This document shows, in pieces, positions 1-64,000 of a stretch of DNA of 64,000 nt. The translations under genes and the position numbers were made by a program. The stretch lies in the NCBI GenBank assembly GCA_963514005.1, contig OY740792.1:12214001-12278000 (forward strand), given 5' to 3'. The number at the start of each line of letters is the position of its first letter. Positions within the stretch are counted from its first letter, which is position 1. This DNA is from Raja brachyura. Lineage: Eukaryota. Under the pieces are notes generated by a model. That model had not been told where the DNA came from. It did not search any database and worked only from the letters and a program-made list of their open reading frames with translations.

Positions 1-421
1 TTTTAAATCCTACTTTGTCCTTTTTATTTACTCTCACATACACAATCGCAAACATCCATTCCCCAGTTGGTACGCAAGCAGCGCTATATATTTCCACTCG
101 CAGCTTGCATCAATGCAGCAAGGTGGTCTAAGGTGCTTTGCGCGAACGTTATTAATGTTAAACCTGGAGCTACATAAGGGTGCACTAAGCATTGTTAAGG
201 AAGTGGAACTTTTAGTTTTTTTTTAGTTTAGAGATAGTGCTGAAGCAGGCCCTTTGGACCACTGAGTCCGCGCTGACCAGCGATCCCCACACAATTTGTG
301 ATTTTTACCAAAGCCAATTAACCTACAAACCTGCACGTTTTTGGAGTGCGAGACAAAACCAGAACACCCAGAGAAAACCCATGTGATCACGTGGAGAACG
401 TACATCTCTGTACAGACAGTC

Positions 422-976
422 ATGTCAAGGAGGACTCTCTCGAACTTCTACAGGTGCACAGTATAGAGCATGCTGACTGGTTGCATCGTGGCTTGGTACG
501 GCAACTTGAGATCCCAAGAGCGGAAAAGACTGCAAAAAGTTGTAAACCCTGCCCAGTCCATCATCGGCTCTGACCTCCCTACCATCGAGGGGATCTATCG
601 CAGTCGCTGCCTCAAAAAGGCTGGCAGCATCATCAAGGACCCACACCATCCTGGCCACACACACATCTCCCCGCTGCCTTCAGGTAGAAGGTACAGGAGC
701 CTGAAATCTGCAACATCCAGGTTCAGGAATAGCTACTTCCCCACAGCCATCAGGCTATTAAACTCAACTCAAACAAAACTCTGAACATTAGTAGCCCATT
801 GCACTTTATTTGCTTATTTATGTACGTATATATATAGTCAATGGTATATGGTCACACTGATCTGTTCTGTATTTATTTATGCCTACTATATTCTGTTGTG
901 CTGAAACAAAGCAAGAATTTCATTGTCCTATCCGGGACACATGACAATAAATTCTCTTGAATCTTGAATCTTGAAT
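422..976 (+). mobile_element. 5'-truncated Rex1/Babar-clade LINE nested in a V-SINE
   Basis: ORF 470-784 (CIVAWYGN...LPSGRRYRSL...SYFPTAIRLLN) is the typical Rex1 ORF2 C-terminus; (CTTGAAT)n tail; the host SINE resumes at about 978. Confidence 0.85.
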
Positions 977-2294
977 CCGTAGTCAGGATCGAACTCGGGT
1001 GTCTGGCGCTGCAATGCAGCAACTCTGCCGCTGCGCCACCACACCACACTGCGCCGACATAAGTTGAACAATTATGCTTGAAATTGGATGATGTATCCAC
1101 ACTTTTTAGACGTCAAAATCGCATTTTTTCCAAATTTAATCTGGAGTAAAAAGAAAAGGAACTGTAGATGCTGGTTATAAAACAAAAATACATAAAGTGC
1201 TGGAGTAACTCAACAAGTCAGGCAGCATCTCTGGAGAACATGGATTGGTAATCTTTTGAATTGGGACTCTTCTTGAGATTGAAAACCTTCTTCAGTCCTG
1301 ACCCCAAAACATCATCTACCCATGTTCTTCAGAGATGCTGCATTACCTGCTGAGTTACACCAGCACTTTGTGTCTTATTTTTACTCTGCAGTAGATTGTG
1401 CTGACAATCATTTCAGCTGTTGTATCAACTGCAAAATAATACTGCTGCTCTACCGTTGCCACAGTCGCGCAGCGGTAGAGTTGCTACCTTACAGCGCCAG
1501 AGACCCAGGTTTGATCCTGACTACGGATGCTGTCTGTACAGAGTTTTACTTTCTCCCCGTGACCACCTACGCTTTCTCCAGATGCTCTCGTTTCCTCCCA
1601 CACTCAAAAGATGTGCAGGTTTGTAGATTAATTTGGCTTCGGTAAAAATTGGAAATTGTCCTTAGTGCTTAGTGCTAATTTACGGGTGATCAGTGGGCAG
1701 CGTGGACCTGATGGGCTGAAGGGCCTGTTTCCCCACTGTATCCATAAAATCTAAAGCCTAAAGAACTGGGCACTTAACTGTGTGATCCATACAAGCACTC
1801 CTGACATTTGCCAACATTCAATACACCATGATGACATGACTGCACTAGCAGTTGGTGACTTTTGCCAATAAAGGCACAAATTGGAGCTCAAAGTTCCAAA
1901 TTGTGATGGTTACGGAATAGTCTCATTTGAGCTTGAGCACATCGCTGGTCTACTTGTTATTTAGTGGACACTGTGCTGGCATTGTGTTATTTCAGAATTG
2001 ATTGCGAGTCGCACAAATGTATTCTAAAATTCACAGGGTGCTCCAGAGCTACCAAGGAGTATTTCACAGGTCATTTATCTGCTGAGCTATGCAGCAGCTC
2101 GACTGTTGGCAGCACTGAAGGAGAAACCAAACTGTGTGGGTCAGTGGTGATGTGGCAGGGAGCAATATCATGTCAGTTGCAACTTTTAGAAGATGATATA
2201 ACCTACCTGGACCTCACTGATGAATTATTAATTCAAAGCTGTGTGTGGGGAGGAACTGCAGATGCTGGTTGACACAGAAGTTGGACACAAAATG

Positions 2295-2434
2295 CGGGGT
2301 GGAAGATTGCAACCTTCACGTGGTCCGCCCTATTTCGACTAATGCAATCAACTCAACGTGCACAAACGGAAGATCAAATAGAACAAGTTGTCCAACAACT
2401 TTAGGCTGTGCACGCCACATGAAAGAAGAAGAAG
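2295..2434 (+). mobile_element. About 140-bp (GAA)n-tailed short retroposon, probably Vingi/RTE-mobilised
   Basis: Near-identical second copy at 31968-32112 with the same 5' end; ends gcca(c/t)a(t/c)..aagaagaag; TSD-like flanks. Confidence 0.65.
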
Positions 2435-4673
2435 TAGACGCAAAATACTGGATTGACTCAGCGGGACAGGCAGCATCTCTGGAGAAAAGGAATGCGTGCT
2501 GTTTTGGGTCAAGACCCTTCCTCACACTGAGAGTCAGGGGAGAGGGAGGCATATCTCTATGAGGGAATGGTGTGATAGCGAGAGATCAAGAGATCGAGCG
2601 GGAAAGCAAGGGTTACTTGAAGTTAGAGAAGTCAATATTCATACCGCTGTGTTGTAAGCTGCTCAAGCGAAATTTGAGCTGCTGTTCCTTCACACCTTAC
2701 CCTTCAATATCTCTATGCCTCCCTCTCCCCTGACTCTCAGTCTGACCCGAAAAGGCACCCATTCCTTTGCTCCAGAGATGCTGCCTGATCCGCTGAGTTA
2801 CTCCACCATTTTGTGTCTACTTTCAACAGCAAATGTGCCATTCTGCACCTGTGACTGCACTTCTCCCTCCATCGTCAAGGTCAAGGGGATTCTCAGATTG
2901 CTTGCCACCAGATCTGCTCAAGTGACCACATTCGATCTCTTCCGTGTCTCACCATTTTCTGCTAAGCACAAATTCGAACAGATCACCCAAGCCCTGCATT
3001 TGCAAGGAGGTGTTTTTTAAAAATCCATCCCCTTTGGCTTCACTGAGCAACCAGCGGCACCTCAGAAAATGGGATTTGATGGCTTCCCACGAACGCAGAA
3101 AAGATACGGATTGCCCTCACGTGTCCAAATGTCCCACGCCAGTCATTCCTTCTTCTCCTTTGTCCTGATCGGCAGAAAGTACGGCAGCTTGAAAGCACGT
3201 ATCACTAGACCAAGGGACAGCTTCTTTCCCTCTGTTTGCCGTCTGCTATGTCTGAAGGCGACCAGGTTTTCTCTTGAGCATGTTGAGCTCCTGACATTAT
3301 AACCTTGGTATCCTTTCTAGGTAAGGCATTGCAGACTCTCTTATCCTTGTGACACTCTTGTAGTCACAGCCTCTCAGCCCTGAAAGAACCTGTTTACTTC
3401 CATTCCCTGTGTTCTGTCAGCTAACCAATCATCAATCCGTCCAAGTATGTTATCCTGCAATACTGTGCAATCTTTATCTCTTTTAATAATCTCTATGTGA
3501 CAACTTTGTGAAGGCCTCTGAAACTTCAAATGCTCCAGATCAACTTGTTTGCCCTTGTCTATTCTGCCAGTTACAACCTCAAAATACTTTGAGGCTTGTC
3601 AAACATGATTTCCCTTTCATAAATCCACAGTGACTCTGTCCAATCTTATTATTATTTTCGAGATGCCCTGGCGCTGCTTCATTAGTAACCGATTTCAGAA
3701 ATGTTTCCCACAGCTGACATGAGGCTGACTCTGATCTGAAGGTCCACATTTTCCCTCTCTTGCCTTTCTAGAAGTGGGCTATGTTTGCTGCCTTCCAGTC
3801 TTTAGTTTTAGTTTAGAGATACAGCACAGAAACTGGCCCTTTGGTCCACTGAATCCGCACCAACCAGCGATCACCCCATAAACTAGCACTATCCTACACA
3901 CTAGGGACAATTTACAATCTTTACCAAAGCCAATTAACCTACAAACCTGTACGTCTTGGGAGCGTGGGAGAAAACCGGAACGCTTAGAGAAGACCCACGT
4001 GGTCACAGGGAGAAGGTACAAACTCCTTACAGACGGAGCCCGTAGTCAGCATCGAACCCGGGTCTCTAGCGCTGTAAGGCAGCACCTCTACTGTTGCGCC
4101 ACCGTGCTGCCCCGCCTGACAGAGTTATTTCAGAATTTATGGAATTTTAGAAGATGACAACCAGGACCTCCAGTATCACCATGGTGACATCCTTCAGTTT
4201 TCTTGGATGCAACTACTGCAGATCCATCATTGTTAAGTGTCATTAATGTCTCCGCCGCTTGGTTTTTACTATTTACCTTGAGCTCCTCATTCATTGTAGA
4301 CATACAATTATTTACTACTCTCAAAAGGTTTTGTGTCTCTTCCGTGAACTCAAGTAAAAAATACATGTGTGATTTCTTGTTAGCTATGGCTTGCCCACTT
4401 TTTTCCCTTGTTTTTGGTTTATGTTGAAGGTATATATGAAATACACATAAATCTTTGGTGCACATGTAGACAGAGATGTGGAGAGGATGTTTCCACTAGT
4501 GGGAGATTCTGGGACTAGGGGTCGTGGCCTCAGAATTAAAGGATGTTCTTTTAGTAAGGTGATGAGGAGAAATGTCTTTGGTCGGAGGGTGGTGAATCTG
4601 TGGAATTCTTTGCCACATAAGGCTGTGGAGGCCAAGTCAGTGGATATTTTTAAGGCAGCTGTAGATTCTTGAT

Positions 4674-6548
4674 TATAACCATATAACCATATAACAATTA
4701 CAGCACGGAAACAGGCCATCTCGGCCCTTCAAGTCCATGCCGAAGAACGTTTTTCCCTTAGTCCCACCTGCCTGCACTCATACCATAACCCTCCATACCC
4801 TTCTCATCCATATGCCTATCCAATCTATTTTTAAATGATACCAACGAACCTGCCGCCACCACTTCCACTGGAAGCTCATTCCACACCGCTACCACTCTCT
4901 GAGTAAAGAAGTTCCCCCTCATGTTATCCCTAAACCTCTGTCCCTTAATTCTAAAGTCATGTCCTCTTGTTTGAATCTTCCCTATTCTCATAGGGAAAAG
5001 CTTGTCCACATCAACTCTGTCTATCCCTCTCATCATTTTAAAGACCTCTATCAAGTCCCCCCTTAACCTTCTGCGCTCCAGAGAATAAAGACCTAACTTA
5101 TTCAACCTATCTCTGTAACTTAGCTGTTGAAACCCAGGCAACATTCTAGTAAATCTCCTCTGTACCCTCTCTATTTTATTGACATCCTTCCTATAATTGG
5201 GCGACCAAAATTGTACACCATACTCCAGATTTGGTCTCACCAATGCCTTGTACAATTTTAACATTACATCCCAGCTTCTATACTCAATGCTCTGATTTAT
5301 AAAGGCTAGCATACCAAAAGCTTTCTTTACCACCCTATCTATATGAGATTCCACCTTCAAGGAACTATGCACGGTTATTCCCAGATCCCTCTGTTCAACT
5401 GTATTCTTCAATTCCCTACCGTTTACCATGTACGTCCTATTTTGATTTGTCCTGCCAAGGTGTAGCACCTCACATTTATCAGCATTAAACTCCATCTGCC
5501 ATCTTTCAGCCCATTTTTCCAACTGACCTAAATCACTCTGTAGACTTTGGAAATCCTCTTCATTATCCACAACACCCCCTATCTTGGTATCATCTGCATA
5601 CTTACTAATCCAATTTACCACCCCTTCATCCAGATCATTGATGTACATGACAAACAACAAAGGACCCAACACAGATCCCTGAGGCACCCCACTAGTCACC
5701 TGCCTCCAACCCGACAAACAGCCATCCACTATTACCCTCTGGCTTCTCCCATTCAGCCACTGTTGAATCCATCTTGCTATTCCTGCATTTATACCCAACA
5801 GTTGAACCTTCTTAACCAACCTTCCATGAGGAACCTTGTCAAAGGCCTTACTGAAGTCCATATAGACAACATCCACTGCTTTACCCTCGTCAATTTCCCT
5901 AGTAACCTCTTCAAAAAATTCAAGAAGATTAGTCAAACACGACCTTCCAGGCATAAATCCATGTTGACTGTTCCTAATTAGACCTCTTTATCCAGATACT
6001 TATATATATTATCTCTAAGTATCTTTTCCATTAATTTGCCCACCACTGAAGTCAAACTAACCGGTCTATAATTGCTAGGTTTACTTTTAGAACCCTTTTT
6101 AAACAATGGAACAACATGCGCAGTACGCCAATCCTCGGGGACTATTCCCGTTTCTAATGACATTTGAAATATTTCTGTCATAGCCCCGGCTATTTCTACA
6201 CTAACTTCCCTCAATGTCTTCGGGAATATCCTGTCAGGACCTGGAGACTTATCCACTTTTATATTTTTCAAAAGTGTCAGTACTTCTTTTACTTTGAAAC
6301 TCATAGTATCCATAGCTACTCTACTAGTTTCCCTTACCTCACATAATTCAATATCCTTCTCCTTGGTGAATACCGAAGAAAATAAATTGTTCAATATCTC
6401 CCCCATCTCTTTTGGCTCTGCAGATAGCTGTCCACTCGGTCTCTCCAATGGACCAATTTTATCCCTTGTTATCCTTTTGCTATTTATATAGCTGTAGAAA
6501 CCCTTTGGATTTACTTTCACCTTACTTGCCAAAGCAACCTCATATCTT
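4674..6548 (-). mobile_element. Young 5'-truncated CR1 LINE (RT domain) nested in an older CR1
   Basis: ORFs 5978-6532 and 4758-5954 (DFSKAFDKVPH, GVPQGSVLGP, YADD) separated by a frameshift; 8-bp tandem tail; the host CR1 continues at 4470-4673 and 6549-6650. Confidence 0.93.
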
Positions 6549-6704
6549 CATAGTGCGGGTGTCAGAGGTTATGGGGAGAAGGTAGGAGAATAGGGTTAGA
6601 AGGGAAAGATAGATCAGCCATGATTGATTGGCGAAGTAAACTTAATGACCTTGTGATCTTGATGACTGAAGTAAACTTATAACCTTGTGATCTTATGACA
6701 GGGT

Positions 6705-6835
6705 NNNNNNNNNNNNNNNNNNNNNNNNNNNNNNNNNNNNNNNNNNNNNNNNNNNNNNNNNNNNNNNNNNNNNNNNNNNNNNNNNNNNNNNNNNNNNNNN
6801 NNNNNNNNNNNNNNNNNNNNNNNNNNNNNNNNNNN
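6705..6835. other. Assembly gap (N run)
   Basis: Run of Ns between CR1 fragments. Confidence 0.98.
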
Positions 6836-7305
6836 GAGGTTGTAGTGTAGTCATTGATGAGACCATCCAGAGGCATTGAGTATAGGAGTTGGGATATTCA
6901 TGATTACATTTGTACAAGCCATTGGTGAGACCACACTTGGAGTATGATGGCTTGCATTATAAGGAGAGTCTCGATAGTCTGGACATCTTCTTCCTGGAGT
7001 GTAGGAGACTGAGTGTGAGGTGACCTAATGGAGATATGTAAAGCCATGAGGAACAAGGCTTTAAGATGAGTGGTGCAAAGTTTAAAGAAGATGTGCAGGG
7101 AAGGTGTTTTTACCCAGAGAGTGGTGGGTGACAGGGGTGGCGGTGGATACGTTAGGGGCAATTAAGAGGCTTACAGACAGGCACATGGATATGCAGTTAT
7201 TGGAAGGATATGGATCACATGCAGGTAGAGCAGATTAGTTTCACTTGACATCATTTTCGCCTTGGACACGGTGGGCCGATGGACCTGTTCCTGTACAGCT
7301 CTATG
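6836..7305 (+). mobile_element. Degenerate CR1 3' fragment
   Basis: Motifs gagtataggagttggga...ttggtgagaccacacttggagtat and a CR1 3' tail. Confidence 0.75.
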
Positions 7306-7529
7306 TTCTGTGCCTTCTCTATTCATGTGCCTTTCTAGGTGCCTCTTGATTGTAGTGAATGCATCACACTAGCTCCACCAGCATGCCAATCACTCTCTGT
7401 TCAAAACACTTCCTCGTCAAATCCTTTGAAATCTCTTTCCTCTCATCTCAAACCTGTGCCATCCTGTTTTTTTATACCCGCTATCATGAGAAAGAATGCC
7501 TACCCTATATACACCTCACGTACTTAATA

Positions 7530-7975
7530 AGAGGGCAAAAAGGAGTCACAATTATTATTATTTTAAATATATATATTTTTATTAGAAGTATATACATATA
7601 ATAGTAAAACACACTTTGCTTACCGATTACATATATACAAAGCTTATTTTTTTTCTTTTTTTTTGAAAGATAGAGCTATAGAGAGAAAAAGAAATGAGAG
7701 AGAAAAAAAAACTATACACTAATAGAGAGGGGAGGGAAAAAACAAAGGAAATTATCAATAACACAATTTTGGAGATAAGTCCGTAGATTATAAGGTGTAA
7801 TTATTCATCCAGCCCTGGCTCAAGTTTCAGTTCAGCTTCCGTGTTGAACCAATTTACCTTTTTAGAAAAGCAATACATGGAGACCATATTCTAGCAAATA
7901 GTTCTGATTTGTCAATTAAGACAAGTCTAATTTTTTCCAAGTGTAAGGTCTCAGACATTTCCGTAATCCACTTTT
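7530..7975 (-). mobile_element. L1/Tx1-clade LINE 3' end
   Basis: Minus strand encodes WITEMSETLHLEKIRL...FARIWSP, an L1-type ORF2 C-terminus, followed by an AT-rich 3' UTR. Confidence 0.65.
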
Positions 7976-9678
7976 GTGGCAGAGCATTCCGCTCGTAGAT
8001 GGTAATCTCTCGACATGCCATGTCTTCCAATACATCAGTAGCATCCTGTTACTAGATGAGCAGCATCACCTTGCTCTTCTAGGACCACGGGCTCTTCATG
8101 GCTGCACGACTGAGATCAATCGGAGCAGCAATTGATCCAGAGGAATGGTTTGCACACGATTGCTGTCTCCCCACTCAGACAGACGGCAAGCGGCTCCTTG
8201 ATTTCTCTGCTGTCTTCCTTTCAAGCTTCTTGCTTGCCACAGAGTCATGGAGTTATTCAGCACGGAAACAGGCCCTTCAGCCCTACTAATCCATGCCAAC
8301 CAATGCTGACCCCCAGCTAGTGAGTTCTGATGGACACAGAAAGGTGTTCTGTGGCCTGTATATGGGCCACCTCTGCCCATTGCCTAAACCAGTAGGTGTT
8401 GTGTGATGGGATTGGCATGGACCCCTTACAAAGAAATACACAGGACCTTCAGAATGGAGGCCATGGTCTCCCATTGGTGTAGAACCTCCTACAAGAACAT
8501 AGAGCATTGCTTCTGGATGCTCCTAGTTATCTCCAGTGTTCAGCCAGGCAGTCCTGATGCCCCATTCACCAACTCATTGTCGATATGCGTCAGTTCCCAA
8601 GGCAGGTTAGGAATTAGCATTGCATTCTTAAATATCTAGAAATAAGAATTTGGAAATGCGACCATAAAAGTGTTCTAACAACCCTTCCGTCTGTTTAAGG
8701 AGAGAAATATTTTATCCTATGTGACACTGGGCACTGGTGTCTGGGCACTGGGCACTATGTGACACTGGGTATGACTCCATGCCCACAATAACGCAATTGA
8801 CTCTAAACCACCATCTGAAGACATCCAGCTCGTCACTCAGTTATATCCAAGTACTATGGAGTGCTTGAAGTGGTCCCAGCTTTTATAAGGCAATTAGGAG
8901 GAAGGGCAATTAAAGAAAATAAAAAGTCAGAGACTCACATGCGTGAGGAGGGGAATAGGATTTTTTAAAATAGAGCTAGAGCATGGAAAAAGGCCCTTCA
9001 CCCATCGAGTCCATGCTGGCCATGGATCATCGTTCACATACTATTTCTGCACACCTATACACTAGGGCAATTTTAAAGAGGCTAATTTAACTGCCGACAC
9101 ACACTTCTTTGAGATGTGGGAGGAATGCGGAGCACCCGGAGTAAACCTAAGTGGTCACAGGGTGAACGTGCAAACTCCATACAGACAGTACCCGAGGTCT
9201 GGATCAAACCTGGGTATCTGGCGATGTGAGCAGTAACTCTACCATTTGCACCACTGTGCCACCATAACTGTGTTCTATAACAAGGGAAAATAGAATTGCT
9301 GCCTTATAGCGCAAGAGAGCTGCGTTCGGTCCTGACTACGGGTGCTGTCTGTACAGAATTTTTATGTTCTCCCTGGGTTTTCTCCGGGTGCTCCAGTTTC
9401 CCCCCCACATTCCAAAGACGTGAAAGTTGTAGGTTAATCGCCTTAGGTTAAATTATAAATTGTAGGATTGTGCTAATGTACAGGGTGATCGCTGATCGGC
9501 GCAGACTTGATGGACGAAGGGCCTGTTTCCGTAGTCTACATCTCCATAGTCTAAGGTAAAGAAAAATAAGACATTTTAAGAGTCGTTTTAATTCATGGAT
9601 ATTTATTAGCTTAAAGGACATGTTCATCACTGTTAAGACAGTGCACAAACAAATTGTCTGTTCTTATTCTCCCCACAG

Positions 9679-9978
9679 TTGGTGGCAAGCTATCTTTTGC
9701 GAAGGAGATTTCATCTGTTGAGCAAAACCGTGTCTTCACCATTGTCTGTGAGGCAGAAGGTTGGAATCCTGCACCAGATATCCTATGGGAAAAAAACGAC
9801 ACAAACATGGATTCAAAAATGTACTCCACCACTGTCCATCAGTCTTCAGATAATCTCTACAATACCTTCAGCACTTTAAACCTTACCCTTAGTGTCAGCG
9901 CTGAGATTATGTGTCTGGCCAACATTAAAGCTCTTCCTCAGCCGAGAACGACTGCACTATTCATCACAGTGAAGCCCA
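9679..9978 (+). CDS. IGSF5: IGSF5/JAM4-like gene, second Ig (C-type) domain exon
   Basis: Acceptor ttctccccacag| and donor |gtaagt; 300 bp, phase 1-1. Encodes GGKLSF...CEAEGWNPAPDILWE...STLNL...IMCLANIKALPQPRTTALFITVKP, with Ig Cys/Trp spacing resembling IGSF5 domain 2 (recalled). Confidence 0.88.
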
Positions 9979-10257
9979 GTAAGTATAAATGCCTTGTGTA
10001 CTGGAGTGAAGCAGGGTTTATTTAATGCCACGATTTACTGATGGGTCACAATTTATATCAAACGCAGTCCGTGAGAAGGTTACAGATAGATGTCATGTTG
10101 GGAGTAATACTGAGCTGGGATGTCTCAATTATTGTAGTAGACTCGTTTGTGGGTTGTGGTGTCCTTGGACCAGGGATATGAAGAATATTAATTTTGCTGA
10201 AGTGTTTACATATTGGGGGGGGGGACACACACACACATAACTAACAACAATAGGGTG

Positions 10258-10537
10258 ACCGGTGGCGCAGTAATAGAGTTACTGCCTTACAATGCCAGAG
10301 ACCCGGGTTCGAACCTGACTTCGGGTGCTGTCTAAATGGAGTTTGTACGTTTTCCCCAGATGCTCCAATTTCCTCCCACACTCCAAAGATGGACAACTTT
10401 GTAGGTTAATTGGATTTGGGAAAATTGTAAATTGTCCCTAGTGTGTCGCAGAGTGCTAGAGTACGGGGATCGCTGGTCTGCGCGGCCATGGTGGGCCGAA
10501 GGGCCTGTTTCCGTGCTGCATCTCTAAACGAAACTAA
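10258..10537 (+). mobile_element. HE1-like tRNA-derived V-SINE (representative; about 20 copies, e.g. 1458-1760, 3800-4112, 23693-23998, 28040-28368, 57040-57335, 60110-60425, 61175-61470)
   Basis: A-box ggtggcgcagt, B-box ggttcgaacc, V-domain ggagtttgtacgtt...ttcctcccacactccaaaga, CR1-like tail gggccgaagggcctgtttcc and (CTAAA)n. Confidence 0.85.
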
Positions 10538-11794
10538 CGGCAGAATTAGGTCCATGTATATCCAAGCCTCCTGGCACCATTTTCCCTATGAGTTAACAAA
10601 TGAAGAATAGTTCTCAGAAGGAACAGGCATCCATAGTATTAAACTGTGACCTTGTTGACAAAGGAGACAATTGGATAAGGAAAGACACACATGCTGAAGT
10701 GTCTCAGTGGGTCAGGCAGTATCTCTGGAGAACATGGATAGGCGACGTATCGGGTCAGGACCCTTCTTCGAACTAGCATCTGCAGTTGTCTGTTTCTACA
10801 GGCAATTGTAGAAACCTATTTCAGACTTTGGATTGATTTATAATGGATTGTCGATTTGAAGTAAGCTCCACCTCATAATGAGGACAATAGAACCATATTT
10901 CTTAAATACACAATTCTAAAATACTAATTGGTGACCATTAATGATTTGACCCTGATTCATACTTCAAAGAATTCTGTAACTATTTTAATTAGTATAATTT
11001 TTAGAGGTGTGTATCAAGGAACCACTAGAGCTTAATGAGGTTCTGGAAAAGGTCAGGTGAGTCCATTGTCCTTCTCCAAAATCAAGAAGACATCTAAAAC
11101 ACTCAATGACCTCTTTACTGAATATATATCTACATGCTTAATTTGTGTATGCTTATTAACGTAGGTAGCTTATTACAGAATACGGAGTTAGTTATTGTCC
11201 CATAGTATAAGTATGTAGGCAGTTTAGATACTACTTTGGCATTGGGCTTTTTTTTTAAGCCCGTATCCTGGTGTTCTGGCAGAAGTATTTTGTTTATCAG
11301 TAATGAAATGTTCCCCATTAAAGTTATGCATCAATCAGCCCTCTCTCCCTTACAATGTGAATGAGGCAATTGATACAATTTTTGTAGGCTTACTCTGTTG
11401 ATGTACACAAATTTTGCAGTCTTATAGTTTGTTCGTCTTTTCCCAAATCTAAAATCAATTGATAGTGTTTAACAACAATTTGCTAATTCTCCAAAATTGT
11501 ATTCCCATAAAAAGGGGGTGAGTTATGGACAAACTTCAAAACTAATCAATGTCTGTTGAAATATGAAAAATATGTCTGTGATAAAAGTTGTGATAACAGT
11601 TGTGGCCTCCACATTGACAATGACACGGTATGGTAGTGCAGCGGTAGAGTTGCAGCCTTACAGCGCCTGCGACTCGGGTTCCATCTTAACTGCGGGTGCT
11701 GTCTGTACGGAGTTTGTACTGTGATCTACGTGGGTTTTCTCTGGGATCTCCGGTTTCTTCCCACATTCCAAAGACAGTCAGGCTTATATGCTAA

Positions 11795-12109
11795 AGGGGT
11801 TGTCCCACTGCACGAGCTAATTCAAGAGCTCTCCCGAGTTAAAAAAAATCAAACTCGTGGTAAGCACGTAGAGTGTACGTTGCGGGTATGTCGGAGCTCG
11901 GGACGTCTCTTAGCGGCTGGTAACACTAACGGCAGGTACTCGGGAAACGCGGTAAGCTCGTGAAGACTCGTGAAGATTTTTCAACATGCTGAAAAATGTC
12001 CACGAGAGCCCCGAGTACCTACGAGCGGCTATTACCGTAATTCTCCAAGTTTGAATCACTGGAAACGCAGGAGAACTCTTGAATTAGCTCGTACAGTGGG
12101 ACAGCACCA
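11795..12109. mobile_element. PIF/Harbinger-type MITE inside a V-SINE
   Basis: Long TIRs tgtcccactgcacgagctaattcaagag / ctcttgaattagctcgtacagtgggaca; TAA TSD. Confidence 0.75.
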
Positions 12110-13077
12110 TAATTGGCTTGGTATAATCGTAAATTGTCTCCTGTGTGTGAAGGATAGTGTAAGCATGCGGGGATCGCTGGTCAGCATGGAATCGGTGTTT
12201 CCGCACTATATCTCACTATAACTAAACTAAGATACTAGTAATTGGTCCAATATAACCCTGATCAATATCAAAATCTATCAACATGTATGAGAGTAGAATA
12301 CATTAATTGGTAATGTATGACTTTTATAAAATATTTCTAATGTTATAGTTTACTTTAACAGACAAATCTTCTTACATTATGATCATGTCAAACTACAGTT
12401 ATTGCAGAATATTTTACTGAAGACATATCAAGCCTGTAATAGCCAGGGAAAAAAAGATTTATTGTGTTATTATTATTATTGTTATAAATGGATATAGAAT
12501 GCCTTGATCTGAGAACATTTCAAAGCACATTGCCATTACTATTAAAGTTTAGGAAACTTTGTTTTTTTTAATTAATAGTTGGCACAAAACTGGATAATTT
12601 CTTAATAAATGCATAATATAAATTATTCCAGTAGCTCAGTGGATAGGTGAAGCCAGACCAAGATGATCGTGGATTCTGTTTGATGGTATGTCAGATGTGA
12701 TGATGAAGCTACAAGAATTGATGTGAACCTCCTTAGAGGGAGCCTGACTATCGACCGACATCAAGGCTGTGCACGTAGACATTAGGCAACAACAGTTTGG
12801 AGCCTCTAATTGCAAACTCAATGCCAGTCAACCATCCCGAAAGTCAGGCTTGGATAAAAATGCACAGAAAAGAAAACCCAGAGTCTGTGATTGAAATCCA
12901 AGTCAGAGGCAAAAGTTCGGGTAAGATAGGAGGAGAATTAAATCATGACGTATTTCATTCTCATAGCTTGCCTGTTGTACCCTTGTAGTTAGCTTTTTTA
13001 TTAGTTTAGAGCTACAGCGTGGAAACAGGCTCTTTGGCCCACTGAGTCCGCACCGACCGGCGATCCCCGCACACTAA

Positions 13078-16000
13078 TGTCACATCTTCACCTAAGATGT
13101 AGAATAATAATACTGACACAATATTTACAGGTTACATTCCTTTGTCTCTATGCTTATTATCTCCTGCCTTGGCTTACACAGCGCACCTGTGACAGGTCTT
13201 TGGTCGTAGTGCCTGTGGGATCATCAATCTGTTACCTCTCAGCACACACTGACCAATTACACAAAATTCATCTTTTATGGGAACATATGCTTTGTAAAGG
13301 CATTGATCCCATTGCCCACTGTGTATACACTTTCTGATATCTTTGAGTTCAGGATCATGTTCTGATTCCCTTTCATCTTCCTTCATTGTCACGGCTCTTG
13401 GCGTTGACTGAATGGCGACGAAGTGCACAAAGTTCTCTGCTTCCATCTCTAGCGTGGATGTTGCTCTCAACTGTTCATCCTTCAACAGTCTCGACAGCGG
13501 GTCCACGATGTTTGCTTTCCCAGCAATGTGGACTACTTTGTACTTGTACAGTTGGAGTCTTAGCACCCAATGTTCTATTCTGGCACATGGCTTGGACCTT
13601 ATCGAATAGATCGCTTCCAGCGGCTTGTGATTGGTAACGAGTTTGAATTCAAGCCGTACAAGTATGCATGGAACATTTCACAGGCCCACACTAGTCCCAG
13701 TGCTTCTTTCTCTGTTTGAGAATACTTTCTTTCCACACTGGCTAAAGATCGACTGGCATATGCTATGATTCTGGGTCCATCTGCGTGCGTCTGTATCAGC
13801 ACTGCTCCCCAGCATGTGCTATGACTTTTGTTGGTGTAGCTGGATCATAATATCCAAGGGTTTCTGCACTCGTTAGACTCTGTTTCAGTGATTTGAATGC
13901 CTGTCTCTGTTCACTACCAAACTGGAACGGTACGTCTTTCCTGGTCAACTTTCTCAGCGGATCTGCCAGTGTAGCAAAATTTGGAATAAATTTTGCACAG
14001 TGATTGACCAGTCCTGGAAAGCTCCTCATCTCGGTTGCATTCTGAGGTTCATTTGCATCTGCAACAGCTTTCACTTTGGCCTTGGCCGGGTTCAGGCCTT
14101 CACTTGTGAGTCTGTGTCCCATGAAATCCATCTCAGAGACGCCAAGCTTGTACTTTTCTTTATTCACGGTGAGTCCTGCTTCTTGAAGTTTAGTCAACAC
14201 TAGCTTTAACCTCCTGTCGTGCTCTTCACGAATTGATGCATGGACAATGATGTCATCTGATATGTTTGCTGCTCCTGGTACACCTTGAATAACTCTGTGG
14301 ATTTTGTACTGATAGATCTCGGGAGCAGCATTGATTCCAAACATCAGTCTTTTGTACCGATACAATCCACAGTGAGTGTCGAATGTTGTCACCTCTCTTG
14401 ACTCTGGATGTAATTCCAATTGATGATATCCCCACAAGATCAATTTTGGTGAACACTTTACTGGTTGAGAACTCTTGTAGCACCTCATCGACCTTAGGAA
14501 TTGGGTGTCTTTCTCTGATTATTGCCTCATTGGCCCTCCTCATGTCAACGCACAGTCTAATGTCATCATTGGGTTTCGGCACAATCACTACTGGACTCAA
14601 CCATGGTGTTGAACTGGCTCAATAATGTGCTGATCAATCATATCCTTGATTTTAGCGTCTACTTTTCTATAAAGTCCAAATGGCGTATTCCGCACTGGTT
14701 GAGCTATCAGCTTGACATTTTCATCAATGGCAAACTTCACTTGCCGGCCTTTCAATTTTCCAACCCATTGGAATACTGAGTAAAAGTCCTGCCTTATGTC
14801 ACCATATGACTGCGCTGAATTGACCTGCACTCCGATGTGAAGCACTCCCAGCTCTCGAGCTGTATTTCTCCTCAGTCGAGGTTCCCCCTTCTGCTCTATC
14901 ACCACAAATTCTGCTTCAGTTTTTCTATCTCCGGATTCTACTTTAGCCGTGAAACATCCAATGGTCTACAATGGTTTGGTTGCGTTGTATGGATATAACT
15001 TCCTGCTATACCTCCTTGACGTGCACTTGATTTTCTGCTGTTTCAAGCATTCCCAAAGTGATCTGTCAATTATGTTGCTGTCGCTACCAGAATCTACAAT
15101 CACTGGCACTGTAACACCTCCGATGGTCACTGTAACTTTCTCGTGATGACTATCATTCAATGTAAACTGATTCATTTTAACAGCATGCTCACCAGCTTCA
15201 TGAAAAAGGATTTGAGTATAGGAGCAGGGAGGTTCTACTTCAGTTGTTTAGGGTCTTGGTGAGGCCACATCTGGAGTATTGCGTACAGTTCTGGTCTCCA
15301 AATCTGAGGAAGGACATCATTGCCATAGAGGGAGTGCAGAGAAGGTTCACCAGACTGATTCCTGGGATGTCAGGACTGTCTTATGAACAAAAACTGCATA
15401 GACTCGGTTTATACTCTCTAGGATTTAGGAGATTGAGAGGGGATCTTATAGAAACTTACAAAATTCTTAAGGGGTTGGACAGGCTAGATGCAGGAAGATT
15501 GTTCCCGATGTTGGGGAGGTCCAGGACAAGGGGTCACAGCTTAAGGATAAGGGGGAAGTCCTTTAGGACCGAGATGAGAAGGAATGTTTTCACACAGAGA
15601 GTGCTGGGTCTCTGGAACTCTCTGCCACAGAGGGTAGTTGAGGCCAGTTCATTGGCTATATTTAAGAGGGAGTTAGATGTGGCCCTTGTGGCTAAGGGGA
15701 TCAGAGGGTATGGAGAGAAGGCAGGTACGGGATACTGAGTTGGATGATCAGCCATGATCATATTGAATGGCGGTGCAGGCTCGAAGGGCCGAATGGCCTA
15801 CTCCTGCACCTAATTTCTATGTTTCTATGTTTCTATCACTGGCTTCATCACCTCCGACATCACCTTCTACGTGACGGACATGACCCTTCTTTTTCTGCCA
15901 AGGTCCGTCTTTCTTTTCACTGGACTTCCCTTTCTTGTTGTAATCACTTGTCTTGTCCCTGGCCTTACTTTTACATTTCTTTGCAAAATGATCTTTATCT

Positions 16001-17287
16001 CCACATTTCCTACATGATCTACCTTTTGCTGGACAACATGCATCTTTCCTCATGTGCTCCTTGTGGCCACACCTGTAACACTCGATCTCATGCTCAGGCT
16101 TACTTCTTGGACTACCGTAGGACAGCCAGTTAACTTGCCCAGTCTTTGAATCGTTCAATTTCATGCTGTGAAATTGTTCCTCAACAGCTTCCAGTGCGCT
16201 GCAATCGACAAAGCATCATTAAGGTTTAACTAAGCAGGAGCAACCTACCAGAACCAATTAGAAGTACAAAGTTGACAACAGGACCAAGGGTCGACGTAGC
16301 TGTTAACTTTCTTGGACCACTTCCAACAGGTGAATCAATTATGGTAGTGGTAGACTACTATAGTAGGTTCTACGAGTATGCAGTGATGAAGTCAACTACA
16401 GCAGAAAAGACGGTACAGGCATTAGCGGAGATCTTCGCCAGACACGGGTTGCCTGTTACATTGTGCTCCGACAATGGGTCACAGTTTGTTTCTGAGATGT
16501 TTGCTGAATACATGAGAATCACAGGCATCCATCATCACAAGGTGACTCCTAAATGGCCACAAGCTAACGGAGAAGTAAAGAGACAAAACCAGTCCATAGA
16601 GAAGCTGATACAAATCCCCCCATGCTGAAGGGAAAAGCTGGAAGGAGGCACTGGTAGCATACGTACCTGTATAACGGGCAATCACTCACTCAACGACAGG
16701 GAAAAGCCCAGCAGAAGCCTTGTTTGGAAGGAAAATTTGCACAAAAATACCAGAAGTGCGAGAGATCACGGAAGACCAGGAGCTGAGAGACTGTGATGCC
16801 GCAAAGAAAAGTGCGGCAAAATCTTGAAACAAGGAGCCAGGCACCCTGAAATAATGACTGGTGATGACATGCTTGTGAGGCGAGATGATGGCGGTAAGGT
16901 GGACACTCCTTACCATTGCCAGCCATACAATGTTGTATCGAGGAGCGGCAGCATGGTGACAGTCAAGTCTCCAGAAGGTGTTATCTACAAGAGAAATGTA
17001 TCGAGTGGCAAAAAGTACATGTCCAGAGACAGTCAAAGCAAGGTGGCCCAAAATCCACCGAGAGCCACCGATTCAGAGGGGCCAGACGACATCCCTGAGG
17101 CACTGACCAGTGTTCCTGAGACAACCAGCATTTCCTGCTGCAAGTTGGAGGACAGGTCGTGTGTGCGCTGTGCAAACCAAGGCAGGAGGCCATGGCCGGG
17201 GGAGATATTAAACACAGAGACAAAGGAATGTAACCTGTAAATATTGTGTCAGTATTATTATTCCACATCTTAGGCGAAGATGTGACA
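13078..17287. mobile_element. Rearranged Gypsy element with terminal inverted repeats
   Basis: Minus strand: CCHC gag (15817-16164), protease VDSGS (14966-15175), RT (13796-14600), RNase H (13599-13802). Plus strand: integrase (16272-16628; SDNG, ANGEV). The ends TGTCACATCTTC.../...GAAGATGTGACA are inverted repeats; TSD ACTAA at 13073-13077 and 17288-17292. Confidence 0.88.
15186..15836 (+). mobile_element. CR1 3' fragment inserted in the Gypsy element
   Basis: ORF 15244-15738 (RPHLEYCVQFWSP...WNSLP); (TTTCTATG)n tail. Confidence 0.92.
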
Positions 17288-17613
17288 ACTAACACTATCC
17301 TACACACACTAGGGACAATTTTACACTGATACCAAGCCACAAACCTACAAACCTGTACCTATTTGGAGTGTAGGAGGAAACCAAAGATCTCAGAAAGAAC
17401 CCATGTGGTCATGGTGAGAACGTACAGGGAGCACCTGTGGTCGGGATCGAACCCGGGTCTCGGGCGCTGCAAGGCAGCAACTCTACCGCTGCGCCACCAT
17501 ACTGCCCTACTTGGACTACTTTGTATATTAACCTAAAAAAAGTTCTATTATCAGGAACGATTGTGCCACTGGTTATCGACTGTTCACTAATTCATTGAAA
17601 TATTTGACCTCAG

Positions 17614-17733
17614 CAGCTGCCAGGAATCAGTCTTGGCTAATTATTGCCATTGTGGTGCCCATTGCTGTGGCCATCCTGCTTATAATACTCATCGTTGTGA
17701 TTGTTATCTGCCTAAAACGAAGAAAACGCTACG
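17614..17733 (+). CDS. IGSF5: IGSF5-like transmembrane exon
   Basis: Tandem cagcag acceptor and donor G|gtcagt; phase 1-1, compatible with the previous exon. Encodes WLIIAIVVPIAVAILLIILIVVIVICL followed by the basic stop-transfer motif KRRKRY. Confidence 0.88.
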
Positions 17734-17804
17734 GTCAGTGTCAACATTCTCTTTATCCTTTACCAGCAATCGTCATTATTTACTTACAGCTTTAATTGCA
17801 TTTT

Positions 17805-18722
17805 GAAGGTAGACACAAAATGCTGGAGTAACTCAGCGGGTCAGGCAGCATCTCTGGAGAAAAGGAATAGGTGACGTCTCGAGCCGGGTCCCTACTTCCG
17901 ACTGAAAGATCCAGGTGGGGGATTGGGTGGGGGGGGGGGGGGGGGTGGAAGGAAAAACTGGTGGCGAGAAAAGGCCAGAACAAATCATGGGCCAGCAACA
18001 GATGATCCTGGGATGGGTGGAGTCCATAATGGACCATTGTTGGCTGGGGAAGAGAGAGGGATATTAGGATGTGGACAATAGAACTCGTAGGACGACTAGG
18101 GTGGAGGAGGTGGCGGAGGTAAGAGAGGGAAGGGGGAGGGAATGTGTAGGAAGGAACTGCAGTTGCTGGTTTAAACCGAAGATCGACACAAAATGCTTGG
18201 GTAACACAGGGGGACAGGCAACATCCCTGGAGAGAAGGAATGGATGACGTTTCAGGTCAAGACCCTTGTTCGGACTAGTCAGGGGAAAAGGAAACGAAAG
18301 GGCGAGGGAATGCAGTGGTTACTTGAAAAGAGAGAAATCAAAGTTCATACCGCTGGGTTGTAACCTGCCCAAGCGAAATATGAGGTGCTGTTCTTCCAAT
18401 TTGCACGTGACCTCACACTGACAGCGGAGGAGGCCCAGGACAGAATGGGAAGAGCGAGTTAAAATGTTTAGCAACCAGGAGATCGCGTAGGCGAAGGCGG
18501 TTGTTTTGTATAACAAGGAACAGCAGATGCTGGTTTAAACCAAAGATCGACACAAAAAGCTGGAGTAACTCAGCGGGAACAGGCAGCATCACTGGAGAGA
18601 AGGAATGGGTGACGTTTCATGTCGAGAACTCTGAAGAAGGGTCTCGACCCGAAACGTCACCCATTGCTCCTCTCCAGAGATGCTGCCGGTCCCACTGAGT
18701 TACTCCAGCTTTTTGTGTCTCT
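17805..18722. mobile_element. Cluster of Penelope-like element fragments with palindromic terminal repeats
   Basis: ORF 18319-18516 (minus) contains KLEEQHLIFRLGRLQPSGMNFDF, the PLE GIY-YIG endonuclease C-terminus; flanked by gatgctg...actcagc palindromic modules. Confidence 0.75.
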
Positions 18723-20219
18723 CTGCGGTTCTTTTGTATCTGTTTTGAATTGTATTCATAAATGTGCAGAGCGGTTTGGCATGTTACTAAAGGGTCTTAG
18801 ACCAGGCAATGCCAGACTTTGGGCCAGTATTTGACGGATTTTATCTGTGCTAACAGAGCCATTGAAGGGTATCTAATCAAGTGAGCTGGAGTGATTTATA
18901 TTATATGACTTTACCGTAAGAAATCAAATTCCAAGAATGATAATAACAAGTAAAAGCATGGGGGAGGAAAAGCCTTGTGATATCCTTGAGAAAATAATTC
19001 TCAATTGATCCCTCTGTTAAATACTTACCTTGAATTTGCCAAGGTTATAAACTTTCCTGCGTTATACATTTCTTTGTGGGTAATGTGTTTCGTTTGTTCA
19101 TTGCTCTGTGTGTGAAATAATCAAACCTAGATGATTCAGATGCTCCAGAACTTGTCAAAAGAACTCGAGATAATTACCACTGTGGGCTGTGGTGGTCAAG
19201 TCAATGGATGTTTTTAAGGTGGAGATTGATTGATTCTTGATTAGTATGGGCGTCAGAGGTTGTGGGAAGAAGGCAGGAGAATGGGGTTGAGAGGGAAAGA
19301 TAGATCAGCCATGATTGAATGGCGGAGGAGACTTGATGGGCCGAACAGCCTAATTCTGCTCCTGCAACTTATTAACTTATGGATTTATTTTGTTAAAAGA
19401 AGATACAGTATAAGCTGCATTTCAAATGGTGTCCCAAGATGGGCTAAAAGGGATTGCACTAACTTCTGTGCAGCACATTGGGGTTATTACGTTGGCTAAA
19501 AACCACAATAGCAAACGCTACTACATATTTTAAAATCCAATGTGTGGTCTTCCCTCCATCATGTTTCGCCCCTATATGTGGAACTCCCCTGGGAAGCCAT
19601 TCCATGTCCATTTCACAGGTTACTATGACCCAAGCTCAGGATCTTCCAGCCTTTAGACCACAATATCCTGTGTTTTTCAGCTCCGATGATCTCCTGCATT
19701 AATGTCTTTGCTCATTCAACTGGATGATATACCTGAAAGAACAGACACTTTATATCCCTCTCCCGCTAGCCCTTCTGGACATATATCAATTAGGCAGGTA
19801 CATGGATGAATAGGACAGGTTTAGAGGGATATGGGCAAAAGTAGGCAGTTGTGACTAGTGTAGATATGACATGTTGGTTGGTATGGGTAATTTGGGCCGA
19901 AGGGCCTGTTTCCACACTGTATGAGTATGACTCTATATTGACAGACAAACATACAGTTAAAATAAAAGGTAGACACAAAATGCTGGAGTAACTCAGCAGG
20001 ACAGGCAGCAACTCTGGAGATTAGGAATGGGTGACATTTCGGGTCGAGGCTCTTCTTCAGACTGATGTCAGGGGAGTGGGCGGTACAGAGATAGAATGTA
20101 GTCGGAGACAGTAATAAGACTGATGGGAGAACTGGGAATGGGGAGAGGATGGAGAGAGAGGGAAAGGGCGGGCTATTTGAAGTTAGAGAAGTCAATGTTC
20201 ATACCGCTGGGGTGTAAAC

Positions 20220-21359
20220 CGGAAGTGGCGGCGCTGCTTGGCAGCTGCAGCTCACATGCAGTCCGTTTGTCTTTTATTTTATTTTTGTCCTCGTCCCTGT
20301 TTTTGGTGTTTATTTTTGGTTTGTTGGGTTGTGTATGTGTGTGTGTGGGGGGGGGGGAGGGTGGGAGAAAGGGGGTTTTAGTCTCTCCCTTCGGGGGGAT
20401 GCGACTTTTCCTGTCGTGTCCCCCGACACCGTCTCCGTCTGTGCTGAGGCCCTGGTGACGGCCTTCCAGCTTCCAGAGGCGGCGGCACGGCCTTCAGAGC
20501 TTCAGCGGCGACCTGGCTTCCGGAGGCGACCTGGATTTCGGGAGCTGCGGTGCTCCAGCGGCGGCCTGGGTTTCGGGAGCTGCGGTGCTCCAGCGGCGGC
20601 CTGGGTTTCGGGAGCTGTGGTGCTCCAGCGGCGGCCTGGGTTTCGGGAGCTGCGGTGCTCCAGCGGCGGCCTGGCTCCCTCTGAGCTGCGGTGCTCCAGC
20701 GGCGGCCTGGCTCCCTCTGAGCTGCGGTGCTCCAGCGGCGGCCTGGCTCCCTCTGAGCTGCGGTGCTCCAGCGGCGGCCTGGGTTTCGGGAGCTGCGGTG
20801 CTCCAGCGGCGGCCTGGCTTTCGGGAGCTGCGGTGCTCCAGCGGCGGCCTGGGTTTCGGGAGCTGCGGTGCTCCAGCGGCGGACTGGGTTTCAGGAGCTG
20901 CGGTGCTCCAGCGGCGGCCTGGCTCCCTCTGAGCTGCGGTGTTCCAGCGGCGGCCTGGGTTTCGGGAGCTGCGGTACTCCAGCGGCGGCCTGGTTTTCGG
21001 GAGCTGCGGTGCTCCAGCGACGTTCCGGCGGCGGGCCCTGTGGCGGTGTTCCGGCGTTCCGGCGTCAGCGGTGGCGGCGGCCTGGATCTCCTCAGCGCAG
21101 AGGGAGAATAAGGAGGGGAGAAAGACAGAGACCCTAAGACTTTTGCCTTCCACCACAGTGAGGAGGTGTTTGGTGAACTCACTGTGGTGGATGTTAATTT
21201 TGTGTTTATTGTGTGGTATTGTTATTTTTATATATGTATGACTGCAGGCACGAAATTTCGTTCAGACCGAAAGGTCTGAATGACAATAAAGGCATTCAAT
21301 TCAATTCAATCCAATCAATTCAATTCAATTCAATTCAATTCAATTCAATTCAATTCAAT
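20220..21359 (+). mobile_element. Composite non-autonomous retroposon: GC-rich head, VNTR and Rex1/Babar-type 3' tail
   Basis: TSD TAAAC (20215-20219 and 21360-21364) inside a Penelope fragment; 3' end aatttcgtt...tgacaataaa plus a (TTCAA)n tail, like the Rex1 copies at 917-975 and 22791-22856. Confidence 0.75.
20540..21020 (+). repeat. GC-rich minisatellite, about 14 units of 35/36 bp
   Basis: Unit GAGCTGCGGTGCTCCAGCGGCGGCCTGG followed by GTTTCGG or CTCCCTCT. Confidence 0.95.
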
Positions 21360-21680
21360 TAAACTACCCAAGCGAAATATGAGGTGCTGCTCCTCCAATT
21401 TTCACTGGGCCTCCCTCTGACAATGGAGGAGGCCCAGGACAGAAAGGTCAGATTGGAAATGGGAGGAGGAGTTAAAGTGCAGAGCCACTGGTCCCGATGA
21501 GTTACTCCAGCATTTTGTGTCTACCTTCGATTTAAACCAGCATCTGCAGTTCTTTCCTTCACATCCTGTGCAGAAATATCACTCTTTACTAAAAAATGGT
21601 CTGCTTATAACAATATAATGGAAAAATTATACTATTGCAGAATTTCCTCGTTAATAACTTTGTTTTTCTTTACTTTTTAG

Positions 21681-21705
21681 AAACTCGCTATCAGAATGAG
21701 TTAAG
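21681..21705 (+). CDS. IGSF5: IGSF5-like 25-bp juxtamembrane exon (ETRYQNELR)
   Basis: Strong acceptor tttttctttactttttag| and donor AG|gtaagt; phase 1-2. The YQNELR peptide resembles the fish IGSF5 SYQDEMR motif (recalled). Confidence 0.82.
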
Positions 21706-22430
21706 GTAAGTAAGCTTGCATTAGGTTTTTTAATGATATATACATTCCAAAATTGGTAAATCTTTAGAAATATTTTATCTGCTGGATTACCTGATGTGGT
21801 GCAGCATTGTATATAAAGACATGGTAATGAGTTAGACCGTGGAAATAAGGAACTGCAGATGCTGGTTTATATGAAAGGACACAAAGTGCTGGAGTAGCAG
21901 GCAACATCCTGGCGAATAGGAATAGGTGACATTTTGAGTCGACAATCAGTCTGAACAAGGATCGCGACCCAAAACATCACCTATCCATGTTCTCCAGAAA
22001 TGCTGCCTGATCCACTGAGGGTGGGTCCACTCCAGCACTTTGTGTCCTTTAATATGTTAGGTAGTATTGGTTAGGATGTCAGTAGACCACCTAGTATCAT
22101 TGTCTCCATCACCAGAAGGAGAAAAATCAGCCCATGTTTCTCTTCCTTATCGCTACCCTGTAATTTCTAGTGGAAAATGGATACAATAAAAATTCTACTG
22201 AACCTGCACTGTCTATAGAAGAAGGAGAAGTGATCTTCTTATCACTTACAGAATTCTTAGGGGTCGTGACAGGGCTGCTGCAGAGTTAATATTATCCTTG
22301 CATGTAGCATCTGGAATCAAGATTCACAATCTCTAAATAAAGGATCAGTCAATCAAGTCAAGTAATTTCTTCATCCAGAGGATGGTGAATCTTTGGAATT
22401 CTTAATCTAAGAGGGCAGTGGAATTCAGAT

Positions 22431-22856
22431 AGTATTGGTACTGGAAGTCCGTGCAGAGAGTGGTGAGGACACCTGGAAAAATCATCGGGACGTCTCTCCC
22501 CTCAATCGGGGATATTGCGATCAAACGTTGCGCGTCTAAGGCCAGCAGTATTATAAAGGACCCCACACATCTCCATCACGGACTGTTCACTCTGCTGCCC
22601 TCGGGAAAAAGATACCGCAGCATAAGGAGCAGAACATCAAGGTTCTGCAACAGTTTCTTCCCACGAGCCATCAGACTCCTGAATGCCATGTAATGGGCTG
22701 CCACCATTGTCTATTTTATCCTTTTATCCATTTTATCCTTCTGTTTATTATCGTGTTGCACGGGGAGCCAAATGCAATGGAATTTCGTTTGGAATTGCAT
22801 ATATCGATGTATTTCAAAATGACAATAAAGTCTGTTTGATTTGATTTGATTTGATT
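22431..22856 (+). mobile_element. Rex1/Babar LINE 3' fragment nested in an old CR1
   Basis: ORF 22451-22693 (LPSGKRYRSI...FFPRAIRLLN); aataaa plus (TTTGA)n tail. Confidence 0.85.
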
Positions 22857-24760
22857 GAGATACTGAGTGTATTCGAGACAGATATTGGTAGATTTTTAGG
22901 TATCAAAGGAACAACGGATATCGGATTAATGCAGAAAGATGGTATTTTCCATGGAAGATTGGCAATATTCTATTGAATAGCAGAGCAGAAACAAGGGGCC
23001 AAATGGCCTACTCACGATTCCATTATGGTATTTTTTTAAACGATGTCCGATCAAACTCATCTGTGATGCACTCAACGGTTACGCAGGCCTGTAAAAAGTG
23101 ACAAGAGTAAACTGATCAATGAAGATGTTTGAGTTACTGGTTAGCATCTGCTGACATTGCTCCTCAACGATGGAATCATCTTCCCATCACATTCCTTATG
23201 TATCTCAGTGGCATTTTTTCCCGATAATGCTCCTATGAAGTGTCTTCAGGTATGTAGTAGTTTAGTGGTTCACTGGTTAGGTCCTCGTACAGTCCCCTTT
23301 CCTAAATCAATGATCTGAGTGGCTTGCAAGACCACTTGAGGGGATACGTAAGAATGAGTTTGGAGCCGCATAAAGACCAGGCTCAGCGAAGATGGCACAT
23401 TTTGTTACCTCATGACTTCTGCGTCTAGCAATTTTCTCATCATATTTAATATTTACTTGAATTTAAAAGCCCCAGCTCCTGTGGTGGGATTCCAAACACG
23501 TGTCCAGAGATTAATAGACCCCGATTCTTGAGTTCTGGTCAAGTAACTCAATCCAGTATGTGTAATGTGATGGACTTGTTCTAAATCCTAACATTCTTTA
23601 ATGCCAATCTGTATTACAATCTCCAACATAACATGCGGAACAAAAATGCAAGTAATTTCACAGTTCTTCAATTGAAATTGTATTGAAATTTAATTTAGTT
23701 TAGATTAGAGGCACAGCGTGGAAACAGGCCCTTCTGCCAACTGAGTCCACGCTGAACAGCGATCTCTGTACACTAGCACTATCCTACACACTAGGGACAA
23801 AAATGTTTACCAAAGCCAATTAATCTATAAACCTGTATGTCTTTGGAATGTGGGAGGAAACCAGAGCATTCGGAGAAAACACTTGCAGTCACAGGGAGAA
23901 TGTACAAACGCCGTACTGACAGCACCCGTAGACAGGATCGAACCCGGGTCCCTGGCGCTGTAAGGCAGCAACACTACCGCTGCGACACCGTGCCGCCTCT
24001 TAACTTAAAATGGAGTGACTATCGTCATGCTAGGGAATAGAGTCAATAGGCTCCACAACGAGAAGAGATAAATAGTCAAGGTAATGATTATAGTTAAAGT
24101 CACCTTTTACTGATTTGTTAATGGAGGGAGGAATATTGCTTCGAGGTGTGGGGGAGAGCACTCTGTTCCCTTATGAATAACACGGTGAAATGTTCAGTGC
24201 CCAGGTGATGAACGTACAAAATGGAACAACCTTCTCACACTGGGGCTGCTTAATTCTTCAGCACATCCGTGGGTGGATGTGGAGAAACTGCAGTCCTTTG
24301 ACTTGCTCTGCTGTCAGCCGCTTTAGGCAGTGATGTAGAAAATAAAATACTTTGGCTGAGAGAAAAAAAAAATCTGAAGGTGAGGAATTGGATGAGACAG
24401 GGCGATAGAACATTTCAGTGAAGTATAAATCCCACCACAGCGACGGCCATTAATGTGATGTAAATTTTATGTCGTTACTTCATCAGATAAATTATGAATT
24501 GAAACTTGTTTTTTTTTTCCTCTCTCTGTAGTGTTGTATAAAAAAAACCTTCTCACGTGTTTTGAGTCACGGGGTCTTTCACACTTAAACTGTGATTTAG
24601 CACTGATCCCATCTGCTACCTTCCAGTAGTGAGAAAACAACAGGCTTTATTCTCACTTAGAAGAAATCCACGTGCACTTTCTCCACATAAAATTCTTTGC
24701 CTCTGTTAAAGCTACATTTCCTGTTGTTCAATAATTTCAACCTGCATTTACCATTCATAG

Positions 24761-24873
24761 GAAAAGGTTACCAAAGACTCCACATGAGATGTCCACAGAT
24801 GGTAAAGAAATATACGGTGTGGATAACATTGGAATGTCCATTGGAAGTGAAAATGATTACCAATTTTCTCCAA
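24761..24873 (+). CDS. IGSF5: IGSF5-like cytoplasmic exon (KRLPKTPHEMSTDGKEIYGVDNIGMSIGSENDYQFSP)
   Basis: Acceptor ccattcatag| and donor A|gtaagt; 113 bp, phase 2-1. Open and in frame with the preceding exon; contains a G-x-x-N-x-G motif as in IGSF5 tails. Confidence 0.78.
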
Positions 24874-27800
24874 GTAAGTGCTGAACTATGTTCACAGTTG
24901 AAAATATGTCCCTCTCCTCCTGTGACCTCTCACATCGATTTGGAAATCTTGTATTGATCTTCGATTGAGATTGCCAACACATTGGATAACACAAAACGGG
25001 CTCCAGCATTTTGTGTCTATCTTCGGTGCAGACCAGCATCTGCAGTTCCTTCTTACACACATTGGATAGCATATTGAAACAAGGAACTGCAGATGCTGAT
25101 TTTTAGTGGTGAAGTGCTGAAGAAATGCTAGAGTGCCTGAAATGTCCTTTATCCATGTTCTCCAGGGATGCTGCCTGACCTGTTGAGTTACTCCAGCACT
25201 TTGTGTCTTTTTTTGAATAACCGGTTCAGGCACATTGTTGCCATAGACAAATGGTACACAAAAGTGTTGGAGAAACTCAGTGGGTGCAGCAGCATCTATG
25301 AAGCGAAGGAAATAGGCAACGTTTCGGGCCGAAACCCTTCTCCTTCTGAAACGTTGCCTATTTCATTCGCTCCATAGATGCTGCTGCACCCGCATCTGCA
25401 GTTCCTTCTTAAATGCCATAGACAAATCATTTAAATAAGTTGATCACACAAAATGGTGCTTGCTTCCCACCTCAGGAGGAATGGAAACAGGAAGGCGAGT
25501 GATGCATTATACCAGGTTAGAGTCATAGAGCCATGCAGTGTGGAATCATTTTGGCCCAACTTGCCCACGCCAACCAACATGCCCCATTTCCACTAGTCCT
25601 ACCTGCCTGCTTTTGGCCTATATCCCTCAAAAACTACCCTAACATTGCAATAGTACCTGCTTAAACTTTGTGATAGTGCCTGCATCCAGCAGGTTATTCT
25701 AATTACATCCAGCAAAATGAGAGGGTAATCGTGCTGTGAAGATTTTGGTGAATTTCTTAACAAGCTAGATAACGTTTAATGAAAAAACACTGAAGCAAAA
25801 TCCAATATTGTAAAACGACAGATTATGAAAACAAGAAAGTTAAACTGAACCTTCAAGTTCTGAAGAAGGGTCTCGACCCGAAACGTCACCCATTCCTTCT
25901 TTCGAGAGATGCCGCCTGCCCAGTATTTCCAGAATGCTGTGTCTATCTTCGGCTTAAACCAGCATCTGCAGTGCCTTCCCATGTTTCTTAAATTATTTAT
26001 TGGCATCTAACAAAATGAGAGGGTTTACCCATTAGACTTCTCCCAGTGAGTCCAGCTCTGCGCATTACATTTTAGATAGAAAATGTGGGAAGACACTGAA
26101 TAATAACACGGGTGAGATACCTGGAAACACTGAGGTGTCAACTTGACGGGCAAAACATTTTCATTTTGAGTAAACAAGGTGAACCAATGTTCTAGTTGCG
26201 GAAGAGTTAATTATTAGTGGACACTGCATTCAGGTCAAAAGCTCCAGCAGTGAGTTAACAAGTACCTCTCTGATATCATTTGGAGCACACTGCCAGAAAG
26301 GGTAGAGGTAGCAGTGACTTTCAAAAGGAATTGGATAAATATGTTAACGGGAAGCATTAGCAGAGCTTTTGGGGAAAAGGACAGGGCAAAGTATGCAATA
26401 GGGCAGCACAAGATGCTGGTGAAGGTTATTGGACGAGCATCCAATGACCTGAGGATCCACCAACATGTTTTCAATTCAGATAATTAAATATATTCTGGAA
26501 TTAAATTTTGTATTATTAATTGATATTTTTGATCATTATTCTCACTTTGTTCTGCCAGCAATGCAGGCAAATCACACCAAACATGAGAACCAGCCAGTAG
26601 AGCCACTGCTGCACTTTGCCAGAGACCTGGGCTTGATCCTGACCTCGGGTGCTCTCTGTGTGGAGTTTGCATGTTCTCCCCAAGACCGTGTGGGGTTCCT
26701 GCGGGTGTTCCAGTTTCCTCGCACATCCCAAAGATGTGCAGACTTGTAGGTTAATTGGCTTCTATAAATTGCCCCTAGTGTGTAGGTGGTGGATGCAAAA
26801 GAGGGTAACATAGAACTAACTCAATATGTCAGGATCAAAACCGTGTCTCTGGTGCTGTGAGGCAGCAACTCTACCACTGTGCCACTGTACCACCCCCATT
26901 TCTGGAGAAAAGAACAGGCATTTTTGATGGTTGTGTCACAGTGGTTGAGTTGCCTCTGCTGGGAAGAAGATCAAACTATTAGATTGTCATAAAAACCTTA
27001 CAGGTCCATTAGCTTCCTTTAAATGGAGAACTAATTGCATAATATGATTGCAGTGGCTATGGTTAACTTATAACAACACGTTAAAATGCCTGAAAATAAA
27101 CATCACAGATCAGAGGCAAGTAGGGATGGACGATAAATCATGCCCTTGTCTATAACCTGTGGATTTATAAAATAAGCATAAATATCTCTTACAAGGAGCT
27201 GATGTAGGCAAATAGATCAAATCATCTCCTTCAGTACAGCATTGTATCATGATTCAATGATCCTTTGGCATCATTCAATTCAATAGGCTGCTTTCAAATA
27301 TAACAGTGGTTGCTTTGGGACTGATTTGCCGTTCATATCTATTGGATTTGGATAGAAACACTGCAAATAAGAACGCAGCTTCAAAAAACAAAATAGGTAA
27401 TTCAACAGGAAATTAAATGCTTTAAAAAACTGTTGGCAATCTAAAATATCAACTGAAACTACTGGAAGCAGTCAGCAGGCCGGGCAGCATCTGTGGAAAG
27501 AATAATACAGTTAACATACAACCCTTTGTCAGAGATGGGAAAGGGAAAAGCAAGAGGAGTGGACAGAGTATTGGTTGGTTGGGTGCGGTTGCTAGATGGA
27601 TAGGACAAAGGAAACGGCCGTGATAGGGTGAGGCCAGGGTTAATGTGGGGATAAGTTCTAAAGCTCATCCAATCGATGGGTTAATGGGGGGCAGTTGGAG
27701 AAAATAAACAAAAGACTTGAGATAAGCACAGTGAGGGAATGATAACACCAACAAATAAACTTTACCAGTGGTGCTGTGAAAGTAAAGAGAAAACTGAGCC

Positions 27801-28554
27801 AGATAATTTCCAGGAGAAATGGCCATACTTGATACAGGCAGAGAAAGCAAGTCACCTGAAGTTGGAGAGTTCAGTATTGGAGATTGCAACAAGTCCAGAT
27901 GGAAGATGTTCCTCAAGATTACACTGGGCATCATTGATATCAGTGCAGGGGGCCACGAACAGAAGAGTCAGAGCAAGAGTGGGGTGGGAAATTAGCACTG
28001 AGTTGCGATGTGGACTGGTGCAGGAGATGCTGCATCACGCAGCACAGTAGTGCAATGGTAGAGTTGCTGTCTTACAGTGCCAGTGATCCAGTTTGATCCT
28101 GACTACGGGTGCTGTGTGTGAGGAGTTTGCACGGTCTCCGCTGTGACTGTGCGGATTTTCTCCGGGTACTCCGGTTTTTTTCCCACACTCCAAAGACATG
28201 CAGGTTTGTAGGTCAATTGGCTTCTGTAAATTGTAAGTTGTCCCTTGTGTGTCGAAGGACAAAGGGCATTTATTATCGAATGGTGATGGTGCAGGGAGAT
28301 CACTGGTCAGCATGGACTCAGTGGGCCGAATGGCCTGTTTCCATGCCATATTCTAAAGTCTAAAGTAAAGATGCTGGGAAAAACTGGATAATTCCATCCT
28401 GGTTACAATTAAGACTCAACTGCTATAACAATTAATAATAATTTATAACCTGTGATTATAAAGGCGAAGATTATTAAAGATTATGAAAGCTGCTTATGAA
28501 CATACAACAGTGCAAACTAGATTTAAGTTGTTCTTGTTATTGTTTCCTGGTCAG

Positions 28555-28616
28555 GTTTAACTTCACCTTACTGGATTGATATGAGGTCTAGAGAAACGTG
28601 CAGCAACAATTTGGAG
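28555..28616 (+). CDS. IGSF5: Candidate phase 1-0 linker exon of IGSF5 (SLTSPYWIDMRSRETCSNNLE)
   Basis: Acceptor tgtttcctggtcag| and donor GAG|gtaggt; 62 bp, open, and it would join 24873 to 45365 in frame. No homology support, and other candidates exist. Confidence 0.35.
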
Positions 28617-30845
28617 GTAGGTGATGCAGACTGGTTTAGCAAAGGCAGATCATCCTCAGGAAGCCTTTGTAATCAGTCGGCTAAGCATAAAAGATCATGG
28701 CTAATGTAACTTCTGACTCGGTGAGGTCTGTTTGTGAGAATAAACTGAGTAAAGATATTTGGGTATAGGCACTAAAAATGTGTAAGGTTATTCACAAATT
28801 GGAAGCAATTGGGAGATGTAACATTAGGCTTCTGGCAGTGAGGGCCTGGGACTAGGATTCCATGACTCAAATCATTTTAAGGTTGTAATTTTGTACCAAT
28901 ATTGCATTTCAGACTCCATGTCATGGAGTTATATAGCATGGAAACAGGTCCATCGGCCCAATTTGCTCACATCGACCAACATGTCCCATCGACACAAGTC
29001 TCACCTGACTACATTTGACCCACATCCCTCCAAACCTATCCTATCCAATCCATGTACCTGTCTAAATGTTTATTGGACGTTGCGATAGTACCTGCCTCAA
29101 CTACTTCCTCTGGCAGCTCATTCCATACACCTGCCACCCTTTGTATAAATCAGTTACCCCTCTGGTTCCTATTAAATTCAACCAACCCCCCCCCCCCCCT
29201 CACCTTAAACCTGTGTCCTCTTGTTCTCGATTTCCCTATTCTGGGCAAGAACCTCTGTGCACTTACCGGAGCTATTCCTCTCACGATTCTGTACACTTTT
29301 ATAAGAGTTTTAGCCTGCTCAACCTCTCCCTATAGGTCGGGCCCTCGAGTCCTGGCAACATACTCGTAAATCTTCTCTGCACACTTTCCTGCATCTTTCC
29401 TGTAAAACGGTGCCCAAAATTGAATACAATACTCTCAAATGTGGCCTCACCAATGCGTCTTATATAACTGCAACTTCACAATTTGAAGTTGTTTTAGGTA
29501 AACGTTCTTTCTCGTGTTTAAATTTATTTCAAATGTTTTCATTGATCTTTTAATACCTCTTGAATTGCTGTGATTACCAGAAGGCATGGCTGAGGTGGTC
29601 ATCATCTTTTTTATCTGTTGGAGCTGAAGCCAATCATGGTCAGTGAGTTCAGGAGAGATGAGTGAATGAACGGCGTGAGCCAGGACACATGCAATAAAAA
29701 GATCCTGCGCCGACCAGAACAGGCTTGCCCAAGCCAAAATCTGCAACTAATAAAATCTTGGCTGCAGGATTCGGCAGCAGGTTTTTTGAAACAGATGCTG
29801 TTATGGGCACAGAAATGGGCAGATTTGGTGAAATAGCAGAGAGTTGGTCAAGAAACAGTGCCAGCCCAGAGTGTATGGATGAGCCATGTAATGAGAGTGT
29901 CCAACTATACATTTACGAGTCAGGAGAGTTAAATTGCCATTAACATTGTGACTGGAACAATGGAATTCCTACTCGCTGCAGATTTGCAGGCACATAAAAT
30001 GCAACAACAGAATTAAGAAATGAATTATAAATAAATTATCGGTTATTCTAGGGGGAGCAGACCATGATTGTGGAAGTCAATGTATGCATATATATTAGAT
30101 AAGCCTCACAAATAACATGGACAAAGAAGCAAAGAGGCTAGAGTAGCATAATAATTAGGTTAGGGGGAATGAGGCATGGATCAATGAATCAGGGACATGT
30201 CTAAATTCTACTATGGAACTTTAATCCACTTAATCAAAAAACGCTAGCAGTGCAGAAATGGAAACCATGAAACTACATGGTGGCCCTGTGGCTCAGCTGA
30301 TAGAACCGCTGCTTCACAGCACCAGAGACTCTGGTTCGGTCCTGACCTCGGGAGCTGTCTGTGGGGAGTTTGCACGTTCTCCCTGGCTTTCCTCCGGGTG
30401 CTCTGGTTTGTCAGCTAATTGGCCGTCTGTAAATTGCCCCTGCTGAGTAGAGTGGATGGGAAAGTGGGGTTTAGCATAGAACTAGGGTGAACAGGCGAGC
30501 AATAATCTGCATGGACTGAAGGGCCTGTTTCCATGGTGTACCGACGGCTAAACTACTAGATAGTTGTAGAACCTAGCTGGTCCATTAATGCATTTCAGCG
30601 AAAGAAACTATCCTTTCCCGGTTTGGCTATACATGACTATTCACAAATATGATGGGGTTCTAACCACGTTCTCAATGTAGCACTAATTGTGGATGGTCTA
30701 TAATTGAGAGCATTGACAGGGATGGGGTCAGGGTCAGGGTCTGAAGAAGGGTCTCGACCCGAAAAGTCACCTATTCCTCTTCTCCAGAGATGCTGTCTGA
30801 CCCGCTGAGTTACTCCAGCAATTTGTGTCTATCTTCAGTTCAAAC

Positions 30846-31445
30846 CAGGGGTCGGCAACCTTGTTCTGCATAGGGGCCGGGTGGCATGTCTGTGAGCAGA
30901 TGGCGGCCCACATCTACCACATGTTCACATGCATCCCGCCCCATCCCGCCCCGGATGGCAGACATCAAATCACAAGTTCACATACATCCTGCCCCTTCGC
31001 GGACGCCACCCGCAGCACTGGCCTCTAGTTACGGGCGCTCACAAACATTGCGTACCTACGGTACATTGCCTTGGCTCTGTCCTGAAGGCAGTGGCTCAAA
31101 TACCCACACTCACTCGTCCCCAGCTTATTGGCAACCCCGATCCCGACAGTGAAGCCCAGACACAGAAGGTGCGCGGCCGTGCCGGCGGCTTTGCGCAGGA
31201 TGCGGTACAGCCAGAGCTCAGCGCTCGGCCCCGCTCAGGCGCTCGCCGGCTCCGCAATTGCCACCGCCAGCGCAGGCCTCCTTTCGTCCTTGCGTCACCG
31301 CGCCTGGGTGCCTAGGGCCCCGGAGGTACCGGAGATGAAGGAGGTCGGCGGGCCGGATGACTACAGAAAAAAACCCACCTGCGGGCCGGATGATTTTGGG
31401 TTACGGGCCGCATTCGGCCCGGGGGCTGTAGGTTGCCGACCTCTG
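30846..31445. mobile_element. hAT (Charlie-like) non-autonomous DNA transposon
   Basis: TIR CAGGGGTCGGCAACCT / AGGTTGCCGACCTCTG; 8-bp TSD GTTCAAAC/GTTTAAAC. Confidence 0.82.
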
Positions 31446-31967
31446 GTTTAAACCAACATCTGCAGTTCCTTCCAACACATTGGCAAATTTGGCCAGTTCA
31501 CCTCTTTGCCTTTGGTGGGAACGGTGCCCACATTCCTCACATAATTGTCTCCGTACTTCAAATTGCAATTCATTTTGTGAAGTGTTTCAAGGCCCACAGT
31601 AATAATTAAAAGAACTTCTGCTTATTAAGTTGTAATTTAATTTTTTTTAATGGTTGGAATAGGAATACCATTTTCCTGGCACATGGAATAACTCTCAGTA
31701 ATTTCCCCAAATGCAAGAAGCCAAATAAGAAGGGTCTCGACCCGAAACATCACCTATTCCTTCTCTCCAGAGATGCTGCTTGACCCGCTGAGTTGCTCCA
31801 GCTTTTTGCGTCTATTAAACAGGTGCATTAGTATATCTGAGGATAGGAATCTGAACGGGTTAGAGAGAAAATATTAAAACGCCACAGGGAGGACCTTTCA
31901 TGTGCCAATCTGGTTGCCTTGCCCATGTATTCATGCACAATGGCACTATCACTTCTTCATGCCTTTC

Positions 31968-32112
31968 TCTGGGGTGAGAGATTGCAACCTTCATGTTGTC
32001 CGCCCTGTTTCGACGAATGCAATCAACCTGGCGTGCACAATCAAATAAGATCAAATAGAACAAGTTGTCCTACAACTTTAGGCTGTGCACGCCATACAGA
32101 AGAAGAAGAAGG
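31968..32112 (+). mobile_element. Second copy of the (GAA)n-tailed short retroposon
   Basis: 8-bp TSD TGCCTTTC at 31960-31967 and 32113-32120. Confidence 0.7.
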
Positions 32113-32196
32113 TGCCTTTCAACATAACCCGTGAAGCTGTTTTGCTTCAAATCTGGCTTTTGTTGTTCCTTTATCAGTGGCCAGCATCTATACTAT

Positions 32197-32440
32197 AGAA
32201 ACATAGAAACATAGAAAATAGGTGCAGGAGTAGGCCATTCGGCCCTTCGAGCCTGCACCGCCATTCAATGTGATCATGGCTGATCATCCAACTCAGTATC
32301 CCGTACCTGCCTTCTCTCCATACCCCCTGATCCCTTTAGCCACAAGTGCCACATCTAACGCCCTCTTAAATATAGCCAATGAACTGGCCTCAACTACCTT
32401 CTGTGGCAGAGAATTCCAGAGACTCACCACTCTCTGTGTA
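32197..32440 (-). mobile_element. Short CR1 3' fragment
   Basis: (CATAGAAA)n tail and WNSLPQKVVEASS. Confidence 0.85.
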
Positions 32441-35071
32441 AAATTCTCCTCCTTGCTCTCATTAAGGGTGGCACATTGGGCCAGCGGTAGAGCTGCCGCG
32501 TCACAATGCCAGAGACCTGGGTTCGATCCTGACCTCCGGCGCCATCTGCGTGGAGTTTGCACGTTCTCCCTGTGACCGCGTGGGTTTATTCCGGGTGCTC
32601 CAGTCTCCATCCGCATCCCAAAGACGGTTCAGTTCAGTTCAGTGTATTGTCACGTGTACCGAGGTACGGTGAAAAGCTTTTCGTTGCGCGCTAACCCCCA
32701 GTCAGCGGAAGGACAGTACATGATTACAATCACTCCATTTGGAGTGTACAGATCAAGGATAAGGGAATGAGGGAGGGATTGCTGCTGTAGGAATACAGAT
32801 TTAAGAGTGTGGAGCGACTGTAATGTGAGTCTGTACATCTGCTTCTGTATCTAGCACACAAATAGTCGCTGTGTTGGGCACTACCTTGGCTCTGCGCGGG
32901 TTTGTACTCCAGTTGACTGGTTAGCACGCGACAAAAAGCTTTTCACTGTACCTCAGCACATGTGACAGTAAACTAAACTAAACTAAAGCTGTTCCCTCTA
33001 GCCTTTGCCGTTTCTACCCAGGGAAAAGAGGTTCTTACTGTCTACATATCTATGCCTCTCATAATTTTATACACTTCTATCAGGCCTCCTCTCAGACTCT
33101 GGCACTCCAGAGAATACAATCCATAGATCGTCATCCCTGTAGTCTGCAATGGATTTGTACCTGAATTTCAGAGGGGAATGTTTGATTTGCAGTGCAGGCA
33201 AGATGCTCAAACCATCTCTTCAACACGTTCCACAAAGTTTGCATTATATTGCAATTTGTCGTGAATGGCAGGGAAGTCTGATGAATGTTTGCACTTAAAA
33301 TACTGACGGGCAAATTTGTTTGTGTGAGTTGTGGAGCATCCTTCCTGCCGCCGCAGTTAATCAGATCAACTGCAGTCCACAAATCGTAGATAGTAATGCT
33401 CCTCAGTGACATACAACACAGATCCCAGTTGCTGACATGGCAATCTAAGGGAGTTAGTTTGCTGTGATTTTACTCAAATCTTATCACAATGTTTGCAGGA
33501 AACGACAGCCCAATTTTGCCTGGCTCCTCTGACGTTTAGATGCATTGGCCTTGAAATTCAACTGCATCTCTGTAGAATCTACTGAATCCCGCGACAGAAA
33601 TGCAAAGAACAAACGACACTTAGCTGAGCCAGAGACCCTGTGTCTTGTTTATTCCAGAAGCCCCTTTTACCTACATTCTCCTCAATCATAACCAATGTGC
33701 AGATAAGGCCAATTAATGGAGTTGCTATTGAGCTGTTGTGGCTGGACCTTCTTGTGAGGCTGCTGGCAGATCACCAGCGGTAACAGGCTGTACGCAAAAC
33801 TAACGTGGGCGTGAAGGCGCCACAGCTCTCCCCTTGGCCACCGAGACATACAAGGTGGCGACTGCCTGGCTTTGTCCTGCTGTGTACCGGGTTGATTTTA
33901 TGGCCTGATCTTGTTTGGTACTGCAGTGTGGGAGGTCTTTGACAGGAAGTGTTGGGGTCTTGTGACCTCGCCGGTTCGGTGGGTGAGGTAGTCGGTTGGT
34001 TCTCGACGTATGCTGGCTTTAACCGGTCGAAGTAAATTGTGTCCGTTTTTCCGTTCTGATAGATCACAAAACCTTTTGGGTAGTCCCGCGACAGAAAGTA
34101 GTGGTTGGATGACTTGGTAAGGGCCATCGTATGCTGGCTGAAGAGGTCGGCGGATGGCGTCGTGTAGCGAGCTCCAGCGAAGATGAACATTAGAAACACC
34201 TCGGATTACTGTTCCGGTGTCTCCGACTACTTTGAGTTCAGGGAGCAGGGGCTGAAGATATCCCGGGAGCATCTGTCGGAGACGGAGGGGCAGCTCAGCG
34301 AGCAGAACCGCTGCCTACACCTTCGTAACCTGCAATGTGAGGAGCTGCGGACTCGGTGTGGGCGCCTGCTGCCGGAGCTGGACATGGTTAAGAAGGATGC
34401 ACGAGAGATGCTGATGGAGATGGGAGAGCAGATAAACCAGGCCTTCGTCAAGATCATGAAAATGGAAGGCCAATTGCAGAACGTCACCAGATTGGCTGAG
34501 ACCACTCTGAAGATTTGCCAGTGGTATCTTCCCAAGACCATTGCTGAAGTCAAGGCAAAACCACCGGTCGTGGTTGTGCAGACAAGCAACGAGGCTGCTG
34601 AGACAGGGGAGACGCCTTCGCTCCAATCAAACCCACGGGCACAGACACAGCGGGCATTGAGGACACCAGCGTCTTCTCCAGCAGCGTGTGTGCAGGCTGG
34701 AGAAGCTGCTGGCCGTTCGCACGCAGATCGAGAGCGCAATGAGGCTGCAGGTGCAGGAGCGGTGGGGCGAGAGCAGCAGGAGGCCAAGGGAAACAAGAAG
34801 CTGCAGGAGCTGCACAGCCTGCAGGGCATGGGTTGGCGAGCTGGAGGCTGAGAACCTGCAGCTGGCACGGGAGCTATAGGCACACGTCAAGAGTAAATGT
34901 GAACAGGAGCAAGCCTTGAACAGTCAGAATGAGATCATCCACGAATTTAATAGACTGTTAGATTCCAATCTCGAGGAGCACCCACAATTTCTGGCGATGA
35001 AGCAGGTGGTGACTGATGTGAAGCGGAAGCTGCAGCAGGTGGAGACAGAGTCCGGCACTTTCCGCGAGGAG

Positions 35072-35818
35072 TGGCAAATTAGGAAAAGGGGAGATGCAAC
35101 CAGACCTGGGTGTCATGGTACACCAGTCATTGAAAGTAGGCATGCAGGTGCAGCAGGCAGTGAAGAAAGCGAATGGTATGTTAACATTCATAGCGAAAGG
35201 ATTTGAGTATAGGAGCAGGGAGGTTCTACTGCAGTTGTACAGGGTTTTGGTGAGGCCACACCTGGAGTATTGCGTACAGTTTTGGTCTCCAAATCTGAGG
35301 AAAGACATCCTTGCCATAGAGGCGGTACGGAGAAGATTCACCAGACTGATTCCTGGGATGTCAGGACTTTCATATGAGGAAAGACTGGATAGACTCGGCT
35401 TGTACTCGCTGGAATTTAGAAGATTGAGGGGGGATCTTATAGAAACTTGCAAAATTCTTAAGGGGTCGGACAAGCTAGATGCTGGAAGATTGTTCCCGAT
35501 GTTGGGGGAGTCCAGAACAAGGAGTCACAGTCTAAGGATAAGGGAGAATTACTTTAGGACCGAGATGAGGAAAACATTCTTTACACAGAAAGTGGTGGGT
35601 CTCTGGAATTCTCTGCCACAGAAGGTAGTTGAGGCCAGTTCATTGGCTATATTTAAGAGGGCGTTAGATATGGCACTTGTGGCTAAAGGGATCAGGGGGT
35701 ATGGAGAGAAGGCAGGTACGGGATACTGAGTTGGATGATCAGCCATGATCACATTGAATGGTGGTGCAGGCTCGAAGGGCCGAATGGCCTACTCCTGCAC
35801 CTATTTTTCTATGTTTCT
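35072..35818 (+). mobile_element. CR1 3' fragment inserted in the SPAG5 copy
   Basis: ORF 35094-35729 is a CR1 C-terminus; same tail as 15186-15836. Confidence 0.92.
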
Positions 35819-35973
35819 AACTCCAGGCCCCCGGGGATGCTCTGGGCAAGGACTGGCTTCAGGCGAAGGTGGATTCCCAGCAGCAGGTGCGGAAGTTACG
35901 AGGGACTTACTTGCAGAAGGACAGCGAGATCCAGCAGCTGGAGAAGATGATCAGACACCGAGCCATCCTGGAG

Positions 35974-36450
35974 GACAATAGACAATAGGTGCAGGATTAG
36001 GCCATTCGGCCCTTCGAGCCAGCACCGCCATTCAATGTGATCATGGCTGATCATCCCCAATCTGTACCCCATTCCGGCCTTCTCCCCATATCCTCTGACT
36101 CCGCTATCTTTAAGAGCCCTAGTTAGCTCTCTCTTGAAAATATCCAGAGAACCGGCCTCCACCGCCCTCTGAGGCAGAGAATTCCACAGACTCACACCTC
36201 TCTGTGAGAAAAAGCTTTTCCTCGTCTCCGAATTCTTAAACTGTGGCCCCTTGTTCTGGACTCCCCCAACATCGGGAACATGTTTCCTGCCTCTATCGTG
36301 TCCAAACCCTTAATAATCTTATATGTTTCAATAAGATCCCCTCTCATCCTTCTAAACTCCAGAGTATACAAGCTCAGCCGCTCCATTCTCTCAGCATATG
36401 GCAGTCGCGCCATCCCGGGAATTAACCTTGTAAACCTACGCTGCACTCCC
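35974..36450 (-). mobile_element. CR1 3' fragment inserted in the SPAG5 copy
   Basis: (GACAATA)n tail; minus strand encodes GVQRRFTRLIPGM...WNSLP; splits the ILE|ENN codons. Confidence 0.9.
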
Positions 36451-37152
36451 TGAGAACAATCAAAGAGCAGAGGCCGAGGTGGACAAGCTGTACAACCTGA
36501 TAGAGCACATCGGAAGAACTCTCCAATCAATACCTGAAGTGGTGGGAAGGCCAGCGGAGTGGAAGGGCCTCCTGCAGTGCCTTGGAGATGATCTGCCAAC
36601 ATAGTGTGAAATACGGCAAATGTGCCCTCTGGAGGAGGAAGGGACTGTGGGCTGTGGGCTGTGGGCTGTGGGCTTTTGGTTGATTCACTGTAGGATTTGT
36701 GTCTCCAGCAACAGATTTGTGTCTCCAACAGTTTAAAAGCCCAGCACTTCTCATTTATTCCAGAAGCCCCTTTTGTCTACATTCTCCTCAATCATAACCC
36801 ATGTGCAGTTAAGGCCAATTAGTGCGTCTGACCTTGGAGTTGTTATTAAGCTCTTGGTGCATCAAGTGGTAACAGGCTGTATGCAAAACCAACGTGGGCG
36901 TGAAGGCGCCACATCTCCATAACAAGTGGTGCTGTGCTGCAGAACATCATGTTAACCTGGATTTGGGAAATCTTGCTCACATTTCTGGCCACCTTAACTC
37001 CTGTTAACAAATTGTATTGATTTCTCGCTGGAATGCTTTTTCTCCGACGTAATATTCTCCCATATAGACTTTAAACTTTAGAGATGCAGCACGGAAACAG
37101 GCCTTTTGGCTCACTAAAGTCCATGCCGACCAGCGATCACCTCCTACATTGG

Positions 37153-37401
37153 TGTGGCACCTTCACGGCCGCGTTGGTTTTGCGTACAGCCGGTTACCGC
37201 TGGCGACTCAGCAGCAGCCTCACGAGAAGGTCCAGCCACAAGGGCTCAATAACAACTCCAAGGTCAGACGCACTAATTGACCTTACCTGCACACGGGCTA
37301 TGATTAGTGACAATGAAGTTAAATAGTGGCTTCTGGAATAAACGAGACACATGGTCTCTGGCTCAGCTCAGTCTCTGGCTCTGGATTTAACAGACTCCAC
37401 A
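37153..37401 (+). mobile_element. Solo LTR of the same Gypsy family, inserted in a V-SINE
   Basis: TG...CA ends and an internal AATAAA; reverse-complement homolog of 33571-33824. Confidence 0.8.
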
Positions 37402-38297
37402 GTAGTACTAACCTACACACTGGGGACAATTTACAATTTTACCGAAGCCAATTAACCTACAAACCGTGGACGTCTTTGGAGTGTGGGAGGAAACCGGACG
37501 ACCCGTAGAAAACCCACGTGGTCACAGGGAGAACGTACAGACTCCATACAGACAGCGCCCGTAGTCAGGATTGAACCTGGGACTCTGGCGCTATAAGGCA
37601 GCAACTCTACCGCTGAGTCACTGGGCAGCTCGGTGTCATGGTCACTCTGTGTGGCTACCCTCATACATCCTGGGCTGCTGCTGATCTCTGTCACACCGCA
37701 CAGTGCTGCTGCTGCTGCTGCTGTATGTGGAGGTGTCTATGTCGTTCAGAGCTGATGAAGAGGTTGTAGTGTTTAATAGTCAGTATCTCCCTCTCTGAAT
37801 CTCAGTCCGAAGAAGGGCCTCAACTTGAGACATCACCTATTCCTTTTCTCCAGAAATGCTGCCTGACCCCCCGCTGAGTTACTCCAGCATTTTGTGCCTA
37901 TCTTCAGTGTTCAATAGCCTGATGGTTGCTTCCCCACAAAGGATTCATCCTTCCTCCCACCCCTGTTCCTAAATGAAGGACACCAAATTTGGCTGTAATT
38001 TTGAAATACAAAATTACATTTTAAATTACTGTTTGTGTTATTGCCCAATATATGCAAATGAATGGATATCGCTTGGCACATAATTCTTGCTGCAGGACCA
38101 AAGCGAAAATGCAAATCTGACCGTGACATTTAGGGAATAAATTTCCAAGCAGCTTGTGGGCTTTTTTTCCCCCCCACAGACTTGCCACACCGCTGACACA
38201 GAAGAGGCACTAAGGACACCTTCAGTTGTTGTGTCAGCCCCTCTGTTCTCAGGAGGACTCAGGCACCTAAGATTGCACACTGTTCTGCTCCAAAGCC

Positions 38298-38311
38298 GTT
38301 TCCATAGCAAC
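38298..38311. promoter_or_regulatory. RFX X-box motif
   Basis: GTTTCCATAGCAAC, close to the GTTGCCATGGCAAC consensus, in non-repetitive intronic sequence. Confidence 0.45.
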
Positions 38312-40149
38312 GAAACAGGCTGGAATTTTCAGACGATGAGATGTGTGAGTCTGCCATCGTCAACAAGTGGAGGTGTGGGGAGGGGAGGGAGGGGCAACGT
38401 GGCCAGCCAGGTATGTGGTAGACTGGGCGGGAGGGTGGGGAGTGGTGGCGCAGGCAAAGGTATTTGGTGGAGGTGGGGTGGTTGTTCCCAGAAATAACGA
38501 TCTGCAGATGTGCAGGAAGGAACTGCAGATGCTGTTTACACCGAAGATAGACACAAAAAAGCTGGAGTAAATCGGGCAGCATCTCTGGAGAGAAGGCATC
38601 AGGATCTGCAGATGCTGGTTTACAAACTATAAAGGCGCAAAGTGCTGGAGTAACTCAGCGGGCCAGGCAACAACCCCGGAGAACATGGATAGGTGACGTT
38701 GTTTCGGGTCGGGACCCTTCTTCAGACTCTGTTTCAAATAACTAGTGTGGGAATGATGGACTGATTAGAAGGAAGATAGGCACAAGATGCTGGAGTACCT
38801 CAGCGGATCAGGCAGCATCTCTGGAGAAGAATAGGTGACGTTTCACTCTTGAGGCCATTCATTAGATGTTAGACCGTGCCTTTTGTGAGGCTCTTTGACT
38901 GAGAGTTGTGGACCTGTACCTGTCATTCCAGTGTCCCAACCATAGGGTGGGAGGTGGAAAGCAATGGAAAGTGGTGCAATGAAAGTCCTCTTGGAAACCA
39001 CTGCTCTCTAAGGGCTGGATTTATCTTAAGACGGTAAAATGCTCTTCTGGCTGTGAATGCACTGTTAGATTACAGGCTTATAACACCAGCTTTACTGTAG
39101 ACTCAACCAAAATCAGCTTACATTCCAAGAGATTGAACAGTGCTCTATCCATAGCTCCACCCCGAGGGCTGGAGTGACCAAGAGTATCACAGAGAGTTAT
39201 CTTGATCCCACGCATTATCATTGCCTTTCCACAGGCTATGTAACTGGTACCAAGCAATACATTTTCCTTTTCACACCGTACACTTCCATATCTCTGTATC
39301 TCCCTCTTCCCTGACTCAGTCTGAACAGGGGTCTGAACCCGAAACGTCACTCATTCCTTCTATCCAGAGATGCTGCCTGTCCCTCTGCGTTACTCCAGCA
39401 TTTTGTGCCTATCTTCGGTTTATAACAGCATCTGCAGTTTCTTCCCTACATATTTCGGCTGCTCCACTGCAAAATCTCCTCAAGGTATGCCTACTTTGAA
39501 GATGTTCTCGTCCTCTCTCCGACGAGAGTTCAGCAACATCCTCTCTCGGTGCTCCCCCTCTGTGATTCCTACTGGTCTCCGACTCCACAACCACGTTTTA
39601 ACCCAGAATCGCTCGCCTCCGCCTCCGTGCCTTCTCTGGGAAGGCGTCCTCACCACCCAGTGACGACCCTTTCTCCCATCTCCACTGGTCCCCCTCCTCT
39701 TGGACTCCCGCAGACAGCCCTCTACCCTCTTTAGACCTTTTTATTTCTAACTGCCGACGTGGCATTGTCCTGGATCTCCATTCCCTTTGTCCTATTTTCA
39801 CACTTTACGCCTCCTTATCTTTGTATCTTTTGTGCCTATCTTCGGTTTAAACCAGCATCTGCAGTTCCTTTCCTGCAACCTAATTTCCCTGCAGTCTCAG
39901 AGAGAGAAGGCTCACAGAGTGTATCTGATGACGAAAAGGCTGAGACGATTCACTGTGTCACGTTACAGCCCAGGCAACAAGGGCAAACTCTTCTGTTGGA
40001 GGAACTCAACAGGTCAGGCAACATCTGTGGAAGGAAATGGACAGGTGGCATTTCAGGTCGGGACCTGTCTTCAGTGTGAAGAAGAACTTTGTCTGTCCAT
40101 TTTCTTTCATAGATGGCGCAAGGCTTGGTGCTGGGACCACAGCTGTTTA

Positions 40150-41067
40150 CAATATACATGAAGGGATTAAAAGTAACATTAGCAAATTTGCAGATGACCC
40201 AAAGCTGGATGGCAGTGTGAACTGTGAGAAGGATGCTACGAGGATGCAGGGTGACTTGAACAGGTTGGGTGAGTGGGCAGATGCATGGCAGATGCAGTTT
40301 GTTGTAGATAAATGTGAGGTTATCCACTTTGGTGGCAAGAACGGGAAGGCAGATTATTATCTGAATGGTGTCAAGTTAGGAAAAGGGATAGTACAACGAG
40401 ATTTGAGTGGCCTTGTACATCAGTCACTGAAACTAAGCATGCAGGTACAGCAGGCAGTGAAGAAAGCTAATGGCATGTTGGCCTTCATAACATGAGGAGT
40501 TGAGTATAAGAGCAAAGATGTCCTTCTGCATTTGTACAGGGCCCTGGTGAGCCCACACCAGGAGTATTGTGTGCAATTTTGGTCCTCAAATTTGAGGGCG
40601 TGCAGCTTAGGTTCACGAGGTTAATTCCCGGGATGGCGGTACTGTCGTACTGTCATATGTTGAATGGGGCGACTGGGTGAGAGGAGATCTTATTGAAACA
40701 TATAAAATTATTAAGGGATTGGACACGCTTGGACACTAAACATGTTCCTGCTGTTGGGGGAGTCCAGAACTAGGGGCCACAGTTTAAGAATATGGGGTAG
40801 GCCATTTAGAACGTAGTGCGGATAAACATTTTCACCCAGAGTTGTGAATCTGTGGAATTCTCTGCCTCAGAAGGCAGTGGAGGCCGATTTTCTGGATGCT
40901 TTCAAGAGAGAGTTAGATAGAGCTCTTAAAGATAGCGGAGTCAAGGGATATGGGGAGAAGGAAGGAACGGGGTACTGATTGTTGATGGTGAACCATGATC
41001 ACAGTGAATGGTGGTGCTGGCTCCTAGGGCCGAATGGCCTACTCCTGCACCTATTGTCTATTGTCTA
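40150..41067 (+). mobile_element. Degenerate CR1 RT/3' fragment
   Basis: ISKFADD...WQMQF...KCEVIHFG motifs and a CR1 tail. Confidence 0.88.
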
Positions 41068-41254
41068 ATGACTGACCCATTGAGTTCCTCCAGCAATTTG
41101 TTCTTTACTCACGATTCTAGCATTTGCAGTCTCTTGTGTCTCTGGGGAAAATACTCTCCCCAACTCGCTTTGACTGCAGTACAAATCCATCCTCACAGCA
41201 ATAAATTGTTACAATTATAATGAGGGGGACCACATTGACATTTACCGAATGGTT

Positions 41255-42260
41255 ACAAGACTGGATAGTGTGAATGCGGAGAGGATGTTTCCTGTAGTGG
41301 GAGAGTCTAGAACCAGAGGGCATATCCTCAGAATTGTGGGACATACCTTTGGAATGGAGATGAAAAGGAATTTATTTCACCAGAGAATGGTGAATCTGTG
41401 GAATTCATAGAAACATAGAAACATAGAAAAATAGGTGCAGGAGTAGGCCATTCGGCCCTTCGAGCCTGCACCGCCATTCAATGTCATCATGGCTGATCAT
41501 CCAACTCAGTATCCCGTACCTGCCTTCTCTCCATACCCTCTGATACCTTTAGCCACAAGTGCCACATCTAACGCTCTCTTAAATATAGCCAACGAACTGG
41601 CCTCAACTACCTTCTGTAGCAGAGAATTCCAGAGACTCACCACTCTCTGTGGAAATAATGTTTTCCTCATCTCGGTCCTAAAGGAATTCCCCCATATCCT
41701 TAGACTGTGACCCCTTGTTCTGGACTCCCCCAACATCGGGAACAATCTTCCAGCATCTAGCTTGTCCAACCCCTTAAGAATTTTGTAAGTTTCTATAAGA
41801 TCCCCCCTCAATCTTCTAAATTCCAGCGAGTACAAGCCGAGTCTATCCAGTCTTTCCTCATATGAAAGTCCTGACATCCCAGGAATCAGTCTGGTGAATC
41901 TTCTCTGTACCCCCTCTATGGCAAGGATGTCTTTCCTCAGATTTGGAGACCAAAACTGTACTCAATACTCCAGGTGTGGCCTCACCAAAACCCTGTACAA
42001 CTGCAGTAGAACCTCCCTGCTCCTATACTCAAATCCTTTCGCTATGAATGCTAACATACCATTTGCCTCCACAGACGGCTGTGGAGGCCAAGTCAATGGA
42101 TATTTTTAAGGCGGAAATTTGCAGATTCTTGATTAGGATGGCTGTCATGGTTGTGGGGAGAAGGCAGGAGAATGGGGTTGAGAGGGAAAGATAGATCAGC
42201 CATGATTGAATGGCAGAGTAAACTTGATGAGCTGAATGGCCAAATTCTGCTCCTGGGATT
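41255..42260. mobile_element. Nested CR1s: minus-strand copy 41407-42065 inside an older plus-strand copy
   Basis: ORF 41506-41877; the host breaks at gtggaattca| and resumes at ccacagacggctgtggagg. Confidence 0.85.
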
Positions 42261-42851
42261 TTTTTTTTTTTAATTTAACGTTTATTTAACCAGGAGAAGT
42301 CTCATTGAGATTAAAAATCTCTTTTACAATAGAGTCCTGGCCAAGAACATGAATCGTACATCTCTTTGTATTCTCACTTTCTAACCAGAATAGACTGTAC
42401 AACTCATCTTCGGCACAAAATGCTGGAGTAACTCGGCGGGACACACAGCATCTCTGGAGAGAAGGAATGGGTGAAGACGGGTCTTGACCCGAAACATCAC
42501 GCGTTCCCTCTCTCCAGAGATGCTGCCTGTCCCGCTGAGTTACTCCAGCATTTTGTGCCGACCTTCGATTTAAACCATCATCTGCATTTCTTTCCCACAC
42601 ATACAACTCATCTTATTTTAAATTGGATGCTACGGAAATTTCCCATTGTAACCCTGGCCTCACTTTCTCACACATATTCACTTTGGCCTATTCATCCCCC
42701 CAATTTTTCTGCAACATAAAACCAACTTGTTTTCCCTTTTTCCCCAGAGACGCTGCCTCCGTTTCTCTTCCCACACTTGTTCACTGTTTGTAGCACTTTC
42801 TGTTTTTATTTCAGACTTCCAGATTTAGATTTTCTTTTAATTTTCATTCAG

Positions 42852-42903
42852 CGCTGACCTTTGGAACGTACTACCTGAGGAGTCTGATGAATTCGATTCA
42901 ATG
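42852..42903 (+). CDS. IGSF5: Candidate cytoplasmic exon (ADLWNVLPEESDEFDSM), phase 2-0
   Basis: Strong acceptor tttcttttaattttcattcag| and donor ATG|gtaaca. Open frame joining the terminal exon in phase 0; needs a phase-2 upstream partner. Confidence 0.4.
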
Positions 42904-43374
42904 GTAACAATTGAAAGGCAACGGGATAGGTGGTGAAGTGGAGGTATTGAGGAAACACTTTTTCACACGGAGAGTTGTGAGTCTGTGGAATTCTCTGCCT
43001 CAGAGGGCGGTGGAGGCCAGTTCTCTGGATACTTTCAAGAGAGAGCTGGATAGGGCTCTTAAAGATAGCGGATATGGGGAGAAGGCAGGAATGGGATACT
43101 GATTGTGGATGATCAGCCATGATCACATTGAATGGCGGTGCTGGCTCGGAGGGCCGAATGGTCTACTCCCGCACCTATTGTCTATTGGACTTATTTGCCG
43201 GGTTACGTGTATCTTGCTCTGGGTCAGACTGAAGCAGACAGCTCCAGCAAAGCTTCAGAAGGCTGGCACGCAGAATGGCGCACCTATTATCCGTGAGATA
43301 CTATTAAGCAATATCACAATGAAGTACACCCACAGATAAGCACTCTCTCACATGCAACTTACTGATGTACATTG

Positions 43375-43598
43375 ACATAAAAAGCTGGAGTAACTCAGCG
43401 GGACAGGCAGCATCTCTCGAGAGAAACAACGGGTGATATTTTGGGTCGAGATCCTTCAGGCACTAGTCTGAAAAAGGGTCTCGACCTGAAACGCCACCCA
43501 CTCCTTCTCTCCAGAGATGCTGCCTGACCCGCTGAGTTACTCCAGCTTTTTGTGTCTATCTTTGGTTTAAACCAGCATCTGCAGTTCCTTCCTACACA
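43375..43598. mobile_element. Palindromic Penelope-derived non-autonomous repeat (representative of many copies, e.g. 1160-1380, 25860-25980, 30740-30845, 39300-39450, 51575-51750)
   Basis: aaaagctggagtaactcagcggg...cccgctgagttactccagctttt inverted arms around ctgaa(g/a)aagggtctcgacc(c/t)gaaacg. Confidence 0.75.
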
Positions 43599-43974
43599 TA
43601 CTTATGTACATCTTAGAAACAAGGAACTGCATATGCCAGTTTACAAAGTGCTGGAGTAAAACTCAGTTGCTCAGGCAGCATCTCTGCAGACCAGGGATAG
43701 CTGACATTTTGGGTCTCGACAACAAAACCCTCATCTGTATCGATCTGCCAGGCTTTATCCTGCCCCTCTTCTCTTCCAGATGACTTCTCCCCCTAGTTTG
43801 AAGAAGGATCTTGACCCAAAACTCCACCTATCCATGTCGTCCAAAGAAGCTGCCTGACCTGCTGAGTTACTCCAGCACTATGTGCCTTTTCACATGCAAC
43901 TTACCCATACAGAGATAGCCCACACTCCTCCCTAAACTCCTCCCACGCACACGTACCACACATGGCAATGCCAC

Positions 43975-44745
43975 ACATTAGCTGGTTAAAAAGCTCTCAC
44001 AAAGAAATGGTTATCACAGGAGAGCCCAACTCTGAATGCATGGATGGACATCACAATGGACATTTATAAAATGGAGAAAGTAACAGCATATGTTAACTTT
44101 AAACTGGATTTATTAGTATCACGCTGGGAAAATTGGTTTAACTATGTAACGCCTCAAAGGCCAGACTTTATTTTAATGAATTTTTGATTATATGGTAAAG
44201 AAAGCATTACTCCCTAAATGTTTGTATTTTATTGTGATCCTGTTTCTATATTTGTTTTGTACAAATCTCAAAAAGAGGCAATTCATAGAAACATAGAAAT
44301 TAGGTGCAGGAGTAGGCCATTCGGCCCTTCGAGCCTGCACCGCCATTCAATATGATCATGGCTGATCATCCAAATCAGTATCCCGTACCTGCCTTCTCTC
44401 CATACCCTCTGATCCCCACAAGGGCCACATCTAACTCCCTCTTAAATATAGCCAATGAACTGGCCTCAACTACCCTCTGTGGCAGAGAGTTCCAGAGACC
44501 CACCACTCTCTGTGTGAAAAAAGTCCTTCTCATCTCAGTCCTAAAGGATTTCCCCCTTAAACTTAAGCTGTGACCCCTTGTCTTGGACCTCCCCAACATT
44601 GGGAACAACATCGGGAACAACATCGAGACCCAAAATTCAAGACAAACATAAGTGGATGATGTATACATATAGTATTATACGTGACAGCCGTTTTATGGAA
44701 ATGTGTTTGTTGTGGAATGTCAATAAAAGAGTATATTAAATAAAA
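43975..44745 (+). mobile_element. L1/Tx1-clade 3' end interrupted by a CR1 (44286-44625, minus strand)
   Basis: KALTKKWLSQESPTLNAWMDITMDIYKMEKVT...WENW, followed by a UTR and aataaa. Confidence 0.7.
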
Positions 44746-44749
44746 GGAA

Positions 44750-45230
44750 ATGCCACACACTCACACGCTCATGCACCTACGAAAAACATTGAGACATAAA
44801 ACCCACACGTGCATATACCACATCATGTGCACACGCACGCAGACACACACACACATGCACACACATACCACATTCCAGACCCAGAAATGCCCCACACCCA
44901 CACACCATTTACACGCATATATCGTATGCATGTGCACTGGCACGCACTCATACAAATAGGTCGAAGCATTAAACCCACACATACTGTACATGTACTATAT
45001 CTCTCTCATGTACACATGCCGGTGCATGTGTGCACACATAAACCCACAAATGCGCACACACTCACATACATACAAACACACACATATGCACACACACACA
45101 CTCCTTCACACTCTCTCACACCCACCCATACACACACACTGATACACGCGCTCATGCACACACACTCACTCACACATACATACCCCACACACACAAACAC
45201 ACATGCGCGCACAAACACACACATACAGCT
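44750..45230 (+). repeat. Degenerate (CA)n-rich tract
   Basis: Direct inspection; explains the His/Thr-rich and Cys/Val-rich ORFs. Confidence 0.9.
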
Positions 45231-45364
45231 ACAAAGTGTAAAATATTTCCAGGAGCCAATCCAATAAAATTGTATTCCATCCCTTCTGAGGCAAATAGGT
45301 TCCTACCTTGTCTGGAAAGCCTTAGTTATTGTGTCCTTTCTCTCTCCTTTCTTGTGTCAAACAG

Positions 45365-45472
45365 ACCCCTGCAGCTCCAGCTGGTCATTACGGAGTCCAG
45401 GAGAGAACACAAAGTAAACCGATGAACATTCCCAGTAGCCCACGGAAAATAAGACACGTGACTGTCGTATGA
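45365..45472 (+). CDS. IGSF5: IGSF5-like terminal coding exon with C-terminal PDZ-binding motif (…PSSPRKIRHVTVV*)
   Basis: Long polypyrimidine acceptor ...ctttcttgtgtcaaacag|; phase 0; TGA at 45470-45472. The C-terminus matches the recalled IGSF5/JAM4 ending (K-x-R-x-x-T-x-V). Confidence 0.85.
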   Translation, partial: TPAAPAGHYGVQERTQSKPMNIPSSPRKIRHVTVV

Positions 45473-45634
45473 TGGATTGTGCCAGAGAGGGATTTTTGTA
45501 TTTCATGTTTTTATTTAGGATTTTTATTTTTGTTTTGTCAATAGCAATCGAATTTGCACTGGAAGTATTTAGAATCTGCATATTTCCTGGTCACTCACTC
45601 GTGGGTTGAAACGATGGATTCCCAGCCAGAGCAG

Positions 45635-45640
45635 AATAAA
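45635..45640 (+). terminator. Candidate polyadenylation signal of IGSF5
   Basis: AATAAA about 160 nt downstream of the stop codon. Confidence 0.4.
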
Positions 45641-45948
45641 TCTGACGCTCTCCACCGCACCTGTGTGACAGAAACAAACCTAAACTCAGGGATAGTGATT
45701 TATTTTCTCTCCCACAAAGCGGTTCATCGAATGAAGGCCAAAACCCACTTCTTATCGCTTGTGTTCTTTGGAGTGTCATTTATTTAAATTGTTCGCTAAT
45801 CACAGTGGACTGCTGCCGAAGAAACGGGATTGAAGTTGACCTTGCACTTTCACTTCCAGAATCAATTCCAAGGTCCACTTGCACCGTCAGACTGTCAGCC
45901 AGCACTATCCTCCAGTAGGAGAAATGTCATCCCTGCCGTAAAGCTTAA

Positions 45949-46462
45949 AGGGCCTGTCCCACGAGCATGCGACCTGCATGCGGCAAGCGCGACCAAACCG
46001 GAAGCGGGGGTCGTGCGGAGGTCGAGTGATCCACGTACAGGGCCGGGTCCCACCAGCATGTGTCTGCATGCGGCGAGCGCGACCAAACCGGAAGCGGGGC
46101 CTGCGCGGAGGTCGGGTGAGTGACGTGAATTTGGAGCAAAGTCCGCGGGAAGTGCGGGGACAGAGAGGGACATGGAGGCACACACAGAGTGAGACACAGG
46201 CACGCAGATAGGGACACGGAGGCACGATGTCGAGGCGGTGCGCACGGCGTCGAGGCGGCTGCGGGCCGACAGGCCGTTGCCGCGCGGAATTTTTGAACAC
46301 AGTCAGTTTTTCGGAGCCCCGCGCGATGTCGGAACCAGCTCCGCATAACTCCATATGGCTCCGGCGATCGAAGTGGGACCGGCCCCGCGAGGCCGTACGG
46401 CTTAAGCTACCACGTTAGGTCGCGCTTGCCGCATGGAGTCGCATGCTGGTGGGACAGGCCCT
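45949..46462. mobile_element. PIF/Harbinger-type MITE (CpG-rich)
   Basis: TIR AGGGCCTGTCCCAC..GCATGCGAC / GTCGCATGC..GTGGGACAGGCCCT; the TSD is imperfect. Confidence 0.75.
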
Positions 46463-47722
46463 CTTGGTACTGCCTCCACATCCACTCCTGATCAGGTTGG
46501 CTGCCTCCAGCCTCTTATTACCCTGACGCTAACATTCAAACTCTTTGAGAGACACAAAAAGCTGGAGGAACTCAGCGGGTCAGGCACCAACTCTGGAGCA
46601 AAGGAATGGGTGACGTTTCAGGTCGAGAGCTTTCTTCAGATCCAAAGACAATGCCACCTACTCCTTTTCTCCAGAGATGCTGCCTGACCCGCTGAGTTAT
46701 TTCGGCTTTATGTGTGTCTTATCTTTGGTTTAAACTAGCATCTGCAGTTCTATCCTGCACATTGAAACTCTATTCGATTCCAACTTCTTTGATCTATTTA
46801 TCACCATGACAACAGGGCAGTACGGTGGCACAGCGGTAGAGCTGCAACCTCACAGCGCCAAAGATCTGGGTTCGATCCTGACCTCCGATGCTGTCTGTGT
46901 GGAGTTTGCATGTTCTCCCTGTGACCGTGTGGGCTTTCTCCAGGTGTTTTGGTTTCCTGCCACACTTCAAAGAGGTGTGGGTTTGTGGGTGAATTGGCCC
47001 AGTAAATTTAGTTTAGTTCATGAATTTAGATTATTATTGTCACGTGTACCGTATAATGTTTTTTTGGTACTTACTATTCAGTCAGCGAAAGGATTATTCA
47101 TGATTACAATCATGCTGTTCAGAGTGTACAGATACAGGATAAAGGGCATCATGTTTAGTGCAAGATAAATTGCCCCAGATATATGGGGAATAGATGAGAA
47201 AGTGGGATAAGATAACAACTAGAGTGAACAGATGTCGTCATGGACCAGGTGGGTCGCAAGGCCTGTTTCCGTGCTATATCTCTAAACTAACCTTGTTTTA
47301 GCTGCCCCTATTTCTTTGCCTTTCCCGTTCACAGCGATAAACTGTTACAGGAGCCACTTCTCTATGTGCCGCCCCATCTCCCCACAACCCACAGTAGGTT
47401 TGCAATCTGTGGAACCAGATTCCATTTATATAATGCCTTTCTCTAGCTCTGTGCATCAGCCTGTGAAGAACCTTTTGAAATACAGTCACTCATAATTTTG
47501 GAGGTGCAGCCATTGTAAGTATCTGCTGACAGAAATAATCACAATGGCCAGAGAACGGTGGACAATAATTGTTCCCTGGCTTCCTGCTCGGAATATGTCC
47601 CATGGTGCTGCTCCCTGCTTTTGCATAAGTCAACGGACAGGAAGTACCATTCGTAAAGGCTCCTGCAGCACAGTTGTTTAGCAACTTTCCTCCAGGGTGG
47701 AGCTCTTGGCTGAGCTGCCTTA

Positions 47723-48311
47723 AGGGCCTGTCCCACCAGCATGCAACTCTATGCAATTAACGCGACCTAACGTGGTCGCTTGAGCCGTCCGGCGTCGTGG
47801 GGCCGGTCCCACTTCGATCGCCGGAGCCGCGCGGAATTGTGCGGAGTTCGTCCCGAGTTCGTCCCAACACCGCGCGGGGCTCCGAAAAACCGACTATGTC
47901 CAAAAATCCCGCGCGGCAACAGCTTGTCGGCTCGCAGTCGCCTCGACATTTACACACCGCCCGGACATCGTGCCTCCGTGAACCTATTTGTAAGTGCATC
48001 CGTGACCCTCTATGTGTGTGGCTCCGTGGCCCTGTATGTGTGTGTGTCTCGGTGCCCCTCTCTGTGTGCCCCTCTACGTCCTGGCGAACTTACCTTGAAC
48101 TTGCTTCAAGTTCGCCTCGCTTTGCGCCGCGTTGTGCCACTCAACCAACCTCATCGCGGCCCTCGCTGCCGGTTTAGTTGCGCTTGCCGCATGCAGGCGC
48201 ATGCTGGTGGGACCAGCCCCGTAGAGGGGATCACCCGACCTCCGCGCGGCCCCCGCTGCCGGTTTAATCGCGCTAATCGCATAGAGTTGCATGCTGGTGG
48301 GACAGGCCCTT
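47723..48311. mobile_element. PIF/Harbinger-type MITE, inverted relative of 45949-46462
   Basis: TIR AGGGCCTGTCCCACCAGCATGCAACTCTATGC; TTA flanks; the interior is a reverse-complement homolog of the previous copy. Confidence 0.78.
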
Positions 48312-48888
48312 TTAGTGTTATTGAGAAGAAGCAGCCCTGGCATTATACAGAAAGCTCTGCTTTGAAAAGCGGGCGCCCGCCTTCAGATTATCCAGCTCAG
48401 CCGATGAAGACGAGGGAGAAATACCCAGTTGATTTAGTCCTTGGCTTCCTGTTGATTGTCAGTATGTTGACAGGGTTGCCCGAAAAATCAACGTTAATGT
48501 TTATCCCACTGTACTGTATTTCCTACTGAGCTATTGAGTAGTTAATAAATATATTTTGTATACTTGCAAACTGTTTCTGTGTGTGGACCTTTCTCAATTG
48601 GCCATGACTAAGATTAGTGTTTAAGAAGGAACTGCAGATGCTGGAAAATCGAAGGTAGACAAAAAGGCTGGAGAAACTCAGCGGGTGCAGCAGCATCTAT
48701 GGAGCGAAGGAAATTGGCAACGTTTCGGGCCGAAACCCTTCTTCAGACTAAGATTAGTGATTTGTTATGTTATACAGTGATGAGGGAAAATATGTAAGTA
48801 AAATTATGCATCTGAATTGTATTATAATTATGAAGAATCATAGGGTAGACAGTCAGAACCTTTTTCCAGGGTGGAAATGTCCAACACT

Positions 48889-49643
48889 TGATTATAACCA
48901 TATAACCATATAACAATTACAGCACGGAAACAGGCCATCTCGGCCCTTCAAGTCCGTGCCGAACAACGTTTTTCCCTTAGTCCCACCTGCCTGCACTCAT
49001 ACCATAACCCTCCATACCCTTCTCATCCATATGCCAATCCAATTTATTTTTAAATGATACCAACGAACCTGCCGCCACCACTTCCACTGGAAGCTCATTC
49101 CACACCGCTACCACTCTCTGAGTAAAGAAGTTCCCCCTCATGTTACCCCTAAACTTCTGTCCCTTAATTCTAAAGTCATGTCCTCTTGTTTGAATCTTCC
49201 CTATTCTCAAAGGGAAAAGCTTGTCCACATCAACTCTGTCTATCCCTCTCATCATTTTAAAGACCTCTATCAAGTCCCCCCTTAACCTTCTGCACTCCAG
49301 AGAATAAAGACCTAACTTATTCAACCTATCTCTGTAACTTAGCTGTTGAAACCCAGGCAACATTCTAGTAAATCTCCTCTGTACCCTCTCTATTTTGTTG
49401 ACATCGTTCCTATAATTGGGCGACCAAAATTGTACACCATACTCCAGATTTGGTCTCACCAATGCCTGGTACAATTTTAACATTACATCCCAGCTTCTAT
49501 ACTCAATGCTCTGATTTATAAAGGCTAGCATACCAAAAGCTTTCTTTACCACACTATCTATATGAGATTCCACCTTCAAGGAACAATGCACGGTTATTCC
49601 CAGATCCCTCTGTTCAACTGTATTCTTCAATTCCCTACCATTT
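48889..49643 (-). mobile_element. CR1 3' fragment, same young subfamily as 4674-6548
   Basis: ORF 48977-49630 is nearly identical to the C-terminal half of 4758-5954 and has the same tail. Confidence 0.92.
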
Positions 49644-52189
49644 CCTACATAGCTATAAGGTGAGAGGGGGAAATAGGGATTTGGTTTTTACACAGAGAGT
49701 GGTGTGGGCCTGGAACGCATTGCCAGTGGCAGTGGTGGAGGCAGATACAACAGTTGTGTTTCAGAGGTTTTTAGATAGGTACATGGAAGTGCAGGCAGAT
49801 GAGATCAGTTGAACTTGGCATGATGTTTGGCACAAACATTGTGGGCCGAATATATTATTCCATCTTCTATGTTGGAAGGGTTTACTTACCCAAGACAATC
49901 CATTTGAATTATTGTGGCAAGCTGCAGATATACACTTCAAGTAATGTGTCACTCGATAAAGCACGTCGATATCCCTGCGGTTTCACATAAAACTGTTATA
50001 AAACCCATGTTTTATACTCACCCATCTTTGCCTTCTCCAGATAATTATTCCAGAGCTCTCCTCATCTGTCCCCTTCCCTTTCCTTCTCTATATTACTCTC
50101 TTCCGATTCAGGTATAAGTCCTCCTTGCCCATCGTTCTCACAGTCTATTCATTTGTCAAACCCTCTATTCCTAACCTGAAGTTTAAATCCCATCTCACCA
50201 CTAGTGGTCGCCACTGGATAAATGCTGGTCGGACAGGGGTGTGTAATTAATGTAAATAAACCATGGCTTTCAGATAATCTGAGCTCACCACAGGTCAGGA
50301 GAGAAGGGAGGGTGGCTGTGACAGGTGCAAAATGAGAATCTTTGTGGAAGAGTAAAGGGCAAAGATAAACATGCCCTTTCATTCCCCAGAGAGTGGCACG
50401 GGTGGGGGATCGATTCGCGAAATTTGAAAAAATGTGTATAGACTGTATGGAACAATTTATATTGCCTCCGAAAATGTCGGATGGATTTTTCGCACGGTTG
50501 ATGTATTGTATATATTTATTACTTGAATAAAGTCTATTTTGAAATTTAAAAAAAAAATTCCCCAGAGAGTATACAAGATCACTCGTGTCAAAAGACTGTT
50601 TCTCTTTAGACAGACACGAAATGCTGGAGTAACTCAGTGGGACAGACAGCATCTCTGGAGAGAAGGAGTGGGTGATGTTTCGGGTCGATACCCTTCTTCA
50701 GACTGATGCCAGGGAAGAGGAAAACATAGATAAGGAAGTGTACGGTGTGAAAAAAGAACAAAGGGAATGGAGAAGGTTTGAAAACAGGACAAAGGGATGG
50801 AGTATCGATGTTTATAAAATAATGAAGGACATAGATAGCACAGATAGTCTGTGTTTTTTTTCTCTCAGGATGGGGGAATTTAGAATTAGAGGGCACAGGT
50901 TTAAGGTGAGAGGGGAGGAGATCTGAGGGGCACAGTTTTCACACAGAGGGTGGTGGACAAATGCAACAATCTGCCACAGATGGTAATAGAGGCAACCTTT
51001 AGAAAGGCACCTGGACAGGTACTTGGATAGAATACAGAGGGACATAGTTCTATGCAGAAAAATAGGATGTGTGTAGGTAAGGCATGGACACAATCGGCCG
51101 AAAGGCACGTTTCTAGCTCTATCATTCTGTAATTGACCAAGAACCAGGCTTGGTCAATTTATTGTCCTTTCAAGAAATAATATGTTCCAATCAATAGATT
51201 GCTGGAAGGTGTCACATCAAACATTATTGTGGGGAAATAACAGCTCACAGTAAAAAGGTAACACATTGGCACAGATATTTGGCTGGCAAAAGGAAACAGA
51301 TTAAACAGAAGTGTGTCTTTTTCTATTTGGCAAGAAGCAATGGGTGGCGTGCTGGAGTCGCAATATTTTATACTTTTCGATTTATATTAATTCTTGGAAG
51401 AAGGCGCTGAAGGTATTGCTTCTAAATTTACTGTTGATAAACTGTAAAAGTAGGCAAGAAAGTAAATTGTGAAGAGAACAAGGTGTGAGACTATAGAGGG
51501 ATATAGATAGGCTCAGTGTGTGGGTCCAGGACTACCACATTGAATGCAGTATGGGCGATGTGAAGTGTGGCAGAAGGAACTGCAGGTGCTTGTTTACACC
51601 AAAGACAGACACCAAACGCTGGAGTAACTCAGCGGGACAGGCAGCTTCTCCAGTCTGAAGAAGGGTTTTGCCCAGAAACGTCACCAATTCCTTCTCTCCA
51701 GAGATGCTGCCTGTCCCGCTGAGTTACTCCAACATTTTGTGTCTATCCCTGGGCAATGACATGTCCATTCGGCAGGCAAGGCTTGAGTTTGGAAGAATGA
51801 AAAAGAATTTTACAGAAATCTATAGGATTGCCACGGGATCTTGACAGGGCAAATCTATTAGTGGGGATAACTGTAAAAACGGGGACAATCCAATTTAGAT
51901 AGAGAGGAACCTATATTTCTCCCAGTTATTTCTCTCAGTCATTAGGAACTCCATTTTACCTTGTATTTTGTTGCATCATGGAAGGAAGCCTGAGCAATGT
52001 CATCAATTCTATTCCCCCACCTCTTGTCTTTAACCTATTCTCTCTCACATTCCCTTTAACCACTACCCCCCCCCCCCCCCCCCCCTATACACATACAATA
52101 CTATGACCACTCGTCCACCACTGGACAATTTAGTAGCTTATTCACCTAAGCACAGTGCATCTTTGGGATGTGGGAGGAGCAGCTGAAGG

Positions 52190-52790
52190 AAACCCCAGTA
52201 GATGTAACGCTGAGGCTTTATAATCCATTCGTCATGCCATATCTGGAATATATCAAGCAGATTTGGGCTCCATATCTCAAGAAGGATGTGCTGCCATTGG
52301 AGAGGGTCCAGAGGCGCTTTACAAGACAGATCCCTGGAATGATTGGATTAACATATGATGGGCATTTGACGGCACTGGGCCTGTACTCGTTGGAGTTTAG
52401 AAGGGTGAAGGGGGATCTCATGGAAACCTACTGAATAAGGAAGGCCTGGATAGTGGATGTGAATTGGATGTTTCCAGTAGTTAGAAAGTCTACGACCACA
52501 GGGCGCAGCCTCAGACTATAAGGACACGTCTTTAGAATGGTGATGAGGAGGAATTTCATTAATCTGAGGGTGGTGACTCTGTGGAATTCATTGCCACAGA
52601 TGGCTGTGGAGGCCAAGTCATTGGGTGTTTAAAGCGGAGATTGATAGGTTGTTAATTAGTAAGGGCGTCAAAGGTTTTGAGGAGAGGGCAAGAGAATGGA
52701 ATTGAGTGGTAAAAAATAGATCAGCCATGAATGAATGGCAAAGTAGACTCAATGGGCCAAATGGCCTATTTCCATTCCTATGCCTTATGG
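52190..52790 (+). mobile_element. Degenerate CR1 3' fragment
   Basis: ORF 52168-52434 (PYLEY...RVQRRFTR...LYSLEFRR). Confidence 0.85.
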
Positions 52791-53659
52791 TCACTGGGAA
52801 AGCTCTCCACAGACATTAGTCGGGGTCAGAAGATAAACACAAAATGCTGGAGTAACTCAGCGGGACAGGCAGTGTCTATGGAGAGAAGGAATGGGTGACG
52901 TTTTGGGTTGAGAACCTTCTTCAGACCAGTGTCAGGACTGAATCCAGGTCCCTGGGGGATTGAGGTAGCACCACCCTGCTGCAAACCAAGGTGGCAGTAG
53001 AGGTTTTGAATATAGTTAAGGCAGAAGCAGACTGATACTTGATAACCGAAGCGTGAATGTTCACCCTGTATAGCAGTGAGAAAGTAAAGTGGAGATTAAA
53101 AGCAGATAAGCCACAATCTCATTAAATGGCAAAATAGCTCGGTGGCCTATTCTTGCAGCCACTTCATGTGCTCCTTTGTAAGCGAAGAAGTTGACCACAT
53201 TTACAGAAACAGTGAGTTGCTATTAACCAGCATTTGACTGAGATATTGAACCTCTCTGCGTATGTCACAGAGGATCTCTGAGCTGGTCACTGCTGGATTC
53301 CATTGCAAACCTGCGTCATCCTAACACTGTGAGATGTTTTAGGTTTCACAGTGTATACGTGTTCTGGTTGAATTGAAATGAGTTGAATCGAATTGAAAGA
53401 TACAGCATGGAAACAGTCCCTTCGGCCCACTGCGTCCAGGCTGGGCATTGATCACTCGTTCGCACTAGTCCGATGTTATCCGACTTTCTCATCCACTCCC
53501 GATGCGCTGGGGGCAATTCACAGAGGCCAATTAACCTACAAACCCGCACACCTTTGGGATGTGGAAGAGCTAAAACGGAGCACCGGGAGGATCACAGGGA
53601 GAACGTGCAAACTCGAGATAGACAACGCCCGGATTGAACCTGAGTCTTTAGCGCTGTAA

Positions 53660-53886
53660 AGGGCCTGTCCCACTTTCACGGCCTAATTCATGACCTCTGC
53701 CGAGTTTGCCCTTGACTCATACTCGCAGCATGGTCATCACAAGGTCATTGGAGGTCGTAGGTAGGCCGTGATGTTAGTCGCAGGTACTCGTGGCATCAAG
53801 TAGGTCGGGGCGTTTTTCTAGCATGATGAAAAACGTCCACGAGTGAAAAAGGTAGTGAATTAGGTGGTGAAAGTGGGACAGGTCCT
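53660..53886. mobile_element. PIF/Harbinger-type MITE inside a V-SINE
   Basis: TIR AGGGCCTGTCCCACTTTCAC / GTGAAAGTGGGACAGGTCCT; TAA TSD. Confidence 0.8.
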
Positions 53887-54831
53887 TAAGGCAGCAGCTC
53901 TGTGCCACCCTGGATTAATGGTCATTTGACATCCTATGGTGAGGTATCTGAGACTCACTACTACAATGTTGCATCAAACGTGCCTGTAAAACTGCAGCAA
54001 GTAAGAATGTAATTGTCCTGGTGCACATCGGATGCATATGACAGATAAACACACTTGACTCTTCACTCTTCAAGATTGATGTTTTCAGATTTTCTATGGC
54101 ATCGACTGCAAGAATTTGAAAAACTATAATCTGATTTCATTTAAAAAAAAAGTCTGATTCTGCTGTATATCTTGCCGAATGTTGTATGTTGTAGTACATC
54201 CTTGTTTTGCCAAATGTTCCACTCTGCAGGAACTGTCCTCTTGCGAACTAGAGAGTGGTCCTGACCTCCCATCTACCTCACTGGAATCATTGAACTATCT
54301 TCAGTTGGTCTTTACTGGACTTTATCTTGCACTAAACATTATAGCCTTTATCCTGTATTTATACACTGTGGATTGCTTGATCGTAATCATGTATAGCCTT
54401 TTCATTGACTGGATAGCACGCAACACCAAAAAAGCTTTTCACTGTACCTCGGTATAGGTGATTCTAATAAACTAAACTAAACTTAACACAGAAGCTTAAA
54501 AACTAGGAAGACAAGGTCATTTGGCCCTTCAAGCCTGCTCCATCTTTCAATAAGATCGTGGTTGATTCTGTACTTCAATATCATGTTCCTACTCTTTCAC
54601 CATCTATCTGTCACACTGGACATTATTCTGTCACTGACTTAAATATATTCTGCGATTTGTGGAAAAGGTTTCCTCTTGTGGTAGAGAATTCCATCTCAGT
54701 CCTAAATGCCTTATCCATACCTTGAGATTGTGACTTCTTGTTGAAGATACCTTGCCAGGAAGAAAAATCATGTCTACATCTAGTCTAAGAACTTCTCTCA
54801 ACCGTTTGTATGTTTCAATGAAATCCCCTCT

Positions 54832-56219
54832 TTTGTATACTTTTATAACTCTGTGTGTGTGTGGGTGTACGGCGTGTTGCATTTGATTCATTACTCCGCG
54901 CCTACCGGACACAAAAATGCCGAGATTTTTACCATTTCGCTAGCGATTTTACTTTTACATTCGCACATCAACTCCTTGGTCAATTATTTCACCAGATTTT
55001 GAGTAAAATTGATCACAAAACCCAAGCACAACTCAATTTTTATGATCTAAACAGCTCTTACCAGCTGCTGACGTCACAATGCCCACATGCCGACCAATCC
55101 AGGCCCACCTGCCTCAAGTATGCTCCAAGTATGCTCGTGCCATGCCTCCCGCTGCTGGACTCCAGTATGCCTCCACATACGCTTGCACCACGCCTCCCGC
55201 TGCTGGACTCACCTCCCCACCTGCCCGCTCACTCCAACCCCCCCCCCCCACTTCACCTCTCTCCCCATCCTCTCCTTCCTCTCCCCCTCCTCTCCCCCCC
55301 TTCACCCCCACTCGTCCTCTCCCCCCAGACAGAGCAGAATGTCAGCTATTGCCAGAACCGCTACAATAGGCGCAATGGTCCTTCCTATAGTGAACCCTGC
55401 TGCTGCTCACAGTCTCTGATGGGGCCGCTTTCACAGACTTAACCATGAGTGGCCCCCACGTTTAACCAGGGCTCTGGGAACTCGGCATCTGATGGGGACG
55501 AGGAAGCTTCCAGAGGGAAGGCAGGGGCAACTTAGAATCAAGCAGCAGAGTGGCTCCCATAATGGATTCATTCCACAGTGAGTTCAGTTCGGTAACAACT
55601 GCCCCTCTCCCCCTCTCCTCTCCCCCTCTCCCCCTCCATCCTCTCCCCCTTCTCCCCCCCATACTCTTCCCCCCTTCTCTCCCATCCCCTCCTCTCCACC
55701 CTCCTCTCCCCCCTCTCTCCCCCTCTCCCTTTCACTCCTCCGATCCATACTCACCCCTCCCCCCTCTCACCCCTCCCCCCTCTCACCCCTCCCCCTCTCA
55801 CCCCTCCCCCCTCTTACCCCCTCTGCCCCTCCCCCTCCCTTCCCCCACCTCTCCCCCTCTCCCCCTCCCTTCCAACCCTCCATCTCCTCCCCTCCACCCC
55901 CTCTCCCTCTGTCTCTTGCCCCTCTCTCTGTCTCTGCCCCTCTCTCTCTGTCTCTGCCCCTTCTCTTTCTGCCCTCACTCTCTACCCCCACCCCCCCCCC
56001 CCCCCCCCCAGAAGTGCCTGCAATTTGGGGGCTATGCGTCAGTAGATAGGGCCGTTATGGGGTAAAAGGAGCAAATTAATAATATTAATATAATATCAAG
56101 GGGGTAGTTAGCATGTGTGAGGGGGAAGGGGGTCGTTAGTGTGTGTGACGCCGCATGCTGCCCCCATCCCCGCAACCGCATGTTGGGGAACAGACCCAAC
56201 GGGTCTGCACTTGGTCTAG
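54832..56219 (+). mobile_element. Non-autonomous Helitron inserted in a CR1 (5' end approximate)
   Basis: 3' hairpin CAGACCC-AAC-GGGTCTG (56191-56207) then CTAG|T; no TSD; the host CR1 resumes afterwards. Confidence 0.7.
55600..56010 (+). repeat. C/T-rich low-complexity tract inside the Helitron
   Basis: About 400 bp of almost pure pyrimidines. Confidence 0.9.
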
Positions 56220-58231
56220 TATTCTTCTTCTGGTGAATACAGGCTATGTCCACCAAATCTCTCATCATATGATATCATATGAATTGGTTTGAATTGGCAA
56301 AATATATTTTCTTAGATATGGTGACTAAAATTGCTCACTATATCTATGTGTAGACTCACCAACTCCCTGTATAATTATTGTAGTATATCTTAATTTTTAA
56401 TGCTTAAGATCTCTTGCAATGAAGACCATCATCCCATTTGTCTTCATAACTAATTCTGCACTTGCATGTCATTTTTCATTTCTTGAGTTATTTGCATTTT
56501 CTTCAATGAAGACAGAGCCAAATTATATGTTTAATTACACTGGAACTTTTTGTTTCCCATTAAAATGTCTTTCATTTTGACTGTGAGGCAATCACATCTG
56601 TGTTCATTAATCCTTTTCTCTTTACATACTTGCAGAAACTTTTACAATTTGCCGTTATGATCCTTGAAAGTTTTCTCTCATACTCCTATTCTTCAACTCT
56701 TACTCAAATCCTTGATTTTTTTTGCTGTATTTTAAACTGCTCCCAATTCTTAGAGTTGCCACATATTCTGGCTGATGTATATATTGTATTTGGATCTAAG
56801 ACCTCTGCACCTTTTGCTACTGGCCTCCTATTAGGTACTTTGAAGGGGTTTGGTTACATTTCAGAGTCTCATCCAAGATTTAATTTGCACTTGCAAGTTG
56901 AAATTGTAAGTGTTGTGACTTATTTCAGGTTTCGAAGAGCAATAATGAAAAAACAAACTGTGCACACATGCTTTCTACGGGATCTACTGATTAATGGCCA
57001 CCAGTGGGAACTGGTCTATTCTCCCCCCACTTGGCTCATCACAATGGCGCAGCGGTTGAGTTGCTGCCTTACAGTGCCAGAGACCCGGGTTCGATCCTGA
57101 CTACGGGCGATGTCTCTACGGAATTTGTACGTTCTCGCTTTGACCGCGTGGGTTTTCCGCCGGTGCTCCGGTTTCCTCCCACACTCCAAAGAAGTACAGG
57201 TTTGTAGGTTAATTGGCTTTGGTAAAATTGTAAATTGTCCCTAGTGTGTCGGATAGTACCAGTGTGCGGGCATCGCTGGTCGGCACAGACACAGTGGGCT
57301 GACTGGCCCGTTGCCACGTTGTATCACTAAACCAAATCTAGCCAAGATCAGCCACTAGCCTACAACTCAGTAGGATGTGGTTAATATTCTATGTGTTAAT
57401 CTTCAAAAGACAGCAATGCATTTTTTAAACAGAGTTAGCCCCAGTTTTACCAGGTTGGAGGAAGTCTACTGGGCTTTCTAGTTAAAATAATTTAGCAAAT
57501 GGTCTTTCAATCCGCACCGTGTTATTTTAAATTTCATGCGTGACCATTAAGAATGGAAGGGAAACTGTATTATGCATGATTATGAGATGGGAACAATGCA
57601 TCAAAGTTCGAGTGTGACAGAGCAGCTAAATAATAAATGAGAATTTCATTCCAAGACAAATGTTGAATGTACATTCTGAAACAATTCCATTAAACAGTAA
57701 CTTGTTTTATAAATGTATGGTATGTGCCTTGTGGTAAGGAATATTGCAATGAAATGTCTCCATCAAAGCCCAGCATGTGACATTATTATACAAGTATTTT
57801 AGCCATTTGAGTTATTTTAATAAATATGTTAAATGGTTTATAGCTGATAAAATGATGCCATTCATTTGTGGCGTCCCTCAGCTAAAATGATTTTTTAAAA
57901 CTCTATACATTAGGCTGAAGCAGGGAGCTAATATACACTCTGAAGAAGAGTCTGTATGTAGTTTGAAGAAGGACCTCAACCAAAAACGTCACCCATTCCT
58001 CCTCTCTAGAGATGCTGCCTGTCTCGCTGAGCTACTCCAGCATTTTGTATCTACCTTTGAGCTAATGGTGGGCACACTTAGTATTTTAACTTAATTGCCT
58101 TCCCCAGACACCGGAAACATAACAGCATCTTTAGCAGATATCTATACTTTGTTATCGGACTGATTTGCTTATTTTGGAGATAGTTGCTAATTACCTCATG
58201 GTCAAAGTTCAACAGTGGCACAGCTGGTAGA

Positions 58232-58650
58232 GCTTGTATACTCTAGAATTTAGAAGGGTGGGAAGGGATCTTATTGAAACAGATAAGAATACTAAGGGTT
58301 TGGACACGCTAGAGGCAGGAAACATGTTCCCGATGTTGGGGGAGTCCAGAACTAGGGGCCACAGTTTAAGAATAAGGGGTAAGCCACTTAGAACGGAGAT
58401 GAGGAAACACTTTTTCACACACAGTTGTGAGTGTGGAATTCTCTGCCTCAGAGGGCGGTGGAGGCCGGTTCTCTGGATACTTTCAAGAGAGAGCGAGATA
58501 GGGCTCTTAAAGATAGCGGAGTCAGAGGATATGGGAAGAAGGCAGGAACGGGGTACTGATTGTGGGTGATCAGCCATGATCACATTGAATGGAGGTGCTG
58601 GCTCGAAGGGCCAAATGGCCTACTCCTGCATCTATTGTCTATTGTCTATT
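58232..58650 (+). mobile_element. CR1 3' fragment
   Basis: LYTLEFRR...SRTRGHSL; (CTATTGT)n tail. Confidence 0.85.
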
Positions 58651-60627
58651 GCTGCCTCACAGCGCCTGAGACCTGAGTTCGATCCTGGCTACGGATGCTG
58701 TCTGTGTGGAGCTTGCACGTTCTTCCTTTGTCTGCGTGGGTTTTTACAGGTACTCCGTTTTGCTCCCGCATTCCAAAGACGTGCAGGTTTGTAGGTTAAT
58801 TGCTTTCTGTAAATTCCCTCTAGAGTGTAGGATGCAAAACTAGGTTAACATAGAACAAGTGCACAGGGTGATTGTTGGTCGGCGCGGACTCGGTGGGCCG
58901 AAAGGCCTGTTTCCACGCTGTATTTCTAAACTAAAGCTAACTTTTCAAAACAAAGAACATACAGCACCAGAACAGACCCTTCGGCCCATAATGTTTGTGC
59001 CGAACATGATACCAAGAGCAACTCTAATCTGTCTACACGTAATCCATATCCTTCTATTCCCTGCATAAGACATAAAAGACATTTAGGACATGAAATTATT
59101 TTTCAGAATGGTCTGTGGGACTAATTGACTAAAAGTTTACTTTCATATCTAGCTGAAAAAATATTTCTGCGTTTCATTCTACAAATGAGGACAAGGCATC
59201 AATTGAAACATCTACAAATAGCAACAGTAAGAACCATGTACCTTTCACTTGTAAGACCCAAGATGGGATTCTTCATCTAGATTGTCATCTTAGTGTGTGT
59301 TAATTGTCCCTAGTGTGTGTAGGATAGTCCTAGTGTACGGGGATCGCTGGTCAGCACCGACTCAGCCTGTTCCCGTGCTGTATCTCTAAATCAAACTAAA
59401 CTAAACTAAATCGTGCCAAGATAAGCCACTTGGTCTGCAACTAAGTAGGATGATCTTAATAAGGAAATTAAACTGAGTGTGATGAGGGGGAGGGAAGGGC
59501 TTATACCAGCCTCATGATACTGATGGTTGAGAGCTTGAAGGAACACAGGGAGAACATACGGAATACACACACACAACACGAGAAAAAGACCCTGGTCACC
59601 GGAGCTGTGAGGCAGTAATTTCCTGTGTTAGACCCAGCCACTTAAGATATTGGAGCAGGGAATTATTCAATCATTGCATTAATCAATATAGATAGATCTA
59701 TAAATAAGTAGATGAAGAGATCCAAACCTGATTATTGGCTTTCTACAAAATCATGTCCACAAACAAATCAATTGATTCTCTCCACACTCCCATCATATCC
59801 CGTTGGAGGTAGACAAAAGTGCTGGAGAAACTCAGCGGGTGCAGCAGCATCTATGGGGCGAAGGAGATAGGCAAAGTTTTGGGCCAAAACCCTTCTTCAT
59901 ATCCCATTGGGAATAGCCAGAGTGTGGAGAGAAATACTTGGTTTGCTTTGGGACTCATGATTTTAGTTTAGTTTAGAGATACAACGTGGAAACATACCGT
60001 TCGGCCCACCAAGTCCACACCGACCATCGATCACCCATACACTAGATGTATGTTATCCCACTTTTGCATCTTACACATTAGGGGCAATTTCGCAGAAGCT
60101 TAATGACCTACACGGGCGGTCACGGCGGTGCAGCTGTAGAGTTGCTGCCTTACAGCGCTTGCAGTGTCAGAGACCCGGGTTCGATCCCGTCTATGGGTGC
60201 TGTCTGTACGGAGTTTGTACATTCTCCCCGCGTGGGTTTTCTCCGAGATCTTCTGTTCCCTCCTACACTCCAAAGACATACAGGTTTGTAGGTTAATTGG
60301 CTTGGTATAAATGTAAAATTGTCCCTAGTGAGAAGGGTACTGTTAATGTGCGGGGATCGCTGGTCAGTGCATGCACGGCGGGGCAAAGTGCCTGTTTCCG
60401 CTCTGTCCCTCTAAACTAAACTAAAGCCAAACCAGCGGGATGGATGAGAATGGATTTGCTGACTGCTGCGGGGCTACAGGCACCGTTTGCTGGGTACCCT
60501 CTCTTTCTATACCACACCCTTCCCTCTGAGCCACTACAATCAGGGGGGGGGGGGGCTGGATTAAGCTGGGAGTGCTGAACAGACTCACTCACTCACTCAC
60601 TCACTCACTCACTCACTCACTCACTGT

Positions 60628-61095
60628 GTCAATGGTTCAACGGTTCCTCATTGTCACATGCACAACACAGTGATATTCTTTTGCACATCCACAAATGCAC
60701 AATCCCCACAACTTTGGCGCCGTTAAAAAAATGAGAAACCCCCCAAGAAAACCAAAACAGTCCAAAGTGCAAAGTCCAGTCCACATGTTGGAAGTTCTGG
60801 AGCGCCCCCGATCCAGGTAACCTGACATCCCTCTCCTCTGCCAACTGCCTCTGAGTCCCAAGGGGGGTGCCTGCAGCCAACCCTGAAGCATTGGAGGTAA
60901 TACCCATCTCTCTCTCCTACCGGCCTATTCCTCATGTCCATTGTCGCCAGCGGCTCCCACCTCAATTCTCCGGTCTTCTGGGCTCCAAGCTTCCCCCGCA
61001 CGTGGGTCCCGGCTGGCGGCCACTCTCCTTGCTCCCGCCACTTTCTTCTCCGCACAGCTCATTCTGTCACCCTCTCCCACAAACAGGTCTTGTTC
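60628..61095 (-). mobile_element. Non-coding element with a Rex1-like 3' end
   Basis: Minus strand ends gcaaaagaatatcactgtgttgtgcatgtgacaatgaggaaccgttgaacc, resembling the Rex1 tails elsewhere in the window. Confidence 0.5.
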
Positions 61096-63409
61096 ATTTC
61101 TGACTAGAACAGGTGGCAAACTCGTAGAGTGAGACAGCCCTTCGGCCCAACTCGTCCATGCCAAACATGAAGAAGGGGGCGGCACAGTGGCGCAGTGGTA
61201 GAGTTGCTGCCTTACAGCGCCACAGTCCTGGGTTCGATCCTAACCTCGGGTGGTGTCTGTGCAGAATTGGTACGTTCTCCCTGTGACCGCGTGGGTTTTC
61301 ATCGGGTGCTCCAGTTTCCTCCCACACTCCAAAGGCGTATGGGTTTGTAGGGTAATTGACTTCTGTAAAATTGTCCCTAGTGTGTAGGATAGTGCTAGTG
61401 TACAGTGTGATCACTGGTCAGCATGGACTCAGTAGACCGAAGAGCTTGTTTCTGTGCTGTATCTCTCATCTGTATCTGTTTCTCTCTGTAACTGTGATTA
61501 ATTGAATAAAATCACTTTGTTAAGAAAAAAAAAATGCCAGGGACCAGGGGTGAGACACAGATTTTGGGTGGCTTACAACCCAACAGCATGAACATTCATC
61601 TTGTTGAACAGTTATGAACAGTCCTCAGGAATGAACTATATCCTAACTGGGGACTGTCTCGAGAGATCATAGGTAAAACTGTGTAATGTGGCAAAGGTTC
61701 AGGAGGCAGATTTCACAGAATAATCAGACTGTTGACCATCTGTGGTTCCTCCTTTGATTCCATCAGCTTCGGCCCCTAAGGAACATTCAATAACCGCTCT
61801 TGAAAGGATGCTCGTCCCAAACTCTATACCACTCGGGGAAGATGTTTTTTGATGGAATCAGAGGTCAGGTCCCATAGTGGAGCTGCTCTCCGAGTGCGTA
61901 CCACACATGTTCGTGATCGCATGCACACGTGTGTGTGTGTCATTGACCAGGGGGTTGAGTGTGTAATATGACACTGCTGGTACATCGTCAAATGCTGCAG
62001 TAGCCGGGATATCATCTTTTAGATGGAAAACAAATCCTAAACAATCTCTGCCGACACTTCCCCTCCACTTCAAATCACATCATTCCTTGCATTAAGGGCT
62101 CGATGCAGTTGGGAGTCCATTAATCCAAAGGTTCAATGGCCCTTGTGCATCAGCCATTACAATTCATTTTCGGGTCAAGCATCTGAGCTTTATCACACTG
62201 AATCGTTTGCACTATAATCACTTAGATGGGGCACCTTGGTCAGATATGACCTTCTTTATCCCTTGGAGGGGTGATCTTATACAGGTGTATAAAACAACAA
62301 GGGGAATAGATAGGGTGAATGCATAGTCTTTTTCCCAGGGCCGGGGGAATCAAGAAGCAGAGGACATTGGTTTAAGGTGTGAGGGGAAAATGTAGTAAGA
62401 ACCTGAGGGGCACGCTTTCACACAGAGGGTGGTGGATATGTGGGCCGAACGGCCAGTGCAGTAGTTGTGATGGGTAACAATGACAACATTTAAAAGACAT
62501 TTGGATAGATACATCAGTATGAAAGGCTTAGAGGGATATGGGCTAATTGCTGGCAAATGGTACTAGCTGAGATCAGTCATCCTGGTTGTCATAGAGCTAT
62601 AGATTCATAGTGATACAGCGTGGAAACAGGCCATTCGGCCCAACTTGCCCACACCGGCCAACATGTCCCAGCTACACTAGTCCCACCAGCCCAGGTTTGG
62701 TCTATATCCCTCCAATCCTGTCCTATACATCTATTTTATTTTTAATGTTGGGGTCAACTACTTCGTCTGGCAGGTTGTTCCATACACCCACCACTCTTTG
62801 GGTGATATGGATGCATGTCATGGATGAGTTGGCCCGAAGGGCCTGTTTCTGTGCCATATGACTCTATGACAGATCCTATTGCCAAAAATACCACGCGGGC
62901 TGTAAAGTGCCTTGCAAATGGGAGAACAGATATAAATGCAAGTCTAATCCATCTGCTTTGTTCATGGGAGTAACCAGGAATTAGATTAGTAACATTGAAC
63001 ATCCAACAATACATCTCGTCTGTGAGCTTACAAGTACTTTGCCATCTTCCAGGAGAGACCATGTCACTGTTCATTTCTCTAACACAATCTGCACCATCAA
63101 TATAATTGCTTTATGTGTATCTCGGGGATGTTAAAAGTGACTCGTGGACTTTTGCCAGACGCCTTTGTTGCACTGTGCATATTTGCATTTTGACTGATGA
63201 TGGAGGTTTGTACGATTGATTTGGAAATTAACCTCCACCTGAATTTTATTATCATTTTAAGTAATGGGCGTTCTGCAATTTAATTGTAATCAGCACAATC
63301 AATTTTAGCTCAAGTACAATAAGTGCCCGCGAACCATTCAGCAGCTGACGTTGTGGATCTCACCACTCACCAACTCTGAAAGGAATGTGCAGAAAGGAAC
63401 TGCAGGTAG

Positions 63410-63993
63410 GAGTTGTACAGAGCCCTAGTGAGACCATACCTGGAGTATTGTGTGCAGTTTTGGTCCCCTCATTCGAGGAAGGACATTCTTGCTATTGAGG
63501 GAGTGCAGCGTAGGTTTACAAGGTTAATTCCCGGGATGGCGGGACTGTCATATGCTGAGAGAAAGGAACGGCTGGGCTTGTACACTCTGGAGTTTAGAAG
63601 GATGAGAGGGGTTCTCATTTAAACATATAAGATTGTTAAGGGCTGGAACACACTAGAGGCAGGAAACATGTTCCCGATGTTGGAGGAGTTCAGAACCAGG
63701 GGCCACAGTTTAAGAATAAGGAGTAAGCCATTTAGAACGGAGACGAGGAAACAGAGAGTTGTGAGTCTGTGAAATTCTCTGCCTCAGAGAGTGGTGGAGG
63801 CGGGTTCTCTGGATGCTTTCAAGAGAGAGCTAGATAGGGCTCTTAAAAATAGCGGAGTCAGGGGATATGGGGAGAAGGCAGGAACGGGGAACTGATTGGG
63901 GATGATTAGCCATAATCACATTAAATGGCGATGCTGGCTCGAAGGGCCAAATGGCCTACTCCTGCGCCTATTGTCTATTGTCTATTGTCTATT
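63410..63993 (+). mobile_element. CR1 3' fragment
   Basis: ORF 63413-63622; (CTATTGT)n tail. Confidence 0.88.
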
Positions 63994-64000
63994 GCAGATG

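What the first reader, a model, noticed from the sequence alone, without database searches (positions are those of the whole stretch)
33571..36913. LTR retrotransposon carrying a captured, spliced SPAG5/astrin gene fragment
Seen: 3' LTR, PPT and integrase tail on the minus strand, then about 1.3 kb of intronless coiled-coil coding sequence plus 3' UTR on the plus strand, then a second LTR truncated near its polyA signal. A TCTC TSD encloses the unit. No poly(A) tail or separate TSD marks the cargo, and gag, RT and PBS are gone. Known: the peptides match the astrin C-terminus (kinetochore/spindle protein), which spans many exons in mammals; LTR-mediated retroposition by template switching usually yields sense cargo. 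Inference: host mRNA transduction by a Gypsy element in unusual antisense orientation, so LTR-driven transcripts would be antisense to SPAG5 while IGSF5 read-through is sense. This copy was later disabled by frameshifts, a stop and two CR1 insertions.
Basis: partly seen in the sequence, partly recalled or inferred. Interest (0 to 1): 0.9.

Follow-up and report, generated by a model that had tools for sequence, protein, structure and literature searches.

The report
LTR element holding backward SPAG5 retrocopy
An old, dead LTR retroelement in a skate-like genome has had nearly all of its interior replaced by an intron-free copy of the last third of the spindle gene SPAG5, lying backwards. This is a real example of a known way of copying genes through RNA; its orientation is unusual, but it shows no sign of function.

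Summary
An LTR unit on the minus strand spans 33571-36913, with a TCTC target-site duplication on both sides. It has a complete 254-bp LTR, a polypurine tract and an integrase C-terminal remnant. The second LTR lacks its inner 72 nt and starts 5 nt past its AATAAA.

Between them, on the plus strand, lie about 1.3 kb colinear with residues 954-1370 of skate SPAG5 (E=5e-53), its stop codon and about 145 nt of 3' UTR. Two CR1-like LINE pieces interrupt this cargo. Contigs of the parent gene stop matching at about 34247, 34613, 35050 and 36518. The cargo crosses all four points without a break, so intron loss is shown directly.

The cargo is single-copy, whereas the element family is multi-copy. 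Parts of the unit are seen in four organism labels: each inner junction in one or two of them, and the outer LTR ends in the most diverged. Cargo-parent mismatch (13.8%) is about equal to LTR-LTR mismatch (13.1%).

The most likely origin (about 0.5) is a chimera made by the element's reverse transcriptase on a SPAG5 mRNA, in the manner of LTR-mediated retroposition. The backward cargo and missing U5 point to a switch during plus-strand synthesis. A cDNA patch at a later break (about 0.3) is not excluded.

"Gypsy", the IGSF5 context and antisense regulation are unverified. The copy is a decayed pseudogene.

The parts
33567..33570 (.). Left copy of the 4-bp target-site duplication, TCTC.
   Evidence: Read directly in the sequence. 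It matches 36914-36917.
33571..33824 (-). Complete 3' LTR of the minus-strand element: 254 bp, TG...CA, with AATAAA at 33653-33648 on the minus strand.
   Evidence: Depth is about 170 times that of the flank, so the family is multi-copy. A contig from organism D spans the outer boundary (record 9).
33825..33839 (-). Polypurine tract (..AAGGGGAGAGC) directly upstream of the 3' LTR.
   Evidence: Read directly in the sequence.
33840..34165 (-). Remnant of the 3' end of pol: a frameshifted integrase C-terminal domain and tail.
   Evidence: Translations. The Atlas gives integrase C-terminal SH3-like clusters (best score 0.94). Contigs of other family copies match at 87-90% up to 34151-34165 and then run on unlike the window (records 2-5, 10, 11).
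34166..34218 (.). 53 nt of unassigned sequence at the element/cargo junction.
   Evidence: A frameshift-aware alignment to the 40 parent residues upstream scored no better than shuffled peptides (16 against 14.7 +/- 2.5). It has no other match in the window.
34219..35079 (+). SPAG5 cargo, part 1 (parent residues 954 to about 1266). It carries frameshifts, a 61-nt gap at 34612|34614 and a TAG at 34877-34879.
   Evidence: phmmer E=5e-53 to XP_055513388.1. tblastn. Parent exon boundaries at about 34247, 34613 and 35050 are seamless here (records 7, 12, 14, 21, 30).
35080..35819 (+). CR1-like LINE 3' fragment inserted in the cargo. Its start is approximate.
   Evidence: The ORF 35094-35729 resembles the C-terminus of CR1 ORF2 (from my own knowledge). 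Summed depth runs to the millions and loose ends fall at 35807 and 35819. It is 98% identical to an inverted copy at 32215-32442.
35820..35973 (+). SPAG5 cargo, part 2 (parent residues about 1269-1322).
   Evidence: tblastn, 82% identity.
35974..36451 (-). Second CR1-like LINE fragment, 5'-truncated, with a target duplication of about 9 bp (35961-35969 and 36452-36460).
   Evidence: Loose ends at 35974 and 36451.
36452..36604 (+). SPAG5 cargo, part 3: the end of the coding sequence (parent residues about 1321-1370) with the native stop TAG at 36602-36604.
   Evidence: tblastn, 78% identity. The parent's last-exon boundary at about 36518 is seamless here (record 8).
36605..36748 (+). SPAG5 3' UTR. 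It holds a TTTAAA hexamer at 36732-36737 and has no poly(A) tail.
   Evidence: The parent-gene contig matches to 36745, where the contig itself ends (record 8). Sequence read.
36749..36913 (-). 5' LTR lacking its inner 72 nt (the U5 side). Homology ends 5 nt past AATAAA, and it also carries a 29-nt internal deletion.
   Evidence: A contig from organism B spans the cargo/LTR junction (record 24). Contigs from organisms C and D span the outer end (records 32 and 16).
36914..36917 (.). Right copy of the target-site duplication, TCTC.
   Evidence: Read directly in the sequence.

Best explanation
This is a one-off chimera of an LTR retroelement and a host mRNA. It was most likely made by the element's own reverse transcriptase before it entered the genome, which is LTR-mediated retroposition.

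Shown:
- A spliced SPAG5 mRNA fragment (residue 954 through the stop codon to about the natural 3' end) replaces everything between the R region of the 5' LTR and the integrase tail of a minus-strand LTR element.
- The whole unit is bounded by intact outer LTR ends and a 4-bp target-site duplication.
- The cargo lies antisense to the element.

Inferred:
- The strand that carries the element's sense also carries SPAG5 antisense, and the 5' LTR has U3 and part of R but no U5 or primer-binding site.
- The simplest single process is therefore this. Plus-strand DNA starts at the polypurine tract and copies U3 and part of R. It then switches onto (or is continued on) the 3' end of a co-packaged SPAG5 mRNA and copies about 1.3 kb of it. 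It then switches back to element minus-strand DNA in the integrase region and finishes through PPT-U3-R-U5.
- The resulting DNA has both integrase-recognised ends and was integrated. Alternatively, it recombined into a resident copy of the element.
- Lacking U5, the primer-binding site, gag and pol, it could not move again.
- It then decayed as a pseudogene and received two CR1-like insertions.
For: - Cargo is SPAG5: E=5e-53, colinear with residues 954-1370.
- Cargo is mRNA-derived: parent-gene contigs with unmatched flanks end at about 34247, 34613, 35050 and 36518, and the cargo is continuous across all four (records 7, 8, 12, 14, 21, 30).
- The cargo has no poly(A) tail and no duplication of its own.
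- It replaces the interior of one element rather than interrupting it. Element homology stops at 34151-34165 on one side and at 36749 on the other.
- Both outer LTR ends and the TCTC duplication are present.
- These are the defining features of LTR-mediated retrocopies in fly, mosquito, zebrafish, chicken and mouse (PMC5131818).
- The cargo is single-copy while the element family is multi-copy (table 2), as expected for a dead-end product.
- Cargo-parent mismatch is 92/665 = 13.8%. LTR-LTR mismatch is 20/153 = 13.1%. The cargo is therefore not detectably younger than the integration.
- The cargo ends about 11 nt after a poly(A)-signal-like hexamer. This suggests that the mRNA's 3' end itself took part in the joining.
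Against: - The published template-switch model acts during minus-strand synthesis and gives sense cargo with complete LTRs. [quoted passage not shown]
- I know of no documented plus-strand switch onto an mRNA.
- Microsimilarity at the junctions could not be tested, because neither the parent mRNA nor intact family copies could be fetched.
- 53 nt at the left junction remain unexplained.
- The age comparison rests on only 153 LTR columns.
- No species with an empty site or an intact element at this site was available.
Confidence: 0.5

Rival explanations
1. Post-integration repair patch. A complete element integrated here, which produced the TCTC duplication. Later a double-strand break, or two breaks, removed about 4-5 kb from the R region of the 5' LTR to the integrase tail. 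The gap was filled by end-joining with a reverse-transcribed SPAG5 mRNA fragment, either as an endonuclease-independent LINE event or as a class-2 templated-insertion event. Under this reading the orientation is random.
For: - The cargo has no poly(A) tail and no duplication, there is a target deletion, and there are 53 nt of unassigned filler at one junction. These are the hallmarks listed for class 2 templated insertions, which can include spliced cDNAs (PMC5110952).
- Antisense orientation and an arbitrarily truncated LTR need no special pleading here.
- LINEs with reverse transcriptase are hugely abundant in this genome.
Against: - The break would have had to fall inside one LTR element and still leave both outer LTR ends.
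- Reported patches are short (73-414 bp in the experimental system), against about 1.3 kb here.
- A deletion of several kb is also needed.
- The cargo is not younger than the LTR pair.
- The cargo ends at about the mRNA's natural 3' end, which a random patch does not predict.
Confidence: 0.3
2. Coincidental assembly from separate events. For example, an ordinary LINE-made SPAG5 processed pseudogene was later flanked by independent insertions of the same LTR family, or a sense-oriented capture was later inverted, with deletions trimming everything to the present shape.
For: - The LTR family is abundant, and a third copy lies 240 bp away at 37153-37401.
- The two LTRs of the unit are only slightly more alike (86.9%) than either is to the third copy (84%).
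Against: - The matching TCTC sits at fixed TG/CA ends, with a chance of 1 in 256.
- The two LTRs share one orientation.
- There is no SPAG5 sequence outside the LTR pair.
- There is no poly(A) tail.
- This reading needs several precisely placed events.
Confidence: 0.07
3. A domesticated regulator. The unit persists because transcripts started in the truncated 5' LTR run antisense through the SPAG5 fragment and yield small RNAs or antisense RNA acting on the parent gene.
For: - The truncated LTR keeps U3.
- The locus is retained in four organism labels.
- SPAG5 is a germline and mitotic gene.
Against: - About 14% mismatch to the parent leaves few long perfect matches.
- Two LINE insertions and many indels lie in the cargo, and the LTR has an internal deletion.
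- The stop codon arose only in one lineage, which is the pattern of neutral decay (table 3).
- No RNA evidence was obtained.
- Retention over a few percent of divergence is expected for neutral DNA.
Confidence: 0.03

Closest known systems
LTR-mediated retrocopies (Tan et al. 2016, Genome Res 26:1663; PMC5131818)
   Same: - A partial, intronless mRNA copy replaces the interior of an LTR retroelement.
- Discontinuous element sequence lies on both sides, and both LTRs are present.
- The retrocopy has no poly(A) tail and no duplication of its own.
- The product behaves as a non-autonomous or dead element.
   Different: - The cargo is antisense to the element.
- The 5' LTR lacks U5, and no primer-binding site or gag piece is left.
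- The host is a cartilaginous fish, a group the paper did not examine.
- Microsimilarity at the junctions was not testable here.
Class 2 templated sequence insertions, i.e. endonuclease-independent cDNA patches at double-strand breaks (Onozawa et al.; review PMC5110952)
   Same: - The inserted sequence is RNA-derived and can be spliced.
- There is no poly(A) tail and no duplication.
- The target carries a deletion and there may be filler nucleotides.
- Either orientation is possible.
   Different: - The insert here is several times longer than typical patches.
- It lies exactly within one LTR element and preserves that element's termini.
- It ends at the mRNA's natural 3' end.
LINE-made processed pseudogenes
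   Same: It is an intronless copy of the 3' part of an mRNA, truncated at the 5' end, that has decayed into a pseudogene.
   Different: There is no poly(A) tail, no flanking duplication of 5-20 bp, and the flanks are two distant parts of one LTR element.
Gene transduction by retroviruses and by plant LTR elements such as maize Bs1
   Same: Host coding sequence is carried between the LTRs in place of element genes.
   Different: - Those cargoes lie in the element's sense and are propagated in further copies.
- This one is antisense, single-copy and unable to replicate.

Membership tests
SPAG5 (astrin) gene family, as a pseudogene copy | Significant, colinear sequence similarity to annotated SPAG5 proteins. 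| tested here: met
   - phmmer E=5e-53 with 72% identity to L. erinacea SPAG5.
- E=1e-26 to 1e-33 to four other elasmobranch SPAG5 proteins.
- tblastn matches cover residues 954-1370 in order.
Retrocopy (mRNA-derived duplicate) | The parent's introns are absent from the copy. | tested here: met
   Parent-gene contigs with unmatched flanks define boundaries at about 34247, 34613, 35050 and 36518, and the cargo is continuous across each (table 8).
LTR-mediated retrocopy (Tan et al. 2016) | The retrocopy replaces part of the element's interior and is flanked by discontinuous parts of one element. | tested here: met
   The integrase tail, polypurine tract and LTR lie on one side and an LTR on the other. 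Family homology ends at 34151-34165 and at 36749.
LTR-mediated retrocopy (Tan et al. 2016) | Both LTR termini are present, with the element's target-site duplication. | tested here: met
   TG...CA ends and TCTC on both sides. The 5' LTR is incomplete on its inner side.
LTR-mediated retrocopy (Tan et al. 2016) | The retrocopy has no poly(A) tail and no duplication of its own. | tested here: met
   Sequence at 34150-34230 and 36730-36760.
LTR-mediated retrocopy (Tan et al. 2016) | Microsimilarity between the mRNA and the element at the switch points. | not testable with these tools
   This needs the parent mRNA and an intact family member beyond the junctions. At most TCTC (4 nt) could be shared at the right junction.
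LTR-mediated retrocopy (Tan et al. 2016) | The cargo lies in the element's sense, as implied by switching during minus-strand synthesis. | tested here: not met
   The cargo is on the plus strand, while the integrase ORF, polypurine tract and AATAAA are on the minus strand.
LINE-made processed pseudogene | A 3' poly(A) tail and a flanking target-site duplication. | tested here: not met
   Neither is present.
Ty3/Gypsy LTR retrotransposon | Gypsy-type reverse transcriptase and integrase sequence and gene order. | tested here: inconclusive
   - Only the integrase C-terminal domain remains.
- Pfam found nothing.
- Two homology searches were blank.
- Atlas neighbours carry MLVIN_C, Integrase_p58_C, SH3_Tf2-1 and IN_DBD_C.
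- There is no room for env between the integrase and the polypurine tract.
Class 2 templated sequence insertion (break repair patch) | No duplication or poly(A) tail; end-joining marks (deletion, filler, microhomology) at the target. | tested here: inconclusive
   - The absence of a tail and duplication, the missing several kb of element and the 53 unassigned nt all fit.
- The insert length of about 1.3 kb exceeds the reported 73-414 bp.
- These marks cannot be told apart from a template-switch product.

The most novel reading that the evidence does not exclude
The unit is a fossil of an undescribed, orientation-inverting route of LTR-mediated retroposition. In this route, plus-strand strong-stop DNA (U3 and part of R) jumps onto the 3' end of a co-packaged host mRNA, or that mRNA end primes on R. 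The product carries antisense cargo and a U5-less 5' LTR, yet keeps integration-competent ends.
Probability: 0.3. Interest if true: 0.5.

Novelty: new member of a known kind. Interest (0 to 1): 0.3.

Why it matters
It adds a cartilaginous fish to the animals in which LTR elements, and not only LINEs, have copied host mRNAs into the genome. It is also an unusually clean fossil: its boundaries are defined, the intron loss is demonstrated, and parts of the unit are seen in several related organisms.

If the backward orientation and the missing U5 reflect a switch during plus-strand synthesis, the locus would record a step of retroelement replication that has not been seen to capture host RNA. That would need more examples to establish.

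As it stands, the copy is a decayed pseudogene with no sign of function.

Tried and rejected
- **Pfam, PDB sequence search and the Atlas on the cargo pieces** gave only coiled-coil noise. The exhaustive phmmer search was what identified SPAG5.
Exon boundaries were taken from laid contigs instead.
- **Classifying the element:** Pfam found nothing on the integrase pieces. The search for homologous proteins was blank twice. tblastn of the integrase tail against the window found no related element.
- **Assigning the 53-nt junction stretch** to upstream SPAG5 codons with a frameshift-aware alignment gave a score no better than shuffles. It has no other source in the window.
- **IGSF5 context:** no Ig-domain motif was found in the six-frame translation. 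The ten long ORFs outside the unit that were scanned hit only reverse-transcriptase and RNase H families or nothing. No scan note mentions IGSF5.
- **Rfam** found nothing in 30000-40000. The bacterial-type promoter and terminator scan is not meaningful for this genome.
- **Multi-copy chimeric family** is rejected. Depth over the cargo is that of the flank plus the parent gene.
- **LINE-made processed pseudogene** is rejected, because there is no poly(A) tail and no duplication.
- **Narcine isoform comparison**: isoform X6 lacks 51 residues inside the region, but the limits do not match the skate exon map, so it was not used.
- **Supplementary tables of Tan et al.**, which might give cargo orientation, are not held.
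Full report
**Scope and constraints**

- All protein searches used stop-free pieces of the window, given by reference.
- The N run at 6705-6835 was not touched.

**Anatomy of the LTR unit**

- The minus strand carries an LTR element.
- Its 3' LTR is 33571-33824: 254 bp, TG...CA, with AATAAA on the minus strand at 33653-33648.
- Immediately upstream on that strand lie a polypurine tract (33825-33839) and two frameshifted ORF pieces. They read ..RRPLQPAYDGPYQVI.. and ..FVIYQNGKTDTIYFDRLKPAYV...
- The Atlas groups 33906-34100 (minus strand) with integrase C-terminal SH3-like domains. The best score is 0.94, and all ten best family-bearing hits fall in one clan: MLVIN_C, Integrase_p58_C, SH3_Tf2-1 and IN_DBD_C.
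- A second LTR in the same orientation is at 36749-36913. It is 86.9% identical to the first over 153 ungapped columns.
- This second LTR has a 29-nt internal deletion and lacks the 72 nt that correspond to 33571-33642. Its homology stops 5 nt beyond the AATAAA.
- TCTC flanks the unit at 33567-33570 and 36914-36917.
- A third, complete copy of the LTR lies inverted at 37153-37401. It is 84% identical to each of the other two.

**The cargo is SPAG5**

- The piece 34168-34680 (plus strand) hit only SPAG5 proteins in the exhaustive search.
- The best hit is Leucoraja erinacea XP_055513388.1: E=5e-53, 72% identity, residues 951-1092 of 1370.
- Four other elasmobranch SPAG5 proteins followed at E=1e-26 to 1e-33, and sturgeon and chimaera SPAG5 at about 1e-4.
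- tblastn of that protein on the window gives four colinear matches:

| Window coordinates | Parent residues |
|---|---|
| 34219-34824 | 954-1183 |
| 34676-35098 | 1125-1275 |
| 35821-35985 | 1269-1324 |
| 36440-36601 | 1317-1370 |

- The last match ends at the native stop codon, 36602-36604. There is no other SPAG5 match anywhere in the 64 kb.

**The two interruptions are CR1-like LINE fragments**

- They lie at about 35080-35819 (plus strand) and 35974-36451 (minus strand).
- The summed contig depth over them runs to the millions.
- The second has a duplication of about 9 bp, GAGGACAAT / GAGAACAAT.

**Lesions in the cargo**

- A 61-nt gap at 34612|34614.
- Frameshifts near 34670, 34770 and 34828.
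- A 4-residue in-frame deletion.
- A TAG at 34877-34879.

**Intron loss is shown directly**

I laid Logan contigs of four runs, from four organism labels, on 33000-37500 at 80% likeness. Besides the locus's own near-identical contigs, more diverged contigs appear that match only part of the cargo and then run on unlike it:

| Matching stretch | Source | Mismatches | Unmatched flanks |
|---|---|---|---|
| 34247-34612 | organism D | 38 | 124 and 206 letters |
| 34614-35050 | organisms A, B and C | 54 of 437 | about 190-250 and about 94 letters |
| 36518-36745 | organism A | 38 of 228 | 160 letters upstream |

- These contigs are exons of the parent gene with their introns.
- The cargo is continuous across about 34247, 34613, 35050 and 36518, so it derives from spliced mRNA.
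- The 21 parent residues missing from the cargo (MTRAGNERKEAATSDIRSEQS) are conserved in all elasmobranch SPAG5 proteins. They drop out exactly at the 34613 boundary.
- This may reflect an alternative splice site or a skipped mini-exon in the source transcript, or a later deletion. It is unresolved.

**Junctions**

- Contigs of other copies of the element family match 33736-34165 at about 87-90% and then continue unlike the window (records 2-5, 10, 11). The element therefore ends at 34151-34165.
- The first clear SPAG5 codon is at 34219.
- The 53 nt in between do not match the upstream parent residues better than shuffled peptides, and they match nothing else in the window.
- Read antisense they give ..SNVHLRWSSL.., which might still be integrase.
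- On the right, parent homology reaches at least 36745 and LTR homology starts at 36749.
- There is no A-run at that junction.
- A TTTAAA hexamer sits 11 nt upstream, so the cargo probably ends at about the mRNA's natural 3' end. This last point is inference.

**Copy number and distribution**

In run X1:

| Region | Depth |
|---|---|
| Flanks | about 10.5 |
| Cargo bins (flank level plus the parent's contigs at about 3-5) | 12-21 |
| LTR | about 1750 |
| Integrase tail | 220-430 |

- The chimera is therefore single-copy, while the element family has tens to hundreds of copies.
- Own-locus contigs span the element/cargo junction in organisms A (34106-35099, 3 differences) and C (34106-360, 5 differences).
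- A contig spans the cargo/LTR junction in organism B (36425-36806).
- Contigs span the outer LTR ends in organisms C and D.
- Flank divergence from the window is about 0.3-3%.
- These pieces suggest that the unit predates the split of the four labels, although the two inner junctions were not seen in organism D. None of the four shows an intact element at the site.
- At 34877 the contigs of organisms C and D read C (CAG), so the stop codon arose late, in the lineage of the window.

**Ages**

- LTR-LTR mismatch is 20/153 = 13.1%. From 13 transitions and 7 transversions I compute a Kimura distance of about 0.146.
- Cargo-parent mismatch is 92/665 = 13.8%.
- The parent evolves under constraint, so the cargo is at least as old as the LTR pair within wide error. 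This fits co-integration, and it also fits an early later event.

**Mechanism**

The structure meets the published description of LTR-mediated retrocopies (PMC5131818):
- a partial mRNA copy replaces the element's interior;
- discontinuous element flanks lie on both sides;
- both LTRs are present;
- the retrocopy has no poly(A) tail and no duplication of its own.

That model has reverse transcriptase switch from element RNA to mRNA and back during first-strand synthesis, which gives sense cargo and complete LTRs. A review notes that transduced sequences are usually in the sense of gag-pol (PMC7264820).

Here the cargo is antisense and the 5' LTR lacks U5. One process explains both features. 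Plus-strand DNA primed at the polypurine tract copies U3 and part of R. It continues on the 3' end of a packaged SPAG5 mRNA. It then returns to element minus-strand DNA in the integrase region. The product has both integrase-recognised ends but no U5, primer-binding site, gag or pol, so it is a dead end, which fits its single copy. This is inference, not demonstration.

The main rival is a cDNA patch at a break inside an already integrated element (class 2 templated insertion, PMC5110952).
- It predicts random orientation, an arbitrary deletion and possible filler.
- It needs the break to fall in this element while sparing both termini.
- It needs a patch several times the usual length.
- It does not predict the end at the mRNA's 3' terminus.

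I give the chimera made by the element's reverse transcriptase 0.5, the repair patch 0.3, coincidental multi-event assembly 0.07 and a regulatory role 0.03. The remainder is unassigned.

**What is not supported**

- 'Gypsy' is unproven. Only an integrase C-terminal domain remains, and the searches were blank.
- No IGSF5 exon or any other host exon was found in the window.
- Expression and small RNAs were not tested, because the single reads call went to DNA contigs.

**Verdict**

This is a real and well-bounded LTR-flanked SPAG5 retrocopy, ancient and decayed. It is a new member of a known kind with an unusual orientation. Interest is 0.3.

Noticed in passing
window 37153-37401: A third, complete copy of the same LTR lies inverted about 240 bp to the right of the unit. 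It is 84% identical to each LTR of the unit and sits inside another very abundant repeat, other copies of which join 37141 to 37403-37438. It is probably a solo LTR from an independent insertion.
   Followed up: partly
window 34877-34879: The in-frame TAG of the cargo reads CAG in all contigs of two of the related organisms and in the parent gene. The stop codon is therefore a late change specific to one lineage, whereas the frameshifts appear older.
   Followed up: partly
window 34612-34614: 61 nt of parent coding sequence (21 residues conserved in all elasmobranch SPAG5) are missing from the cargo exactly at a parent exon boundary. The source mRNA may have used an alternative splice site or skipped a mini-exon.
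   Followed up: partly
window 32215-32442 and 35580-35807: Two CR1-like 3' ends in inverted orientation, 3.1 kb apart, are 98% identical. This is much closer than the age of the cargo that one of them interrupts. The family reaches summed contig depths in the millions in all four runs.
   Followed up: no
window 4758-5954 and 13796-14488 (minus strand): ORFs with reverse-transcriptase domains (RVT_1; the second also has an RNase H-like domain) belong to other retroelements. None of the long ORFs scanned in the 64 kb looks like a host gene exon.
   Followed up: no
organism D, cargo bins 34208-34962: Depth over the cargo in organism D is 3-4 times that of the flank. One contig (34395-34614, 6.8% mismatch, no gaps) differs from the contig taken as the parent exon. 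That organism may hold an extra SPAG5-like copy, or its orthologous retrocopy may differ at 34614.
   Followed up: no
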